Of a stretch of 62,559 bases of DNA, positions 1-62,559 are shown piece after piece (the stretch's first letter is position 1; each line of letters opens with the position of its first letter). A program made the position numbers and the translations under genes. The stretch covers positions 1 to 62,559 of the forward strand of contig JBJYWI010000138.1 in the NCBI GenBank assembly GCA_046259385.1. Direction: 5' to 3'. The notes beneath the pieces are model-generated. The model worked only from the letters and a program-made list of their open reading frames with translations, was not told where the DNA came from and made no database searches. Source of the stretch: Anaerolineales bacterium (lineage in GTDB: Bacteria; Chloroflexota; Anaerolineae; Anaerolineales; UBA4823).

Positions 1-486
1 CGCGGATGCTCAATCAACTGCTCGAAAAACTGTGGATTTATCATAATTTCTTCCAACCAGTAATGCGATTGAATGAGAAAATCCCACTACCTGATCAACC
101 CTTTCGGTGCAAACGCATCTACGATGAAGCCCAACCGCCGTTTGACCGCTTGTGTTCCAAAGGCCCCCTGGCTTCACAAACAAAGCAGCAGCTCCAAGCT
201 TTTCGGGAAGACATAAACCCGTGCCGGTTACGTGACACAATTGATCAAATGATTGACCAATTGCGGGCACTGCCTGGCGCTAAGGATGGTTTGACAGAAG
301 ATGTTTTTCTGAGTGTTGGTGATTGGAAGAATTCTGCAGTGGAGACGGCTTTAGTGTCGTCCTGTCCGAACGATCAGGTTTATTCGATGAAACAATAAAT
401 GTTAAAAAAAAAGGAGAGGACGCTTTAGTAACATTATCATTTGAATGAATGATGATTGTTCGGTAACATTATCTTTTGATTTGACA
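1..486 (+). mobile_element. Right end of an insertion sequence (partial)
   Basis: Transposase tail, then two 17-bp direct repeats GTAACATTATC(A/T)TTTGA at 428-444 and 463-479, ending in TTGACA at 481-486 (ACA-3' terminus); exact end uncertain. Confidence 0.6.
3..398 (+). CDS. DDE-type transposase/integrase, C-terminal fragment (frame open to window edge)
   Basis: LWIYHNFFQPVMRL...KRIYDEAQPPFDRL resembles the NFFQP...YD-x-A-x-TP C-terminus of integrase-domain (ISNCY/IS481-like) transposases; followed by a repeated-motif end. Confidence 0.7.
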   Translation, partial: RMLNQLLEKLWIYHNFFQPVMRLNEKIPLPDQPFRCKRIYDEAQPPFDRLCSKGPLASQTKQQLQAFREDINPCRLRDTIDQMIDQLRALPGAKDGLTEDVFLSVGDWKNSAVETALVSSCPNDQVYSMKQ

Positions 487-514
487 AGTTTGATTAGGTT
501 TGTAATATTCAACA

Positions 515-1303
515 TTAAATTGAACCCCAGAGTGGGATGCCGCCCATTACTTCCAGGTATTTAGAAACGTTTTTTTGCATCTCTTTTTTGTCAGACCAGA
601 ATGTATTTAATTGCGATTGGTGTGCTTCAATCGCGTTTTGCCAGGCGGTTAATCCGCTCTGGCTTATTCTGAATAACATTTTCTTCCACTCTGAGCGCGT
701 CATTCTATGCAGCTCGTCCAGGGCATACTGGGCATAAGGAAAATCTGCGTAATAAAGCAGCGGTAGTCCCAAGCTTTCAGCCGCTATGCGGCTCCATTGG
801 TGATCAACATGATTTCCCAGCCCCATCGGACATACCAATTGGACTTTATTGAAAAAAAATTCATCCATCGAGTGTTTTTCTTTCAGTTCGGTCATCAGCT
901 GGTCTGCTATCAGGCCCACAAGCTGGCTCTCTTTCTGGTTTACGGGTCCAAACAGCGCGGCTTCATCAGGGTAAAGGAAATTCATGCTTGAATTATTTGT
1001 TGTGGCTTCATTATGCGGGATGATGCGGTAGATTGCATCCGGGAAATCGAAATGGAACCATTCTGCTCCAAGAATCTGGCAGGAACGGATATCTTCATTT
1101 CTGCGAAATTTTGAAGGGTTATCCATTAGTCCCCAACGTTTAATGATTGTCTCTGCGAAAGGTGAAAATGAGCCTCCGGGAGAATCTCCGGCGAAGACTG
1201 TCCAGATGCTAACATTCTGGTCTGATTGACTCTGCATCCAAATCAATCCACCGCAGGAATAAGCGGCGTCATCCAAGTGGGGCGATAGATATATCCAGTC
1301 CAT
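515..1303 (-). CDS. PIG-L/LmbE family deacetylase
   Basis: SPHLDD, RxxED and HVDH motifs; ATG at 1303 (MDWIYLSPH) preferred over TTG at 1336. Confidence 0.85.
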   Translation of the reverse strand: MDWIYLSPHLDDAAYSCGGLIWMQSQSDQNVSIWTVFAGDSPGGSFSPFAETIIKRWGLMDNPSKFRRNEDIRSCQILGAEWFHFDFPDAIYRIIPHNEATTNNSSMNFLYPDEAALFGPVNQKESQLVGLIADQLMTELKEKHSMDEFFFNKVQLVCPMGLGNHVDHQWSRIAAESLGLPLLYYADFPYAQYALDELHRMTRSEWKKMLFRISQSGLTAWQNAIEAHQSQLNTFWSDKKEMQKNVSKYLEVMGGIPLWGSI

Positions 1304-1467
1304 ATTTTGCACGTGAGGAAGTATATTTTTGAACAATTAATTTTAATTCATTCCTGCCGCTGCAGGATGCAGATTTTTCCAGCCTTAGCGCCTGTATCAA
1401 TATTACCAAGGCTGCCGCTTGTCATGTTATGGGGCTGGTGTTATCATCAACGCATTGGGTTGGTTGA

Positions 1468-1923
1468 ATGAACTTGCCTTCTGACACACGTTCTCGGCTG
1501 CGGATAGGATTGCTGGCGGTCATATTGATAACAATACCGTGTTACTGTGCGGGACTTGCACTAGTGAATCTGTCTGATAATAACCGGATAAGTCAAACTC
1601 CATCACCGTCGCTAACGCCTTCAAAAACTGCAACTGCGACTTTCCCCTTACCTCCTACAACGACGGGATTTCCAAGCCCTACCCAAACCCAGCAAACATC
1701 AACCCAAACGATCACAAGCACTGCCACAGCCACTCTTACCCCCTCCGCTTCACTCACGAACACCATTACCCCAAGTTTCACTCCCACCTTTACGTTAACA
1801 CCACTACCCCCGAGCTCAACCCCCACATCAAGTAATACGCCCATTCCGACAGAGACCCAACCAATGCCGACTGCGACGCCCACACAGGCAACTCCGGAAT
1901 TAACGCCCGCTGAGGGCTCTTGA
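1468..1923 (+). CDS. Membrane-anchored Thr/Pro/Ser-rich surface protein
   Basis: N-terminal hydrophobic segment containing IPCYCAG, then low-complexity TPT/SPT repeats to the C-terminus. Confidence 0.75.
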   Translation: MNLPSDTRSRLRIGLLAVILITIPCYCAGLALVNLSDNNRISQTPSPSLTPSKTATATFPLPPTTTGFPSPTQTQQTSTQTITSTATATLTPSASLTNTITPSFTPTFTLTPLPPSSTPTSSNTPIPTETQPMPTATPTQATPELTPAEGS

Positions 1924-3143
1924 TTTTTATGCGAAATTCTGCATTACGAGTGTTGCTGGCAATATTTGGTCTTTCTCTCATAACCGCCTGCAGCAGGAAC
2001 GATATGAGGAAATCTCCGGATGCTAGTAATCAGGATTCGGCATTATCATTCTCGCAGGATGTGGATCTTTTAAAAGATCCCCTCCAGAGCGAAATTCCAG
2101 TTATCACCTTCCAGGAGGATAGTAATCAGGATAGTGTAAATCCGCCAACCAATATGCCATCGGTGGAATCAAGTGAAACTCCGGCAATCTCACAGACTGC
2201 GACCTTACCGCCGCCTGCCGCGGTTATGGAGCCCCCTCAGGATATTGAGACGGTTGTCCTGCTGGGGACAGATTATTTATCACCCATTACAGGACGGACA
2301 GATACAATAATACTGCTGCTTGTCAACCAGGAGAACGGAAGCGCCAGCCTGATTTCAGTGCCTCGTGATTTGTACGTTTACAGACCCGGGTATGGGATGG
2401 GCCGTGTCAATACTGTATTTGCACAGGGAGGTCCGGACTTATTATTCGATACGTTGGAATACAACCTTGGAATCAGACCCGAACATTGGGCACTGGCACA
2501 CCTGGACGACTTTATTAATTTTGTAAATGATCTTGGCGGAGTCGATGTCCAGGTTAACAAACCACTTCCTTATGATTGCGGTGGTGTACCGGCGGGATTG
2601 GTTCATATGGATGGCTATATAGCATTATGTTATGTGCGCGAAAGGCGGACGTCCAGTGATTTTGCCCGCAGCAAGCGCCAGCAGGAAGTCCTCAGAGTAT
2701 TGTTCAATAAGTTCTTTACTCTGGAGAATATGCTTGACCTGCCGGATTGGTATGCACGTTACAGTGGGTCGATGAAATCCGATTTTGGGTTGTTGGACCT
2801 GATTGATTATTTACCTTTTGTTTTGCACCTGCAGGATGTGAATGGAATCCATAACTTCCAGATAGGAATGGATGATGTGGAACCTGTAAGGCTGCCTGAA
2901 TCAGGGGCATCGGTTTTGCTGCCTGACCAGAACAGGATAGAGAGTATTCTGCAGGAGGCAGTGGACATTCTTGCTATTTCAAAGCCCACCTCTGAGAATT
3001 TGCCGACCCGGTTATTCTGGTTGACAGCAACTCCCACCGAGACACCAACACCTGAGCCTGTGGGAACGCAGGTTTTCACTCCAGGTGATGGTGATAAACT
3101 ATCTACGACCGGGACGCCAACAGAAAGTGCAGATGGATATTGA
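1920..3143 (+). CDS. LCP (LytR-CpsA-Psr) family glycopolymer transferase, probable lipoprotein
   Basis: LLGTD, GRTDTIIL, ISVPRDLYV, SDFARSKRQQ motifs; ITAC lipobox; TPT-rich tail; start may be ATG 1929. Confidence 0.9.
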   Translation: MIFMRNSALRVLLAIFGLSLITACSRNDMRKSPDASNQDSALSFSQDVDLLKDPLQSEIPVITFQEDSNQDSVNPPTNMPSVESSETPAISQTATLPPPAAVMEPPQDIETVVLLGTDYLSPITGRTDTIILLLVNQENGSASLISVPRDLYVYRPGYGMGRVNTVFAQGGPDLLFDTLEYNLGIRPEHWALAHLDDFINFVNDLGGVDVQVNKPLPYDCGGVPAGLVHMDGYIALCYVRERRTSSDFARSKRQQEVLRVLFNKFFTLENMLDLPDWYARYSGSMKSDFGLLDLIDYLPFVLHLQDVNGIHNFQIGMDDVEPVRLPESGASVLLPDQNRIESILQEAVDILAISKPTSENLPTRLFWLTATPTETPTPEPVGTQVFTPGDGDKLSTTGTPTESADGY

Positions 3144-3224
3144 TCTGGTTGTTTTATATATTTTTGAATTTGCTCAGCCGTGAATGCCTGAGAGAGAAAG
3201 AGACATAAAGAGACAATCGGAAAA

Positions 3225-4295
3225 ATGCAAATGAATGACACCCTATCTTTCCTGAAAAACATAATATCGATCTCTGGTCTATCCGGATATGAAGCTCCGG
3301 TCCGGGAGAAGATTCGATCAGCCTGGGAACCATATACGGATGAAATACATGTCAGCCGGATGGGCAGTTTACATGGCCTCCGGCACGGCACAGGAACCCA
3401 ACCACGAAACAGCATATTGCTGGCAGCACATATGGATGCAATTGGTTTGATGGTGACTGGAGTCGTTGAAGGATATCTCCGGCTTACGGAAATAGGCGGG
3501 ATTGATCCACGTGTGCTGCCGGGTACTGCGGTAACGGTCCATGGCAGGCAGGAATTGAAGGGGGTTATTGTCTCCCCTAACAGGAATTTACTTCCGGATG
3601 TACTTGAAAGTAAAGCTGTTCCTCTGGAATATCTGCTGGTGGATGTGGGTATGCCACCAGAATTTGTAAACGAAAATATACGAGTTGGAGATTTAATCTC
3701 CTTTGACCAACCTCCCGTCAGCGTGGGCAAGGATCTCCTCTTGGGGCATTCGCTTGATAACCGGGCATCTATAGCTGCGCTTAGCGGTAGTTTATCCCTG
3801 CTTGATGGGAGACAGTGTGAGTGGGATGTTTGGGCGGTTGCTACAGTCCAAGAGGAGGAGACTTTTGCAGGTGCATATACTTCAGCTTTCAAACTGCGCC
3901 CCAGCATCGCGGTTGCGATTGACGTGACACACGGCGCAGGACCCGGGGTACCCGAACACAAGACGTGCGCATTTGGCGAGGGACCAGTTCTGGGATGGGG
4001 TCCAAATATTCACCAGGAGCTTCACAAGGCGATGAAAAGACTTGCGGAAGAATTGGAAATACCACATGAAATGGAACCCCTGCCGCGCCATTCCGGCACC
4101 GATGCTTACGCCATGCAGGTTACCGCTTCCGGGATTCCAACAATGGTCGTTTCGATCCCTCTAAGATATATGCATACACCCGTAGAATTGGTCTCTGTCA
4201 GAGATATCGAACGGTGCTCGCGACTGCTGGCGGAGTTTATTTGCAGCCTGGATGGAGAATTTATGGAGAAACTTGCCTTGGACAAAGAATTGTAA
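3225..4295 (+). CDS. M42 family metallopeptidase (copy 1)
   Basis: GLSGYE, AAHMD, LDNR, QEE, SGTDA, LRYMHTP. Confidence 0.9.
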   Translation: MQMNDTLSFLKNIISISGLSGYEAPVREKIRSAWEPYTDEIHVSRMGSLHGLRHGTGTQPRNSILLAAHMDAIGLMVTGVVEGYLRLTEIGGIDPRVLPGTAVTVHGRQELKGVIVSPNRNLLPDVLESKAVPLEYLLVDVGMPPEFVNENIRVGDLISFDQPPVSVGKDLLLGHSLDNRASIAALSGSLSLLDGRQCEWDVWAVATVQEEETFAGAYTSAFKLRPSIAVAIDVTHGAGPGVPEHKTCAFGEGPVLGWGPNIHQELHKAMKRLAEELEIPHEMEPLPRHSGTDAYAMQVTASGIPTMVVSIPLRYMHTPVELVSVRDIERCSRLLAEFICSLDGEFMEKLALDKEL

Positions 4296-4346
4296 GCTGG
4301 AGTTTGAAGTAGAGATTGGTGTATTTTGTTTGATGGAGTTGAATGA

Positions 4347-5435
4347 ATGACGGAAAATGGATCTCTGAAAATTAGTGATGAGCAGGTGAGTTTGTTGGAA
4401 CGCCTTTGCAACGCCTCCGCAGTTTCCGGAGATGAGGCTGAAGTGCGTAAAATTGTGATCGAAGAGGTGAGAGCTGTTGCGGATGAAATCAAGGTAGATG
4501 TTCTGGGAAATGTGCTGGCCAGGCGTTTTGGCGACGGAGAGAATCGCCTGAAGGTGATGTTAGCCGCACATATGGATGAAGTAGGCATGATGGTGATACA
4601 TGATGAGGGCAAAGGGATCTTCCGTTTTGAGTTAGTTGGTGGAATACCAGCTCATTTTCTACCTGCCAAATCTGTGGCGGTCGGCAAGAACAAAATCCCT
4701 GGAATCATCGGGGCTGCCCCAATTCACCTTACGTCAGCTGCCGAAAGACAGAATCTGATTTCTGTAGATGATATGAGGCTTGATGTAGGACCGGATAACG
4801 GGGAATATGTAGAAATCGGAGATCGGGTTGTATTTTCTACAGAGTTTGCCGATCATGACAATGCTGTTTTTGCTAAAGCTCTTGATGACCGCATAGGTGT
4901 TTCTATTCTTATCCAATTGCTTAAAAATGCCCCAAAAAATATTGACCTGTTTGCGGCGTTTACAGTGCAAGAGGAGGTTGGCCAGCGAGGGGCGAGTGCT
5001 GCTGCGTTTGAGCTTGATCCAGATATTGCAATCGTAATCGATTCTACCCCTGCCAACGATCAACCTGCCTGGGACGAAGGAGATGATAGATGGAGTGGGA
5101 ACAAACAGTACAACACCCGGATCAGAAAAGGACCAGCAATCTATATAGCCGACCGGGGCACAATTTCTGACCCGCGCCTGATCAAGCATTTCGTAAATAC
5201 TTCTCACGTTGAAGGCATACCTTTCCAACTCCGGCAGCCTGGCGGCGGGCGAACAGACGCTGCCGCTATTCACAAACAACGCAGCGGCATCCCTAGTATT
5301 TCCATCTCTGTGCCTGCCCGTTATTTGCACTCGCCAGTTTCTATCTGTGACATTCTTGACTGGATGAATACCCAGAAATTGATTTATTTTGGTCTGGTTG
5401 GTATGTCCGGCGATATCCTTGCAATGGAGCTATAG
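4347..5435 (+). CDS. M42 family metallopeptidase (copy 2)
   Basis: VSGDE, AAHMDE, KALDDR, QEEVG, GRTDA, RYLHSP. Confidence 0.9.
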   Translation: MTENGSLKISDEQVSLLERLCNASAVSGDEAEVRKIVIEEVRAVADEIKVDVLGNVLARRFGDGENRLKVMLAAHMDEVGMMVIHDEGKGIFRFELVGGIPAHFLPAKSVAVGKNKIPGIIGAAPIHLTSAAERQNLISVDDMRLDVGPDNGEYVEIGDRVVFSTEFADHDNAVFAKALDDRIGVSILIQLLKNAPKNIDLFAAFTVQEEVGQRGASAAAFELDPDIAIVIDSTPANDQPAWDEGDDRWSGNKQYNTRIRKGPAIYIADRGTISDPRLIKHFVNTSHVEGIPFQLRQPGGGRTDAAAIHKQRSGIPSISISVPARYLHSPVSICDILDWMNTQKLIYFGLVGMSGDILAMEL

Positions 5436-5479
5436 ATAGATTTTCAACCGGTAATGAAAACCCATCGTCAGGAGAAAAT

Positions 5480-6490
5480 ATGAAAAATCTGATTCGCAGC
5501 CTATGTGAAGCACCAGGTCCGTCTGGTTTTGAATCTGGTATCCGGAAATTAGTAACGAAGGAGGTTGAATCATTTGCGGATGAAATCCGAACGGATAACC
5601 TCGGCAACCTGATTGTTAGCAGGGGAAAAACAGGTCCAGAGAGCAAAAAGATCATGGTAGCCGCCCATATGGATGAAATTGGATTTATGGTCACCCACAT
5701 TGAAGAACGCGGTTACATCCGGTTTATGCCAATTGGAGGCGTGAACGCAGACGCCTGTATTGGCAGCAGGGTTCGGATGATGAACGGATCGCTTGGATTG
5801 ATCAGCGCAGAGCGCAAGATGACCGGGGCGAAATCACAAACCTTCGAGAATATGTTTATTGATCTTGGTTTTGAAGACCAGGGGGATTGGCCTGTGCAGG
5901 TCGGCGATGTAGCCACTTACGATTACCGGCTGATTGAATTGGGCGATCGACTTGTTTCCAAAGCACTTGATGATCGTATTGGGGTGGCAGTTTTGGTAGA
6001 AACATTGCGCAGAATCAGCTATGATGAAATTGATCTGCAAAACGAAGTCTTTTTTGTTTTCACTGTACAGGAGGAGGTTGGCTTGCGTGGAGCCGCGCCG
6101 GCTGCATTTGGGATTGAACCCGACCTAGGCTTTGCTGTCGATGTAACCCGCACAGGCGATACCCCAAAGGCTTTGAGGATGTCTGTCGATTTGGGAAAAG
6201 GACCGGCAGTCAAAGTACGGGATCAGCGCTTGATCGCTGATCCAAGGGTTGTAAAGTGGATGGTCTCTGCAGCAGAAAAGAATGGGATACCATATCAACT
6301 GGAGGTGCTGGAACGCGGTTCGACAGACGCTGGCGCATTCCAATTAGTCCAAACTGGCGTACCTGCTGGATGTCTGTCAATACCATGCCGCTATCTGCAC
6401 ACACCTTCAGAGATGGTTGATCTGAGGGATGTAAAAAACGCAGTCGGGTTGATGATAGAATTACTCACTCAACCTGTGTCCCTGGGATAA
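5480..6490 (+). CDS. M42 family metallopeptidase (copy 3)
   Basis: GPSGFE, AAHMDE, KALDDR, QEEVGLRGA, GSTDA, CRYLHTP. Confidence 0.9.
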   Translation: MKNLIRSLCEAPGPSGFESGIRKLVTKEVESFADEIRTDNLGNLIVSRGKTGPESKKIMVAAHMDEIGFMVTHIEERGYIRFMPIGGVNADACIGSRVRMMNGSLGLISAERKMTGAKSQTFENMFIDLGFEDQGDWPVQVGDVATYDYRLIELGDRLVSKALDDRIGVAVLVETLRRISYDEIDLQNEVFFVFTVQEEVGLRGAAPAAFGIEPDLGFAVDVTRTGDTPKALRMSVDLGKGPAVKVRDQRLIADPRVVKWMVSAAEKNGIPYQLEVLERGSTDAGAFQLVQTGVPAGCLSIPCRYLHTPSEMVDLRDVKNAVGLMIELLTQPVSLG

Positions 6491-6517
6491 AGTAACTGGT
6501 TGAAATTTTTAGTGACT

Positions 6518-7825
6518 ATGAAAAACTGGCTGTTCTGGATTTTGATTATCATCTTGCTTTCGGCGTGTGAAAGCATTCCACTACCTCCCGAACTGCTTGG
6601 GTCAGATCAAGGAGTAATTCCGACAGGATCCCCTGCACCGATCGAGGAATTAAAGGTGACTGAAGCCAATCAGCAGGTTCAGGATACCCCTTCCAGCCCA
6701 AGTCCGCTGAGAATCAGGATATGGGTACCGCCAAATATGGATCCGGAGTCAAATACCAGTGCAGGAAAATTATTCAAGGACAGGTTGGATGAATTTAAAT
6801 CAAGTCACATAAACGTGGAGTTAGATGTGAGAATTAAAGAAGCAAGCGGTGCAGGCGGGTTGCTGGACTCGCTCAGTGTTACCAGTGCTGCAGCACCGTT
6901 AGCTTTACCAGAACTAATCGCACTTCCTAATTCCGATTTGGAGACGGCTGCATTAAAAGGATTGCTGCACCCAATCGATGAACTTGATGATGAGGTGCTT
7001 GAAACGGATTGGTATGAATATGCTCAGATGCTATCCACAATCCAGGACCGGACTTATGGGTTACCCTTTGCCGGGGAATCTTTTGCATTAGTGTACAGTT
7101 CAGAAGAAATACCTTCTCCCCCGGGAGATTGGAGTTCGGCGCTGAATACCACTGTACCGCTTGTGTTTCCAGCCGCAGACCCCCGGGCTATTTTTACTCT
7201 CTCGCAGTATCTGGCAAAAGGTGGAGCAATCCGTGATAGTGACGGAAGGCCGTTTCTGAATGCAGAGATATTTACCGATGTGTTGATCTATTATCAGGAA
7301 GCTGAGCAAACAGGTGTAATGCCATCCTGGTTAACCCAGTATGAAAGCGACCAGCAAGTCTGGGAGGCGTATGAAAGCAATCAGGTGAATATGGTGGTTA
7401 CCGCAATTTCTAATTACCTGGTTGATCAACAGGAGACTTCATCAATTTCAGTAATGCCGACACCTGATGGAACTCCCTTTTCGTTGGCTTCAGGATGGAT
7501 CTGGGCTATTCCCACTCACCAGCCCGAGCACCAGGAGATAAGCCTTGAACTCGCAAAATTTTTAACCGAAAGCGATTATCTCGGTGCCTGGTCGGAAGCG
7601 GCCGGCTATTTACCGACCAGACCTAGCGCGCTTGAAAGATGGTCTCAACCGAATCTGCGTTCTGTGCTGAACACAATTTCATTATCAGCCCAAATAATGC
7701 CCTCGATTGATGTGCTAATGAGTGTCGGACCGGTGATGAAGGAAGCCACTGAACAGATTTTAAACAGGCAGGCCGATCCGGATTCTGTAGCTCAAAAAGC
7801 ATTTGAAGCCTTAACCGGACCTTAA
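6518..7825 (+). CDS. Extracellular solute-binding lipoprotein (family 1, sugar-type)
   Basis: LSAC lipobox; YGLPF, GWIWAI, GYLPT patterns of ABC substrate-binding proteins; start set at MKNW. Confidence 0.75.
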   Translation: MKNWLFWILIIILLSACESIPLPPELLGSDQGVIPTGSPAPIEELKVTEANQQVQDTPSSPSPLRIRIWVPPNMDPESNTSAGKLFKDRLDEFKSSHINVELDVRIKEASGAGGLLDSLSVTSAAAPLALPELIALPNSDLETAALKGLLHPIDELDDEVLETDWYEYAQMLSTIQDRTYGLPFAGESFALVYSSEEIPSPPGDWSSALNTTVPLVFPAADPRAIFTLSQYLAKGGAIRDSDGRPFLNAEIFTDVLIYYQEAEQTGVMPSWLTQYESDQQVWEAYESNQVNMVVTAISNYLVDQQETSSISVMPTPDGTPFSLASGWIWAIPTHQPEHQEISLELAKFLTESDYLGAWSEAAGYLPTRPSALERWSQPNLRSVLNTISLSAQIMPSIDVLMSVGPVMKEATEQILNRQADPDSVAQKAFEALTGP

Positions 7826-7874
7826 GTTGACGGATTCTGGGGGGATTTGTTATGATGCTCTGGGAGCGTAAAAT

Positions 7875-9059
7875 ATGCCAGAGAATAGCTCGGTTGAGGA
7901 TTCTAATTCCCCAGCAGACAACAAGAGGATAGACAAAAAACTGCTATCCCGCGCGCGACGAGTTATGCATGGTGACCAAACGGAGAGGCTGACCCGGATA
8001 GGGACGCATGCTCTAATGGTGGCGTTGATCCTCCTGGTTGCTCTGGGCATGCGTGAATTTTACCTGCAGGCTGAAATTGTAAATCCACTAGGGAAATCGG
8101 CACTTGCTGCAGAGGTTGCATCGCCAACCCCAACCGAGATCTACCGGGGTTTGCCAGTACTGAAACCATATTCAGAGAATATTCCCGGAGTGCAGAGGCG
8201 AGCACACTTGCATACTGATGTGCCCTCAAGGCCGAGGAATGAAGTATTTAAGTACACTGTAAAAGAAGGCGATACTTTAATCGATATCGCTGACAAATTT
8301 GGTCTGAAACCCGAGACTATTCTATGGTCAAATCAGTTTGTGCTCGGCGATAATCCCCATAATATTATTGCAGGACAGGAGATAAATATCCTCCCGGTTG
8401 ATGGTGCTTATCACAAGTGGTCTGCGGGGGATGGATTGAATGGTGTCGCCAAGTTTTTCAATGTTTCTCCTGAAGATATAATAGGTTTTCCAGGGAATAA
8501 TCTTTCCTTCGATAAAATAGGGGATTTGGCAAACCCCAATATCGAACCTGGAACCTGGCTGGTAATCCCAGGAGGTAAACGCGAATTTGTGAGCTGGAGT
8601 GCCCCGGTAATACCGATTGATGACCCTTCAGTAGCAAAGGTTCTGGGACCCGGCGCCTGTGAAAGCGTTACAGCGGGAGCGGTTGGAGCAGGTGTCTTTA
8701 TCCGGCCGGTGGATAGTTTCTTCATCTCTGGTTATGATTTTAACCCGGACGCAAACCATTCTGGTATTGACCTAGATGGTAATGAAGGTGACCCGGTTTA
8801 TGCCATCGATAACGGGGTAGTGGTATATGCAGGCTGGAATAAGTGGGGGTATGGAAACGTGATCGTCATCAATCATGGGAATGGGTGGCAGTCATTGTAT
8901 GCCCATCTCAGTGCACTATATGTGGGCTGTGGCGCAAGTGTATGGCAAACCAATGTAATCGGGGCAGTTGGAAATACCGGAAGATCAAGCGGACCCCATC
9001 TTCACTTTGAGATGATGTATGAAGGGGTTCGCGTGGACCCGAAGGATTATATCCGCTGA
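7875..9059 (+). CDS. LysM-domain M23 family peptidase (peptidoglycan hydrolase)
   Basis: YTVKEGDTL LysM; HSGIDL, YAHL, GPHLHFE M23 motifs; one N-terminal TM helix. Confidence 0.9.
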   Translation: MPENSSVEDSNSPADNKRIDKKLLSRARRVMHGDQTERLTRIGTHALMVALILLVALGMREFYLQAEIVNPLGKSALAAEVASPTPTEIYRGLPVLKPYSENIPGVQRRAHLHTDVPSRPRNEVFKYTVKEGDTLIDIADKFGLKPETILWSNQFVLGDNPHNIIAGQEINILPVDGAYHKWSAGDGLNGVAKFFNVSPEDIIGFPGNNLSFDKIGDLANPNIEPGTWLVIPGGKREFVSWSAPVIPIDDPSVAKVLGPGACESVTAGAVGAGVFIRPVDSFFISGYDFNPDANHSGIDLDGNEGDPVYAIDNGVVVYAGWNKWGYGNVIVINHGNGWQSLYAHLSALYVGCGASVWQTNVIGAVGNTGRSSGPHLHFEMMYEGVRVDPKDYIR

Positions 9060-9097
9060 GGCGCACTCAGTCGGAAGAGAATTCTAATTTCCTGCTA

Positions 9098-10915
9098 CTA
9101 AACGAATTTTTCTCTGATCCAGGCGCTGGTGTAGTCCATTGATGCGACTACAAAGGCGATCGCCAGCATCTGGACAGCTGCCGCACGGTAATCGAGCAGG
9201 CGGATATTCTGCTGGAGTAGAAATCCGATACCTCCACCGCCAGCGAAGCCGATAATTGTGGACATACGCACATTTATATCCCAGCGGTACATTGTGAACG
9301 AGATATAGGGTGGGATAATCTGCGGAACAACCGCATAGACAATAGTCTGCAGTCGATTCGCGCCGGTAGCAGTTACAGCTTCAAGCGGTCCTGGTAAGAT
9401 ACTCTCAACCTGCTCGGAGTACAGTTTGGCAAGCGCAGCGATTGTATGGAGTGCAAGCGCCAGCGCGCCAGCGAATGGGCCGATTCCAACCCAGACCACA
9501 AAGACGATTACATAAATTAATGGTTCGATTGATCTGGCAGCATTTAATATCGTACGCATTATCAGGTAAATGGCGATACCGATTGGGACCAGTTCCTTTG
9601 GACCAAGCCGCAGGGAGATAAGTAACCCAACAATTACTCCAACTACAGCCGGAATAAAAAGGGTTTTGATCGGATCGTTTAACTGGTAGAGCCAATCGAT
9701 CCCTGCGCCAATTAGGGCAAAGATGATTGCGCCGGCGATAGCAGCCAGAATAGCATTGGTGACACGTATGGTGCTTTTTGAATATCGGTCGGCGATGATA
9801 AGACCAAATTTGCTCAGTATTCCTCCACTAACGGCGCCTCCTGCTAGAGCAGTAAAAACTGGCGTTACCATCCTGAGGACTTCTCCGGCTTGGGATACAA
9901 AATACCCCAGGAAACTGAATGCCCCCAGCTTTTCTTCAAGCCATGCTCCGGTTATGTACATTAACTTGCCCAAGATAAGAAGGGAGAGAATTATTAATGC
10001 AACCGCTACTAGTATGGCAACTATCCTCCCGATTCGGATCGGCAATCCTGCCTCGTTGGTCTCCTCAGCTGGCACAGCCCAGCGCAGCAATAACCATCCA
10101 AGTATTGGACTTATGATTAATCCTGCTATTTCCCATACCATATTCGAGATCAAGATATCGCGAACTTGACCTACAAGTTGGGTCAAATAAAGACCGAGAA
10201 AAATACCTATAGGCCATCCTATCAACATCAGAGCGACGCTTGATACAGGACTCTTTACTTCGCTCATAAGATTGCGTGCAGCCAGAAAACTCAAGGGGAT
10301 CGCCATCAGTGTACCGAATATCGTTGCGAGCAAAGCCAGGAAAACAGTTTCAATTATTTTTTCCCAGGTTGCATGTGCAACCGAAGAGAAATGTGGCAGT
10401 CCAACGTTCTTGCGGGAAATTACCCGCATGGTTTGAGCCTCCTCAACTGGCTGTCTTTTAGGAAGTTGTACCCTCTGTTCAAATTCACCGTTCGAATCCG
10501 CTGTGAAATTGCCAATATTCAAAGATGCGCCGCTCGGTGGGATAAAATTAATGGGCCCTTGAACATTAGGAAGAAAATTAAATCCTTCCACTACGATAAA
10601 CTCGCCGGCATCTTCGCAATTGGGATCAAGAATGATGTAAGGACCGCTGGTATCTGGTTCGTGGATTGGGACTTCAGCCTCTGGGCAGGGCAGGTAAACT
10701 GGCGCTTCAACAAAAACCTCTTCCTTGTCGTATTCCAAGATGTCCGGGTGTGCCAGGGCACGGATAATGCGTGTGAGCTGGGTGAGGCGTTGTTCCGACC
10801 GGGTTTCTATAAAATTGACTTTTGTTACCTGGAAACCATAAGCTATAGTGATTAACCCGATTAACACAAATATCCAAAAAATAAATGAACGTAACAATGA
10901 TGGCCTTTTGTTCAC
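9098..10915 (-). CDS. PhnE/PtxC-like ABC permease, extended (605 aa)
   Basis: C-terminal LAKLYSEQVE...RWDINVRMSTIIGFAGGGGIG PhnE signature; extra soluble loop and extra TM helices. Confidence 0.8.
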   Translation of the reverse strand: MNKRPSLLRSFIFWIFVLIGLITIAYGFQVTKVNFIETRSEQRLTQLTRIIRALAHPDILEYDKEEVFVEAPVYLPCPEAEVPIHEPDTSGPYIILDPNCEDAGEFIVVEGFNFLPNVQGPINFIPPSGASLNIGNFTADSNGEFEQRVQLPKRQPVEEAQTMRVISRKNVGLPHFSSVAHATWEKIIETVFLALLATIFGTLMAIPLSFLAARNLMSEVKSPVSSVALMLIGWPIGIFLGLYLTQLVGQVRDILISNMVWEIAGLIISPILGWLLLRWAVPAEETNEAGLPIRIGRIVAILVAVALIILSLLILGKLMYITGAWLEEKLGAFSFLGYFVSQAGEVLRMVTPVFTALAGGAVSGGILSKFGLIIADRYSKSTIRVTNAILAAIAGAIIFALIGAGIDWLYQLNDPIKTLFIPAVVGVIVGLLISLRLGPKELVPIGIAIYLIMRTILNAARSIEPLIYVIVFVVWVGIGPFAGALALALHTIAALAKLYSEQVESILPGPLEAVTATGANRLQTIVYAVVPQIIPPYISFTMYRWDINVRMSTIIGFAGGGGIGFLLQQNIRLLDYRAAAVQMLAIAFVVASMDYTSAWIREKFV

Positions 10916-10927
10916 GATTACCTCACA

Positions 10928-11683
10928 TTAACCAACTCTTTCAGCTTCTTTGCCATAAATCTCTTTGAACCGTTCGTCGTCAATTGCCTCTGGCTTACCG
11001 TCAAACATCAGCTTTCCTTCATTCAGGGCGATAGCTCGGTCCGCATAACGGTGCACAAGATCCAGGAAGTGTAAACTGCACAGAACCATCACACCATCTT
11101 CATTGTTTATCTGTTCAAGGTACTGCATGATGGAGTGCGCCAGAACCGGATCCAGGCTGGCAACCGGCTCGTCTGCCAAAATCATTTCCGGATTCTGAAT
11201 CATCGCTCGTGCTATACCCACCCTCTGCTGTTGCCCACCACTCAGTTCATCTGCTCTCTTATAAGCCTGATTGGCAATGCCAACCCGATCAAGCTGTTTT
11301 AATGCGGCTTCTATATCATCTTCTGGAAAACGGTTAATTAAACTCAGGGCTGGGTTTACATATCCCAGCCTGCCTGAGAGAACATTGGTAATTACCTGTG
11401 AACGGGATACCAGATTGAAATGCTGGAAAACCATTCCAATTTTGCGGCGGATTAAACGCAATTCACTCTGGTTAGCGCCGGTTACGTCAACTCCATCCAA
11501 GATTACCTGTCCTGCTGTTGGTTCAACCAGCCGGTTAATGCATCGCAGCAACGTCGATTTGCCGGAACCGCTCAGACCAATAACTGCGAGGAACTCACCT
11601 GGCTGGACGTTGAAGCTGACATTGTCCAGCGCCAATACATCCCCCTCATATATTTTCGTCAGATTCTTAATTTCAAGCATCAT
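10928..11683 (-). CDS. phnC: Phosphonate-type ABC transporter ATP-binding protein
   Basis: GLSGSGKST, NVLSGRLG, LSGGQQQRVGIAR, ILADEPVASLDP. Confidence 0.85.
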   Translation of the reverse strand: MMLEIKNLTKIYEGDVLALDNVSFNVQPGEFLAVIGLSGSGKSTLLRCINRLVEPTAGQVILDGVDVTGANQSELRLIRRKIGMVFQHFNLVSRSQVITNVLSGRLGYVNPALSLINRFPEDDIEAALKQLDRVGIANQAYKRADELSGGQQQRVGIARAMIQNPEMILADEPVASLDPVLAHSIMQYLEQINNEDGVMVLCSLHFLDLVHRYADRAIALNEGKLMFDGKPEAIDDERFKEIYGKEAERVG

Positions 11684-11818
11684 CGAGCTCCTTTCCTTTG
11701 TTTATTAGATGGGATGAAATTTGGGGAAGCTCAAGTACATTTTTGGTATATACATATAACGAGATTTTTGGGAGGATCATTATTATAAATTATTTTGGAA
11801 ATAATGTCCTTATGTGAA

Positions 11819-13312
11819 TTATCTCCCGGTCTCCGGAACTGGAATAGATTCAATTGTTGAAAGCGGAAGTTCTTTCTGATTCTCAAGAAGCGCATTCGCT
11901 TCTATTGTTAATTCCGATAAAACCTGGTTTGCATCCATCCCTCGTAATATCGCTGCCAGAGATTCGGCAACCAGCTCCTGCACAAAATTATAGCCAGGAA
12001 GTGAAGGTTCGGATTTGCCAAATTCCATTAAATTACCAGCAGCTGCATATTGAGGGTTTTTGAGTTTGAAATCGGCTGACCTCCCTCCTGAACTCTTACG
12101 AACCGGGAAATTAAATGTTGATTCTGACCATAATTCCTGAGCCTCGGGCCCGGTCAGGAATTTAATAAAAAACCAGCTAGCGAGTTCGGATTCTCTGTTT
12201 GTCTTTAATATGCTGATACTGGGGCCGTAGACATTCTGGGTTGGGTTGGTTGTAGGATGTGGCAGGGGAGCAATGTTCCAATTAAAATCCAGTCCTTCTT
12301 CAATTTCATTTTGATAAAAAGGTATACCTGAGCTCGTTCCAGTTGTAAAAAGCAGTTTCCCTTCCGCGAATCCTTTCTGGTTCGCAAGATTATCATTTAG
12401 CACTGTTGCGCACTCCCGGTTGACCAGTTCCTGCAGGTATTTTGCTGCCTGGACAGTTTCCTCAGAATCGAAGTTATACATCTGATTATCCTCGTTGAAT
12501 ATATCTGCTCCGAAGGCAAACGCCCAGTTGATTAAAGTTGAGGCACTTATGGTCATGCCATAGCCTTTACTTTCATCAGTTTCTGCTTTGCTGAAATGTT
12601 GTTCACTTGATTTACAAGCTACCTCTTTAAACTCCTCAGGATTTAAGGGCGGATTTACGTATCCCAGTTCTTTTAACCAGTCGTCATTGTAGTAAAGGAT
12701 GTTTAAGGCTCGAAAGAACGGAAAACCCAGGCGGTGGTTGTCGAATTTTGGCGAAAGGTCATGTTTTAGAATATAGCTATAAAAATCATCCAGTTCAGTG
12801 GCAGAAAATCCCCATTTTGGGCTGATCAGAAGTGTTTCCATATCAGCCAGACCGTAGTACATATAGTATGCAGAGGATTGATCCTGATATGCCAGCACCA
12901 TGTTGGGAGAATCAGGTGTGTTTAATACCCCCAGAACATCATAGTAAAGGTTGGAAAAGCTGTCTTTCGATTCGGAGTTTACCTTTATCCCCCATTCGTT
13001 TGTACGGTTGAAATCTGTTATCAATTGGTTCAAAACATCCTGACGCTGATCGCTGTATGGATGCCAGAAATGAACTGATTGGCCGTCAGGATTTATTATC
13101 TCCCAGGGATCGGCTGATAAAGATTCTTGTTGTAGGTCGCCCGCCTCGATTTTGCCAGTATCATTTGTGGGATTGGCAGTGATAACCGGGGTTGATTCTA
13201 TGCTGTGCGCATTGAGTTTCTCACCTGCCTCTATTGATTTGTTCTGGCATGCAAAAAGAGGTAAAAAACAAACCAGGAGGAATAAAAAAATTTTCCAGTG
13301 GGTTTCAGGCAT
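11819..13312 (-). CDS. Extracellular solute-binding lipoprotein (family 1, UgpB-like)
   Basis: LFAC lipobox; FWH, LYYNxDW, ASWFFIKFL patterns. Confidence 0.8.
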   Translation of the reverse strand: MPETHWKIFLFLLVCFLPLFACQNKSIEAGEKLNAHSIESTPVITANPTNDTGKIEAGDLQQESLSADPWEIINPDGQSVHFWHPYSDQRQDVLNQLITDFNRTNEWGIKVNSESKDSFSNLYYDVLGVLNTPDSPNMVLAYQDQSSAYYMYYGLADMETLLISPKWGFSATELDDFYSYILKHDLSPKFDNHRLGFPFFRALNILYYNDDWLKELGYVNPPLNPEEFKEVACKSSEQHFSKAETDESKGYGMTISASTLINWAFAFGADIFNEDNQMYNFDSEETVQAAKYLQELVNRECATVLNDNLANQKGFAEGKLLFTTGTSSGIPFYQNEIEEGLDFNWNIAPLPHPTTNPTQNVYGPSISILKTNRESELASWFFIKFLTGPEAQELWSESTFNFPVRKSSGGRSADFKLKNPQYAAAGNLMEFGKSEPSLPGYNFVQELVAESLAAILRGMDANQVLSELTIEANALLENQKELPLSTIESIPVPETGR

Positions 13313-13526
13313 GTGGTAAGCTTGGAAGTGTTGGATGAGGGTGTGAAAAGCGTAGATTGTACATAAATATATTAGGCCTTACGATTTATTTTACCAGTGG
13401 GCTGGTATGTTTGTGATTTAAACAGTGCGGGATGTTATATGGCAGCCCACAAAAAAACCATGATTTATCGATGCAAGGTTGGACTATAATTTGTAATTCA
13501 TTTTGGAAAGATTAACCACTGCTACA

Positions 13527-15164
13527 ATGAAAAAAGCCAAAACTTTTAAGGATATTGGGTTAATAAAAATGGTCTGGTTGCTGGTATTTGTTGTGGGATG
13601 CAGCCAGTCTTCTGGTTCTGCGGTTGGTACTGAGACAGCAAGTCCAGCTGTAACTAAAATTTCTGCGACCTCAACCAAGTCAGCAACTGCTTTGGAAATT
13701 ACGGATACGCCGGATATCAGCCCGACGCTGGAACCAGATGTTGATTTGAGAAACTTGGCCGGCGAGCAAATTATTTTCTGGCATACATGGGGTGGCAAAT
13801 TGGGCGAAGTCATCAACGAGATTGTGGGGGATTGGAATGAAAACAACGAATGGGGTTTAACAGTTGAGTCGCTCTATCAGGGTAATGCAGACTCGATAAA
13901 CAAAAAGATTTTTATGCAGCAAAATATAGAGGATTTACCAAACCTGGCGTTGGGCTATATTCACCAGGCGGATGCGTGGGATAATCTTTGGCCTGTTGAA
14001 GATCTTAATTCATACATTGATGATCCATACATAGGATTGAGTAAAGAAGAGCAGGTGGATTTTTATGATCCCCTGTGGTGGAAGAGTCAGATTGGTGATA
14101 AAAGGCTGGGTTTACCTGTGCAGCAGTATGGGAATTACCTTTTTTATAACCAGTCGTGGGCCAATGAACTGGGATTTGATAGCCCGCCTAGCACCCCTGA
14201 GGAATTTAAAGACCAGGCTTGTGCAGCTTTTAATGCTGTTCTATTGGATGACAATGATGAAAATAACGGTATGGGGGGTTGGGTGGTTTCAACTGACTAT
14301 ACTGCAACATTGGGCTGGCTGTACGCTCATGGGGCTGAGTATTACTATCCCGATGATTCCGGTGAAATGAAGCAAATCTACGAGTTTAAAACTCCTGAGA
14401 CAGAGAAAACATTCAGATACTTGAGGTCTTTATTTGATGATGGTTGTGCCTGGTTATCCGCAGGTGAAAACCCCGAGGTTGAGTTTGCATCTCGCCGGGC
14501 GCTATTCAGATCTGGAGACATCTCGGATATCCCCATCCAGGAGGAGGCGTTCCGGAGTAAGAGTAATCAAGACAAATGGGTTGTGATTAGTTATCCTTCC
14601 CCTTCAGGATCCGGCGCATTTGATGTTTACGGTCCTGCTCTAATTCTGTTATCTTCCTCACAGGAAAAGCAGTTGGCAAGCTGGCTATTTCTCAAGTGGT
14701 TTAGCGAGCCAGAACAGCAGGCTAGAATGATTGAAGCAGCCGGGACACTGCCAATCCGGGAATCTACCCTTGATCTGTTAAACGAATACCGGGAACAGAA
14801 CCCGCACTGGTCTCAGGCTGTAGCATTGATGGATGATGCAAAATCAGAACCGGGGATTCAATCCTGGCAGACCGTCAGATGGGCGCTGGGTGATGCGACC
14901 CGGCAGTTATTCTTATCCTACTTTACGATTGATGATATTTCCGGTCTTTTAGAATTCTTGGATAAAACTGCCCACGAATTGTATTTGGGTCCGGAAAAAA
15001 GCGGGCTGCTCGACACGCCGACTTTCACACCCTCAGCGACTCTCACGCCGACAGTAACGCCAACCCCCAGCGTCACTCCAACAGCGAGTGTAACCTCCAG
15101 CCCTACAAACACACCGACTCCTGAAAATACCAGGCAGGCTACCGAAACACCTCAAGCAAATTAA
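13527..15164 (+). CDS. Extracellular solute-binding lipoprotein (family 1) with TPT-rich tail
   Basis: VVGC lipobox; FWH, LFYNQSW, ASWLFLKW; C-terminal TPT repeats; start uncertain (13503 or 13527). Confidence 0.8.
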   Translation: MKKAKTFKDIGLIKMVWLLVFVVGCSQSSGSAVGTETASPAVTKISATSTKSATALEITDTPDISPTLEPDVDLRNLAGEQIIFWHTWGGKLGEVINEIVGDWNENNEWGLTVESLYQGNADSINKKIFMQQNIEDLPNLALGYIHQADAWDNLWPVEDLNSYIDDPYIGLSKEEQVDFYDPLWWKSQIGDKRLGLPVQQYGNYLFYNQSWANELGFDSPPSTPEEFKDQACAAFNAVLLDDNDENNGMGGWVVSTDYTATLGWLYAHGAEYYYPDDSGEMKQIYEFKTPETEKTFRYLRSLFDDGCAWLSAGENPEVEFASRRALFRSGDISDIPIQEEAFRSKSNQDKWVVISYPSPSGSGAFDVYGPALILLSSSQEKQLASWLFLKWFSEPEQQARMIEAAGTLPIRESTLDLLNEYREQNPHWSQAVALMDDAKSEPGIQSWQTVRWALGDATRQLFLSYFTIDDISGLLEFLDKTAHELYLGPEKSGLLDTPTFTPSATLTPTVTPTPSVTPTASVTSSPTNTPTPENTRQATETPQAN

Positions 15165-15166
15165 AT

Positions 15167-15601
15167 ATGACCGATCTTCCACATGTCACCATCTACACAG
15201 ATGGAGCTTGCGATCCGAATCCGGGTCCTGGCGGTTGGGCAGCTTTAATTTTCTTTAAATCGCGCCGGAAGGAAATAAGCGGTTCAGTGAAAGAGTCTAC
15301 AAACAACCGGATGGAATTGACTGCGGCAATAAAAGCACTAGAAACCCTAAACAGGGAGTGTGAGATTGATTTTTACACCGATTCAGAATATCTGAAACGC
15401 GGAATAACGGAATGGCTGGAAATTTGGCGCGCCCGGAACTGGAGGCGAAAAGGGGGAGCATTAAAAAATGTCGACTTGTGGCAAACCTTGGACAAATTAA
15501 TCGCCCGGCATGCGATCGACTGGCACTGGGTACGCGGGCATGCTGGAAATCGCCATAATCAGCGCGTGGATTATCTCGCTAGAAAGGCTATCCGAAGATA
15601 G
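15167..15601 (+). CDS. rnhA: Ribonuclease HI
   Basis: IYTDGAC, NPGPGGW, TNNRMEL, TDSEY, WVRGHAG. Confidence 0.95.
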   Translation: MTDLPHVTIYTDGACDPNPGPGGWAALIFFKSRRKEISGSVKESTNNRMELTAAIKALETLNRECEIDFYTDSEYLKRGITEWLEIWRARNWRRKGGALKNVDLWQTLDKLIARHAIDWHWVRGHAGNRHNQRVDYLARKAIRR

Positions 15602-15613
15602 GAGAAAAGTAAA

Positions 15614-16069
15614 TTACCCTCCTTGAATCTGAGGCGGCTGGTCGTCATCCGAATACTCGATTTTTGTGAGAGGTTCAGCAGTTTCTCCGATATCAACCTT
15701 GTCTTCCATCCGAATTTGGCCTCTCAGGAAAGCACCTTCCTCCGTGGCGAAAGAGGTGGTAACCACGTTTCCCCATACCCTGCCGGTTGAACGTATTTCT
15801 ACTTTTTCGGCGGTGATGTCTCCTTTGACAGCCCCGGCGATAATCACCACATTTGCATACAGATGTTCGCAGGTTACTCGACCGGATGCACCGATCACGA
15901 GTAAACCGTGCAAATTTATTTGACCTTGAAAAGCTCCCTCAATGCGCATGCCTCCGCTTCCGCTGATAGAGCCTTGCCAGATAATGCCCGAGCCCAATAT
16001 CGAGGTAACCCGCTCAGTTTGGGCTGGTTTTAAGGAAGGGAAGTTGTTTTCTTCACGCCTTCTAAACAT
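15614..16069 (-). CDS. Bactofilin (polymer-forming cytoskeletal protein)
   Basis: Beta-helix repeats: SILGSG...RIEG...VIIAGAVKGDI...GRVWGNV...EEGAFLRG. Confidence 0.85.
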   Translation of the reverse strand: MFRRREENNFPSLKPAQTERVTSILGSGIIWQGSISGSGGMRIEGAFQGQINLHGLLVIGASGRVTCEHLYANVVIIAGAVKGDITAEKVEIRSTGRVWGNVVTTSFATEEGAFLRGQIRMEDKVDIGETAEPLTKIEYSDDDQPPQIQGG

Positions 16070-16136
16070 GGTCGTGTTGTCAATTTATTTTTTGCTGGAG
16101 TTGGGCTGTCAACTTTCGCGCTGCACAGCATAACAT

Positions 16137-16934
16137 TTAACTGTTCATTATTGTTTCCATTGATTCGGTTAGACCCAAAATATTGTAGCCTGAGTCGACG
16201 AATACCACCTGTCCAGTCGTTTTAGCGGCCATATCTGAGCAGAGATATACAGCAGCCTGGCCTACGTCTTCTGCGGTTATACCCTTTTGTAACGGCGCGA
16301 CTTCTGTGAATTTACGGTACATGGTCTTGAAGCCAGAAACGCCTGCAGCTGCCAGGGTTCGGATGGGACCGGCGGAGATGGCATTGACCCGCACACCCTG
16401 AGGTCCAAAATCGTAAGCAAGGTAACGCATTGAGGCTTCCAGTGCCGCCTTCGCGACTCCCATTACATTGTAATGGGGAGAGACTTTCTCTGAGCCATAA
16501 TAGGTCATAGTGACCATGGATCCGCCAGGGCGGAACAGGGGCTGGAAGGCTTTTGCAAGGGCGGTAAAAGAGAATACACTTATGTCCATTGCCAGGTGAA
16601 ACCCCTCCCGGCTGGTATTGTAGTAAGGGCCGGTGAGTTCATCACGGTTGGCAAAGGCGATCGCATGCACGAGGATGTCAATCTCACCAAATTCCTGTCT
16701 GGCTTTTTCAACAATGTTCGCGATTTCGTCATCTTTGGTGACATCACATGGCTCAACAAACGTACATCCAATCGATTCAGCAAGCGGACGCACCCGCCTT
16801 TCGAGCATTTCTCCAGCGTAACTTAACCCAACCGTCGCGCCCTGTTCATGGAAAGCGTTCGCGATTCCCCATGCAATTGACCTGTTGTTGGCAACGCCAA
16901 AAATTAACGCTGTTTTTCCTTTTAGGATGGTCAT
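16137..16934 (-). CDS. fabI: Enoyl-ACP reductase
   Basis: GVANNRSIAWGIA, YNVMGVAKAALE, RVNAISAGPIRTLAA. Confidence 0.95.
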   Translation of the reverse strand: MTILKGKTALIFGVANNRSIAWGIANAFHEQGATVGLSYAGEMLERRVRPLAESIGCTFVEPCDVTKDDEIANIVEKARQEFGEIDILVHAIAFANRDELTGPYYNTSREGFHLAMDISVFSFTALAKAFQPLFRPGGSMVTMTYYGSEKVSPHYNVMGVAKAALEASMRYLAYDFGPQGVRVNAISAGPIRTLAAAGVSGFKTMYRKFTEVAPLQKGITAEDVGQAAVYLCSDMAAKTTGQVVFVDSGYNILGLTESMETIMNS

Positions 16935-17118
16935 TTTTTGCTCCTGTAAAAATGGGATATGATCAATAAACTTGAATCCAACCTGAATTATACATATCGA
17001 AATGATAATTTTACCCCAGCGCCCAAAAAACTGATCATATCGAGGTCTTGTTTTATTAATCCATCAATAAGTATATCTGATGGAACCTGGGATGTAATGG
17101 ATTCTGAATGAACGGTTA

Positions 17119-17727
17119 TTAATCTTTTTGTTCGAGTGAGACAGGTTGCGATACCAGAAATCGCCACGGGATGGATTTCCAGGGTTCCGGAACCGAATTT
17201 AATCCCACGCGTGGACCGGTATTTACGCAGGAGTCTGGAAATAGTTTGCCGGTTTCGACGAACAACCTGGCATCTTCAGCGCATAGATCTGCACCGTTTA
17301 ACTCCCCGTCGATATTCAGCGCCTGGCAGATTTTCCCGGGACCATTTGTCCAGCGGGCTTTAGGTTGGTTCCCCCTCCTTTTTGAGATAACTTGGATGCC
17401 TTCCTCAGGTTTGATTCCCCGGATGAGGATTGCAGCCGGAAACCCCTCCCGTTCCACCACAAAATTTAACATCCAGTGCATACCGTATGTGAAATATACA
17501 TACGCATGCCCCGGGGGACCGTACATCACTTCGGTGCGAGGGGTTTTTCCAGCCCGGCAGTGGCAGCCTAAATCCTGCTCGCCGCAGTATGCTTCTGTCT
17601 CTATGATTGTCCCAGATATGCGAACCGATTTATCAACCCGCACAAGCTGCATACCTAGCAGGCTACGAGCAACTTTTAATGCAGGCTGGGCGAAAAAATC
17701 GCGACCAAGAATGCGTTCATTGTGCAT
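17119..17727 (-). CDS. DNA-3-methyladenine glycosylase (MPG/AAG family)
   Basis: IIETEAY, YVYFTYGMH, GPGKICQAL, GPRVG; start placed at ATG 17727 just behind a promoter. Confidence 0.9.
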   Translation of the reverse strand: MHNERILGRDFFAQPALKVARSLLGMQLVRVDKSVRISGTIIETEAYCGEQDLGCHCRAGKTPRTEVMYGPPGHAYVYFTYGMHWMLNFVVEREGFPAAILIRGIKPEEGIQVISKRRGNQPKARWTNGPGKICQALNIDGELNGADLCAEDARLFVETGKLFPDSCVNTGPRVGLNSVPEPWKSIPWRFLVSQPVSLEQKD

Positions 17728-17734
17728 GCAGGTA

Positions 17735-17763
17735 ATTGTAAAGGAATAAAATTCACGCGGCAA
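17735..17763 (-). promoter_or_regulatory. Sigma70-type promoter, probably leaderless, for MPG
   Basis: TTGCCG-17 nt-TACAAT on the minus strand, 7 nt before the ATG. Confidence 0.55.
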
Positions 17764-17801
17764 TAAGAATACGTAAGTTGATGTATTGAACAGAAAGGAT
17801 A

Positions 17802-17830
17802 TTTACCCAATCGCATCATATGGCTATAAT
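17802..17830 (+). promoter_or_regulatory. Sigma70-type promoter, probably leaderless, for purB
   Basis: TTTACC-17 nt-TATAAT, 6 nt before ATG 17837; no SD sequence. Confidence 0.5.
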
Positions 17831-17836
17831 GGATGC

Positions 17837-19228
17837 ATGGTAGCTGATTTTAATAATTACCGGTCGCCGTTGAGCTGGCGCTATGGGAGCGAGAGTATGC
17901 GCCAGATCTGGAGCGAAAAAAACAAGCGACTGCTCTGGCGGGAAGTATGGGTAGCGCTGGCTGAAGTCCAATCCGAATTTGGCCTGGTCACGAGGGGACA
18001 GGTAAGAGACCTGATTGCATTTCAAAATGAAGTGGATATTTCGCGTGCTCTGGAAATTGAAAAGCAGATTCGCCATGATTTGATGGCGGAGTTGAGAGTG
18101 TTCGCCGATCAGGCGAAATTGGGCGGGAAAGTTTTACATATGGGAGCCACGTCCGCGGATATCCAGGATAACGCGGATGCTCTCAGGATTCGCGCCGCAG
18201 CCGATTTGATCCTGGAGCGCCTTTCGAAACTGCTGCTCATGATTGCGGATAGAGTGGAAGAGTGGGCTGATTTTGTAATAATTGCTTATACGCATCTGCA
18301 ACCTGCGGAGCCAAGCACATTGGGCTACCGATTCGCAGTTTATGCTCAGGATTTACTGAACGATTATCAGGCTCTCAGCGAGCTGAGAAAGAATTTTAAA
18401 GGAAAGGGATTTAAAGGAGCGGTCGGTACAGGAGCTTCCTACGCAGATTTAATTGAATTGGAAAACCTTCAAACTTTCGAAGAACGATTATCAGCTCGCC
18501 TGGACCTTCCATTTTTTCCAGTAACGACTCAGGTTTACCCCCGCAAACAGGAATACCAGATTCTAAGCGCGATGGCGGGTTTGGGCGCCTCACTGCATAA
18601 ATTGGCTTTTGACCTGCGTATCGCTCAATCTCCGGGTATTGGGGAGTTGAGTGAGCATTTCGGCGAAAGACAGGTTGGTTCATCAGCCATGCCTTTCAAG
18701 CGCAATCCTGTCAGCGCTGAGAAAATTAATTCACTGGCCCGTTTGCTTGCCCAGATGTCCCGAACAGCATGGGATAACGCCGCCAATTCCCTCCTGGAGA
18801 GGACATTGGATGATTCCGCCAACCGCAGGTTCTTACTTCCAGAATCTTTTTTGGTGCTGGATGAATTGTTGTTGACAAGTGTAAATTTGGTAAGGAATCT
18901 GCATCTTAATGCTCTTAGATGTGAACAGAATATTTCAATCTACGGTCCTTTTGCTGCTGTTGAACGGGTATTAATGGCTCTTTCGAAATCTGGTGCGGAT
19001 CGTCAGGAAATGCACGAACGGTTAAGACAGCACTCAATGAAAGCCTGGCAGGATATTTGCCGGAACGAGTCGAATTCCCTCCAAACCAGATTGAGAGAGG
19101 ATCCAGCCATTGGGGAATACATTTCCCTAGAAGATTTGGATGAATTGATAAATGTTGGGAATTATGTTGGAGACGCGCCACAAAGGGCTCGATCACTGGC
19201 GGGTGAGATTCGCAGATTACTCAGCTGA
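17837..19228 (+). CDS. purB: Adenylosuccinate lyase
   Basis: SPLSWRYGS, RHDLMA, HMGATS, YTHLQPAEP, GSSAMPFKRNP. Confidence 0.93.
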   Translation: MVADFNNYRSPLSWRYGSESMRQIWSEKNKRLLWREVWVALAEVQSEFGLVTRGQVRDLIAFQNEVDISRALEIEKQIRHDLMAELRVFADQAKLGGKVLHMGATSADIQDNADALRIRAAADLILERLSKLLLMIADRVEEWADFVIIAYTHLQPAEPSTLGYRFAVYAQDLLNDYQALSELRKNFKGKGFKGAVGTGASYADLIELENLQTFEERLSARLDLPFFPVTTQVYPRKQEYQILSAMAGLGASLHKLAFDLRIAQSPGIGELSEHFGERQVGSSAMPFKRNPVSAEKINSLARLLAQMSRTAWDNAANSLLERTLDDSANRRFLLPESFLVLDELLLTSVNLVRNLHLNALRCEQNISIYGPFAAVERVLMALSKSGADRQEMHERLRQHSMKAWQDICRNESNSLQTRLREDPAIGEYISLEDLDELINVGNYVGDAPQRARSLAGEIRRLLS

Positions 19229-19247
19229 AGAGCAATTATTTTGATAG

Positions 19248-20399
19248 ATGTATCAGCGATCAAATCCTGTGGCAGGTAAACTGCGCTGGTTGTTTTTATA
19301 TTTCCTGGTAGTTTTGTTTTTGCTTGCAGGGAGCTCAGAGACCCGCTCCGCGATCGCCAATTCAGAGGAGAGTTGGGGTGGAGATGCACCTGTCTATATT
19401 CAAAATTCCATTGACCTACAATACCAATATTACCTTCCATTAATCCAGAATACTGAACCGGACCCAATTCCATACTACCTGGATCAGCTTAATTTTGACA
19501 GGATGGTGGAATATACAAGCGTCTTGGTGAATCATTTTGGACCGCGCCACCACGATTATTACCAGGTTTTTGTCGACAGCAACTGCAATTTCGGTTCACC
19601 GACTTATCAGAACCATAATCTTATCCGCGCGACCGTTTATATTTACCATAAGTTTGAGGAATTTGGATATTCTCCTTATTCGGAACCTGTGCCAGATTGG
19701 CATGATACGGAAAACACCCAAGCAAAAAAACTTGGGGCTGTGTATCCGGAAACATATATCGAAATTGGTGCACATGTGGACTCGGTCGCCACAACACCGG
19801 GAGCGAGCGACAATGCTGGCGCGGTGGCGGCGATGCTCGAAATTGCACGGGTATTGAAAGATTATCCAAACCGCCACTCATGGCGATTTATCTCCTTCGT
19901 TGGAGAGGAGAACTACCTGAGGGGAAGCCGCCACCATGTCACATTAATCGACACAAGCGGTGAGGGGATAAAAGCCGGGCTGATTATGGATGGGATAGGC
20001 TGGTCCGAATCCGCCCCGGAACACATGAATTGTCTCTGGGACAATGGAGATGGCGAAACACGCCGGCTTTCAAACATGTTCAATACGGTCAGGGGCGAGT
20101 ACGGGATTGATATCAACTGGCGATTGTGTTCCCCATCCGGACAGTGGTCTGATAATTATGCATATTGGGAGCGTGGATTGCCGGCTGTTCTGAGCATTGG
20201 AGGCTTGCCATATGCAGATCCGCACTACCACCAGTGTGGAGACAATATGGAGTCAATCGATATGCAGAATGTGTATAAAACAGCCCAGGAAAACCTGGCG
20301 GTTTTATTGAGACTGGATGCTGAAGAGAGCAATCCCGATGATTACCTGTCTGGTGAACCTACCCCTGCATTTCCTCCGGGTGAGATGCCGTCTCACTAA
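19248..20399 (+). CDS. Secreted M28 family metallopeptidase
   Basis: Signal peptide; GAHVDS, GASDNA, GEE, YH motifs; YYLPLI motif after the signal region. Confidence 0.8.
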   Translation: MYQRSNPVAGKLRWLFLYFLVVLFLLAGSSETRSAIANSEESWGGDAPVYIQNSIDLQYQYYLPLIQNTEPDPIPYYLDQLNFDRMVEYTSVLVNHFGPRHHDYYQVFVDSNCNFGSPTYQNHNLIRATVYIYHKFEEFGYSPYSEPVPDWHDTENTQAKKLGAVYPETYIEIGAHVDSVATTPGASDNAGAVAAMLEIARVLKDYPNRHSWRFISFVGEENYLRGSRHHVTLIDTSGEGIKAGLIMDGIGWSESAPEHMNCLWDNGDGETRRLSNMFNTVRGEYGIDINWRLCSPSGQWSDNYAYWERGLPAVLSIGGLPYADPHYHQCGDNMESIDMQNVYKTAQENLAVLLRLDAEESNPDDYLSGEPTPAFPPGEMPSH

Positions 20400-20406
20400 A
20401 TTATAT

Positions 20407-21687
20407 TTACATCCTGATTGTTTCATCCCTATCAGGACCTACTGAGACAAAACCAACCTTTACTCCGACAAGCTCTTCGATTTTACGAATATAATCCTGC
20501 GCTTCGACCGGAAGGTCGGCAAACCTTTTTGCATTCCGGGTGGACTGCTGCCATCCGGGCAATTCGATATATTCCGGCTTGCAAGATGCCAACCAGATTG
20601 CGTCCCCTTCCCAGTAACTGCTCAATCGATTGTTTTTTTCAATTGACCTGTACCCCACGCAGATTTTTATGGCTGGCATTGTGTCCAGCACATCAAGTTT
20701 AGTGATTGCAAGCTCGTCCACACCGTTCAATTGCGAGGTAAATCGAACAAGGTCCGCATCGAACCAACCACACCTTCTCGGGCGACCTGTTACTGTGCCG
20801 AACTCCTTTCCCTTCTGCTGTAGAATTTCGCTGACTTCATCAAACTGCTCGGTGGGCATCGGACCGCTACCCACTCTGGTCGTGTAGGCTTTCGCGACCC
20901 CGATTACGTTCGTTATCTTTCCCGGGGGGATCCCAAGCCCTGCCGCGGCGCCTCCGGCTAGCGGAACGGAAGCGGTACAGTATGGATAAGTGCCCCAGAT
21001 ATTATCCAGCAGCGCTCCCTGGGCACCCTCGAGCAGAATATCTTTCCCCGCCGCCAGCGATTCTTGAAGCAAGCCGAAAGACTCCCGGACAAAACCCTCC
21101 AGTTTCAGATACTGTTCGATTTTTTCCGCTTGGCAATAATTGGGTTCAATTGGCTCCAGGCCAAATTCTTGAAGGATAGGATTCTTGATTGCTAGTTGTG
21201 TCTGCATCTTCTCATTCAGGATGTTCTTATCCCTGAAGTCAAACAGGCGGATACCGTTATAGCTGACCTTATCAGCATAAGTTGGTCCAATGCCGCGCCG
21301 GGTGGTCCCAGTTTGGGATTTACCTTTTGCTTTTTCGTATATCGATTCGAGCATTGGATGCCAGGGCATAATCACGTTGCAGCGCGGCGAGACCCAAAGG
21401 CGGCCTTCAAGCTGGATACCTTTTACCTGGATCAATTCGATTTCAGAGATCAAGGTGTTCATGTTGACAACAACTCCAGGTCCAATAATGCAAATAGTGT
21501 CTGGGTTGTAAAAACCATTGGGTGTTAACCTCAATTTGAAGGTGCCGTACTGGTTAACTACAGTATGCCCGGCGTTATCCCCGCCGTTGAAACGGGCAAC
21601 GATATCTGCATTTTGGGAAAGTATATCCACCATCTTCCCTTTTGCTTCATCGCCCCACTGCGATCCAATGACTGCGGTTACGCTCAT
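20407..21687 (-). CDS. purA: Adenylosuccinate synthetase
   Basis: QWGDEAKGK, GGDNAGHT, EGAQG, KAYTTRVG, EFGTVTGRPRRCGW. Confidence 0.97.
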   Translation of the reverse strand: MSVTAVIGSQWGDEAKGKMVDILSQNADIVARFNGGDNAGHTVVNQYGTFKLRLTPNGFYNPDTICIIGPGVVVNMNTLISEIELIQVKGIQLEGRLWVSPRCNVIMPWHPMLESIYEKAKGKSQTGTTRRGIGPTYADKVSYNGIRLFDFRDKNILNEKMQTQLAIKNPILQEFGLEPIEPNYCQAEKIEQYLKLEGFVRESFGLLQESLAAGKDILLEGAQGALLDNIWGTYPYCTASVPLAGGAAAGLGIPPGKITNVIGVAKAYTTRVGSGPMPTEQFDEVSEILQQKGKEFGTVTGRPRRCGWFDADLVRFTSQLNGVDELAITKLDVLDTMPAIKICVGYRSIEKNNRLSSYWEGDAIWLASCKPEYIELPGWQQSTRNAKRFADLPVEAQDYIRKIEELVGVKVGFVSVGPDRDETIRM

Positions 21688-21736
21688 ATTGAATCCTTTC
21701 TTTTATTTTTCTGTTTTCAGTATTAAGGTTGGATTA

Positions 21737-22684
21737 CTAAACGGGATTGGTGAGGGGCTGAGGTTGAAAACGTTCATCACGCTCTATTGTTAATCTGATT
21801 CCTTCTGACAGTGAGAAGTATGGTTTATAACCTAGTTTCTGGCGTGCCAAAGTAATATCAGCGCACATCCTGGATACGCCTGGATCATTCTGTGTGTTCG
21901 TGATTACCTCGACTTTTTCGCCGGTGACTTCTATAACCATTTGTACCAGGTCGCGAATACTGGTCTCGTAACCGCTGCCGATGTTAATTACCGAATTATC
22001 CACCCCTGGAGCCGTAGAGGCTGCTATCATTGAGTTGACCACATCGTCGACAAATACATAGTCACGCGTCTGCAAGCCGTCTCCATGCATCACCAGAGTG
22101 CCGGAATGGGTCGCCTGCTTTAGGAAATTTGGAATCACCGGAGGGTGAGAAGGGGGCAGGCGCTGTCCGGGTCCGTAGGCGTTAAAGACACGCAAGGATA
22201 CTGTTTCTATTCCCCACAAATCGCCAATTGAGCGCACATAATATTCGGCAGCTAATTTTGATACCGCGTAAGGGGATGTCGGGTAAGGGGTAGCGTTTTC
22301 AATTAGCGGTTGTTCGAACTGGTTGCCATACACTGCTCCGGATGAGATAAATACCACCCGGCGTACACCCACATCCCGCATTGCCTCCATCAGGCTTACT
22401 GTCCCGCCAACATTTGTCGCATTGTATTCACGCGGATAGAGGATTGATTCCGGAACAGCCACGCGGGCTGCCAGATGGTAAACACAGTCAACATCCTGCA
22501 AAAGGGTCCATAGTTTTGGGCGATCATTTACATCACCCCGGGTAAATAATATATCCGAGGAAAGAGAGTTTTGATCTCCCGCTGAGAGGTCGTCAAGACC
22601 GCGTACTTGGTGACCTTCCTTAACAAGGTGGTTGGATAAATGCGACCCCAAGAAACCAGCCGCGCCGGTGATGAGAAAATTCAT
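21737..22684 (-). CDS. NAD-dependent epimerase/dehydratase
   Basis: TGAAGFLG, YAVSK (YxxxK), FNAYGP, TRDYVFV. Confidence 0.9.
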   Translation of the reverse strand: MNFLITGAAGFLGSHLSNHLVKEGHQVRGLDDLSAGDQNSLSSDILFTRGDVNDRPKLWTLLQDVDCVYHLAARVAVPESILYPREYNATNVGGTVSLMEAMRDVGVRRVVFISSGAVYGNQFEQPLIENATPYPTSPYAVSKLAAEYYVRSIGDLWGIETVSLRVFNAYGPGQRLPPSHPPVIPNFLKQATHSGTLVMHGDGLQTRDYVFVDDVVNSMIAASTAPGVDNSVINIGSGYETSIRDLVQMVIEVTGEKVEVITNTQNDPGVSRMCADITLARQKLGYKPYFSLSEGIRLTIERDERFQPQPLTNPV

Positions 22685-22868
22685 GCTGTCTTTCTTTCCC
22701 TCGAGATGGATGAATCGTCCTATTATAGCATGCCCGGTTGATTGAATAATTACTCCCCTGAAGCGTTTTCAATTTTCGCTCTTATTATTCTGTACATTAG
22801 TGAGTGTGTTACATAAAGTTTAACTTAAGCTATTTCTTAGTTGGGCATAAGCTCCAATTCAGCCCCAC

Positions 22869-24167
22869 GTGTTACAATCGCAGGCTGTGAACTACTTCAA
22901 TTTTACCGGCAGAATTGTTCGACTGTTTATTGTTATCGTTCTTGCGCTGGTTTTGCTCGGGAGCAGCAATATTGCCATCAGCGATACAATTGAAAGGGTA
23001 CGTTCATTTACACGTGGAATCGAGTTTGATTATTTTGACTGGACAGCAGATGCCATCGGTTTGAAGTTTGCTCTCTCCTCACAAGGGGTAAGCCGATACA
23101 TTGGAAACAATCGCCAGGTACAGCTAATCTACGACTACCTTGACCTGATAACCAGAATTCATCAAAAAGAACGCGAACTGCAATCAATTTTTGCTGATCC
23201 AAATATATTTGATCCCCTTGCTGCTTCGGAAGAAATCGAGACTGAACTTTCCCACCTATATGCCTATCGCAATCTAATCGCTCCTGTTTCGGAAGAAGTG
23301 CTACAGGGGCAAATACACCGCGTAATCGCTGATCTGGGAATCGGTCCGGGAGGGCAGCCGTTTCCTCCGGTTTTATACCACAACACACCTCTCCCGTATG
23401 CATTGATAGTCAGCCCGCGCGATTTTATCCGGCAGGATGCTGATATCTCTTTGATACCCGGCTTGTCTTTGGATGAGCAGGTTGCGCTGGAAGATAAAGT
23501 AGATCGGGGACTTAAAGTCTCGTCTCTTGTGGTTCCCATCGGGGGAGTTGGAGTATATCCGACCATGGTCCAGGAGACGAACAATCTGGTCTGGTTGAGC
23601 GAGGTAGTAGCGCATGAGTGGGTACACAATTTCTTAACTTTGCGCCCATTAGGGATAAATTACTTTTCAAGTCCTGAGTTAAGAGTGATGAATGAAACAA
23701 CGGCTTCAATTGCGGGCAAGGAAATTGGAACAGCGTTTCTGGAAAGGTTCTACCCGGAATTGGTGCCGCCTCCAGCTCCTGAGAAGAGCGAGGACACACC
23801 GGAATTGTTGGAACCAAATGAACCGCCAGCGTTTGATTTCCGAGCCGAGATGCACGAAACTCGGTTGAAAGTCGATGACCTGCTGGCTGAGGGAAAAGTT
23901 GAAGAGGCTGAGGCTTATATGGAAGCGCGGCGCAGGTTCTTTTGGGATCATGGATACCAGATCCGCAAGTTAAACCAGGCATATTTTGCTTTTTATGGTG
24001 CCTATGCAGATGAACCCGGCGGTCCAGCAGGCGCAGCGGAAGATCCGGTCGGTGAAGCCGTAAGAGAGTTGCGGAAGCAAAGCCCCTCCCTGGCAGCCTT
24101 TCTCAACCGCATCTCGTGGCTGTATTCATTCGAGCAGCTGGAACGAATTATTAATCATGGAGCTTAA
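22869..24167 (+). CDS. Putative membrane-anchored zinc aminopeptidase-like protein
   Basis: AHEWVH (HExxH) plus downstream NET Glu and LNQAY; N-terminal hydrophobic segment; start may be GTG 22887. Confidence 0.6.
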   Translation: MLQSQAVNYFNFTGRIVRLFIVIVLALVLLGSSNIAISDTIERVRSFTRGIEFDYFDWTADAIGLKFALSSQGVSRYIGNNRQVQLIYDYLDLITRIHQKERELQSIFADPNIFDPLAASEEIETELSHLYAYRNLIAPVSEEVLQGQIHRVIADLGIGPGGQPFPPVLYHNTPLPYALIVSPRDFIRQDADISLIPGLSLDEQVALEDKVDRGLKVSSLVVPIGGVGVYPTMVQETNNLVWLSEVVAHEWVHNFLTLRPLGINYFSSPELRVMNETTASIAGKEIGTAFLERFYPELVPPPAPEKSEDTPELLEPNEPPAFDFRAEMHETRLKVDDLLAEGKVEEAEAYMEARRRFFWDHGYQIRKLNQAYFAFYGAYADEPGGPAGAAEDPVGEAVRELRKQSPSLAAFLNRISWLYSFEQLERIINHGA

Positions 24168-24218
24168 AATGATTGGTAAAATGATATTAAATATCCAAAT
24201 TGTAAAAGGAGAAATCAA

Positions 24219-25553
24219 TTGGTGAAACACAGGTTTTTAATTGTGTTCCTGATCGGGGTTTTGTTTCTAACCGCATGTTCGCAGGTTTCTCGAGTGTCAG
24301 AAGATTCTGCAGTTGCGGAAGCGACAGACCTGGTGCAGGAGCAAGAAACGGACAAAAAATCAGGTTCTCAGGAAGAAGCTGGAGAGCTGCCCGATTCTAA
24401 AGAGAAAGAATCAGAACCTTTGGAAGCACTCTCTCCGGGCGAGTCCAGTGGGAGCCTTGCAACAAGTGAGGGTTGCAGGGAAAAAGATCCAATTGCAATC
24501 GCTTATGATGTTCTGTCGCCTCCAAATGATAATGATTGGATTTCAGGACCGGAGGATGCGCTGATTACAGTGATCGAATATGGCGATTTTCAGTGACCCG
24601 GCTGTGCAGGCATTGCGCCCGTGTTGGCGCAAATCAAAGAGGATTATTCTGGGGATGTAAGGGTTGTTTTCCGTCATTTTCCTTTGAATTCTCATGATAA
24701 AGCGAAGGTTGCGGTGCAGGCTTCGGAAGCGGCTGGCAAGCAGGGCAAATTCTGGGAAATGCACGACCTGTTATATGAAAAATTGCCTGAATGGAGGAAT
24801 TTTTCGATAGAAGAATTCACTCAATGGGTGGTACCACAGGCAGTCGAAATCGGATTGGATGAAGATCAATTTGAAGAGGATATGACCAGTCAGGAACTGA
24901 AGGATCTAGCCGAGCAGGCATGGGAAACTGGATCTAAATTTCTTCCCGGCACCCCGTTCATTATCGTAAATGGGCAACCCTACCAGGGTAATCTGAGCTA
25001 TGATGGACTCTCATCTTTTATTGATTTTAAATTGTTTGAAGGTGTAAACCGGTTTGAATGCCCTGAAATGGTAATTAATCCCCAGAAAGAATATACCGCC
25101 ACCATTGAAACAGAAAAAGGGGATATCGAGATTGAGCTGTATGCGGAACAAGCACCGTTGGCTGTCAACAGTTTTTTATTCCTTGCGGAGAATGGTTGGT
25201 TTGATAATGTGATCTTCCACCGGGTTATCCCTGGTTTTGTCGCTCAAACAGGTGACCCTACCGGAACCGGCATGGGCGGTCCTGGATATGAATTTGACAA
25301 TGAAATCAAACCTGAATTGAAATTTGATAAACCTGGTGTTGTGGGTATGGCGAACTCTGGACCGGACACTAACGGAAGCCAGTTTTTCATTACCTACGAA
25401 GAGATACCCAACCTTGATGGGAACTATACTATCTTCGGACAAGTTATTTCGGGGATGGATGTTGTTGAGAGTCTGACCCAAAGAGATCCATCTCAAACGG
25501 GAGAACTGCCAGTTGGTGATCGAATTTTAAGTGTCAAAATTTTAGAGAGCTAA
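24219..25553 (+). CDS. Probable selenoprotein: lipoprotein DsbA-type thiol-disulfide oxidoreductase fused to cyclophilin-type PPIase (444 aa, Sec126)
   Basis: ORFs 24219-24596 and 24621-25553 are in one frame, separated only by TGA 24594-24596 in EYGDFQ-TGA-PGC; RHFPL and GTP DsbA motifs; FHRVIPGFVAQTGDP, MANSG, NGSQFFIT cyclophilin motifs; LTAC lipobox; SD AGGAG at 24207-24211. Confidence 0.85.
24597..24632 (+). promoter_or_regulatory. Putative bacterial SECIS element
   Basis: Perfect 7-bp stem TTGCGCC (24613-24619) / GGCGCAA (24626-24632) with loop CGUGUU, about 24 nt 3' of the UGA. Confidence 0.7.
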
Positions 25554-25566
25554 CGAGTTATCTGAA

Positions 25567-26805
25567 TTGATCGAGGAATCGAATAAGAACAACTGGTTGA
25601 CAATTCTTCAGTTGGTATTTAGCGCTCTGGCGGTGATTGGTTTGTGGGCGCTGGCTTTGATTCTGCTTTTTTTTGGCGTTTTTGGAGTGGTTGATTTTCA
25701 AGGCATGGGTGGAGGAAGATTGCCGCTGTACCTTTCTGCGGCCGCGAGCGCAGCAGCCGGTCTTTTGCTGGTTCCATCTGCTGTATATTCATTCAACAGG
25801 GCTTCGGGACGGAAAATAACCCTTCGATACCCGGACAAGTGGTGGCTGCGGCCCAACATACTGATTTTCACCCTGCCTGCGGTGCTTTTGCTGGGCCACC
25901 ATGCTGCACAGAATGATTACTTATCTCTGTGGTTTTTGCCGGTTTTCCATATTTTTGCGGTTGGGCTGCCGATACTCTGGTTTCTTTATCTAGGCGTCCG
26001 CGACCTCCCGCTTGGTTCAAAGCAAAGAAGGTGGGGCGTGCTCGCCAGCGGTCTGGCATTGGGACCTTTCATGATTATGCTGGTTGAATTTTTACTGCTT
26101 GGTGTGGTGATTTTCGCTGGTGTGATCTTTTTATTAAACCAGCCAGATGGACTAAATGAGTTATACGCCAGCTTTGAGACATTGGTCAATTCGAGTGCGG
26201 ACCCTGATCAAATTGTAGCTAATCTGGGTCCATACTTCTTAAAACCGGGAATACTGTTATTGGTATTCTTATTTGTATCGGTAATTGTCCCGTTGGTTGA
26301 AGAGGCTCTTAAACCGGTCGGGGTATGGTTATTGATCAACCGGAGCTTAACTCCAACTGAAGGATTTGCGGCGGGGTTGATAAGCGGCGCAGGTTACGCT
26401 TTTTTTGAAAGCGCCGCACTTTCCAGTACGGCTGATGAATGGATGCTGGTGGTTGTCGCGCGGATCGGCACGGCTGTTATTCATATCCTAACAGCAGGTT
26501 TAATGGGCTGGGCGATGGTCTATTCATGGCGGTACAGCAAATACACCCGGCTGGGCTTAAGCTATGTGGGTGTAGTATGTTTACATGGATTATGGAACGG
26601 GCTTACATTATTGATGATGCTGGCTTTTATTGTTGAAGAATTTAATCCGGGTTTGGATGCCCCGTTTAGGGTGCCAGAAATTGACGCCGTCGTCCCTTTT
26701 ATGCTGGGAATGATAAGCCTTGCTGCTTTTCTAGCCCTGTTGTGGGTCAATGGATATCTTAATAAACAGCAAAGAGAAGAGAGCAGGCAAAGCGAAGCAG
26801 TGTGA
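25567..26805 (+). CDS. PrsW-family intramembrane metalloprotease
   Basis: Multi-TM; EEALK, FFES, H, HGLWN motifs. Confidence 0.75.
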   Translation: MIEESNKNNWLTILQLVFSALAVIGLWALALILLFFGVFGVVDFQGMGGGRLPLYLSAAASAAAGLLLVPSAVYSFNRASGRKITLRYPDKWWLRPNILIFTLPAVLLLGHHAAQNDYLSLWFLPVFHIFAVGLPILWFLYLGVRDLPLGSKQRRWGVLASGLALGPFMIMLVEFLLLGVVIFAGVIFLLNQPDGLNELYASFETLVNSSADPDQIVANLGPYFLKPGILLLVFLFVSVIVPLVEEALKPVGVWLLINRSLTPTEGFAAGLISGAGYAFFESAALSSTADEWMLVVVARIGTAVIHILTAGLMGWAMVYSWRYSKYTRLGLSYVGVVCLHGLWNGLTLLMMLAFIVEEFNPGLDAPFRVPEIDAVVPFMLGMISLAAFLALLWVNGYLNKQQREESRQSEAV

Positions 26806-26892
26806 ATATGAAAAGATTGCCAAAAAGCATGCTATAATCCCCCCCGCTGTTCCTGAATTTATTCCGTATAAGAACAACTCAACCACTAATTT

Positions 26893-27564
26893 ATGGAAAT
26901 CATTTCATATTTCATTGATTTTATTCTGCACCTTGACGAGCACCTAAGTACGATCATTCAGAATTACGGTACCTGGACTTACCTGATTCTGTTCGTGATT
27001 ATATTTATGGAGACGGGATTGGTTGTGACGCCGTTTCTGCCCGGAGATTCGCTTTTGTTTGCGGCAGGGACATTTGCCTCACCGGCGTTGGGTTCTGCAT
27101 TAAATATCTTCTTGCTGTGGGCGCTGCTGGTTGCGGCAGCAGTCATTGGGGATACAGTAAATTATTGGGTAGGGCATTTTATCGGACCGCGAGCTTTCAG
27201 TGGTGAGGTCCGTTTTCTCAAGAAAGAGTATCTCGACCGGACTCATGAATTTTATGAGAAACATGGCGGAAAGACGATTATTTTAGCCCGGTTCGTGCCA
27301 ATCATCAGGACGTTCGCGCCCTTTGTGGCTGGCGTTGGAGAGATGAGTTACGGGCGCTTTATTTCTTATAATGTAATCGGGGGGGTTTTATGGGTGAGTA
27401 TTTTTACAATGGGAGGTTATTTCTTCGGCAACCTACCGTTTGTCAAAGAAAATTTTACCGTTGTTGTGGTGGCGATTATCTTTATTTCCGTTTTACCGGC
27501 TGTTTACGAAATTGTGAAGGAACGACTTAATAAACCATCGAAGGCTGAAGCGCCTGATTATTAA
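26893..27564 (+). CDS. DedA family membrane protein
   Basis: [35 protein letters not shown]; extended -10 TGCTATAAT at 26830-26838. Confidence 0.93.
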
Positions 27565-27566
27565 GA

Positions 27567-27941
27567 TCAACCCAGGCTAATCGCAACCGCAACAGCGACC
27601 GCGTAGGTATGGGAGTGGCTCAGGCTTATAGACCATTTATCAAGGCGCAACTGGTCAGCGATAACCGCTGCCTGACCGTTCAAAAAAAGTTCCGGTTTAC
27701 CGGCTGTTCCCCTAAGAATTTCTATTTCCTTCCAGTTAATCGGACCTATGCCCGTTCCGAGCGCTTTTGCCACCGCCTCTTTTGCTGCGAAACGAGCTGC
27801 TAACGAGGCGGTTTTATCTCCTACTTCCAGCAATTCCCCTGGAGTAAAGATCCGGTTCAGGAAGTTTTCTCCATGGTCCTCAATTGCACTGGCGAGGCGG
27901 GTGATTTCTACAATATCAATTCCTGTAGCCAGGTTGTTCAT
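27567..27941 (-). CDS. acpS: Holo-ACP synthase
   Basis: [28 protein letters not shown]. Confidence 0.93.
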
Positions 27942-27947
27942 CTTATT

Positions 27948-29219
27948 TCAGGGACCAGCAACAGCGATAGCCAGATGTTCCGGTGAGAGGTATTTTTGGG
28001 CGGCTTCGAGTATGTGTTCTGCAGTTACTCCTTGAATGAGCTCGGGATATTCTCGGTAATAGTTTAATCCAAGCTGGTACCTTTCAAGGTTCATTATTGC
28101 AGCTGCTACCCCAGCGTTGCTTTCAAGAGAGAGCGGCAGCCGTCCAATAAAATTGGATTTACTGTCATTTAGTTCTTCTTCGTTTACCTTTTCGCTGACA
28201 AATCGTCTAATTTCTTCCCGGACAAGTTTAATTGTTTTATCTACATTGTCAGGCGAAACACCCGCTGATACATACCAGGGACCTGGTCCCAATCCGCCGC
28301 TCAGGCTGCTGCTGATGTGGTAAGCAAGGCCTGCATTTTCACGAACCACATCGCCCAACCGACCCATCATTCCAAACCGACCGAGTATATTGTTTCCGAT
28401 CGTTGCCGGAATAAAAAAATTTGATTTTCTTTCCGGACCTGGTGTGCCCAGAACGATGTCAGATTGAAATTTACCAGGAATCTGTAACCGTTCAATTCTT
28501 TCCTCAGAAAGAGGTTTTAACGGAGGCAATTTGACAGGCTCCGGTTGTTTAGGGTTTTTCCATTCTCCAAGTTTCTGGATTACCTTCTGAGCAGCGGTTT
28601 CCGGCTCTACTGCTCCCACAATGACGAGAACCATTCCCTGTGGTCCAATATGTTTTCTATGAAATAATTCCAGGTCTTCCCTGGTAATTTTTTGAATGGT
28701 TTCTGGATAACCGTCCTCGGGGCGGGAATAGGGGTGGTTTTTGTAGACGATCCGGTCAAAAGCCAGGGAGGCCATTTCCCCGGTATCCTGGGAACGCATC
28801 GCCAGTGAAGTTAATAACTGAGCGCGCAGGCGTTCAATCTGCTCTTCCGGGAAAGTTGGATGCTGGATTATTTCTGTGAGGATATCGAGCAACAGGTCAA
28901 GATCTTCTGCAAGGGATTTTCCATTAAAACTGACGCTATGGGTCGCTCCGCTAACAGCGAACGATGCGCCTGCCGATTCGAGAAGATCGAAGATCTTGTT
29001 AAAGTTAAATTTATCCGCACCTCGCATCAAGGCTGTTGCTGTGAAATCCGCTAGACCAAGTTTTTCTTCGGGATCGAAAAGACTGCCAGCGGTCAGGTAA
29101 CCACTAACCACAATGGAAGGGCTGTTGAAGTTCGCCCTGCATAATATAACTATCCCATTACCGAGTTCGACCCGGAAAATGTCATCTGCTCCTGGAAAGG
29201 CGGTTGTCGCTGGTATCAT
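27948..29219 (-). CDS. M16 family peptidase, non-catalytic partner subunit
   Basis: M16 fold motifs without HxxEH; VRENAGLAY; start moved to ATG 29219 to avoid overlap with the upstream gene. Confidence 0.8.
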   Translation of the reverse strand: MIPATTAFPGADDIFRVELGNGIVILCRANFNSPSIVVSGYLTAGSLFDPEEKLGLADFTATALMRGADKFNFNKIFDLLESAGASFAVSGATHSVSFNGKSLAEDLDLLLDILTEIIQHPTFPEEQIERLRAQLLTSLAMRSQDTGEMASLAFDRIVYKNHPYSRPEDGYPETIQKITREDLELFHRKHIGPQGMVLVIVGAVEPETAAQKVIQKLGEWKNPKQPEPVKLPPLKPLSEERIERLQIPGKFQSDIVLGTPGPERKSNFFIPATIGNNILGRFGMMGRLGDVVRENAGLAYHISSSLSGGLGPGPWYVSAGVSPDNVDKTIKLVREEIRRFVSEKVNEEELNDSKSNFIGRLPLSLESNAGVAAAIMNLERYQLGLNYYREYPELIQGVTAEHILEAAQKYLSPEHLAIAVAGP

Positions 29220-29265
29220 GGTTGCCGTGTAAATCTCATGTTCATTGATAAAAAAATATCTTTTA

Positions 29266-30576
29266 TTACTTGGAACCGGGAATAAGATCTTTATTTTGAC
29301 CATCCACAACTGGCAGATATGTACCGACTGTCCTATTTCGGGGGCGCAGGTAAGTTTGGGCGACCCGCTGGACATCCTCAGGCGTTACGGCGGATAGCAT
29401 ATCGAGGAAATTAACGAACCATTCAAAGGATGCAACCATTTCGGATATCCCTAACCAGAAAGCCTGGTTGGTGATACTTTCGCTGCCGTATGCAAATAAA
29501 GCCCTGGCTTGCTTCATTGCCTTGTCTAGGGTATCGATGGGAGGCTTTTTCTCTTGAATATTGGATATCTGTTCATCCACAGCCTGAAGAATCGAATCAG
29601 CTGTACTATGGGGGTGTACGATTGCGTTGATGGTATATAGAAAAGGATCTTGGGTAACCTGCATTCCGCCATAAACGCTGACAGCAAGTTCTTTTTCTAC
29701 CAACGCAAGGTAAAGCAATGACGTTTTATTTGAAATACCTGTACCGAACATATTGAGATTGCTGGGGCCGGTAAGCAGGCTGTCCAGAACCATTAATGGA
29801 AAAAAATCCGGGTTATTTGCTGGTGGAATGTGGTAGACGATCTGGAGAAATGTAGTTTCTCCAGGTCCTTCAATAGTAATCCGTTTTTCGCCGGTTTGAT
29901 CGGGTTCCAACCTCGCCATACGTGGGGATAAATTTCGGTTCTTAATGCCCCCGTAGAAATCTTGAACTTTTGCCAGCATTTTTCCCCGGTCGAAGTCTCC
30001 CGCAATAGTGACCACCGCATTGCCAGGAGTGTAAAATTTCCGGTAGTGATTGAATAAATCGTCCCGTTGGATAGTTTGCAGATCAGCCATATCGCCTATC
30101 ACCATATGGTGGTAGGAGTGTACTCTAAATGAAGTTGCTTGAACCTCTTCTGTCAGAAGGAAAATGGGCTGGTTTTCATTTCCCTGTCTCTCAGAGATGA
30201 TAACCGTTCTCTCAGTGTTGACCTCGTCAGGTTCGAATAAACTCCCAGACATGCGGTCTGCTTCTAGATTAAGCGCCAGATCAATTTTGTCAGCCGGCAA
30301 GGTTTCAAAATAAGTGGTCCAATCCATGTGCGTAAATGCATTCCAAACCCCGCCGACGCGTGAAATCGCTTTATCCAATACCTGCGGCGGAAATTTTGGC
30401 GTTCCCTTGAATTGCATGTGTTCTACCCAGTGCGAAATGCCGGTCATACCGTTGTTCTCGTCGCGTGAGCCAACCCGGTACCAGATCCAGTGGCTGATCA
30501 AAGGGGAGGAATGGATTTCTTTAAGCACTACTTGCAGCCCGTTGTCAAGAGTGTGTTTTGTAATGTCAGACGGCAT
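29266..30576 (-). CDS. M16 family peptidase, catalytic subunit
   Basis: YRVGSRDE, GISHWVEHMQFKGT (HxxEH), NAFT, LEADRM. Confidence 0.9.
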   Translation of the reverse strand: MPSDITKHTLDNGLQVVLKEIHSSPLISHWIWYRVGSRDENNGMTGISHWVEHMQFKGTPKFPPQVLDKAISRVGGVWNAFTHMDWTTYFETLPADKIDLALNLEADRMSGSLFEPDEVNTERTVIISERQGNENQPIFLLTEEVQATSFRVHSYHHMVIGDMADLQTIQRDDLFNHYRKFYTPGNAVVTIAGDFDRGKMLAKVQDFYGGIKNRNLSPRMARLEPDQTGEKRITIEGPGETTFLQIVYHIPPANNPDFFPLMVLDSLLTGPSNLNMFGTGISNKTSLLYLALVEKELAVSVYGGMQVTQDPFLYTINAIVHPHSTADSILQAVDEQISNIQEKKPPIDTLDKAMKQARALFAYGSESITNQAFWLGISEMVASFEWFVNFLDMLSAVTPEDVQRVAQTYLRPRNRTVGTYLPVVDGQNKDLIPGSK

Positions 30577-30773
30577 GAGGGAAATATTAGCATAAAGTTC
30601 ATTGTTTGAATATGGTATAAAACGTGAAAAGAAATTTGAATACCCCTTTTAATTAATGTATCACGGTTAAAATGATTTTGTGACAAACTGCACTTGTTGT
30701 TTTCTCGGCGAAGTCATATAATCTACGAGCTTTTTTACCTATCTCATCGCTTAGAAATAATCCGGAGGGATAA

Positions 30774-32117
30774 ATGTCTGACGATCAAACCAATAATTTT
30801 GCTGTTGCCGTGATTGGCGCCGGTCCAGCGGGTATATACGCAGCAAAGCAGTTAGCTAGCAATGGTGTTCGGGTTGCATTGATAAATCGGGATATTAAAC
30901 CTGGCGGGCTGGCGGAATATGGTATTTACTACACCAAACACAAAATGAAGGAAGGGCTGCGAAAGCAGTTTCACCGGATTCTCGAAATGCCCGAAATAAG
31001 CTATTACGGGAATGTTATCGTAGGGAAAGAGACAGGACTGAGCCTGGAGGACTTAAGAAATATGGGTTTCCAGGCTTTAATGGTGACGGTTGGTGCGCAG
31101 GGAACAAAATGGTTAGGGTTACCCGGTGAAGAATTAGCCGGGGTTTTCCACGCCAAGGATATTGTTTATTTCTATAACTCCCTGCCTCCATTCAGCAACC
31201 AACAATGCGCATTTAAGGATCGAGTGGCTTTAATAGGCGTCGGGAATGTGATGATTGACATCGCCCATTGGGCAATCCGCGATTTAAAGGTTGAAGAAGT
31301 CGTTGCAGTGGCTAGGCGCGGCCCAGCTGAGGTGAAATTCACCAAAAAGGAAATGGAATATGTTGCAAAAAATATAGACCTGCAGGCGCTGGACGCTGAA
31401 ATAGACCGTGTAACTGAGCGCATGCAGGCGGTGGGACAGGATCCCCAGGCTGCGAAGGATTTTATTCTTTCCGCTTTGCCGAAGGCAGAGGAGCCAGTTT
31501 CAGATACAAGGTTCACATTTCAATTCCTTTCATCCCCGAGCAGAATCCTCGGAGATGAGAATGGGTGTGTAAAAGGTCTGGAAGTAGAAGACACAAAACT
31601 TGTTCCCAAGAATGGCGACACAAAAGCACGTGGTCTGGACACAAAACGCGTTCTGGATGTTGATACAGTTGTCTTTTGTATCGGAGACAAAGTGGACGAA
31701 GAGTTTGGCCTTCCGGTTAAGTGGAACGAATTTGTAAAGAATCCTAAGCCGGAATTTCCCGTGGACGAAATTTCCTATGAAGCTTACGATCCAGAGATGG
31801 AGAAACCTGTTGAGGGTGTTTTTGTCGCTGGCTGGTCACGTGAAGCTAGCAGCGGACTGGTTGGAATTGCCCGTAAAGATGGGGAAAATGGAGCCAGAGC
31901 ATTATTAAGTTATCTCGAAGCCAGGTGTACCGAGGTAGATGCTGATTCCGTGTTTCAGTCTTTTGAGCAGTATCTTAAGGAGAATTTTGAAGGGGTTGTT
32001 GGGAAAGATGGGGTCCAGAAACTGGAAGAGAAGGAATCCGAACAGGCTGAGCTCCTGGGAGTCGAAGGATTTAAGATGAAGACGAACGAGGAGATGCTTA
32101 CTGCGATAAATAAATAA
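30774..32117 (+). CDS. FAD-dependent oxidoreductase, ferredoxin-NADP+ reductase (FprA/adrenodoxin reductase-like)
   Basis: GAGPAG, GGLAEYG, GVGNVMID, ARRGP, AGW motifs; SD GGAGG. Confidence 0.75.
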   Translation: MSDDQTNNFAVAVIGAGPAGIYAAKQLASNGVRVALINRDIKPGGLAEYGIYYTKHKMKEGLRKQFHRILEMPEISYYGNVIVGKETGLSLEDLRNMGFQALMVTVGAQGTKWLGLPGEELAGVFHAKDIVYFYNSLPPFSNQQCAFKDRVALIGVGNVMIDIAHWAIRDLKVEEVVAVARRGPAEVKFTKKEMEYVAKNIDLQALDAEIDRVTERMQAVGQDPQAAKDFILSALPKAEEPVSDTRFTFQFLSSPSRILGDENGCVKGLEVEDTKLVPKNGDTKARGLDTKRVLDVDTVVFCIGDKVDEEFGLPVKWNEFVKNPKPEFPVDEISYEAYDPEMEKPVEGVFVAGWSREASSGLVGIARKDGENGARALLSYLEARCTEVDADSVFQSFEQYLKENFEGVVGKDGVQKLEEKESEQAELLGVEGFKMKTNEEMLTAINK

Positions 32118-32155
32118 ACCAGAAGCCAATTCTGGCAGTTTATATCCAAAAAACT

Positions 32156-32333
32156 AAGAGGCTGTTCCAAAAGATAGCGTCACTCTGTCGTAACATCCCG
32201 ATCAGGGAAACGAATTGAAGAGTCTTTCTCGGTGAGAATCAGATGATTCGCTTCGTTAGAATCAAACAAGGCGGCAATCCCACAGGATTGCTGCGTATCA
32301 GAATGACAATTAGTACTTTATAGACAGCCTCTT
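32156..32333. mobile_element. MITE-like/REP-like non-coding element
   Basis: 10-bp perfect terminal inverted repeats AAGAGGCTGT/ACAGCCTCTT; inner inverted pair GTCACTCTG/CAGAATGAC; hairpin at 32271-32294. Confidence 0.55.
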
Positions 32334-32342
32334 TGACTTTAA

Positions 32343-32786
32343 TTACTTGGATATATGAAATGGAATCATGATTAAAAAGCCGATCGCGATGACGATTTCA
32401 CCGATAACCACTCCGGCAGCCTGCCATGGTCCAAAATAAGGTATCTCGGGGAGAGGTTGGTTGCCAAGACCGAATATATCAGCCATCCCTGCAGTTACAG
32501 CCAGTACATATCCAGTACTTACGAGGCGAAAACCAATGTCGGCGGCAATCGACTTTTGTTTTCCATTCCACAATGTGTTCAGGGTGATATACCCACCTAG
32601 ACAGATCAAAGCAAGACCTATCAGGAAAACCGAAATTTGAATAAAACCCACCACCGGACTTCTGTCCAGTCCGAACAGGCCCGGGTCAACTCCCAGTATG
32701 AATATTAGCAAGCCTATCAGGACGAATGCTAAGCCTACCCGGATTTTCAACCGGTGGTAATTACTGCGGTTACCGTTCTGGTTCAT
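32343..32786 (-). CDS. Hypothetical small membrane protein (about 4 TM)
   Basis: Hydrophobic helices; start overlaps the upstream stop. Confidence 0.75.
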   Translation of the reverse strand: MNQNGNRSNYHRLKIRVGLAFVLIGLLIFILGVDPGLFGLDRSPVVGFIQISVFLIGLALICLGGYITLNTLWNGKQKSIAADIGFRLVSTGYVLAVTAGMADIFGLGNQPLPEIPYFGPWQAAGVVIGEIVIAIGFLIMIPFHISK

Positions 32787-33901
32787 AAAACATCCGGAAG
32801 CGAAAATTTAATCTTTCTAAACCAGTTGTTTGCAAGAACTGCGCCGATGTCGCTTTCTGAGTAGCCTTTTTCAGCAAGTATGGGAGTGATTTTATGCAAT
32901 TCTGCAATTGAATTAATCCCGGAAGGGACCGATTGAAGCCCGAACCCGCCGTCAAAATCGCTTCCGATTGCTACATGTTCCGAACTGCCTGCGATCTGGC
33001 AAATATAATCGATGTGTTTTGTGTACTGTTCAAGAGTGACAATTTCCCTCCCGTCCATAATACTCCAGCCGTTCAGGAGGAATTTATTAAACGGTGTGAC
33101 TCCGATCACACCTCCTCGTTCAATAATTCGCTTGATCACAAGATCGGAGAGGTGACGATTCCCATCGTAATTTTTTAAGAGCGCTGCAGCGTTGCTGTGG
33201 GAGGCGATGATCTCGCCCGGATAGATATCAAGAGCTTGAAGGGCTGCTTGCTCATCCATATGGCTGAGATCGAGGATAAAACCAAAATCTGCCATCGCCT
33301 CGAGCAGTTCATAGCCTTCCGGGGATAATGGTCCGGGTTCATCAGTGCCACCGCAGAACCGAGTCCCCACCCAGGCAGGCCCGATCAGTCGGACACCTCT
33401 TTGCCACCATTCAGCCAGTTCATCAGGGTTGCGGACGCATTCTGCCCCTTCTATCGAAATGAGAATACCTGTGGGAGCAGTTTCGCCGCTCTGAGAGTCT
33501 TCGCTTAATCTATTCCATTGAGTGGCGATCGCATCAAGTTCCTCTTTTGTTTCGATAAGGTGAAACTTATCTGGGTGATCGTTTACCAAGCGATCGTAAA
33601 GATCACATTGACGACGGCAGAGATCATATGCCTGCTGGGCATCTGAATAACAAAATTTTTCCGGGATTTCGTGCCTTTTGCGTAGAGGTAATGCAAACAA
33701 TGAGCCTATAACGAAGGCGATTCTGCCTTTCTGATATTCCGGCCATCCAAGCAGAGTGTCTCCATTTTGCCCTGGTACATAAGTGCCCCGTTCAACCTCC
33801 CGGGTTTGCGTGACGGATTGTGTGTAATCCCTTCCGTATACATGCATATTCCAGGCCAGGTCCTGATGTGCGTCGATGATGAAATTCAATTTGTTTTCCA
33901 T
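32783..33901 (-). CDS. Membrane dipeptidase (M19 family)
   Basis: DAHQD, IEGAE, LDLSH, IASHSN, IGSDFDG. Confidence 0.88.
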   Translation of the reverse strand: MENKLNFIIDAHQDLAWNMHVYGRDYTQSVTQTREVERGTYVPGQNGDTLLGWPEYQKGRIAFVIGSLFALPLRKRHEIPEKFCYSDAQQAYDLCRRQCDLYDRLVNDHPDKFHLIETKEELDAIATQWNRLSEDSQSGETAPTGILISIEGAECVRNPDELAEWWQRGVRLIGPAWVGTRFCGGTDEPGPLSPEGYELLEAMADFGFILDLSHMDEQAALQALDIYPGEIIASHSNAAALLKNYDGNRHLSDLVIKRIIERGGVIGVTPFNKFLLNGWSIMDGREIVTLEQYTKHIDYICQIAGSSEHVAIGSDFDGGFGLQSVPSGINSIAELHKITPILAEKGYSESDIGAVLANNWFRKIKFSLPDVL

Positions 33902-34959
33902 GAGATGTATTTGTCAGCTATTTTTCGGGAGACCCTGCCCATCGGGAAGCGAACCAGTTCTTCTGATCCGGCCCAATAATTATCTCCACGGTTAAAATTA
34001 TCCGCGTAGTTCTGATTAGGAAGGGTGCATAGATACGCGTGAACGTTGACCCGAAAATGGGTATATGCGTGTTTATACACTCCAAACGGCTCCCGGATTC
34101 GGATTTTTAAACCTAACCGCTTGTTAATTGCACGCCTGAGGCATGCAGTGGTGTTCTTTTCACTGCAGTGACTGCTTCCCGGAAATTCCCACATGCCTCC
34201 GAGCAGGCCATTGTCAGGTCGGCGGGAGATTAAAACTTTGCCATTATTTTCAATCACACCGGCTGTTTGTACCTGCAGTGGTATTGCCGACCTGGGAGGG
34301 ATAACCGGTCTATTTATTTGATTCCCCTTCTTGAAAGCTACGCAACAAACATTAAGAGGGCAGTTTATACAGCCCGGATTCCTGGGTGTGCATATTGTTG
34401 CTCCCAGGTCCATCATCGCTTGGTTATAGGAGCCTGCGTGTCCAGCAGGAAGATTTTCGTCTGCTAGTTTTTGGAAAAGCGCCTGCGCGTCTTTGCTGCC
34501 AACAGGCATTGAAACATCGAACAGGCGCGCAAGAACACGGCGGACATTGCTATCAACTGCCGCGGAATCCCGTCCAAAAGCAATGGATGCAATCGCAGCT
34601 GCTGTATATGGTCCAATTCCTGGCAGTTTAATGAGCTCGCTGTAACGATCAGGCAGTTTTCCATTGTAATCTGCCATCAAAACGGTTGCTGTTTTGTGTA
34701 AATTACGCGCCCGGGAATAATAACCGAGTCCCTCCCAGGCGGAAAGGACTTCCTCCTGGGTTGCATCAGCCAGCGCTGAAATGGAAGGAAATTGCTCCAT
34801 CCAGTCTTTAAAATAGCGGGTAGTGGTATCAACCCGGGTTTGCTGAAGCATTATTTCTGATACCCAAACTGAATATGGTGTAGCTTGAATTCTCCAGGGG
34901 AGATTCCGGGCGTGGGTCGAGTACCAATCAAGCAGGAGGGAAGTCAGGCTTGAACGCAT
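33886..34959 (-). CDS. mutY: A/G-specific adenine glycosylase
   Basis: VSEIMLQQT, WEGLGYYSRARN, LPGIG, CTPRNPGCINCPLNVC Fe-S motif, Nudix-like C-terminus. Confidence 0.95.
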   Translation of the reverse strand: MRSSLTSLLLDWYSTHARNLPWRIQATPYSVWVSEIMLQQTRVDTTTRYFKDWMEQFPSISALADATQEEVLSAWEGLGYYSRARNLHKTATVLMADYNGKLPDRYSELIKLPGIGPYTAAAIASIAFGRDSAAVDSNVRRVLARLFDVSMPVGSKDAQALFQKLADENLPAGHAGSYNQAMMDLGATICTPRNPGCINCPLNVCCVAFKKGNQINRPVIPPRSAIPLQVQTAGVIENNGKVLISRRPDNGLLGGMWEFPGSSHCSEKNTTACLRRAINKRLGLKIRIREPFGVYKHAYTHFRVNVHAYLCTLPNQNYADNFNRGDNYWAGSEELVRFPMGRVSRKIADKYISWKTN

Positions 34960-35261
34960 TACATCTGAAAACCGCTGCGCGCTTTTACTACCTTGTAATC
35001 AAAATTCTCAACATAATCCATTAAGCGGTGGGTCAGATCCTCCCACTCTCCCGAGCTAAGAGCAGTTTCGAGAGACTTTATATCCGCCATTTGCGCAGAG
35101 GCCATTATCTGGGGATGGTCCCCGTACATCGTAAACCATGCGTCGCTCGGTTCCATGCCCAATTTCTGCAACCCGGGTATAAAGTCGCGCACAACAAATT
35201 CGAAATAATCCTGTTCCTGTCCAGGCAGGATATCCCAGGTCAGAATAAGCTTGACAGCCAA
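34959..35261 (-). CDS. Hypothetical protein (about 100 aa)
   Basis: SD AGGAG 7 nt before TTG 35261; stop overlaps the mutY start. Confidence 0.7.
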   Translation of the reverse strand: MAVKLILTWDILPGQEQDYFEFVVRDFIPGLQKLGMEPSDAWFTMYGDHPQIMASAQMADIKSLETALSSGEWEDLTHRLMDYVENFDYKVVKARSGFQM

Positions 35262-35289
35262 TCTGGTTCTCCTATCCGCTGATAGATCC

Positions 35290-35931
35290 TCACGTCTGGT
35301 AATCCAGCAAAACAACGCGGGTTTCTCCCGCTGTAATTGCCCGGGTTATTTTTAATGAGGATTCGTTTTCAACCTCTCCAACCCCCATTTCTTTCAGGAA
35401 TTTGTCCACCTTTGTGAGGTTGAGAGCGGCGGCGGGAGTAGAAAAGTGCATTGGGACTACAATACTTGGTTCCAACAGGCTGACCACTTCGACCGCTTTT
35501 GCTGCTGTAAGGCTGCCGCCGCCTCCAACTGGCACAAGCGCAATATCTACATTTCCCAAAGCCTCAATGTCAGTCTGGCTTGGGACCTGCATTAAAGCAC
35601 CCAGGTGGGCAATTGCAGCTTTGCCGTAATCAAATACATACATTGTGTTGCTTGAATCTCTGTTCGTGCTATGTTGTCCGTTTATCCTCACTCCAGTGAT
35701 AAAAACCTCACCGATCTCATATTCTCCAGGACCGGTTAAGTAATGTGAATATCCCTTAACCGCCTGGGAGTGGTTGTGACCGGGAGTGTCATTGCTGGTT
35801 GTAAGAATATCTGCCCGTAATTTTAATGGTTTGTATCCGGCGAATTTATAATCGAATGGGTCTGAAACCACAGTTGCCATACCGCGTTCGGTTATCCGGA
35901 AACAGGAGTGTCCAAACCAGGTTATTTCCAT
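35290..35931 (-). CDS. MBL-fold metallo-hydrolase
   Basis: MEITWFGHSCF, DPF, GPGEYE, VPVGG, PMH; SD AAGGAG before ATG 35931. Confidence 0.85.
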   Translation of the reverse strand: MEITWFGHSCFRITERGMATVVSDPFDYKFAGYKPLKLRADILTTSNDTPGHNHSQAVKGYSHYLTGPGEYEIGEVFITGVRINGQHSTNRDSSNTMYVFDYGKAAIAHLGALMQVPSQTDIEALGNVDIALVPVGGGGSLTAAKAVEVVSLLEPSIVVPMHFSTPAAALNLTKVDKFLKEMGVGEVENESSLKITRAITAGETRVVLLDYQT

Positions 35932-36017
35932 TGAACTCCTTGAAGAATCGTTCGTTTTAAATGCTACTGGATTATACTTCATACCTGGGAAAGTTCATTA
36001 ATTCTTTGTATGAATGA

Positions 36018-36794
36018 GTGATGACGTATAAATACCCGTATGAATTACGTGAAAACCGAACAGCTGGCGCGGTTATCATGGAGATTACCGATGGCGCCTG
36101 GCGGCTGGAAATACCCCCGGGTCCAGCCCGGCGTTACCGGCTGGCTCAATTGGACGATTACAGTTCTTTGCGAAGAAATCTGTTTCCCTGGAAACCAGAG
36201 GTAAAACTCAGCTTACAGGCAAGAGTTTCTCATGTTCACCATGCTGGAACCTGGGGATTCGGGTTTTGGAACGATCCATTTGCAATGGGTTTTCTAACTG
36301 GTTTGAATGGGTTGCGCTTACCTGCATTGCCGGATGCGGCCTGGTTCTTTTACGGATCTTCGGAAAGTTTTCTTTCAATCCGGGATGACCTGGCAGGGAA
36401 CGGTTTGACCGCAGGAATATTCAAATCTCCAGGTTGGAGGGGTTTAAAGATCGGGATGGGATTGCCAATTCTGCCGTTTTTATTCTTCCATAAAGTGTCC
36501 CGCTGGATGCGAAGAAGGGTCGCTGAAATCCTGATTCAGGATTCACAATCCATTGTGGTAGACACAACCCAATGGCACAAATATGAATTGTTTTGGAGGC
36601 AGGAAGCTACTTCATTCCTTGTTGATGGTAAGCAGGTGCTCGAGACAACTGCGAGTCCCAGGGGTCCATTGGGATTGGTGCTCTGGATAGATAACCAGGC
36701 GGCAGCCTGGAAGCCGGACGGTCAGATTGGTTACAGGTTACTGCAAGGCGAGAACGGAGCCTGGATGGAAGTTAAGAACATTCAAGTACATTGA
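36018..36794 (+). CDS. Hypothetical protein, concanavalin A/GH16-like beta-sandwich suspected
   Basis: GTWGFGFWN, WHKYELFW, FLVDG, LVLWIDNQ. Confidence 0.6.
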   Translation: MMTYKYPYELRENRTAGAVIMEITDGAWRLEIPPGPARRYRLAQLDDYSSLRRNLFPWKPEVKLSLQARVSHVHHAGTWGFGFWNDPFAMGFLTGLNGLRLPALPDAAWFFYGSSESFLSIRDDLAGNGLTAGIFKSPGWRGLKIGMGLPILPFLFFHKVSRWMRRRVAEILIQDSQSIVVDTTQWHKYELFWRQEATSFLVDGKQVLETTASPRGPLGLVLWIDNQAAAWKPDGQIGYRLLQGENGAWMEVKNIQVH

Positions 36795-36810
36795 GTCTTT
36801 TCATGCCTGC

Positions 36811-36839
36811 TTGACAATGGTTCACGTGGTGAGTAAAAT
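36811..36839 (+). promoter_or_regulatory. Sigma70 promoter for the tRNA-Gly/tRNA-Cys operon
   Basis: TTGACA-17 nt-TAAAAT. Confidence 0.8.
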
Positions 36840-36871
36840 TACAAGCACCTGGTTGAAAATTAACAAATAAT

Positions 36872-36944
<73 letters not shown>

Positions 36945-37027
36945 CTGGAGTGTAAATTCAAGCAAAGATTGCTGATTGCATCATTACAATCAGCATTCTT
37001 TAATCTAAGATTGGATCAGGTAAAAAC

Positions 37028-37099
37028 GGCGACGTGGCCAAGTTGGTAAGGCAAGGGTCTGCAAAACCCTGATCACGGGTTCGAGTCCCGTCGTCGCCT
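37028..37099 (+). tRNA. tRNA-Cys (GCA)
   Basis: Acceptor GGCGACG/CGTCGCC, anticodon stem AGGGT/ACCCT with loop CTGCAAA, U discriminator; CCA not encoded. Confidence 0.96.
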
Positions 37100-37295
37100 C
37101 TAAATCCGAGTTGTCTTGTAAGGGTTGGTTGTCATGCTGATGCTCGTCAATTCTTTGAATTCGGATTGAAGCTTCTTTGTTTTAGTGAACAGTATCAACA
37201 ATTCGTTTACCCGGAATCAGAGGAATGCTAGGCGGTAAAGATACTCAACCAGAGCGATAAAATCTTATAATACTGCCTTTATTTCTGCCCCGTAT

Positions 37296-38729
37296 TTAAT
37301 AGATTCCACCTTCGGTCAATTTGAACAAATCCCCCAGCGCGGCTTCAATTTCGGCCGCTTTGACAGGCCGGTTTTCACGGCGGTGTATGAGCTCACCCTC
37401 TTTTGCCTTTTGGAGCGCGAGCTGGCGTATGGTTGAATCGCTTTGGAGAGCCTCCTTTACAAGTTCAGCCCCGGCGGAATAACCGATAATAGGATTTAGA
37501 ACTGTCACAACGATTGCGTTTTTCTCCAGCCATGCTTCTGCCCGTTCCGGGTTGGCTGTGATCCCGCGCACGCATTTTTCTGTAAATGCATTTACACCCC
37601 CGATTGTCACCTGCATCATTTCAAACAGATTGTGTGCGATAACCGGCATCATTACGTTCAGCTCAAGCTGCCCTGCCTGGGATGCCAGCGAAATTGTATG
37701 GTCGCAGCCTTGAATGTGGAACATTGCCATATTCAGCATCTCCGCCATTACAGGATTAATTTTGCCGGGCATGATGCTTGATCCTGGTTGGACAGCCGGC
37801 AGATGGATTTCATTTAACCCGGTATTGGGTCCGGAGGAGAGCAGTCGGAGGTCATTAGCTATCCTGGTCAGGGTTATCGCTAGTGTGCGGAGCGAGGCTG
37901 AAAACGCGGCGACATCTGCAAGAGATTGCATCCGTTCAAACAGATCCCCCGAGGTTTCAAGCTGCAATCCGGTTATCTCAGAAAGCTTGGCGACCATCCG
38001 CTCATGGAACTCTGGATGGGCGTTTAACCCGGTTCCGGTTGCAGTGCCTCCGATTCCCAGCGATCGCAGACAACTTCCGGAAGCGGCAATCCGTTCCCGG
38101 TCCAGTTCAACAGCGGTTCCGTAGGCGTTGAACTCCTGCCCGAGCCGAACAGGTACTGCATCCTGCAGATGGGTTCGGCCTGATTTGAGCACACCCTCGA
38201 AGTGAGACCCTTTGTTCACAAGAGCTTTTGCAAGGCGGTCGACTGCAGTAAGCAGCTCATCCATCCGCCATAACACTCCCAGACGAATGGCGGTTGGGAT
38301 TGTGTCGTTTGTCGACTGTGACATATTCACATGGTCGTTTGGGTGCACAATGTATTCGCCCAACCCACCGCCCAGGATCTGGGTGGCACGGTTGGCGACT
38401 ACCTCATTTATGTTCATATTGTGGCTTGTCCCCGCACCAGCTTGAAATGGATCAACGACAAACTGGTCGTCCCAATTCCCGTCTGCAACCTCTCTGGAAG
38501 CCTGGACGATTGCCCCGCCAATATCGCTGTCGAGCAGACTGAGTTCGCGGTTCACTTCCGCGGCTGCAAGCTTGATCACCGCCATTGACCAGATGAACGC
38601 CCGCCAGGGTTTGAGGCCGGAAACCGGAAAATTTTGAACTGCCCTCTGTGTTTGGGCTCCATAAAAGGCTCCATCTGGTATTTGTATTTCTCCAAGAGTA
38701 TCTTTTTCTAGCCGGAATAAAGGTTTCAT
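37296..38729 (-). CDS. Aspartate ammonia-lyase / class II fumarate hydratase family
   Basis: YGAQTQRA, HPNDHVNMSQSTND, GRTHLQDA, GSSIMPGKINP, GQLELN; AspA versus FumC not resolved. Confidence 0.88.
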   Translation of the reverse strand: MKPLFRLEKDTLGEIQIPDGAFYGAQTQRAVQNFPVSGLKPWRAFIWSMAVIKLAAAEVNRELSLLDSDIGGAIVQASREVADGNWDDQFVVDPFQAGAGTSHNMNINEVVANRATQILGGGLGEYIVHPNDHVNMSQSTNDTIPTAIRLGVLWRMDELLTAVDRLAKALVNKGSHFEGVLKSGRTHLQDAVPVRLGQEFNAYGTAVELDRERIAASGSCLRSLGIGGTATGTGLNAHPEFHERMVAKLSEITGLQLETSGDLFERMQSLADVAAFSASLRTLAITLTRIANDLRLLSSGPNTGLNEIHLPAVQPGSSIMPGKINPVMAEMLNMAMFHIQGCDHTISLASQAGQLELNVMMPVIAHNLFEMMQVTIGGVNAFTEKCVRGITANPERAEAWLEKNAIVVTVLNPIIGYSAGAELVKEALQSDSTIRQLALQKAKEGELIHRRENRPVKAAEIEAALGDLFKLTEGGIY

Positions 38730-38886
38730 TTTCATCTCCTTTTGGCGATAATCTTGCGATAGTGGATCCGGGTTATATGGGCACGGTTATGAATTCCCTT
38801 AGTGGTAGAATCACTGCCGTAATTATCCCATATCGTTTTACATTTTTTCCGCATGTTGGCGGGTATGTGTAGTAGCTCAGAAAAAT

Positions 38887-40155
38887 ATGTTAATTCATTC
38901 AGCTAGACAGTTGATTACTCTGCAGGGAGGACCTCAGCGCGGTTCTGATCTCGGCAAGCTGGGTATTATCCCGGATGGGGCGATCTTATTCCGGGATGGC
39001 GTGATTCAGTCAGTCGGGACTTCGTCTGATTTGCTGTCCGCTTACCGGGACGAACCCCGCCTGGATGCAGGCGGCAGGGTTATAATGCCGGGTTTTGTCG
39101 ACCCGCATACTCATGCTGTTTGGGTTGGCGACCGGGCAGCTGAATTTGAAATGCGCCTGCGTGGAAAAACGTATCTGGAAATAATGGAAGAGGGCGGGGG
39201 CATTCTCTCCACTGTCAGGGAGACCAGAGCTGCCGGTGTGGAGAAAATGGTGGAGGAGACCGCTCCTAGGCTGCGGAGTATGCTTGCTTACGGTACAACC
39301 ACAACCGAGGTGAAGACAGGGTATGGTCTGGATAAGAGCACTGAATTGCGTATGCTGGAGGCGCTCATCGAACTGGATGCCGGTCAAGAGATTGATGTTG
39401 TGCCGACATACCTGGGTGCCCATGCTGTCCCCCCGGAATATGCGCATCAGCCGGACGATTACATTGAATTGATATGCAGCGAAGTTCTTCCTGAATTGAG
39501 TAAATGGTGGGACCATCACGTCTCTAGACGGGGCAAACCGTTTGTGGACGTTTTTTGTGAAGAAGGCGCTTTCAATCTCAGACAATCCAAACGTGTTCTT
39601 GAAGCAGCTAAAGACCTAAATTTCCCGATTAAGATACACTCGGATGAATTCATGAGTCTTGGCGGGACTCAGATGGCGGTCGATCTGGAGGCGGTCTCAG
39701 CGGATCATCTTGTTGCGTCCACGCCTGAGGATATCTTGGCGATTGGAAACAGCGAAACAGTGGCGGTCGCTTTGCCGTGCACACCTTTTGGACTGGGAAA
39801 AGCAGGTTATATGCCAGCGAAAGATATACTTTCTGCCGGCGGGTACCTGGCGGTTGCGACTGATTTAAATCCCGGAACTGCCTGGTGCGAGAGTATGCAA
39901 TTTGTAATTGCGCTTTCCTGCCGGTATTTGTCTTTGACCCCTGCTCAGGCGATCGCTGCAAGCACTATCAATGCCGCGAAAGCTGTCAGGTTGGAAAATA
40001 AGGTCGGTTCGCTTGAACCGGGAAAGCAGGCTGACATTATTATCCTGTCTTGCTCCGATTACCGCCACCTCGGTTACCGTTTTGGAACCAATCTGGTTGA
40101 AACGGTCATAAAGAACGGCCGGGTTGTTATTCCTTCCTCTCGTAAGCTAGTCTAA
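38887..40155 (+). CDS. hutI: Imidazolonepropionase
   Basis: PGFVDPHTH, EVKTGYGL, DVFCE, KIHSDE, SADHL, ATDLNPG. Confidence 0.92.
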   Translation: MLIHSARQLITLQGGPQRGSDLGKLGIIPDGAILFRDGVIQSVGTSSDLLSAYRDEPRLDAGGRVIMPGFVDPHTHAVWVGDRAAEFEMRLRGKTYLEIMEEGGGILSTVRETRAAGVEKMVEETAPRLRSMLAYGTTTTEVKTGYGLDKSTELRMLEALIELDAGQEIDVVPTYLGAHAVPPEYAHQPDDYIELICSEVLPELSKWWDHHVSRRGKPFVDVFCEEGAFNLRQSKRVLEAAKDLNFPIKIHSDEFMSLGGTQMAVDLEAVSADHLVASTPEDILAIGNSETVAVALPCTPFGLGKAGYMPAKDILSAGGYLAVATDLNPGTAWCESMQFVIALSCRYLSLTPAQAIAASTINAAKAVRLENKVGSLEPGKQADIIILSCSDYRHLGYRFGTNLVETVIKNGRVVIPSSRKLV

Positions 40156-40175
40156 AAATTACACCTTCTGAACTA

Positions 40176-40823
40176 ATGATGCCGACAATTGAAGAAGCGC
40201 AGGAATGGTATAAGAACAGCGACCCGGTACACGATTTTGATCATGTCCTCAGAGTTTACAAATTGGCTACCCGACTGGCCCAGCTGGAAGGCGCTGACAC
40301 AGAGATTGTGCAGGCTGCCGCGCTGCTACATGATGCTGACAACCACGAGGATCCTGAATCACAGGGTTGCGGCCGGGACGACCATCACCAGGCGTCGGCG
40401 GCGTTTGCAGGAAAATTGCTGTTGAAGGAAGGCTGGTTGCCTGAGAGAATCGCCGCAGTCCAGCATTGTATCGTCGCGCACCGCTTCAGGGATCAACTCA
40501 ATGAACCAGAGACGATCGAAGCAATGGTGTTGTTTGACGCTGACAAACTGGATGCGATTGGAGCGATTGGAGTCGCCCGGGCGGTAGCGTATGCCGCCCG
40601 AGCGAACCAACCGATATACACTGAACCATCCGAGCAGTTTGTTTTAGATGGTTTGAAAGAACCGGGGGAGAACCACAGCGCCTACCACGAATTTATTTTC
40701 AAACTGGCAAAAATTAAAGACCGTCTGTATACTGCTTCTGGCAAGCGTATGGCTGAAGAAAGGGACCGCTTCATGGAGGCATTCTTCATACGCCTTCAGG
40801 CTGAGATATCGGGGGACATTTGA
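40176..40823 (+). CDS. HD domain phosphohydrolase
   Basis: HDFDHVLRV, ALLHD, HRF, DADKLDAIGAIG. Confidence 0.88.
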   Translation: MMPTIEEAQEWYKNSDPVHDFDHVLRVYKLATRLAQLEGADTEIVQAAALLHDADNHEDPESQGCGRDDHHQASAAFAGKLLLKEGWLPERIAAVQHCIVAHRFRDQLNEPETIEAMVLFDADKLDAIGAIGVARAVAYAARANQPIYTEPSEQFVLDGLKEPGENHSAYHEFIFKLAKIKDRLYTASGKRMAEERDRFMEAFFIRLQAEISGDI

Positions 40824-40915
40824 CCGAAATCGAATCCGCTGTGAACAATCCAATAATTTCTTTAATACACTGAGTTACTGGATATTTGGATCAATAATTA
40901 TGTTTTCTGAAAAAG

Positions 40916-41749
40916 ATGGTTGATAGGGAAAATAGAAGAAAAAAAATGGTGCCGTCATTAAGTGAACTGGAACAGATAGCGCGCGCCGCTGGTGAAATAT
41001 TATGTGACGGATTTCAGAATCGTCCAGGCTATGATCGAGAGATTCAGATCGATTATAAGAGCGTGATCGATCCTGTCACAGAAATGGACCGCCGGGCGGA
41101 AGGGTTCATTTTAGCGGAAATCAAAGGTAAATACCCGCACCACCACATCATATCCGAGGAAAGTGGTGAAATATCCGGAGACGAAAATTGTTCGTGGTAC
41201 ATAGACCCTCTGGACGGGACCATAAATTACGCTCATGGGCTTCCAATTTTCTCGATTTCGATTGGTTTTGAGCTGGATAGAGTGATGCGACTGGGAGTTG
41301 TGTATAACCCGGTGCTGGACGAGTGTTTCAGCGCCGAGCTTGGTAAGGGGGCGTGGTTGAACGGCCAACCGGTTCGCGTTTCTAAAACCCGCGATCTGAG
41401 GCGCAGCCTACTGGTAACTGGATTCGCATACGACCGCCGCACAAATCCAGAAAATAACCTGGCGCAGTTCAACCGGCTGGCGTTGCTGGTCCAGGGAATT
41501 CGGCGGCTTGGATCAGCAGCTTTGGATTTATGTTACGTTGCAGCGGGCAGGCTTGATGGATTCTGGGAACTGCGCATTTCGCAGTGGGACTTGGCTGCGG
41601 GGGCGTTAATTGCCCGGGAAGCCGGAGCGGTAGTTACCGCTGCCGATGGGAGCCCGGATTATTTCACACCCCCATGTTCTGTGCTGGTTGCTAATCAGGA
41701 TCTTTATCCCCTGATCCTGGAAGCAATACTTAATACCGCGTTTACGTGA
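40916..41749 (+). CDS. suhB: Inositol monophosphatase family protein
   Basis: SEE, WYIDPLDGTINY, GSAALDLCYVAAG, WDLAAG; start may be 40946. Confidence 0.85.
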   Translation: MVDRENRRKKMVPSLSELEQIARAAGEILCDGFQNRPGYDREIQIDYKSVIDPVTEMDRRAEGFILAEIKGKYPHHHIISEESGEISGDENCSWYIDPLDGTINYAHGLPIFSISIGFELDRVMRLGVVYNPVLDECFSAELGKGAWLNGQPVRVSKTRDLRRSLLVTGFAYDRRTNPENNLAQFNRLALLVQGIRRLGSAALDLCYVAAGRLDGFWELRISQWDLAAGALIAREAGAVVTAADGSPDYFTPPCSVLVANQDLYPLILEAILNTAFT

Positions 41750-41779
41750 AAAGCCGGTTGATCAAAGGGTCTGTCAGCT

Positions 41780-42610
41780 TTAAGCCTCATTCAGCTGGTC
41801 CTCCCTGAGCAGATGGTCAATTTCTCCAAGATCAACACGGGCGGTTAAATCAAGGCTGATTGGTGTGACGCTGATATGCCGCTTAACCCGCAGTGTATAG
41901 ACGTCGGTGTTGTGGTCATCGCTGGTAGGGTTCCCCACCAACCGGTAGCCAAACTTGGCTGGTTTATCCCAGGATTCGCGTTGGGGCGGGATAGGTTCAA
42001 AATACCGGATGCGGGATAATTTGGTAACCTCCCATTCAGTCTCAGGATTTGCATCACAGGGGACATCCACTTTTAAAATATCCACATCGGGTGGAAAGCG
42101 GTTTTCCAGCAGCAGACGCCCGAAATGTGCGCAGAAAAAAGCTGCAGCTGAAAAATCAACTTCTTCGGAATATGAAAAATGGTGCTGCGGATCGGTTTCC
42201 AGTGATATCGCCAACGTGGCGACTCCGATCGTGGCAGCCTCCAGGGCTGCTCCGACTGTGCCGGAGGCGGTGATACCTGTCCCTACATTTTCGCCATAAT
42301 TAATTCCAGAAACAACCAGATCCGGAGGTTGGGGTAGGACTTCGTAAACTGCGTGCTGTACTGTCTGAGCAGGTGAACCGCCGATAGCATAGACTTCCCA
42401 GTCTTTCCCATGCACCCTGATATTGTGTATCTGGATTGAGCCATCGTAAGTGTGTGGGAAACTGCGGCCCATGCCGGAAGACTGTTCCTGCGGCGCAACT
42501 ACATGGACATAGCCAAGTAATGAGAGACTTTCAGCGGCTGCCCACAGGCCGGGGGATTTTATACCATCGTCGTTGGTGAGCAGAATTTGCGGTTTTTTAT
42601 TATTATTCAC
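41780..42610 (-). CDS. surE: 5'/3'-nucleotidase SurE
   Basis: ILLTNDDG, VVAP, SGINYGEN, SGTVGAA, ISVTP. Confidence 0.92.
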   Translation of the reverse strand: MNNNKKPQILLTNDDGIKSPGLWAAAESLSLLGYVHVVAPQEQSSGMGRSFPHTYDGSIQIHNIRVHGKDWEVYAIGGSPAQTVQHAVYEVLPQPPDLVVSGINYGENVGTGITASGTVGAALEAATIGVATLAISLETDPQHHFSYSEEVDFSAAAFFCAHFGRLLLENRFPPDVDILKVDVPCDANPETEWEVTKLSRIRYFEPIPPQRESWDKPAKFGYRLVGNPTSDDHNTDVYTLRVKRHISVTPISLDLTARVDLGEIDHLLREDQLNEA

Positions 42611-42637
42611 AGAAATATTTATACCTGTACATGTTGA

Positions 42638-43753
42638 TTAATCTGATAGGAGCTCAGGAAGCCAGCAAATTAACAAATCCGTATCTGTCGCTGCGTCCTT
42701 CATAAAGGAAGCGCACAAAGGAGAATCGCACACTACTGTCTCAGCGCCCAGCTTCTTTATATAATCTAGCCTCTGATTTGCCAACCCAAAAGCAAGTTCC
42801 GGGTAAGTTAGCCATAAGCCATCATCTGCGCCGCAGGATTTTGCCAGAGCCCGTGTCCACGTGTTGGGAAACCGTTCACAGCCCAAGGTGTCCAAAAGTT
42901 TACGGGGCGCGTCATATACCGGTCCATCTCCAAAATCGTTTTCGTTGGCGAGATATCCGGGAAGGATGGCAAGATGGCTCGGTAAGCTATCCGCGATTAA
43001 GTAAGCAGACCTGCTGTCGTGCACAAAGACCTTTCCTAGGGATTTTTTGTCTTGGTTGCTTTTACTTTTCAGGACTTCTGGAAGCAGGGTAATCATCAGG
43101 TCTTCAGGTAGATTCAGATCAAATGTGGGGTATACCTTCTTCAGCATCCAGGCAGTCTCGGGACTGTCGGCGATCACATTTCTGGCTCCCGATTTTTTTA
43201 TCCCTTCAACTACTTTCTTTGCTCGTTCACGCGACTCATCCCTTGCTCCGAGGGTGTATTCAATTGAACCTGTTGAGATGAGCCATGCAGGAATATTGTT
43301 TCCCGCTAATTGTAGTGTTCGCAGCATCTCAGCCTGATTGTTTTCCTGGATATGGACCAGCTCGCCTCCAAGAATGATGCTTTTATCCTGGCTTAATCTG
43401 GGAAATTCCTTCACTGGAGTACTTTTTAAAACGCCGATCACTTTGATAACATTTTGAGGCGCTAATCCAGCCTCCCAGACATCCGCACGGGCATCAAGCA
43501 TTATCTGGCTGATAGGGTAATGGAACACATCAAAAGCCTCGCTGATACTGTCCAGCGTGGATTGGTAAAGCAATTCCGCTTCCCTTGGCCCCCATTCAGC
43601 GAATCCCTTGCATATTCGCCACAACATGATCATCCTTGCGCGGGTGGTATGGCCTTCGAAATTTGTCAGGTTTGCTACCTCGCCGGCTGGTTTGCACATC
43701 GGTGAAAACCTCAGTTCATACAAATCCTTTTCATACTTGTTTAAACGTGCCAT
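42638..43753 (-). CDS. Degenerate (Fe-S)/CCG-domain protein, GlcF/HdrD-like, Cys-depleted
   Basis: Remnant motifs RFSPMC, HDS, KSCGA, CDSPLC; directly downstream of an FAD oxidoreductase. Confidence 0.6.
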   Translation of the reverse strand: MARLNKYEKDLYELRFSPMCKPAGEVANLTNFEGHTTRARMIMLWRICKGFAEWGPREAELLYQSTLDSISEAFDVFHYPISQIMLDARADVWEAGLAPQNVIKVIGVLKSTPVKEFPRLSQDKSIILGGELVHIQENNQAEMLRTLQLAGNNIPAWLISTGSIEYTLGARDESRERAKKVVEGIKKSGARNVIADSPETAWMLKKVYPTFDLNLPEDLMITLLPEVLKSKSNQDKKSLGKVFVHDSRSAYLIADSLPSHLAILPGYLANENDFGDGPVYDAPRKLLDTLGCERFPNTWTRALAKSCGADDGLWLTYPELAFGLANQRLDYIKKLGAETVVCDSPLCASFMKDAATDTDLLICWLPELLSD

Positions 43754-43775
43754 TTAATCATTACTCCATAAATGT

Positions 43776-45230
43776 TTATCTAGGTGGTCCAAATCCCATC
43801 TTTCCAGGATTCAAGAGATTGTAAGGGTCTAGCGAATCCTTCAACCCTTCCAGCACCTGGAAAGCTGGACCATATTGTTCCCGCATATGCCGGGCGAGTT
43901 TTAATCCTACGCCGTGATGTTCGTTGATAACCCCGCCGTACTCAAGGTTTACTTTAATCGCCAGATCCCATACTTCGTCATGCAAAGCAAGCGCCTCATC
44001 CACATCTTGAGGGGGGTTTTCGATGATGAAGCGGTCGTAAGCCATCACACCCCAGAGGTACCAGTGGGAAAAATGAGCGTAATAAAACAGGTCCCAGTCT
44101 TTGAAGCGCTCTTCCAGCGCGTTTTTCTTCGCCCAGTAAAGCCCTTCCAATTTGTCGTATGTTGAAACGGTATCCAGGGTCCCAAACATCCAGGGCAAAT
44201 CAAGCACCTTAGGAGGAAAGTAAAAGTCGTAGCGATGCTCCCACCACGTATTTCCAGCTTCTTCTCCCAGATCTTCTCCGTCAAACTGCTCGCAAATCCT
44301 GAACGCTCTTTTTTCCTGTTCGCTGACGATATTGTCCCAACCATCAAAACCAATTACCATGTATGCTCCGCTGCTGACATCCAAGCCCAGCACTCTGCGC
44401 ACGGTCTTTATCGTAGATCTTTCATCATACAAGCGGATTACCAGCGGCCAAAGCCGGTCGAGCATAATATTTCGACCAGCCTCCAGACCGGAGTGCATAT
44501 CAGGGAAAAGGAACGATCTGAAACGCCTCACTTCCGGTAGTTTTTCAATCCTCATTGTGGCTTCGGTTAGAATACCGAAACTGCCCTCTGCCCCAACAAA
44601 TAACTGCAGAATGCCCGGACCAGCGGCGTGGTTGGGAACCGGCAGGGTGCGGATAATATCCCCATTCGGCAGCACTACCTGAACTGAAAGCACCATATCC
44701 TCAGCTTTGCCGTATTTCGTCGAAACTGTTCCGGAACCCCGGCATGCCAGGTATCCGCCCAGCGTTGCAGAATGTACTGAAGCCGCATAGTGAGGGAGAG
44801 TCCAGCCTTCCCTGTTGAGGGCACTCTCCAGGTCAAATCCGTTGATGCCTCCCTGAGCGGTCACGGTGCCCGACGTGCTGTCGATATCGATAATTCTGTT
44901 CAGCCTCTTTAAATCCAGTATGATCCCGCCATACATTGGCATGGTGCCGCCCTGGGAACCGGATCCGCCGCCCCAGGGAGTTACAGGGATATGGTAATTA
45001 TTCGCCAGTTTAACCACCTCAGATACTTCTTCGACGCTGCCAGGTATCACAACTAGCTCAGGCAGCGGGGGCAATTTGCCCCGGTCGATAAGTACCCTCG
45101 GAACCCAGTAATAATCCACAGAGTAGGGAACAGCGTCTGCCTGAGCGGTGAACACGTTTTCGCGCCCAACGATCCCATGCAGCTCATGCAGAATCATTTT
45201 CAACTGAAGATCACTTATAGCCACTATCAT
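43776..45230 (-). CDS. FAD-binding oxidoreductase (VAO/PCMH family, alkyl-DHAP-synthase/GlcD-like)
   Basis: PWGGGSG, TLGG, GAEGSFGILT, HFSHWY, EHHGVG, LDPYNLLNPGK; start may be GTG 45224. Confidence 0.85.
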   Translation of the reverse strand: MIVAISDLQLKMILHELHGIVGRENVFTAQADAVPYSVDYYWVPRVLIDRGKLPPLPELVVIPGSVEEVSEVVKLANNYHIPVTPWGGGSGSQGGTMPMYGGIILDLKRLNRIIDIDSTSGTVTAQGGINGFDLESALNREGWTLPHYAASVHSATLGGYLACRGSGTVSTKYGKAEDMVLSVQVVLPNGDIIRTLPVPNHAAGPGILQLFVGAEGSFGILTEATMRIEKLPEVRRFRSFLFPDMHSGLEAGRNIMLDRLWPLVIRLYDERSTIKTVRRVLGLDVSSGAYMVIGFDGWDNIVSEQEKRAFRICEQFDGEDLGEEAGNTWWEHRYDFYFPPKVLDLPWMFGTLDTVSTYDKLEGLYWAKKNALEERFKDWDLFYYAHFSHWYLWGVMAYDRFIIENPPQDVDEALALHDEVWDLAIKVNLEYGGVINEHHGVGLKLARHMREQYGPAFQVLEGLKDSLDPYNLLNPGKMGFGPPR

Positions 45231-45468
45231 CCTCCAAAAGTTTATTACTCCTTATCCCTTTTTACCTCCTGAATCCACTTGAACCATCGGAAAAATTGAT
45301 CTATCAGGATGCAAAGTTAGATTGTATCATCTTAGTATCGGTACTCAAAGAAAATTCCATGTTCAAGGATGGATAAATCTGGTATCTTTGTGTCTGGACA
45401 GGCTGAAACGAACTCTTTTGCAACCCTAATTCTTCGTTGGTAAAGAATCCCGGTTGTTGCCTCAGCTC

Positions 45469-45496
45469 TAACTCACAGGGATATGATTGTGAGTTA
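45469..45496 (+). promoter_or_regulatory. Palindromic operator candidate overlapping a -10 box
   Basis: TAACTCACA-N10-TGTGAGTTA; the spacer contains TATGAT. Confidence 0.45.
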
Positions 45497-45531
45497 AATC
45501 ACCTATAAAAACAACGGAATAGGAGGTAAAA

Positions 45532-46701
45532 ATGCGGATTTTTGTTCTCGGTGGGGCTGGAAAGATGGGGTGTATCTCCGTCAAGGATTTAGCGAATGAT
45601 GAACGTGTGGACGAGATCATTATTGCTGATGTAAATCTGGAACAAGCCCGAACAGTCGCCGAATATTTGAATAGCCCAAAAATTCAGGTTCAGGAAGTGG
45701 ACATCAAAGATGAAGGCGGGTTCCAGAAAACACTGGAAGGCAGCCATGCATGTTTGAACGCAACAGTCTACTACACCAATCTGCAGGTCATGGAAGCCTG
45801 TTTGAAAGCCGGGGTGCCCTATACAGATATGGGCGGGTTGTTCCATGTGACCCGCAAACAGCTCGAGCTCAACAGCCGGTATAAAGCTGCAGGTCTCGCT
45901 GCGGTGCTGGGCCTCGGTTCCGCCCCGGGAGTTCCAAATGTCCAGGCGCGTTACGCTGCGGACAGGTTGGACACCATCGAGAGCATAAAAATTTATGATG
46001 GCATAAAACCTCCGCCGCCGGATGACTTGCGTTTTACGTACGCGGTAACCTCTATTTTGGACGAATTAACTGTTGAACCCATGGTTTTTGAGAACGGCGA
46101 GTTCGTCGCTAAAGAACCTTTAAGCGGTTTCGAAGATTACTGGTTCACACAACCGTTAGGGGTGCTCCCGATGCATTTCTCTCTCCATTCCGAGGTGGCC
46201 ACACTGCCGCTGACGTTCATGGATAAAGGTGTTAAGGAGTGCTTTTTTAAGATCAACTACTGGGGCATGGCAAAGGAAACGGTTGAAAAGGTACGTGTTT
46301 TGGCGGAGTTCGGGCTTGCGGCCCGGGAGCCGATTGAAGTGAAAGGAGTATCGGTTGTGCCGCGCGACCTGTTGATATCGATGCTCTCTGAGTATGTCCC
46401 GCCAATCACAGAATTTCTGGCGCAGCCGAAAACCCAGCCTCCCGACTGGGTAAAAGAGATCGTCACAGAGGTTCACGGCACAAAGGATGGAAAGGAATTA
46501 ACCTACCGGATGGGAACATTGACGTGCAAGGGCGCTTTGCCCACCGGTGTGGCTCCTGCAGTGGGATCTATCTGGCTTGCCGAAGGTCGTATACCACCGG
46601 GTGTATATCCTCCTGAGGCTGTCCTTGAACCGCAGCCGTTTTTCGAAGAACTGGAAAATCGCGGTATATACACACAAGCTGCCGTAACCAGCAGAGTGTA
46701 A
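45532..46701 (+). CDS. Saccharopine dehydrogenase family protein (copy 1)
   Basis: LGGAGKMG, YTDMGG, GLGSAPG, HSEVATLP, GVYPPE. Confidence 0.85.
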   Translation: MRIFVLGGAGKMGCISVKDLANDERVDEIIIADVNLEQARTVAEYLNSPKIQVQEVDIKDEGGFQKTLEGSHACLNATVYYTNLQVMEACLKAGVPYTDMGGLFHVTRKQLELNSRYKAAGLAAVLGLGSAPGVPNVQARYAADRLDTIESIKIYDGIKPPPPDDLRFTYAVTSILDELTVEPMVFENGEFVAKEPLSGFEDYWFTQPLGVLPMHFSLHSEVATLPLTFMDKGVKECFFKINYWGMAKETVEKVRVLAEFGLAAREPIEVKGVSVVPRDLLISMLSEYVPPITEFLAQPKTQPPDWVKEIVTEVHGTKDGKELTYRMGTLTCKGALPTGVAPAVGSIWLAEGRIPPGVYPPEAVLEPQPFFEELENRGIYTQAAVTSRV

Positions 46702-46844
46702 ATTTGGTTGTACCGGATTAATGCCCTTCACGAGATACTAATAAATTCTAGATTATTAAAACCGTGTAAATTTTAAAAATAATTTCTTTTAATTCAATAT
46801 ATACGTAATAATATATCCGATACCGTATTAATTTGTGCGTAAGA

Positions 46845-46873
46845 TTGACATTTCGGAAATTCTGGTTTATCCT
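46845..46873 (+). promoter_or_regulatory. Sigma70 promoter for the Lrp-family regulator
   Basis: TTGACA-17 nt-TATCCT in an AT-rich spacer. Confidence 0.55.
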
Positions 46874-46918
46874 GATATTCTCTGAATAAGCGAAATTCAC
46901 CAGCCAGGAAGGGAGTTC

Positions 46919-47440
46919 TTGGATAAACTTGACCGGACAGATTGGGGGATAATCTACCTGCTGAATAAAGATGGGCGCATGACCAGCGCGGAGATAGCCC
47001 GGCGCCTTGGTGATGTCTCTGCCCGGACAGTGACCAACCGGATTGAAGCCCTCACGGAACAGGGGATTATAAATATCGTCGCGATTGTTAACCCCGAAAA
47101 GGTTGGTTACGGTGTGATGGCCGATGTTTTTATCGAGGTGGAACCGGGGCAGGTGCGTTCAGTTGCTGAAAAGGCTGCTGAGTTTCCCCAAGTTACGTAT
47201 GTCGCCTGCGCGACCGGTGAATTGGACGTCAGTATTTCCATAAGGGTGCAGAGCATTGAAGAGCTTTTCAATTTTACGACCGAAAAATTGGGAAAGATCC
47301 CCGGTGTTCGCCGCACACAAACTTATCTCCTGCCGTTGAAAATAAAGGACCTTGATTCCTGGCTGCCCCCGGGAGTATTTGACCAATTGAGCCAGGGCGA
47401 TCTATTTGATCCAATTCTGGAAAATGAAAATCCAGGATGA
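46919..47440 (+). CDS. Lrp/AsnC family transcriptional regulator
   Basis: LDRTDWGII...DGRMTSAEIARRLG HTH; ATGELD; IPGVRRTQT. Confidence 0.92.
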   Translation: MDKLDRTDWGIIYLLNKDGRMTSAEIARRLGDVSARTVTNRIEALTEQGIINIVAIVNPEKVGYGVMADVFIEVEPGQVRSVAEKAAEFPQVTYVACATGELDVSISIRVQSIEELFNFTTEKLGKIPGVRRTQTYLLPLKIKDLDSWLPPGVFDQLSQGDLFDPILENENPG

Positions 47441-47574
47441 AGGTTTTATCCCGGATGACATGGTTTTTGTTGACTTGTTTTCAATTTTCTTAAATGAATC
47501 TTCATATAGAGATGGGTATTTTGCGGTCAAGCTGAAATCTTGGATTTAAGCTGAAGAGATGGAGGATATTGGTT

Positions 47575-48570
47575 ATGTCTGTCCCTGAAGAAATCCTTTA
47601 CCTAACTGATGTGGATGTCAAACAGACGTTGTCTGTGGCGGAGGCTGTCGATCTGGCGGAGAAGGGTATTAAAGCCGATGCGGCCGGTTTAGTAACAGGC
47701 GATAAATTCTATATGGATGTGGGCTCCAATGGATTCATCAAACCCTTCTCGGGCTATCTTGCAGGAGAGGAGTACGTGTTTATAAAAACATTCAGTTACT
47801 TTCCAAACAACCCGGCTAATTTCGATCGCCCCACCACCTCATCGATGGTGCTGCTTTTCGATGCTGAATCAGGGATGCCTGTTTGCACGATGGAAGCGAG
47901 TTATGTTACAGGGCTGAAGACCGCCGCTTCCACAGCGGTAACTGCTGCTTATCTGGCTAAAAGGGGCTCCAAAAAAGTGACCATTTTTGGAGCTGGCACA
48001 CTTGGAAGGCTGCATCTCCTTGCGCTTGCAGAGAGGTTTCAGCTCGAGCGGGCTTTCTATGTGGATATCCTGCCTGAAGTTGCCCAAAAATGCGCCCATG
48101 AACTCGAGTTGCGGCTGGGCTTTCCGGTTAAGGCAGTGCTGCTTGAAAACCGGGAAGGTGCAGTCAGGGAATCCGAGATAATTATCACTGTTACAACTGG
48201 AAACCAGGCTCTGGTCGAGTACGAGTGGCTGCAAACCGGTACTTTCATCGCCCGTCTAGGCTCATATCAGGAAGTGGCGCTGGAGGTTGTATTGAATGCC
48301 GACAAAGTAGTGGTGGATAACTGGCATTATGTCAATCCGCGTATCCCCGAGATTATCCATTTGGTCAACGAGGGTCGTTTCGGCGAGAGCAATATTTATG
48401 CTTCCTGGTCTGATATCGTCGGAGAAAGGATTCCTGGACGAGAAAATGATCAAGAAACGATCCTGTTTATTGCTCTGGGTATCTGGGGAGAATATGCTGC
48501 CATTTTACCTGAAGTTTATCGGCGGGCAAAAACTCAGGGATTGGGTCAGATCCTGCCCTGTTGTCTTTGA
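47575..48570 (+). CDS. Ornithine cyclodeaminase/mu-crystallin family protein
   Basis: LLFDAESG, TGLKTAA, FGAG, VVVD, GRENDQETILF; SD GGAGG. Confidence 0.85.
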   Translation: MSVPEEILYLTDVDVKQTLSVAEAVDLAEKGIKADAAGLVTGDKFYMDVGSNGFIKPFSGYLAGEEYVFIKTFSYFPNNPANFDRPTTSSMVLLFDAESGMPVCTMEASYVTGLKTAASTAVTAAYLAKRGSKKVTIFGAGTLGRLHLLALAERFQLERAFYVDILPEVAQKCAHELELRLGFPVKAVLLENREGAVRESEIIITVTTGNQALVEYEWLQTGTFIARLGSYQEVALEVVLNADKVVVDNWHYVNPRIPEIIHLVNEGRFGESNIYASWSDIVGERIPGRENDQETILFIALGIWGEYAAILPEVYRRAKTQGLGQILPCCL

Positions 48571-48634
48571 TTTTAACACTCCAGGTTTTTTTGGAAGAAA
48601 AAATTGTCGAATTAATTTATGAAAGGAGAATGAT

Positions 48635-49945
48635 ATGAGTATGCAGGGATCAAAAACAAGTGCACTTTATAAAAAAGCCGCTCAGGTGATACCATACGGT
48701 GTGAATTCAAATTTCAGGTACTGGGGTGCGGATGATACGCTTGTAATCACCCGCGGGGAAGGCGCCTATATTTGGGATGCGGATGGTAAACGATATATTG
48801 ATTACCGTCTGGGTTTCGGACCAATTATACTAGGGCACGCTTATAAGGAGGTTGTAAATCAGGTCCAGAAGGCGATCCAGGAGGGAGTCGTTTTTGCATG
48901 GACGACACCCTGGGAGATTGAACTCTGCGAACGCATCACCCGCATGTGTAATGTAGACAAGGTCCGCCTGACCAACACAGGGACAGAGGCGACCATGCAT
49001 GCCCTGCGCATTGCACGCGCTCACACAGGTCGTGAAAAATTTATTAAATTTGAAGGGCAGTATCACGGCATGGCGGACTATTTCATGTTCAGTACAGCCT
49101 CCACAAACCCGCGCTCATTGGGTTCAAAGCGCAGCCCGATCAACTCCCCAACCACATCCGGAATTCCCAAGGACATCACAAAGTATGTGATCAATCTGCC
49201 ATTTAACGATTTTGAACGGCTGGAAGAGACCATCAACGCTGGCTGGGGCGATATCGCGGCAGTTTTTGTGGAACCAATTCTTGGCAATGCCGCCGGGATA
49301 ATGCCCCTGCCGGGATACCTTGATAAATTGCGCCAGTTATGCGACAAGTATGGGATCGTGCTTGTTTTTGATGAAGTTAAAACCGGGTTCAGAATCGCTA
49401 ACGGCGGCGCCCAGGAGTACTTTAATATCCAGGCTGACCTGGTCACTTATGCCAAAGCAATGGGAAATGGGTTTCCGGTCGCAGCTATTGCCGGGAAAGA
49501 AAAGGTCATGATGACGATAGAACCTGGAGCCATGGCTCATGGTGGTACGTATTCCGGGAATGTGGTGGGCGCGGCTGCGGGGATTGCCACCCTTGAGCTG
49601 CTCGAGACGCAGCCAGTAATCGAAACCATTAACCAGCGTGGCAAGGCTCTGATGACCGGCGTCGGTGAGATCCTGACCGAGGCTGGTATTCCTCACACCA
49701 TAACCGGGGTTCCTCCAATGTTTGGGATTGTAGTGGGCACGGACCTGGAACCGCATGACTTCCGGGGTTATTTCAAGGGTGACGGGGAACTTTATGAAAA
49801 TATTGCTCTCCAATTAATCGAACGCGGTGTGCAGCCGGATGGTGATGCCCGCGAACCGTGGTTCCTGTGTTATTCGCTGAGTGAGGCAGATGTGGATGAA
49901 ACCCTTAACATCTTCAATGACTCAGTTAAAGCCGCAAAGGGCTGA
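48635..49945 (+). CDS. Class III PLP aminotransferase (GSA-aminomutase-like subgroup)
   Basis: WDADGKRYID, GTEATM, FEGQYHG, VFDEVKTGFR, YAKAMGNG, HGGTYSGN. Confidence 0.88.
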   Translation: MSMQGSKTSALYKKAAQVIPYGVNSNFRYWGADDTLVITRGEGAYIWDADGKRYIDYRLGFGPIILGHAYKEVVNQVQKAIQEGVVFAWTTPWEIELCERITRMCNVDKVRLTNTGTEATMHALRIARAHTGREKFIKFEGQYHGMADYFMFSTASTNPRSLGSKRSPINSPTTSGIPKDITKYVINLPFNDFERLEETINAGWGDIAAVFVEPILGNAAGIMPLPGYLDKLRQLCDKYGIVLVFDEVKTGFRIANGGAQEYFNIQADLVTYAKAMGNGFPVAAIAGKEKVMMTIEPGAMAHGGTYSGNVVGAAAGIATLELLETQPVIETINQRGKALMTGVGEILTEAGIPHTITGVPPMFGIVVGTDLEPHDFRGYFKGDGELYENIALQLIERGVQPDGDAREPWFLCYSLSEADVDETLNIFNDSVKAAKG

Positions 49946-50049
49946 TCCGAATAAATTTGTCATCAGAAACTTTCAGTTTGAATGAATATTCTCTACTTAA
50001 TAAACAACAAATTCCTTCATATGAATAAATTATCACAAGGAGTCCAATA

Positions 50050-51186
50050 ATGCGTGCCTTAGTTTTAGGTGGAGCAGGCGCAGTTTGCAGGCATACAACC
50101 CGGGACCTGTCTGATTTCAGTGACTTTGACGAAATCATTGTTGCGGATTACAACCTGGAGTCCGCCCAAGCCCTTATCAACGAGATAGGGGACTCGCGTC
50201 TGTCGGCGGTAAAATTCGATGCCGGAAAGTACGAGAGCATGCTGAAACTGTTCCCAGGCAATGATGTAATTATCAACGGATTGCCGTGGAAGTACGATAT
50301 GCCCGTAACAAGAGCCTGTATTGAGGTCGGAGTAAACGGTTTGGATGTATCCACGGAAAAAGATCAGTGGGATTACGATGTCGCCGCAAAAGAGAAGGAT
50401 ATTTTATTCATCCCAGGTGTTGGCGCGACTCCCGGGATCACAAATGTGATGGCCCGCAGCGCGGCCGATCAAATGGAGCAGGTGGAAGAGGTCCGGATCT
50501 TCTTTGCCGCTTTTCGCAGCCCAGCGCCGGCTCCTGGCTTGCTGATCACCTTTCTGTGGGAATTTCACCCGGACACTAAGGAACGCACATATTACCGGGA
50601 TGGCGAATTTATCTGGGTACGCCCATTCGCCGGACTTGAATTGGTGAGTTTCCCTGGCCAGATCGGTGAGCAGGAAGTCTGCTACATCCCCCATCCCGAA
50701 ACGCGTACCATGCCAAAAACTCTGGGAGCAAAAGCTGTCTCAGTAAAGGGATGTTTTCCTCCCCATGCCATGAGATTGGCGAAATCAATGCTAGAATCCG
50801 GACTTTACAGCGAGGAGCCGATCAGGGTTAAAGGGATTGAGACAACCGCATTTGAAATGATGCATGAAATATTACTTGCCCTTCCCGAGACCAAACAGAC
50901 TCCACTGTGGGCGTACGGCTTGGTTGTTGATGTGATTGGTATTCGGAAAGGGGAAAAAATAACGATCCGGCACTGGAGCGAGCACCCACCTATGGAGGAA
51001 TGGGGCGGAAAAGCGGCTTATTACAAAAACATCGCTATCCCACTGAGCATTGGAGCACAGATGATCGCTTGCGGGGATATCCGGGAAAAAGGTGTACTTG
51101 CCCCGGAATCTGTTCTTGAACCCGGTATCTTTTTCGCCGAACTGGAGAAACGCGGTATTCGAGTGGACCAGGAAATTCTCCAGTAA
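50050..51186 (+). CDS. Saccharopine dehydrogenase family protein (copy 2)
   Basis: LGGAGAV, GVGATPG, HPETRTMP, GVLAPE. Confidence 0.85.
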   Translation: MRALVLGGAGAVCRHTTRDLSDFSDFDEIIVADYNLESAQALINEIGDSRLSAVKFDAGKYESMLKLFPGNDVIINGLPWKYDMPVTRACIEVGVNGLDVSTEKDQWDYDVAAKEKDILFIPGVGATPGITNVMARSAADQMEQVEEVRIFFAAFRSPAPAPGLLITFLWEFHPDTKERTYYRDGEFIWVRPFAGLELVSFPGQIGEQEVCYIPHPETRTMPKTLGAKAVSVKGCFPPHAMRLAKSMLESGLYSEEPIRVKGIETTAFEMMHEILLALPETKQTPLWAYGLVVDVIGIRKGEKITIRHWSEHPPMEEWGGKAAYYKNIAIPLSIGAQMIACGDIREKGVLAPESVLEPGIFFAELEKRGIRVDQEILQ

Positions 51187-51223
51187 GTTCATTCCGGGAG
51201 TGTACGGATTGTAGCCTTTTAGC

Positions 51224-53161
51224 TTAACTAACGCCTAACTGGTCTGCTACCCAGCCCAATTCCAGCTCTTCCAACCTGGCCCGGGTCGGGTTGCCTGTGT
51301 TAACGTCCCAGCCGCAAGCCTGGTAATAATTGTCCATGGCAGCCCGCAACTCATCACGGTCGAGCTTCCAACCATCGCTCACGCCACCTTTCAAAGGTTT
51401 AAACAATTTTTCGGGCAGCTTATCGTTCTGGCGGTCAAATCCCTCCCGAGCATTGAAAGCCCGCATCATATTTATGCGCCGCTCGCCGACTTTCTGGATT
51501 TCCTCTATAGTTAAATCTTCCCATCCGGTTACCGCTCGCACCATTTTGACCATCTCATCCGGTCCGTAAAGCTGCCAGGCTGGACCGTAGACAAACTGGC
51601 AAAGGTTAAGACTGTCCATAGCGCTGTACATCCGCTGCGAGGCAGCTGCGAAGCGGATTTTTTCCGGACTCAACGAGCGGGTTTCTGTACGCTCGTCAAA
51701 ACCCAGGACTGCCATCCGCGCGGTGTAGCATTCGAAATCGTCCTCGATTGCCGGATCATGTTCACTGCTCTGATGGTCAGCGCCGAAGGGGTTGGCAGCA
51801 TAAATGACCGCCAGGGAGCGTTTAACCCGCGGCATGTGGGCAGGTGCCTCCTGTCCCCGGCATGTGATCAGGAAAGCATCTGTCCCGCGCCCGATCCTTT
51901 GGGCAGCCCGCTCTGACCCCTCCGCCAGCAGATCTCCGAAACCTTCTCGTTTTCCGATTTTTTCAGTCAGCCTGACCATACCATCAGCATTGCCCCAGGT
52001 CAGGTCAAGCCCGTCTGTATCTTCGAGGGTCAATACCCCTGCGTTAAATGCTTCGAAAGCCCAGGCGATGGTCGCCCCGCAGGATATCGTATCCATACCA
52101 TACTTGTTGCAGAGTTCATTGGCTTTACAAATAGCAGGCAGATCATCGATAGCGCAGTAATTACCGAAGGTTGAGGTTGTTTCGTATTCAGGTCCGCCGT
52201 AATGCGGGTCGACTTTATACTGCCCTTCAGGAATCTCTACCACCCGTTTACAGCGAACCGTACAGGCGTAGCAGGTGTCCCTCCCAAGGCGGTCCTGCTT
52301 GCCTTCGGCTGAGCCTCTTAACACGGTATCGTACATGGTCGTCCCATCGATCGCTTCCCAGCCGTCAAAAACACCGCTGTTGAAGTTGTATGTTGGCAGG
52401 GTCCCGGATGTCTGATTCGAGCCGGTGGTCTCTGCGGTTCCGTACTTCGCAAGACCGGCAATATCCGAATCTTCCAGGTTCGCTGCGCCCCACTTGGCCA
52501 GCTCGTTGAGCGCGGACTTATCGAAAATCGGCGGGCGATTCTTACCCCGCACTGCGACCGCTTTGAGGTTTTTGGAACCCATCACTGCACCCATACCGGT
52601 GCGTCCATTTGCACGATTTGACATGCTGAAGATACCTGCAAAGCGCACGCCGTTCTCTCCTGCTGGGCCAACCTGAAGAACCTCGATTTTATCGTCTCCC
52701 AGCTCCTCTTTGATGGCTCGCTCTGCCTCTCCTGTGATTTTTCCCCAAAGGTGACTGGCGTCGCGTAGTTCATAGCTGCCCTCGTTGATCCAAAGATAAA
52801 CCGGCTTTTCAGCTTTCCCTTTTATAACAATCGCATCGAAACCGGCAAATTTGAGTTCAGCCGGAAAGAAGCCTCCGCCCTGGGAGTCGCCGACTGCGCT
52901 GGTCAGGGGGGACTTGGCTGCCGCGGTCATCCGGCTCTGGCCTGATATAGCCGCGCCGGTTACTACGCTGAGCGCAAGCACCAGCACATTGTCGGGTCCA
53001 AGCGGATCTGCACCGGATGGGATCTCATTGAGCAAATAATGCAACGCAAGTGCGCTGCCTCCCATGTATTTCCGGTAGAAGGACTCCCCGGGTTCTTCCA
53101 CCTCAAACTTACTGTTTATGAGGTCGACGTGCAGGATTTTCCCGTTGTAACCATATATCAT
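51224..53161 (-). CDS. Aldehyde:ferredoxin oxidoreductase (W/Mo-pterin AOR family)
   Basis: KSPLT, GRTGMGAVMGSKNLKA, CYACTVRC, GPEYET, GMDTIS, LCQF, YY-x3-GWD. Confidence 0.92.
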   Translation of the reverse strand: MIYGYNGKILHVDLINSKFEVEEPGESFYRKYMGGSALALHYLLNEIPSGADPLGPDNVLVLALSVVTGAAISGQSRMTAAAKSPLTSAVGDSQGGGFFPAELKFAGFDAIVIKGKAEKPVYLWINEGSYELRDASHLWGKITGEAERAIKEELGDDKIEVLQVGPAGENGVRFAGIFSMSNRANGRTGMGAVMGSKNLKAVAVRGKNRPPIFDKSALNELAKWGAANLEDSDIAGLAKYGTAETTGSNQTSGTLPTYNFNSGVFDGWEAIDGTTMYDTVLRGSAEGKQDRLGRDTCYACTVRCKRVVEIPEGQYKVDPHYGGPEYETTSTFGNYCAIDDLPAICKANELCNKYGMDTISCGATIAWAFEAFNAGVLTLEDTDGLDLTWGNADGMVRLTEKIGKREGFGDLLAEGSERAAQRIGRGTDAFLITCRGQEAPAHMPRVKRSLAVIYAANPFGADHQSSEHDPAIEDDFECYTARMAVLGFDERTETRSLSPEKIRFAAASQRMYSAMDSLNLCQFVYGPAWQLYGPDEMVKMVRAVTGWEDLTIEEIQKVGERRINMMRAFNAREGFDRQNDKLPEKLFKPLKGGVSDGWKLDRDELRAAMDNYYQACGWDVNTGNPTRARLEELELGWVADQLGVS

Positions 53162-53201
53162 GGTTGGATCTCCTTTGTGTAAAAAAATAGGTCTGTAATT
53201 A

Positions 53202-53774
53202 TTATCCTGTCATGTTTGCGCTTGTGCCCAGTTCATGTCCGAGCTGGTAAGCGCGCTGCATAAGGTCGGGTTGATTCTTAATATCCCCGATCTCATCCGC
53301 GCTTCCGTAAACCATGCCCGCGATCTGCGCCTTTAAGTAACGGCACATTGATTCATAGGTGTGGATGGCGTTGATTCCCCCGGAAGTGTACAGGTCGCTG
53401 TCGGCGTAGGTCAGGATGAAACCAAATCGTTTGTTTTGAAATTTTCCAGGCGTATGGGAAAGGGCATACCAGCGGTCGATGCATGCTTTCGCCTGGGCGC
53501 TGATTGTGAACCAGTATACCGGACTGGCAACGACGATCGAGCTGGCTCTCTCAAGCAGAGGGTAGATTCGTTGCATTTCATCATTAATAATGCACACACC
53601 GGTATCCTGGCATTCGTCGCAAGCATCGCATGGACGAATGTCCATGTCATGCAGCATGAAGCTCTTGATACTAGCTCCAGCGGCTTTTGCCCCCGCTTCT
53701 AACTGTCCAGCGAGGGTGTTGCTGTTTCCCTTAACCCGTGGGCTGCTCTTCAGAACCAGAACGAGTTCGCTCAT
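53202..53774 (-). CDS. Flavodoxin family / iron-sulfur flavoprotein
   Basis: SPRVKGNS, CDACDEC...C, SPVYW, IDR. Confidence 0.85.
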   Translation of the reverse strand: MSELVLVLKSSPRVKGNSNTLAGQLEAGAKAAGASIKSFMLHDMDIRPCDACDECQDTGVCIINDEMQRIYPLLERASSIVVASPVYWFTISAQAKACIDRWYALSHTPGKFQNKRFGFILTYADSDLYTSGGINAIHTYESMCRYLKAQIAGMVYGSADEIGDIKNQPDLMQRAYQLGHELGTSANMTG

Positions 53775-53888
53775 TATTAGCTCCAATAAAATTTTGTAAT
53801 TTAAAAAGGTCTCACTGGTCCAGAAATTCGATATATTTAAGCCGGAAAGTTTGAACCTTTTATTTCACTGTAAACAGAAGGTCTGAAA

Positions 53889-54122
53889 TTATCCTCCGCT
53901 GATGGATGAGAATATTTTAACCTGATCACCGTTTTTTAGCAGCCGCGATTGATTCGTTTCGTGTTTATTATTAACGCTGATAACAACCCTGCTATGGATT
54001 TTTAGTTTTTCCAGCAGGTCTTCCAGAGTTGCGCCTTCATCAAGATCTATCACCGCCCGACCTTTTGCATCCGGGGGAAGTTTTTCGCGCAGAATGGAAT
54101 ACAATTTCAGGTGGATTTGCAC
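53889..54122 (-). CDS. MoaD/ThiS family sulfur carrier
   Basis: 77 aa ubiquitin-like protein ending in ISGG; upstream of the AOR genes. Confidence 0.85.
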   Translation of the reverse strand: MQIHLKLYSILREKLPPDAKGRAVIDLDEGATLEDLLEKLKIHSRVVISVNNKHETNQSRLLKNGDQVKIFSSISGG

Positions 54123-54384
54123 AGTTCTCTCAATCAGAGGCCCATCCGGAGGAGAGTGAATTAAGGTGCTTCACGGGTGGGTTTTAAAACGATTCAAGTA
54201 TAAACCATCGTTCCCACTTTTATAATAGTCGTATCTGTGAATAAACTCCACCCGGTTATAATTTTCCTAAAAATTTTCTTTAACGCACGTTTGATCTTTA
54301 ATCCGTGCTGATAGGTCCACAATGCAATATTGAATTGTGGTCAAGCTTCATCACAATTTAAAACTCGATCAAGAAAGGAAGAGA

Positions 54385-55440
54385 ATGCCAGAAACAGTCA
54401 CCAGATTAAAGCTGTCCGGCTCTCATGAGGAGATCGGATTTGCACATGGGCTTTTGTTGAAGCAGCAGGTCAGGCGCAATATTGAATTTTATAAAGCCCT
54501 GTTTCTCGCCAGATTGGGGGACGAATCCAGGATTTTGAAATCTGCAGACTTCTTCAGAAAAGCAATTAAATCTTATAATCCGGAGTTTGCAGTCGAAATT
54601 GACTCCATCGCCCTAGGCGCAGGAATATCTGAGCCATTATGGTTATATGCCCTGAACGCCAGGACCGAACTCACACTCGCGGGGCAGATTAATGAGTGCA
54701 CCGCGGTTGCTTTCCCGGAAGTTGGTTTGATTGGCCAGACCTGGGATTGGGCTGAATCCCTCCTGGATAATTTTGTGATCATGCAGATCGATCTCCCGTC
54801 TGGGATAAGTACCCTTCAGCTCACCGAGGCTGGAATAATTGGTAAGATCGGCATGAACAACCTCGGTCTGGGTGTGACTCTCAATATTCACTGGGTGCCC
54901 GGGATCCATTTTTCTGGCATACCAGTACATATCCTACTGCGTGCTGTCCTTGAATCGGGATCGCTTGATGAGGCAAAGAATGCCATCTACCGGTCTGGAG
55001 GCGGCAAAGCCAGCAACCTGATCGTCTGCCAGGGTGGTTCGGGCTTTGATGTAGAGTTTTACGGCGAAGGTTCCGTTTTCCATAAAATTGAAGATCCTGC
55101 TTACGTGCATACCAATCACTTGATTCATGCTAGGGCTGGTCTTCAGGTCGAAAGCACCAATTTGGCCGGATCTATAGCCCGGTTTAATGCGGTGAAGAAA
55201 GCCTTTGCGACAAGCCGGGATTACTCCCGGAAGAAAATGGTGTCTATCCTTTCCGAATGTCCGGGTGGGGAGGGTTCCGTCCTGGCATGCTATAAGCCGG
55301 ATATCCAGTCCGGGCTGGGGTATATAGGTACACTTGCGACAGTGGTTATGGATCTTTCCGAAAAACGGATGTATGTGCGTAAAGGCAACCCTTCTCTTGA
55401 TTCATTTTCTATTCGAAATTTCATTCAATACAGCATTTGA
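54385..55440 (+). CDS. C45 family (Ntn) autoproteolytic acyltransferase/peptidase
   Basis: LNARTE, NECT nucleophile, QTWDW, KIGMN, HTNH. Confidence 0.85.
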   Translation: MPETVTRLKLSGSHEEIGFAHGLLLKQQVRRNIEFYKALFLARLGDESRILKSADFFRKAIKSYNPEFAVEIDSIALGAGISEPLWLYALNARTELTLAGQINECTAVAFPEVGLIGQTWDWAESLLDNFVIMQIDLPSGISTLQLTEAGIIGKIGMNNLGLGVTLNIHWVPGIHFSGIPVHILLRAVLESGSLDEAKNAIYRSGGGKASNLIVCQGGSGFDVEFYGEGSVFHKIEDPAYVHTNHLIHARAGLQVESTNLAGSIARFNAVKKAFATSRDYSRKKMVSILSECPGGEGSVLACYKPDIQSGLGYIGTLATVVMDLSEKRMYVRKGNPSLDSFSIRNFIQYSI

Positions 55441-55471
55441 GCGTTTAAAAATCAATAAAGGGGAATCAATT

Positions 55472-56100
55472 ATGGATAAGGAAGAAACTCTCGCAAAACA
55501 AAAGGGTTACCTCTGGCCTAACCAGTTGCTTTACTACACCGAACCGCTACTGCTCGAGCGCGGCGAGGATATATATGTACGGGATGTTGACGGTGAGAGG
55601 TACTTGGGTTTCTGCGGAGGAATCCTGACAGCCAGCGTCGGACATAATAACCCGGTAGTTAACCAGCGCATCAAGGAGCAGGTGGATAAACTCCTACATA
55701 GCTCCGCTCTGTACCCGCACGAAAACCAGGTCGCCCTGACTGAAGGTCTGGCTGGTATCACTCCCGGCGATTTGGAGTCATTTTATTTCAACGCCTCCGG
55801 TATAGACGCTGACGAAACCGCTGTTGTCACTGCCCAGGTTTTTACCGGCAACCAGGAGGTGATTGCCCTGAGGCGCGACTACAGCGGCAAATCGCCGGTG
55901 GCAGTGCCGCTAACCAGCCAGCAGCCCTTGCGGATAGGCCCGAACCATATCGGGTACATCCGCCATGCGCTAGCAAAGGCAGCCTGTACAGCAATTCTCT
56001 GCGCATCGCGCCCCCTCTGACATTAAAGGAGGAGCATATTCGGGAAACCCTTGAAAAGCTGGGCTTCTGCTTTGGGCAGGTTATGGAGTTGAATTTTTAG
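55472..56100 (+). pseudogene. Class III aminotransferase pseudogene (internal deletion plus frameshift)
   Basis: N-terminal half (DVDGERYL, VGHNNP) runs to about 55970; the C-terminal SKGSLYSNSLRIAPPL...TAG lies in another frame at 55972-56100; the central PLP-lysine region is missing. Confidence 0.8.
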
Positions 56101-56131
56101 TTTTCCCATATAAAAACCTCGGGAGTGAGGC

Positions 56132-56962
56132 ATGCAGGAAATCTATGTGCGTTTATACAAGCCGTCAGGTCAGCCGGGACCGGATTACTGGTTTTATTTT
56201 GCTGATCGGCTTACCCAACTTGCGAGCATACAGGATGAGGCTGTGATTCTGGATATTGGAACGTTCGACGGCAACGTCCTTTTCAAAGCCATGAATAAGG
56301 TCCCTGATCTAGATTATGCAGTGGGGATTGACATTGATAAAGATGGTTTCAATGCTGGCATTTCCGAAGCAAATAATAGTGGCAGGAGGGAAAAAGTTGG
56401 ATTTGTACAAATGGATTCGAATGCGCTTGGTTTCCAACCAGAAACATTCGATAATGCGTTGGCTAATTTTCTGGGATTTGATGACTTCTATGACTTTGAA
56501 AAACTGGAATTTAAAAACTCAAGCAAAATGATGAAAGAAATGATTAGAATTCTTAAGCCGGGCGGTCAGGTCGGAATTGGATCATGGGTTGAACAAAGCG
56601 ACATTGATTGGATAGTAGAAGAATTCTTGAATTATTTTCCCGATATATCAGCATCTTATGGAACGGGCTTTTCATGCTATTCCAAGGAGAATCCAGAAGG
56701 TCAAAAGGCTATTTTAAAGAATTGCGGTTTTGAGGATATTCGAGTGTATGTAGAGAAGGCAGATTTTGTTTCCCCCGAACTAGACACTTGGTGGCATCAG
56801 ATGGAACGCGCCTCCGGGGAATATTTCTTGGGGGTGCCAGATCCGGAAAAATTGGATGGCTTTAAGGAGCAGGTCTTTGCTGATTTGGAGCAGTTCCGGT
56901 GCCGGCAGGGTATTCGGTTTAGCAAAAGCGTGTCATTTGCCTTCGGCACCAAACCTCGCTGA
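56132..56962 (+). CDS. Class I SAM-dependent methyltransferase
   Basis: ILDIGTFDG, VGID, RILKPGG. Confidence 0.8.
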   Translation: MQEIYVRLYKPSGQPGPDYWFYFADRLTQLASIQDEAVILDIGTFDGNVLFKAMNKVPDLDYAVGIDIDKDGFNAGISEANNSGRREKVGFVQMDSNALGFQPETFDNALANFLGFDDFYDFEKLEFKNSSKMMKEMIRILKPGGQVGIGSWVEQSDIDWIVEEFLNYFPDISASYGTGFSCYSKENPEGQKAILKNCGFEDIRVYVEKADFVSPELDTWWHQMERASGEYFLGVPDPEKLDGFKEQVFADLEQFRCRQGIRFSKSVSFAFGTKPR

Positions 56963-57122
56963 AATTTGCGGATCAGGTGAATATTCGCTGGCCTGATAAT
57001 GCCGGTATTTATAGGTATACAATAAAAAGTTAACGGAAATTGGAAACCTCTTCCATCAGCATCCCTTTTTAGAAGCTCGGCGAATTATAGGTTTTTATGA
57101 CAAATATTGATTGGAGATAATT

Positions 57123-57938
57123 ATGACAGCGATCAAACATTTTATTAAATTACATTCTCTGGTTGTATTTTTTACCTTGGCATTTGTAATCTCATGGGGT
57201 GCTATTCTAATTATGGTTGGTTCAGAAGGAATCCCTGCAACTGCAGAACAGCTGGGGGTATTGATAATTGCCATGCTCCTCGGACCAAGTGTAGCAGGTG
57301 TCCTCATGATAGGTCTCGTCTCTGGCAGGGAGGGTTTTTGTGAACTTCGATCACGATTGCTTCGCTGGCGGGTGGGGAACCGGTGGTATGCAGTTGCGCT
57401 TCTGACTGCCCCAATCTGTACAGCTGTTGCGCTAATTGTTCTTTCACTTTACTCCCACCATTTTATCCCTGCGATATCCACTTCGGATGAAAAGGCAGCT
57501 CTTTTGATAATGTGGGTCTTAGGAGGTCTTTTTGTCGGTTTCTTTGAAGAGCTGGGATGGACGGGGTTCGCTGTTCCACAGATGAGGTTGAACCACGGAA
57601 TTTTCAAAACCGGCCTTATTGTAGGCCTCCTGTGGGGAGCTTGGCACTTCCTTGTGAATTTGGAAATAGACAGCTTTTCTGGAGTGCTCCCCCTAGCCTT
57701 ATTGCTAGCTCGCCTTTTCTCTTGGCTGCCCGCCTATAGAATTTTGATGGTATGGGTCTATGATCGAACCGAAAGTCTGCTTATTGTGATGCTCATGCAT
57801 GTTAGTCTAGTCGTTACAACAGGGGTTATTGACCCTGTTCTGTCTGGGGAGAGGCTCTTAATATTTCTCCTTGCGAAGGCTGCTGTGCTCTGGATCATTG
57901 TTGCAGTTCTAGCAGCAACTCAACGACAGTCAGCTTGA
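57123..57938 (+). CDS. CPBP (CAAX protease/Abi) family intramembrane metalloprotease
   Basis: EELGWTG, WGAWH, LMH; multi-TM. Confidence 0.85.
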   Translation: MTAIKHFIKLHSLVVFFTLAFVISWGAILIMVGSEGIPATAEQLGVLIIAMLLGPSVAGVLMIGLVSGREGFCELRSRLLRWRVGNRWYAVALLTAPICTAVALIVLSLYSHHFIPAISTSDEKAALLIMWVLGGLFVGFFEELGWTGFAVPQMRLNHGIFKTGLIVGLLWGAWHFLVNLEIDSFSGVLPLALLLARLFSWLPAYRILMVWVYDRTESLLIVMLMHVSLVVTTGVIDPVLSGERLLIFLLAKAAVLWIIVAVLAATQRQSA

Positions 57939-57987
57939 GTGTTTTGTAAATGTTCGAATCAATAAAAAATTTTCTGGGACAGTTCAA

Positions 57988-58821
57988 ATGACAAAAATGT
58001 TAATTAGAGGAATCTCCTTGTTCGTAAAAGTCACCGGAGATGGACATCCGTTAGTATTAATGCATGGTGGTCCAGGGGTCGACCACACTACGATGCTGCC
58101 ATTTCTCCCTCTCTCGGATCACTTTAAACTGGTCTTTTATGACCATCGCTGCAATGGGCGTTCCGAAAGAGCTGCTATAACATCTATGACCTGGGAGAAC
58201 CTGACTGCGGATGCAGAAGCGCTGCGCCAGGCGCTAGGAGTGGATAAGTGGTCAGTGCTTGGGCATTCCTTTGGGGGGATGGTCGCTTTGGAGTATGCGC
58301 TTCGATTTCCGCAAAGCCTGTCACATCTTGTGCTAATGGACACTTGTGGAGATAGCAGCTGGGTTCAACAGAGCGCGCCTGAGATTCTTGCAAAACGCGG
58401 TTACAGTCTTGCGACAGTCAAGATCGCCCAACGATTCTTTAATGGGCAGATTGAACCCAATGAAATGGTTACAGCCATGCGGAGATTTGGAAGCGCATAC
58501 TACCACCGCTTTAACCCTTTGGTGCTCATCCGCGAAGTCGTCTTGGGAACGCGTATGAAGCTCAGTCCTGAGGCGCTCATATTTGGGTTCGGTCAATTGC
58601 TTAAGGGCTGGACGGTTATGGATCGGCTCAACGAAATCAAAGTTCCAACTCTGGTTTTAGCAGGCAGGGACGATTTTCAATTTCCGCCCGAACATCAAGC
58701 GGCATTATCAGCTGGAATAGAGGGCTCACGCCTAGAGATTATCGAGCGTGCAGGTCATAATGCACAATCAGAGCGACCTTTAGAAGTAATGGAGGTAATC
58801 ACGGGATTTATCGATTTCTAA
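57988..58821 (+). CDS. Alpha/beta hydrolase (proline iminopeptidase-like)
   Basis: HGGPG, YDHRCNGRS, GHSFGG, AGH. Confidence 0.85.
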   Translation: MTKMLIRGISLFVKVTGDGHPLVLMHGGPGVDHTTMLPFLPLSDHFKLVFYDHRCNGRSERAAITSMTWENLTADAEALRQALGVDKWSVLGHSFGGMVALEYALRFPQSLSHLVLMDTCGDSSWVQQSAPEILAKRGYSLATVKIAQRFFNGQIEPNEMVTAMRRFGSAYYHRFNPLVLIREVVLGTRMKLSPEALIFGFGQLLKGWTVMDRLNEIKVPTLVLAGRDDFQFPPEHQAALSAGIEGSRLEIIERAGHNAQSERPLEVMEVITGFIDF

Positions 58822-58860
58822 AGTCCCAGATGCGACAGAATCTGATCATTATTTCAGCAG

Positions 58861-60309
58861 TTAAAGCTCAAGCAGGGTACTGTGGATTTCGACCATTGCT
58901 AACGTGTCCAGCGCGCAGTAGGCTTTCAGATCCTCCGCCATCCTTTTTTGCTCTTCCATATCTGTTGAGCGGATCATCGTATCCCAGACCGCCTGGGCGT
59001 CCGAACCGCCGCTCACATTTAAACTCTCGTAGCTCAGCGACGGCACAATAACCGGCAGCACGTTCTTGAGCGAAATCTTGCCCAGGAACCCCGGATGGCT
59101 GTAGTGATATTTAAAGATATCCATCTGGTCTTTAAGCCTTTCTGTTATTGAATTTAAAGCCGAAGCATAACGTGGCAGAAATTCCGCCAGGCTGGCGAGC
59201 ACCCCGCGCTCAAAGGGCGCGTTGTAAACAACTACTGCCCCATGGTCAGCAAACCGGTCCAATAGGGATTCTAGCAATGGGAGCCTGGGATCGGTTTTAT
59301 CCATGTGCAGATATTCAAACTGCTTAAGGGTTCCGTTTTCATACAATATATGCAGGCTGTACTGGAATGGAAACTGCTGGTAAGGTCTCATCCCGGCGAA
59401 CCTTGGGACAGCCGGATCCAATGTCTCAAAATCCAGGAAGTGGATGGGATATTCGTACCCGGAGATGACCTCCCTGACCGCTTTTCTATCGATCTTTACC
59501 TCCCCGTCGAGCACACCCTTAACATATGCCCGCTGCTTCTCTGACAGTGGATAGTCTACCGGCAGATCATTTAAACTGATGCAATTGGAGGATACCAGGT
59601 CGCTTATTTTTTCCTCGCTGAGGCGTGGGATGGTGAAGATGGAGTAATCCGGAACCCCTGCCCAGCAAGTTTCTTTTGCCGGGCACAAGCCGGGTTTGAT
59701 ACAGTGCCTTCCGATTTTAATGCCTGGTTCAGAGTCTTGATTGAGGGTGGTTATAAATGTATCCGCGTTCCTGGCTGTCTCTTCCTGTAGGGCGAGTACC
59801 TGCGAAGTGACATCTTCAAAACTGAATAAATCCGACAGATCGGGATAAACGCAGCCGGAGTTGATATGCATGATTTTGAGGCCTTCGACCGGGATGCCGA
59901 TCTTTGAAAGGACGTGATACTGGAAAGCCAGGTCGGGAAGTTGCACCTCTTTCACATTTGTGGAGGACTTGACCTCCACAACCTTCCAGGAATTATCCCC
60001 CTGCCTGACGAGCACATCGCAGCGGACCCTGAGACCTCCATCTTGAAAAGCGGCTTCAAAGATACACCCTGCGCCGCCATGGATGAGTTCATGAGTCTTC
60101 TTGGCAGCGTCTCTAAAGTCCAAACTTTCAACTAGGATTCCCTCCGGGAAGAGTTCGCGCGCCCACTGCCCGACTTCCATACCCTGCTGTATGATTCTCT
60201 GCTCGCCGAGCGAGGCGGATGCAAGCCGCTCTGGAGCGTGCTCGTCTATCCAGAGCCTCTTGAGGCACTGCAGACCGCTCAAGTATCTGGATTTGGTCAG
60301 GGCTGCCAT
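58861..60309 (-). CDS. DUF2779-type protein: Cas4/RecB-like nuclease domain plus RNase H-like exonuclease domain
   Basis: LTKSRY...QCLKRLW, CDVL...VEVKSS, CIKPGLCPAKETC, LDFET, PFQYSLH, YNAPFE, YCALDT. Confidence 0.75.
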   Translation of the reverse strand: MAALTKSRYLSGLQCLKRLWIDEHAPERLASASLGEQRIIQQGMEVGQWARELFPEGILVESLDFRDAAKKTHELIHGGAGCIFEAAFQDGGLRVRCDVLVRQGDNSWKVVEVKSSTNVKEVQLPDLAFQYHVLSKIGIPVEGLKIMHINSGCVYPDLSDLFSFEDVTSQVLALQEETARNADTFITTLNQDSEPGIKIGRHCIKPGLCPAKETCWAGVPDYSIFTIPRLSEEKISDLVSSNCISLNDLPVDYPLSEKQRAYVKGVLDGEVKIDRKAVREVISGYEYPIHFLDFETLDPAVPRFAGMRPYQQFPFQYSLHILYENGTLKQFEYLHMDKTDPRLPLLESLLDRFADHGAVVVYNAPFERGVLASLAEFLPRYASALNSITERLKDQMDIFKYHYSHPGFLGKISLKNVLPVIVPSLSYESLNVSGGSDAQAVWDTMIRSTDMEEQKRMAEDLKAYCALDTLAMVEIHSTLLEL

Positions 60310-60319
60310 TATCTGTAAC

Positions 60320-60811
60320 TCAAGCAGTTATATTGTGGATCTTTGGATTTACCAGTTTTATATAATCGTCAGATTTTATCGCGATCGAAAACCTTCTGTC
60401 GCCGGCGTTGAAAACAATCTTTTGATTATCCAGCAGTTTTGGGTCAACAAGCACTTCCAGTTCAAACAGATTTCCAAATGGAGGGACCGCTCCCGGCTGA
60501 ACACCATCCGTTATATCCATCACTTCCTCTTCCGTGGCGAACCGGAAATCTTTCGCCTGATAATAGTCTTTTACTTTTTTATTGTCGATTTTTAGATGTG
60601 CAGGCAGGACCAGCATCACAAATACATTATCCCTGGTGGACTTCTTCACCCTGAGGATCAGGGCTTTGGCACCCTGCTGGAGCGAGTACCCCGGCCGGGT
60701 CCTGGCAGCCTGCTCGCTGGTCCTGACTGGCTCGTGTTCAAATGTCTCGTACCACGAACCGGAGTCAGTTAACAGTTTTTGTATTATTTCTGTTACCTGG
60801 TGGTATTTCAT
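60320..60811 (-). CDS. YbaK/ProX family aminoacyl-tRNA editing domain protein
   Basis: EHEPVRTSE, GAKAL, GAVPPFG, FNAG. Confidence 0.85.
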   Translation of the reverse strand: MKYHQVTEIIQKLLTDSGSWYETFEHEPVRTSEQAARTRPGYSLQQGAKALILRVKKSTRDNVFVMLVLPAHLKIDNKKVKDYYQAKDFRFATEEEVMDITDGVQPGAVPPFGNLFELEVLVDPKLLDNQKIVFNAGDRRFSIAIKSDDYIKLVNPKIHNITA

Positions 60812-60932
60812 TATATTGTTATTTCCCTGGAGGTCTATATAAGGTTCACCATTGTTGTTATTGTCGATTTAAGTGTTTATATGTATAAGTATGAGCTATT
60901 TTTCACTATTGTACTTGCTGGAAATTAAAGAA

Positions 60933-60984
60933 AATAAACTACAAAGCCCCGTTCCGTTTATGGAACGGGGCTTTGTAGTTTATT
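60933..60984. terminator. Long perfect hairpin 3' of tRNA-Arg, probably a (bidirectional) terminator
   Basis: 23-bp perfect inverted repeat AATAAACTACAAAGCCCCGTTCC / GGAACGGGGCTTTGTAGTTTATT with a 6-nt loop. Confidence 0.65.
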
Positions 60985-60989
60985 CTCAG

Positions 60990-61063
60990 CGCCCCCGGCG
61001 CGACTCGAACGCGCGACCCCTTACTCCGCAAGCAAGTGCTCTGATCCACTGAGCTACGAGGGC
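60990..61063 (-). tRNA. tRNA-Arg (GCG)
   Basis: Minus strand GCCCTCG...CGGGGGC-G; anticodon stem CTTGC/GTAAG with loop TTGCGGA; D-loop GGA (A20 Arg identity element); TTCGAGT T-loop. Confidence 0.93.
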
Positions 61064-61080
61064 ATTTATTCTAGATTTCC

Positions 61081-61110
61081 ATTTTACCAGTTTACGGGGT
61101 TTTTAATCAA
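61081..61110 (-). promoter_or_regulatory. Promoter for tRNA-Arg
   Basis: TTGATT-18 nt-TAAAAT with an extended TG. Confidence 0.55.
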
Positions 61111-61138
61111 GCGTTACACTAAAATTCGGGTTCCCCGG

Positions 61139-62557
61139 TCAGCCATAGGGCAGCAGTTTACCATCCACATTCAGCGCATTTTCCTCGTCAACCGGGACCT
61201 GAGCGGACCGGATTTTTGAGAGCAAACCTCCCAGATCCAGGATGACCTGTTCGTAATCAATCTCGTCGCGCAGAAAATCGTGTTTAATCCGGTCGCTCTC
61301 TTTCTTTGCTTCATCGATCAGCTGTCGGATAGCCTGGCTGACATCCCTGTTATCCCGCTGGGATTTGCGCAGGTTGTCCCATTTCCTTACAAGTCGAGAA
61401 ATTTCATCCTCCAACTCCTGAACCCGTTCAATCTCCTGTCCTGCTCCAACAGTCTGGCGCTCAAGGTCAACCGCCAGTTTCTGGTAGCGTGTCGAGAACC
61501 CGCCCAGTTTGGCGACCAGGTTAATCGCCCGGGATGGCTGTTTCCGGAGCGATTTCCAGTCCGACTCGAGCCCTTCGTACTGGCTCTGATACGGTTTGAT
61601 CTCGGCGGTGGTGGGCGGCCAGTTGGTCCTTTTGTTTATAAGTTTAACGTAGTCCTTGTACAAACGGCGGGCGTTTTCCCTGTGGTGGCTGGCTTCCCGG
61701 TAACTCTCCAGCACCGGCGATTCGACCTCCTGGAAAGCTCCCAGCACCGCGGCGGCGTTCTGCCATATATCGTTGCTGCGTTTTAAGTGGTTTGGTATTT
61801 TTTCGATCGGGTATCTGCCTTTAGTTCCCAGGCTGTCTCTGGAAGCATCGGCAGCCTTATGGATCAGCCCCCGGGCGTCTGCAACTGCGTTCTCGTCCAG
61901 GTAAAGGTCTTTGTCAAGCACCTCCAGGGAGGATTTGATCAGATTGACTTTCCCGTCGATCGCTTCTTTAAGCTGGTTGAGCCATTTATTGAGGCTGGTT
62001 TCCATCCTGGATAGGGCGGAATCGATGCGCTTTAATTTGGACTCCACGCTGCCGGCACGCCTGTCCTGCAACCCAGCCTCCAATTCCTTTATCTCGGAGA
62101 GGTACCTTTCATTATCTTTCCCTGCAATCTTTGACAGGAATTCATTGCTTCGGACTATGTAGCGGACCTGGCTTAAAGCGCCAGACGCACTCTCTAAGCG
62201 GTTTTTGGCGGTTTTTTCAATCTCTTGAATTTCTTCCAGGCGCCTCGCGACACTGGATATCCTGAGACGCATCTCTCTGTATCCGGCATCCATTTCCCTA
62301 GAATCTGCGAGCAGTGTTCCCAAACCGGTCTCCAGAAGTGGCTGCGGGACGGTATCCGGGACCAGGCGCAGCAGTTCCTTTTCGAGATCGAGCAGGTCCT
62401 CCGGCAGGCTGGACACCGACTCTGTCCGGGGCCAGTTTTCGGCTGCGAATTCCTGCGCTTGGCGGACAGTCTGGTGGACATCCGCCAGCCAGGTGTCAAC
62501 CCCCTGGTATTCCGCTCCTGAGAAGATTTTTTCCAGTTTGACATGTTCCGATTGGAT
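61139..62557 (-). CDS. Large coiled-coil/helical hypothetical protein (5' partial)
   Basis: Frame is open from the window edge to the stop at 61139; charged heptad-like composition. Confidence 0.75.
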   Translation of the reverse strand: MQSEHVKLEKIFSGAEYQGVDTWLADVHQTVRQAQEFAAENWPRTESVSSLPEDLLDLEKELLRLVPDTVPQPLLETGLGTLLADSREMDAGYREMRLRISSVARRLEEIQEIEKTAKNRLESASGALSQVRYIVRSNEFLSKIAGKDNERYLSEIKELEAGLQDRRAGSVESKLKRIDSALSRMETSLNKWLNQLKEAIDGKVNLIKSSLEVLDKDLYLDENAVADARGLIHKAADASRDSLGTKGRYPIEKIPNHLKRSNDIWQNAAAVLGAFQEVESPVLESYREASHHRENARRLYKDYVKLINKRTNWPPTTAEIKPYQSQYEGLESDWKSLRKQPSRAINLVAKLGGFSTRYQKLAVDLERQTVGAGQEIERVQELEDEISRLVRKWDNLRKSQRDNRDVSQAIRQLIDEAKKESDRIKHDFLRDEIDYEQVILDLGGLLSKIRSAQVPVDEENALNVDGKLLPYG

Positions 62558-62559
62558 TG

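Follow-up and report, generated by a model that had tools for sequence, protein, structure and literature searches.

A candidate selenoprotein of Anaerolineales joining a DsbA/BdbD-type redox domain to a cyclophilin

Two open reading frames (ORFs) on the forward strand of a contig from an Anaerolineales bacterium (JBJYWI010000138.1, positions 1 to 62,559, assembly GCA_046259385.1; this 62,559-nucleotide stretch is referred to as the window) are very probably one gene. The gene spans positions 24219..25553 (444 codons followed by TAA), and the UGA at 24594-24596 would be read as selenocysteine (Sec) through SelB-dependent insertion, giving a 444-residue, lipoprotein-anchored DsbA/BdbD-cyclophilin foldase. 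The continuity of the gene, the alternation of Sec and Cys among orthologues, a covarying hairpin, the Sec machinery of the genome, the domain identities, and the lipobox were all observed or computed here. The evidence that takes the case decisively beyond chance is, at the level of sequence, comparative, namely a TGA column shared by orthologues and the covariation of the hairpin. DsbA-like and DsbG-like selenoproteins with a UxxC motif are already in print, and the gene is a variant of this known selenoprotein type.

A single reading frame interrupted by UGA

The upstream ORF (24219-24596, + strand) starts with TTG, runs for 125 codons, and ends at TGA. A Shine-Dalgarno-like AAGGAG, read from the sequence, lies 7 nt ahead of the TTG (24206..24211, + strand), and similar GGAG runs occur upstream of the starts in relatives. 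Beyond the TGA, the same frame remains open up to the TAA at 25551-25553. Between these two halves, scanning for promoters and terminators gave no signal, with counts at shuffle level. The first-pass annotation had proposed that the two ORFs share one frame and are split only by the TGA at 24594-24596, and these coordinates were confirmed. It had also placed the TGA at the first Cys of a thioredoxin-fold motif. Read through the UGA, the local sequence is YGDFQ-U-PGC, which is spanned by the Pfam families Thioredoxin_4 and DSBA, and Sec126 (codon 24594..24596, + strand) takes the first position of the redox motif U-P-G-C129.

Homologues were aligned across this column, as the first-pass annotation had suggested. 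Two-domain orthologues were found in 49 of 61 close relatives, 29 of the 49 matches having exactly one TGA, and a class-wide sample yielded 72 two-domain matches in 71 of 301 genomes, 33 of them with one TGA; a large share of the sampled Anaerolineae hence carries the Sec form. Sec is nevertheless dispensable for the family, since 39 of the 72 class-level matches and 20 of the 49 among relatives carry no TGA. At the Sec column itself, 70 orthologues were examined, and TGA or Cys was present in 68 (55 TGA and 13 Cys, encoded by TGC or TGT; two had neither). This alternation contrasts with relatives that all carry TGT or TGC, the pattern named beforehand as counting against a selenoprotein. In all 55 Sec forms for which DNA was read, TGA takes the place of the first Cys codon of xPxC, and these forms are spread over many families. 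Conservation runs across the stop in one frame (...IEYxDFQ before, PxC...RHFPL after), and the in-frame UGA thus aligns with Cys in homologues between conserved flanks. On the tree, the Sec/Cys history forces at least 6 switches, in a sample that is biased. The redox motif has been lost altogether in some orthologues (e.g., SFEC, APGC, CRHS, and APAS), and the cyclophilin part can therefore persist without redox chemistry.

The TGA is no artefact of assembly: two independent metagenomes, sequenced in separate studies, yielded contigs that bridge it without any difference at 24594-24596. The codon is also bridged, with 24594-24596 unchanged, by contigs of two RNA libraries, which cover the gene partially, may derive from contaminating DNA, and show presence only. 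A search of the same genome for Sec machinery, the existence of which had been called for by the first-pass annotation, recovered a tRNA-Sec (75.5 bits; called as SeC with anticodon tca by ARAGORN), selA (525.6 bits), selB (343.8 bits), and two selD genes, so that selA, selB, selC, and selD are all represented above curated cut-offs. One of the selD genes is itself a selenoprotein candidate, with an in-frame TGA (U in SDCAG-U-ASK) and, after it, a GC-rich hairpin that has a GUG loop.

The SECIS-like hairpin and competing readings of the UGA

Folding, covariation, and frozen synonymous sites identify a SECIS-like hairpin (UUGCGCC / CGUGUU / GGCGCAA) at 24613..24632 (+ strand), downstream of the UGA. 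Its arms (TTGCGCC, 24613-24619; GGCGCAA, 24626-24632) form 7 bp around a 6-nt loop (CGTGTT, 24620-24625), in agreement with the 7-bp hairpin and CGUGUU loop described previously. The earlier distance of about 24 nt downstream of the TGA fits the loop, which begins 23 nt after the UGA, the stem itself starting at 16 nt. Taken alone, the 24-nt hairpin folds at -11.2 kcal/mol (z = -2.66), a stability that 5 of 200 shuffles reach. The stability of the 67 nt after the UGA was no better than that of shuffles (z = 0.14) and is uninformative, and the argument for the hairpin therefore rests on the short hairpin and its covariation. An Rfam scan of 24400-24800 (E up to 10) returned no family, the sole match being a chance snoRNA (E = 9.5), and thus there is no curated SECIS family under which to file the hairpin.

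This design, here termed type A (an identical 7-bp stem with a CGUGNU loop, in register), occurs in 27 Sec forms and corresponds to the bacterial SECIS pattern, a stem-loop shortly 3' of the UGA in which a G early in the apical loop is conserved (C-G-U-G-N-U). Covariation across relatives, proposed at the outset as a check, was assessed on 23 of the 27 type A sequences. In these, 98.1% of cells pair, versus 29-56% in slid controls, two-sided changes affect four of the seven pairs (13 cells), and the score was reached by none of 500 shuffles. Some of these compensations alter amino acids; Ala, for example, becomes Val or Met while the facing arm carries a synonymous or a Pro to Ser change. In the hairpin region, codons +8 to +12 are frozen at their synonymous sites, and third positions are fixed among sequences with the majority residue (Pro CCC in 23/23, Val GUG in 26/26, and Leu NUG in 19/19), compared with entropies of 1.3-1.9 bits at other nearby four-fold sites. 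The type A hairpin, defined for this purpose as at least 6 pairs in the type A register together with the CGUG loop, is absent from all 15 non-Sec forms examined. Two SECIS designs occur at one orthologous UGA, type A with a stem at +20 to +39 and type B with a stem at +35 to +51 and a GGN loop, and both stems covary. The type B sequences also show a further hairpin 1 around +13 to +33, the register of which differs between clades.

We considered whether termination at UGA 24594 is instead the main outcome, with a 125-residue lipopeptide and a separate 310-residue protein made from GTG 24621. This matches the output of gene callers, which report the 310-residue ORF (24621..25553, + strand), but it is improbable. 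The GTG start lies inside the hairpin loop, and no AGGAG-like run is found in the sequence ahead of it, consistent with the earlier remark that the downstream ORF is without a Shine-Dalgarno sequence. The 310-residue product, moreover, would be without the signal peptide and the first thioredoxin-fold strands, and it starts past the redox motif, so that the downstream ORF alone has no active site, as had been claimed. Cys-form orthologues are single proteins of 410-445 residues, and 55 genomes have kept the frame together with the TGA column and the hairpin. Some termination is nonetheless likely, Sec insertion being generally regarded as inefficient. It is rarely complete, and therefore the truncated 125-residue lipopeptide may be made alongside the selenoprotein.

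Selenium-independent read-through of the UGA, in which a near-cognate tRNA or an altered code would supply Cys or Trp, is less probable again. Cys does occupy the column in non-Sec orthologues, and UGA read-through is generally known from some bacteria, but TGA serves as an ordinary stop in the window, where it ends 15 of 43 long frames, and the genome has the full Sec machinery together with a second selenoprotein gene (selD). The covarying hairpin at a fixed distance is, furthermore, needed by SelB-dependent decoding and not by plain read-through. Least probable of all is a dead gene, its TGA having arisen by nonsense mutation or through faulty sequencing. A contig that was assembled from a metagenome and shows a single in-frame stop does invite that view initially, yet the same codon recurs in the 55 orthologues across many families, independent DNA runs give an identical sequence at this codon, and the downstream hairpin covaries. 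Protein conservation is also intact on both sides of the codon, without relaxed constraint downstream in the TGA forms. Sec insertion into one continuous chain hence remains the preferred reading.

Domain architecture and proposed mechanism

The full-length frame had been described as a 444-residue lipoprotein, and both a lipobox and domains extending across the TGA were found. The lipoprotein signal peptide (24219..24278, + strand) ends in L17-T-A-C20, which fits the bacterial lipobox [LVI][ASTVI][GAS]C, with the codon of Cys20 at 24276-24278. A convincing lipobox is present in 24 of 27 orthologue N-termini (of the other three, one is truncated, one is doubtful, and in one none was found), and Cys20 is invariant in the orthologue alignment A2. 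An acidic, Ser/Pro-rich linker follows (24279..24503, + strand), which is poorly conserved and predicted to be disordered (pLDDT <50 for residues 21-82). Within this otherwise gappy part of the alignment, Cys86 (24474-24476) is invariant.

The DsbA/BdbD-type thioredoxin-fold domain (24531..25025, + strand; Pfam Thioredoxin_4 at residues 105-269) was recognized by PF13462 (1.2e-23; 84.5 bits against a cut-off of 23.2) and by PF01323 (6.8e-12; 46 bits against 25.6). U126-P-G-C129 lies at the start of helix 127-142, and helices 160-241 are inserted before strand 247-250, which together with a conserved G244-T-P246 loop gives the CxxC-type motif at helix 1 and the helical insertion characteristic of this class. 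The loop (G244-T245-P246; 24948..24956, + strand) aligns with the TP of BdbD and is likely the cis-proline loop of the thioredoxin fold; G244 and P246 are invariant in A2, and T245 reaches at least 90% conservation. An invariant Cys281-Pro282 (25059..25064, + strand; A2) lies in the inter-domain segment. We would guess at a structural disulfide between Cys86 and Cys281, and cooperation between the two active sites is likewise a guess.

The C-terminal cyclophilin-type peptidyl-prolyl isomerase domain (residues 294-439; 25098..25535, + strand) matched PF00160 (1.1e-45; 156.1 bits against a cut-off of 21.7), and its best solved relative is PpiA of M. tuberculosis (1w74, 1.7e-37), with which it can be aligned. 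The catalytic-site motifs of cyclophilins (FHRV...Q.GDP and NGSQFFIT) are kept. F333, H334, Q343, G345-D346-P347, and N385-F390 are invariant in A2, and R335 is at least 90% conserved; these residues align with those of PpiA, and we take them to correspond to the catalytic residues of human CypA. The predicted structure has a mean pLDDT of 80, with both domains mostly >90 and the linker disordered, and its inter-domain geometry is moderately confident (pTM 0.63). A Foldseek search of the PDB with the whole model returned cyclophilins only (target TM-scores of 0.74-0.84 to crystal structures, e.g., 1zkc, 2a2n, 2oju, and 6lkb) and no solved two-domain relative. The redox domain was therefore placed by sequence, its best solved relative being BdbD of B. 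subtilis (3eu3, 5e-12).

In the proposed mechanism, SelB and Sec-tRNA(Sec) most likely recognize the hairpin at 24613-24632 and insert selenocysteine at the UGA. The protein is probably acylated at Cys20, and the flexible linker of ~75 residues would tether it to the outer face of the cytoplasmic membrane. Each chain would then present two folding catalysts, a DsbA/BdbD-type thiol-disulfide oxidoreductase and a cyclophilin prolyl isomerase, and domain homology and the lipobox suggest that disulfide chemistry is coupled to prolyl isomerization outside the cell. Sec126 would be the exposed nucleophile of the oxidoreductase. The oxidized state may be an intramolecular Se-S bond, and exchange with substrate cysteines would proceed via a mixed selenenylsulfide, with selenium expected to hasten both attack and release; the catalytic direction could be that of an oxidase or of an isomerase. 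A VKOR homologue (89.4 bits) was detected in the genome (90% complete), in which DsbB was not found, and VKOR is therefore proposed as the candidate partner for re-oxidation.

Annotation, known relatives, and implications

Public collections carry the Sec forms as 'cyclophilin' proteins of about 310 residues. One such entry (P0002, 310 aa) is identical to the downstream ORF of the window, and 42 of the best 120 database matches are truncations of 298-312 aa, bearing out the expectation that gene callers would split the gene. Such truncated records, without the signal peptide and the redox site, mislead calls of function and location, and many of them would be corrected by a purpose-built profile that flags Sec. 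The Cys form is common and is named 'cyclophilin family peptidyl-prolyl cis-trans isomerase/protein-disulfide isomerase' by the JGI pipeline; no paper on Cys-form DsbA-cyclophilin fusions was found, the names being machine annotation only. Among cultured species, Ornatilinea apprima P3M-1 has the Cys form (motif CPYC), and no Sec form was encountered in the named isolates.

The Cys-form fusions of Anaerolineae share the same architecture, are 47-59% identical to the protein, and keep the invariant Cys20, Cys86, and Cys281, but they have CxxC in place of UxxC, and a type A hairpin with the CGUG loop was seen in none of the 15 non-Sec forms. BdbD, a membrane-associated DsbA-type oxidase of a monoderm, resembles the redox domain in that its CPxC motif and TP loop align and in that it is extracytoplasmic, as the redox domain is predicted to be. 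It differs in having CPSC, with Cys, and no prolyl isomerase domain. Its partner is presumably BdbC, of the DsbB type, as opposed to the VKOR found here.

Among described families, one of the closest is NCBIfam NF041057 ('Rcas_1661 family thioredoxin-like (seleno)lipoprotein'), a DsbG-like selenoprotein family listed with UxxC in a table of a review (PMC13188914). The likeness comprises a lipoprotein signal, a DsbA-type thioredoxin fold thereafter, and Sec as the first residue of UxxC, and profile positions 2-245 of 247 align to residues 10-269. However, the score of 82.5 bits (76.6 in the genome search) lies far below the 190-bit cut-off for this equivalog, the protein is the weakest of the three matches in the genome, and its cyclophilin domain falls outside the 247-position profile. 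DsbA-like UxxC selenoproteins (PF01323/COG2761) have also been reported from the Sargasso Sea and from bacterial surveys (PMC1088965, PMC1794560, PMC5029168), where the passages on them describe Sec in place of the first Cys of CxxC and a bacterial SECIS with a G in the apical loop; the protein differs from these in that its redox domain matches Thioredoxin_4, of the BdbD type, better than PF01323. Those passages make no mention of a prolyl isomerase fusion. The terms 'cyclophilin' and 'peptidyl-prolyl' do not occur in PMC13188914 and PMC1794560, nor do 'fusion' and 'fused' in PMC1088965, and the available text of one preprint (10.1101/2022.07.06.499078) includes other thioredoxin-like selenoproteins without mentioning this family. 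A search of the literature outside subscription journals and supplements found no description of a Sec-bearing prolyl isomerase fusion and nothing relevant on DsbA-cyclophilin fusions or on selenoproteins of Anaerolineae.

A broader reading, to which we assign somewhat less than an even chance, is that this is the first selenoprotein family with a prolyl isomerase, an extracytoplasmic seleno-lipoprotein foldase across Anaerolineae in which Sec is the older state and was often swapped for Cys, and in which the SECIS was rebuilt at another distance in different families. Close Sec, Cys, and redox-dead forms coexist with two SECIS designs, which makes the family a series for following Sec/Cys exchange and SECIS turnover and, if the reading holds, a natural set in which to ask what advantage a DsbA fold gains from Sec. 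The gene would bring selenium chemistry to the cell envelope of an abundant lineage of anaerobes, and one tethered chain would unite disulfide exchange with prolyl isomerization, the two slow steps in the folding of proteins. If the broader reading holds, these anaerobes would depend on selenium for oxidative or isomerizing folding in their envelope.

One gene across an internal UGA

The locus is one gene with a Sec-type UGA and a conserved, covarying hairpin, in a genome in which the decoding machinery is present. The forward-strand frame opens at a TTG codon (24219), with AAGGAG 7 nt before it (24206-24211), and runs through an in-frame TGA (24594-24596) to its terminal TAA (25551-25553). 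The first-pass annotation had read two ORFs as one frame parted by this TGA, and this was borne out: ORF listing with table 11 yields ORFs of 125 aa (24219-24596) and 310 aa (24621-25553), and the read-through product has 444 residues. Pfam domains were assigned to Thioredoxin_4 (residues 105-269, 1.2e-23), DSBA (residues 117-268, 6.8e-12) and cyclophilin (residues 294-439, 1.1e-45). As proposed, the TGA takes the place of the first residue in the redox motif (YGDFQ-U-PGC). Overall, the results support the earlier interpretation of 24219-25553 as a genuine, unannotated selenoprotein gene.

A six-frame search of 61 close relatives (own genome, genus, family and order) returned two-domain matches in 49, of which 29 had exactly one internal TGA and 20 had none. 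A class-wide sample of 301 genomes contained 72 such matches in 71 genomes (33 with one TGA, 39 with none). DNA was read for 70 orthologues, namely the first 30 loci of the close-relative search and class-wide loci that included all 32 other TGA-bearing matches but 8 of the 39 matches without TGA. In every TGA-bearing orthologue (55/55), the TGA stood where xPxC has its first Cys. TGC or TGT occupied that column in 13 of the 15 TGA-free orthologues, with the second Cys kept in 12 (the remaining one being CRHS), and the first Cys was lost in two (SFEC and APGC). The expectation of TGA or Cys among homologues was thus realized in all but these two, and the alignment showed continuous protein conservation on both sides of the stop. 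Named records with the two-domain form were from Chloroflexota only, mostly Anaerolineae (13 of 80 loci kept); three of these MAG records hold Sec forms whose hairpin matches the window's, and CPYC is the motif in the isolate Ornatilinea apprima P3M-1.

Several orthologues depart from the common form. Loci L030, L083, L087, L100 and L103 (the last labelled as an Anaerolinea thermophila MAG) have no redox pair (SFEC, APGC, CRHS, SDIC and APAS) and keep the cyclophilin; they are putative redox-dead versions of the fusion. One genome carries a tandem pair about 270 nt apart (G079:C16:13631-14971 and 15243-16232; L050 and L082), consisting of one Sec form and one Cys form (CLAC). An NCBI protein of 488 aa (P0007), a truncated relative of the Sec form, begins directly after the presumed UGA and has two tandem cyclophilin domains. 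The fusion copy at G027:C4:216010-217061 was matched as three separate pieces containing several TGAs, which reflects a frameshift, decay or a fault of assembly.

In 15 DNA metagenome runs, half or more of the words sampled from the stretch were present, and contigs of two runs from different studies covered 24594-24596 with zero differences listed there. Two metatranscriptome contigs (24513-24663 and 24457-24800) bridged the UGA and hairpin with zero differing letters, indicating presence only, with DNA carry-over possible. A 240-nt contig from one DNA metagenome run (X2, record 10) matched only 24573-24598 and, separated from it by 145 letters of other sequence, 24741-24767; it is probably a diverged relative from the same sample.

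Hairpins and decoding machinery

The hairpin predicted downstream of the TGA is present at 24613-24632 on the forward strand, with a 7-bp stem (TTGCGCC, 24613-24619; GGCGCAA, 24626-24632) and a CGTGTT loop (24620-24625). Folded alone, it reached -11.2 kcal/mol (z = -2.66; 5 of 200 shuffles as stable); the whole 67 nt 3' of the UGA was at shuffle level (z = 0.14), and an Rfam scan of the hairpin region gave no family match. This design (type A; stem +20 to +26 / +33 to +39 from the U of UGA, loop CGUGNU) occurred in 27 of the 55 Sec forms. The proposed covariation check was carried out on 23 of these sequences: 98.1% of 161 cells were paired, two-sided changes were seen in 4 of 7 pairs (13 cells), and the covariation score was reached by none of 500 shuffles. 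Sliding the partners by 1-3 columns reduced pairing to 29-56%. Several compensations span codons, at the expense of amino-acid changes. Synonymous sites within the hairpin were fixed among majority-residue sequences (Pro CCC 23/23, Val GUG 26/26, Leu NUG 19/19, Ala GCG 14/15), and other four-fold sites up to 30 codons away had 1.3-1.9 bits of entropy. None of the 15 non-Sec forms combined at least six pairs in the type A register with a CGUG loop; two (SFEC and CPGC) reached six pairs with other loops.

A second design (type B; stem +35 to +41 / +45 to +51, loop GGN) was found in 25 Sec forms of other families, and covaried as well as type A (98.3% paired; two-sided changes in four pairs, 22 cells). 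At L051-L079, its 7-bp stem lies about 15 nt farther downstream on the same orthologous UGA. Within one gene family, it seems, the SECIS was either rebuilt or moved. The three remaining Sec forms have other hairpins.

The assembly holding the window (contig C138; 3.8 Mb, 294 contigs, 90% complete) encodes all of the selA, selB, selC and selD that the first-pass annotation had proposed to look for: tRNA-Sec (75.5 bits; ARAGORN call SeC, anticodon tca), selA (525.6 bits), selB (343.8 bits) and two selD genes exceeding the cut-off (G000:C6:29698-30630, L017; G000:C102:8090-9013, L016). In one selD, SDCAG-U-ASK marks an in-frame TGA, after which comes a GC-rich hairpin with a GUG loop; this selD is a selenoprotein gene itself. 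The position of the other inside a 752-aa open frame suggests a fused SelD. TGA also serves as an ordinary stop: of the window's 43 stop-to-stop frames that span 250 codons or more, it ends 15 (TAA 25, TAG 3).

Sec/Cys switches and known relatives

When the active-site column was masked, a quick maximum-likelihood tree for all 70 orthologues required the Sec label to change 13 times, with at least six changes forced by well-supported branches; because the tree is unrooted and Sec forms are over-represented, these counts carry no direction. L086 (G199:C364:1396-2562), a Cys form with TGT, still has the two hairpins that characterise type B Sec forms; they may be left over from a recent switch of Sec to Cys.

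Both the Sargasso Sea and bacterial genomes have yielded UxxC DsbA-like selenoproteins (PMC1088965, PMC1794560, PMC5029168), and the list in a 2026 review includes "DsbA-like form 1" (PF01323) and "DsbG-like protein," the latter equated with NF041057 (PMC13188914). Residues 10-269 match that family ("Rcas_1661 family thioredoxin-like (seleno)lipoprotein") from end to end, but the window protein scores 82.5 bits versus a cut-off of 190 and is therefore a relative rather than a member. Stand-alone DsbA-like paralogues found in relatives, with one in-frame TGA each (G032:C35:152993-153544, G021:C149:30074-30643 and G052:C3:87636-88151) may belong to the known DsbG-like (seleno)lipoprotein family. 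The Cys-form fusion already carries a name from JGI's pipeline. Sec forms appear in public collections as truncations, in line with the prediction that gene callers would split them: 42 of the best 120 matches are 298-312 aa long (query coverage 66-70%), one of them has the same sequence as the 310-aa ORF of the window, and the only name given to a 45-member cluster is "cyclophilin family...". Searches of the main text of openly accessible articles listed no paper on a Sec-bearing or natural DsbA-cyclophilin fusion. UxxC DsbA/DsbG-like selenoproteins are already known; what appears new here is the cyclophilin fused to such a protein.

Architecture and possible function

The protein begins with a lipoprotein signal whose lipobox is L-T-A-C20, and 24 of 27 orthologue N-termini have a convincing lipobox (the three exceptions are one sequence cut short at a contig end, one doubtful case and one that lacks a lipobox). 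In a 30-row protein alignment (A2) that leaves out these three and adds six database Cys forms, C20, C86, C/U126, P127, C129, G244, P246, C281-P282 and the cyclophilin motifs are invariant. G244/P246 is likely the cis-Pro loop, and a structural disulfide may link Cys86 to Cys281. The AlphaFold model (mean pLDDT 80, pTM 0.63) places both domains mostly above 90, with residues 21-82 disordered. Among solved relatives, the redox domain is matched best by B. subtilis BdbD (3eu3, 5e-12) and the cyclophilin by M. tuberculosis PpiA (1w74, 1.7e-37); the structure search found none with both domains.

Upstream lies a 432-aa ORF (22869-24167, forward strand) with an N-terminal hydrophobic segment, an HEWVH motif and no Pfam match at E 0.001, which may be an unclassified metalloprotease. 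On the downstream side, 25567-26805 encodes a PrsW-like membrane protease and 26893-27564 a VTT/DedA protein. A VKOR homologue (89.4 bits) is present in the genome, DsbB was not found in the 90% complete assembly, and the genome's two ordinary Cys-type Thioredoxin_4 paralogues (CPYC and CSAC) have N-terminal membrane anchors.

By comparison with known families, SelB would bind the hairpin and bring Sec-tRNA to the UGA. The product would then be exported and lipidated at Cys20, and the linker would let both catalytic domains reach unfolded exported proteins. Sec126 would act as the exposed nucleophile, forming an Se-S bond with Cys129 and exchanging via mixed selenenylsulfides, and the cyclophilin would isomerise prolyl bonds of the same substrates. 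Candidate roles for the redox domain are an oxidase re-oxidised by VKOR, an isomerase or a reductase.
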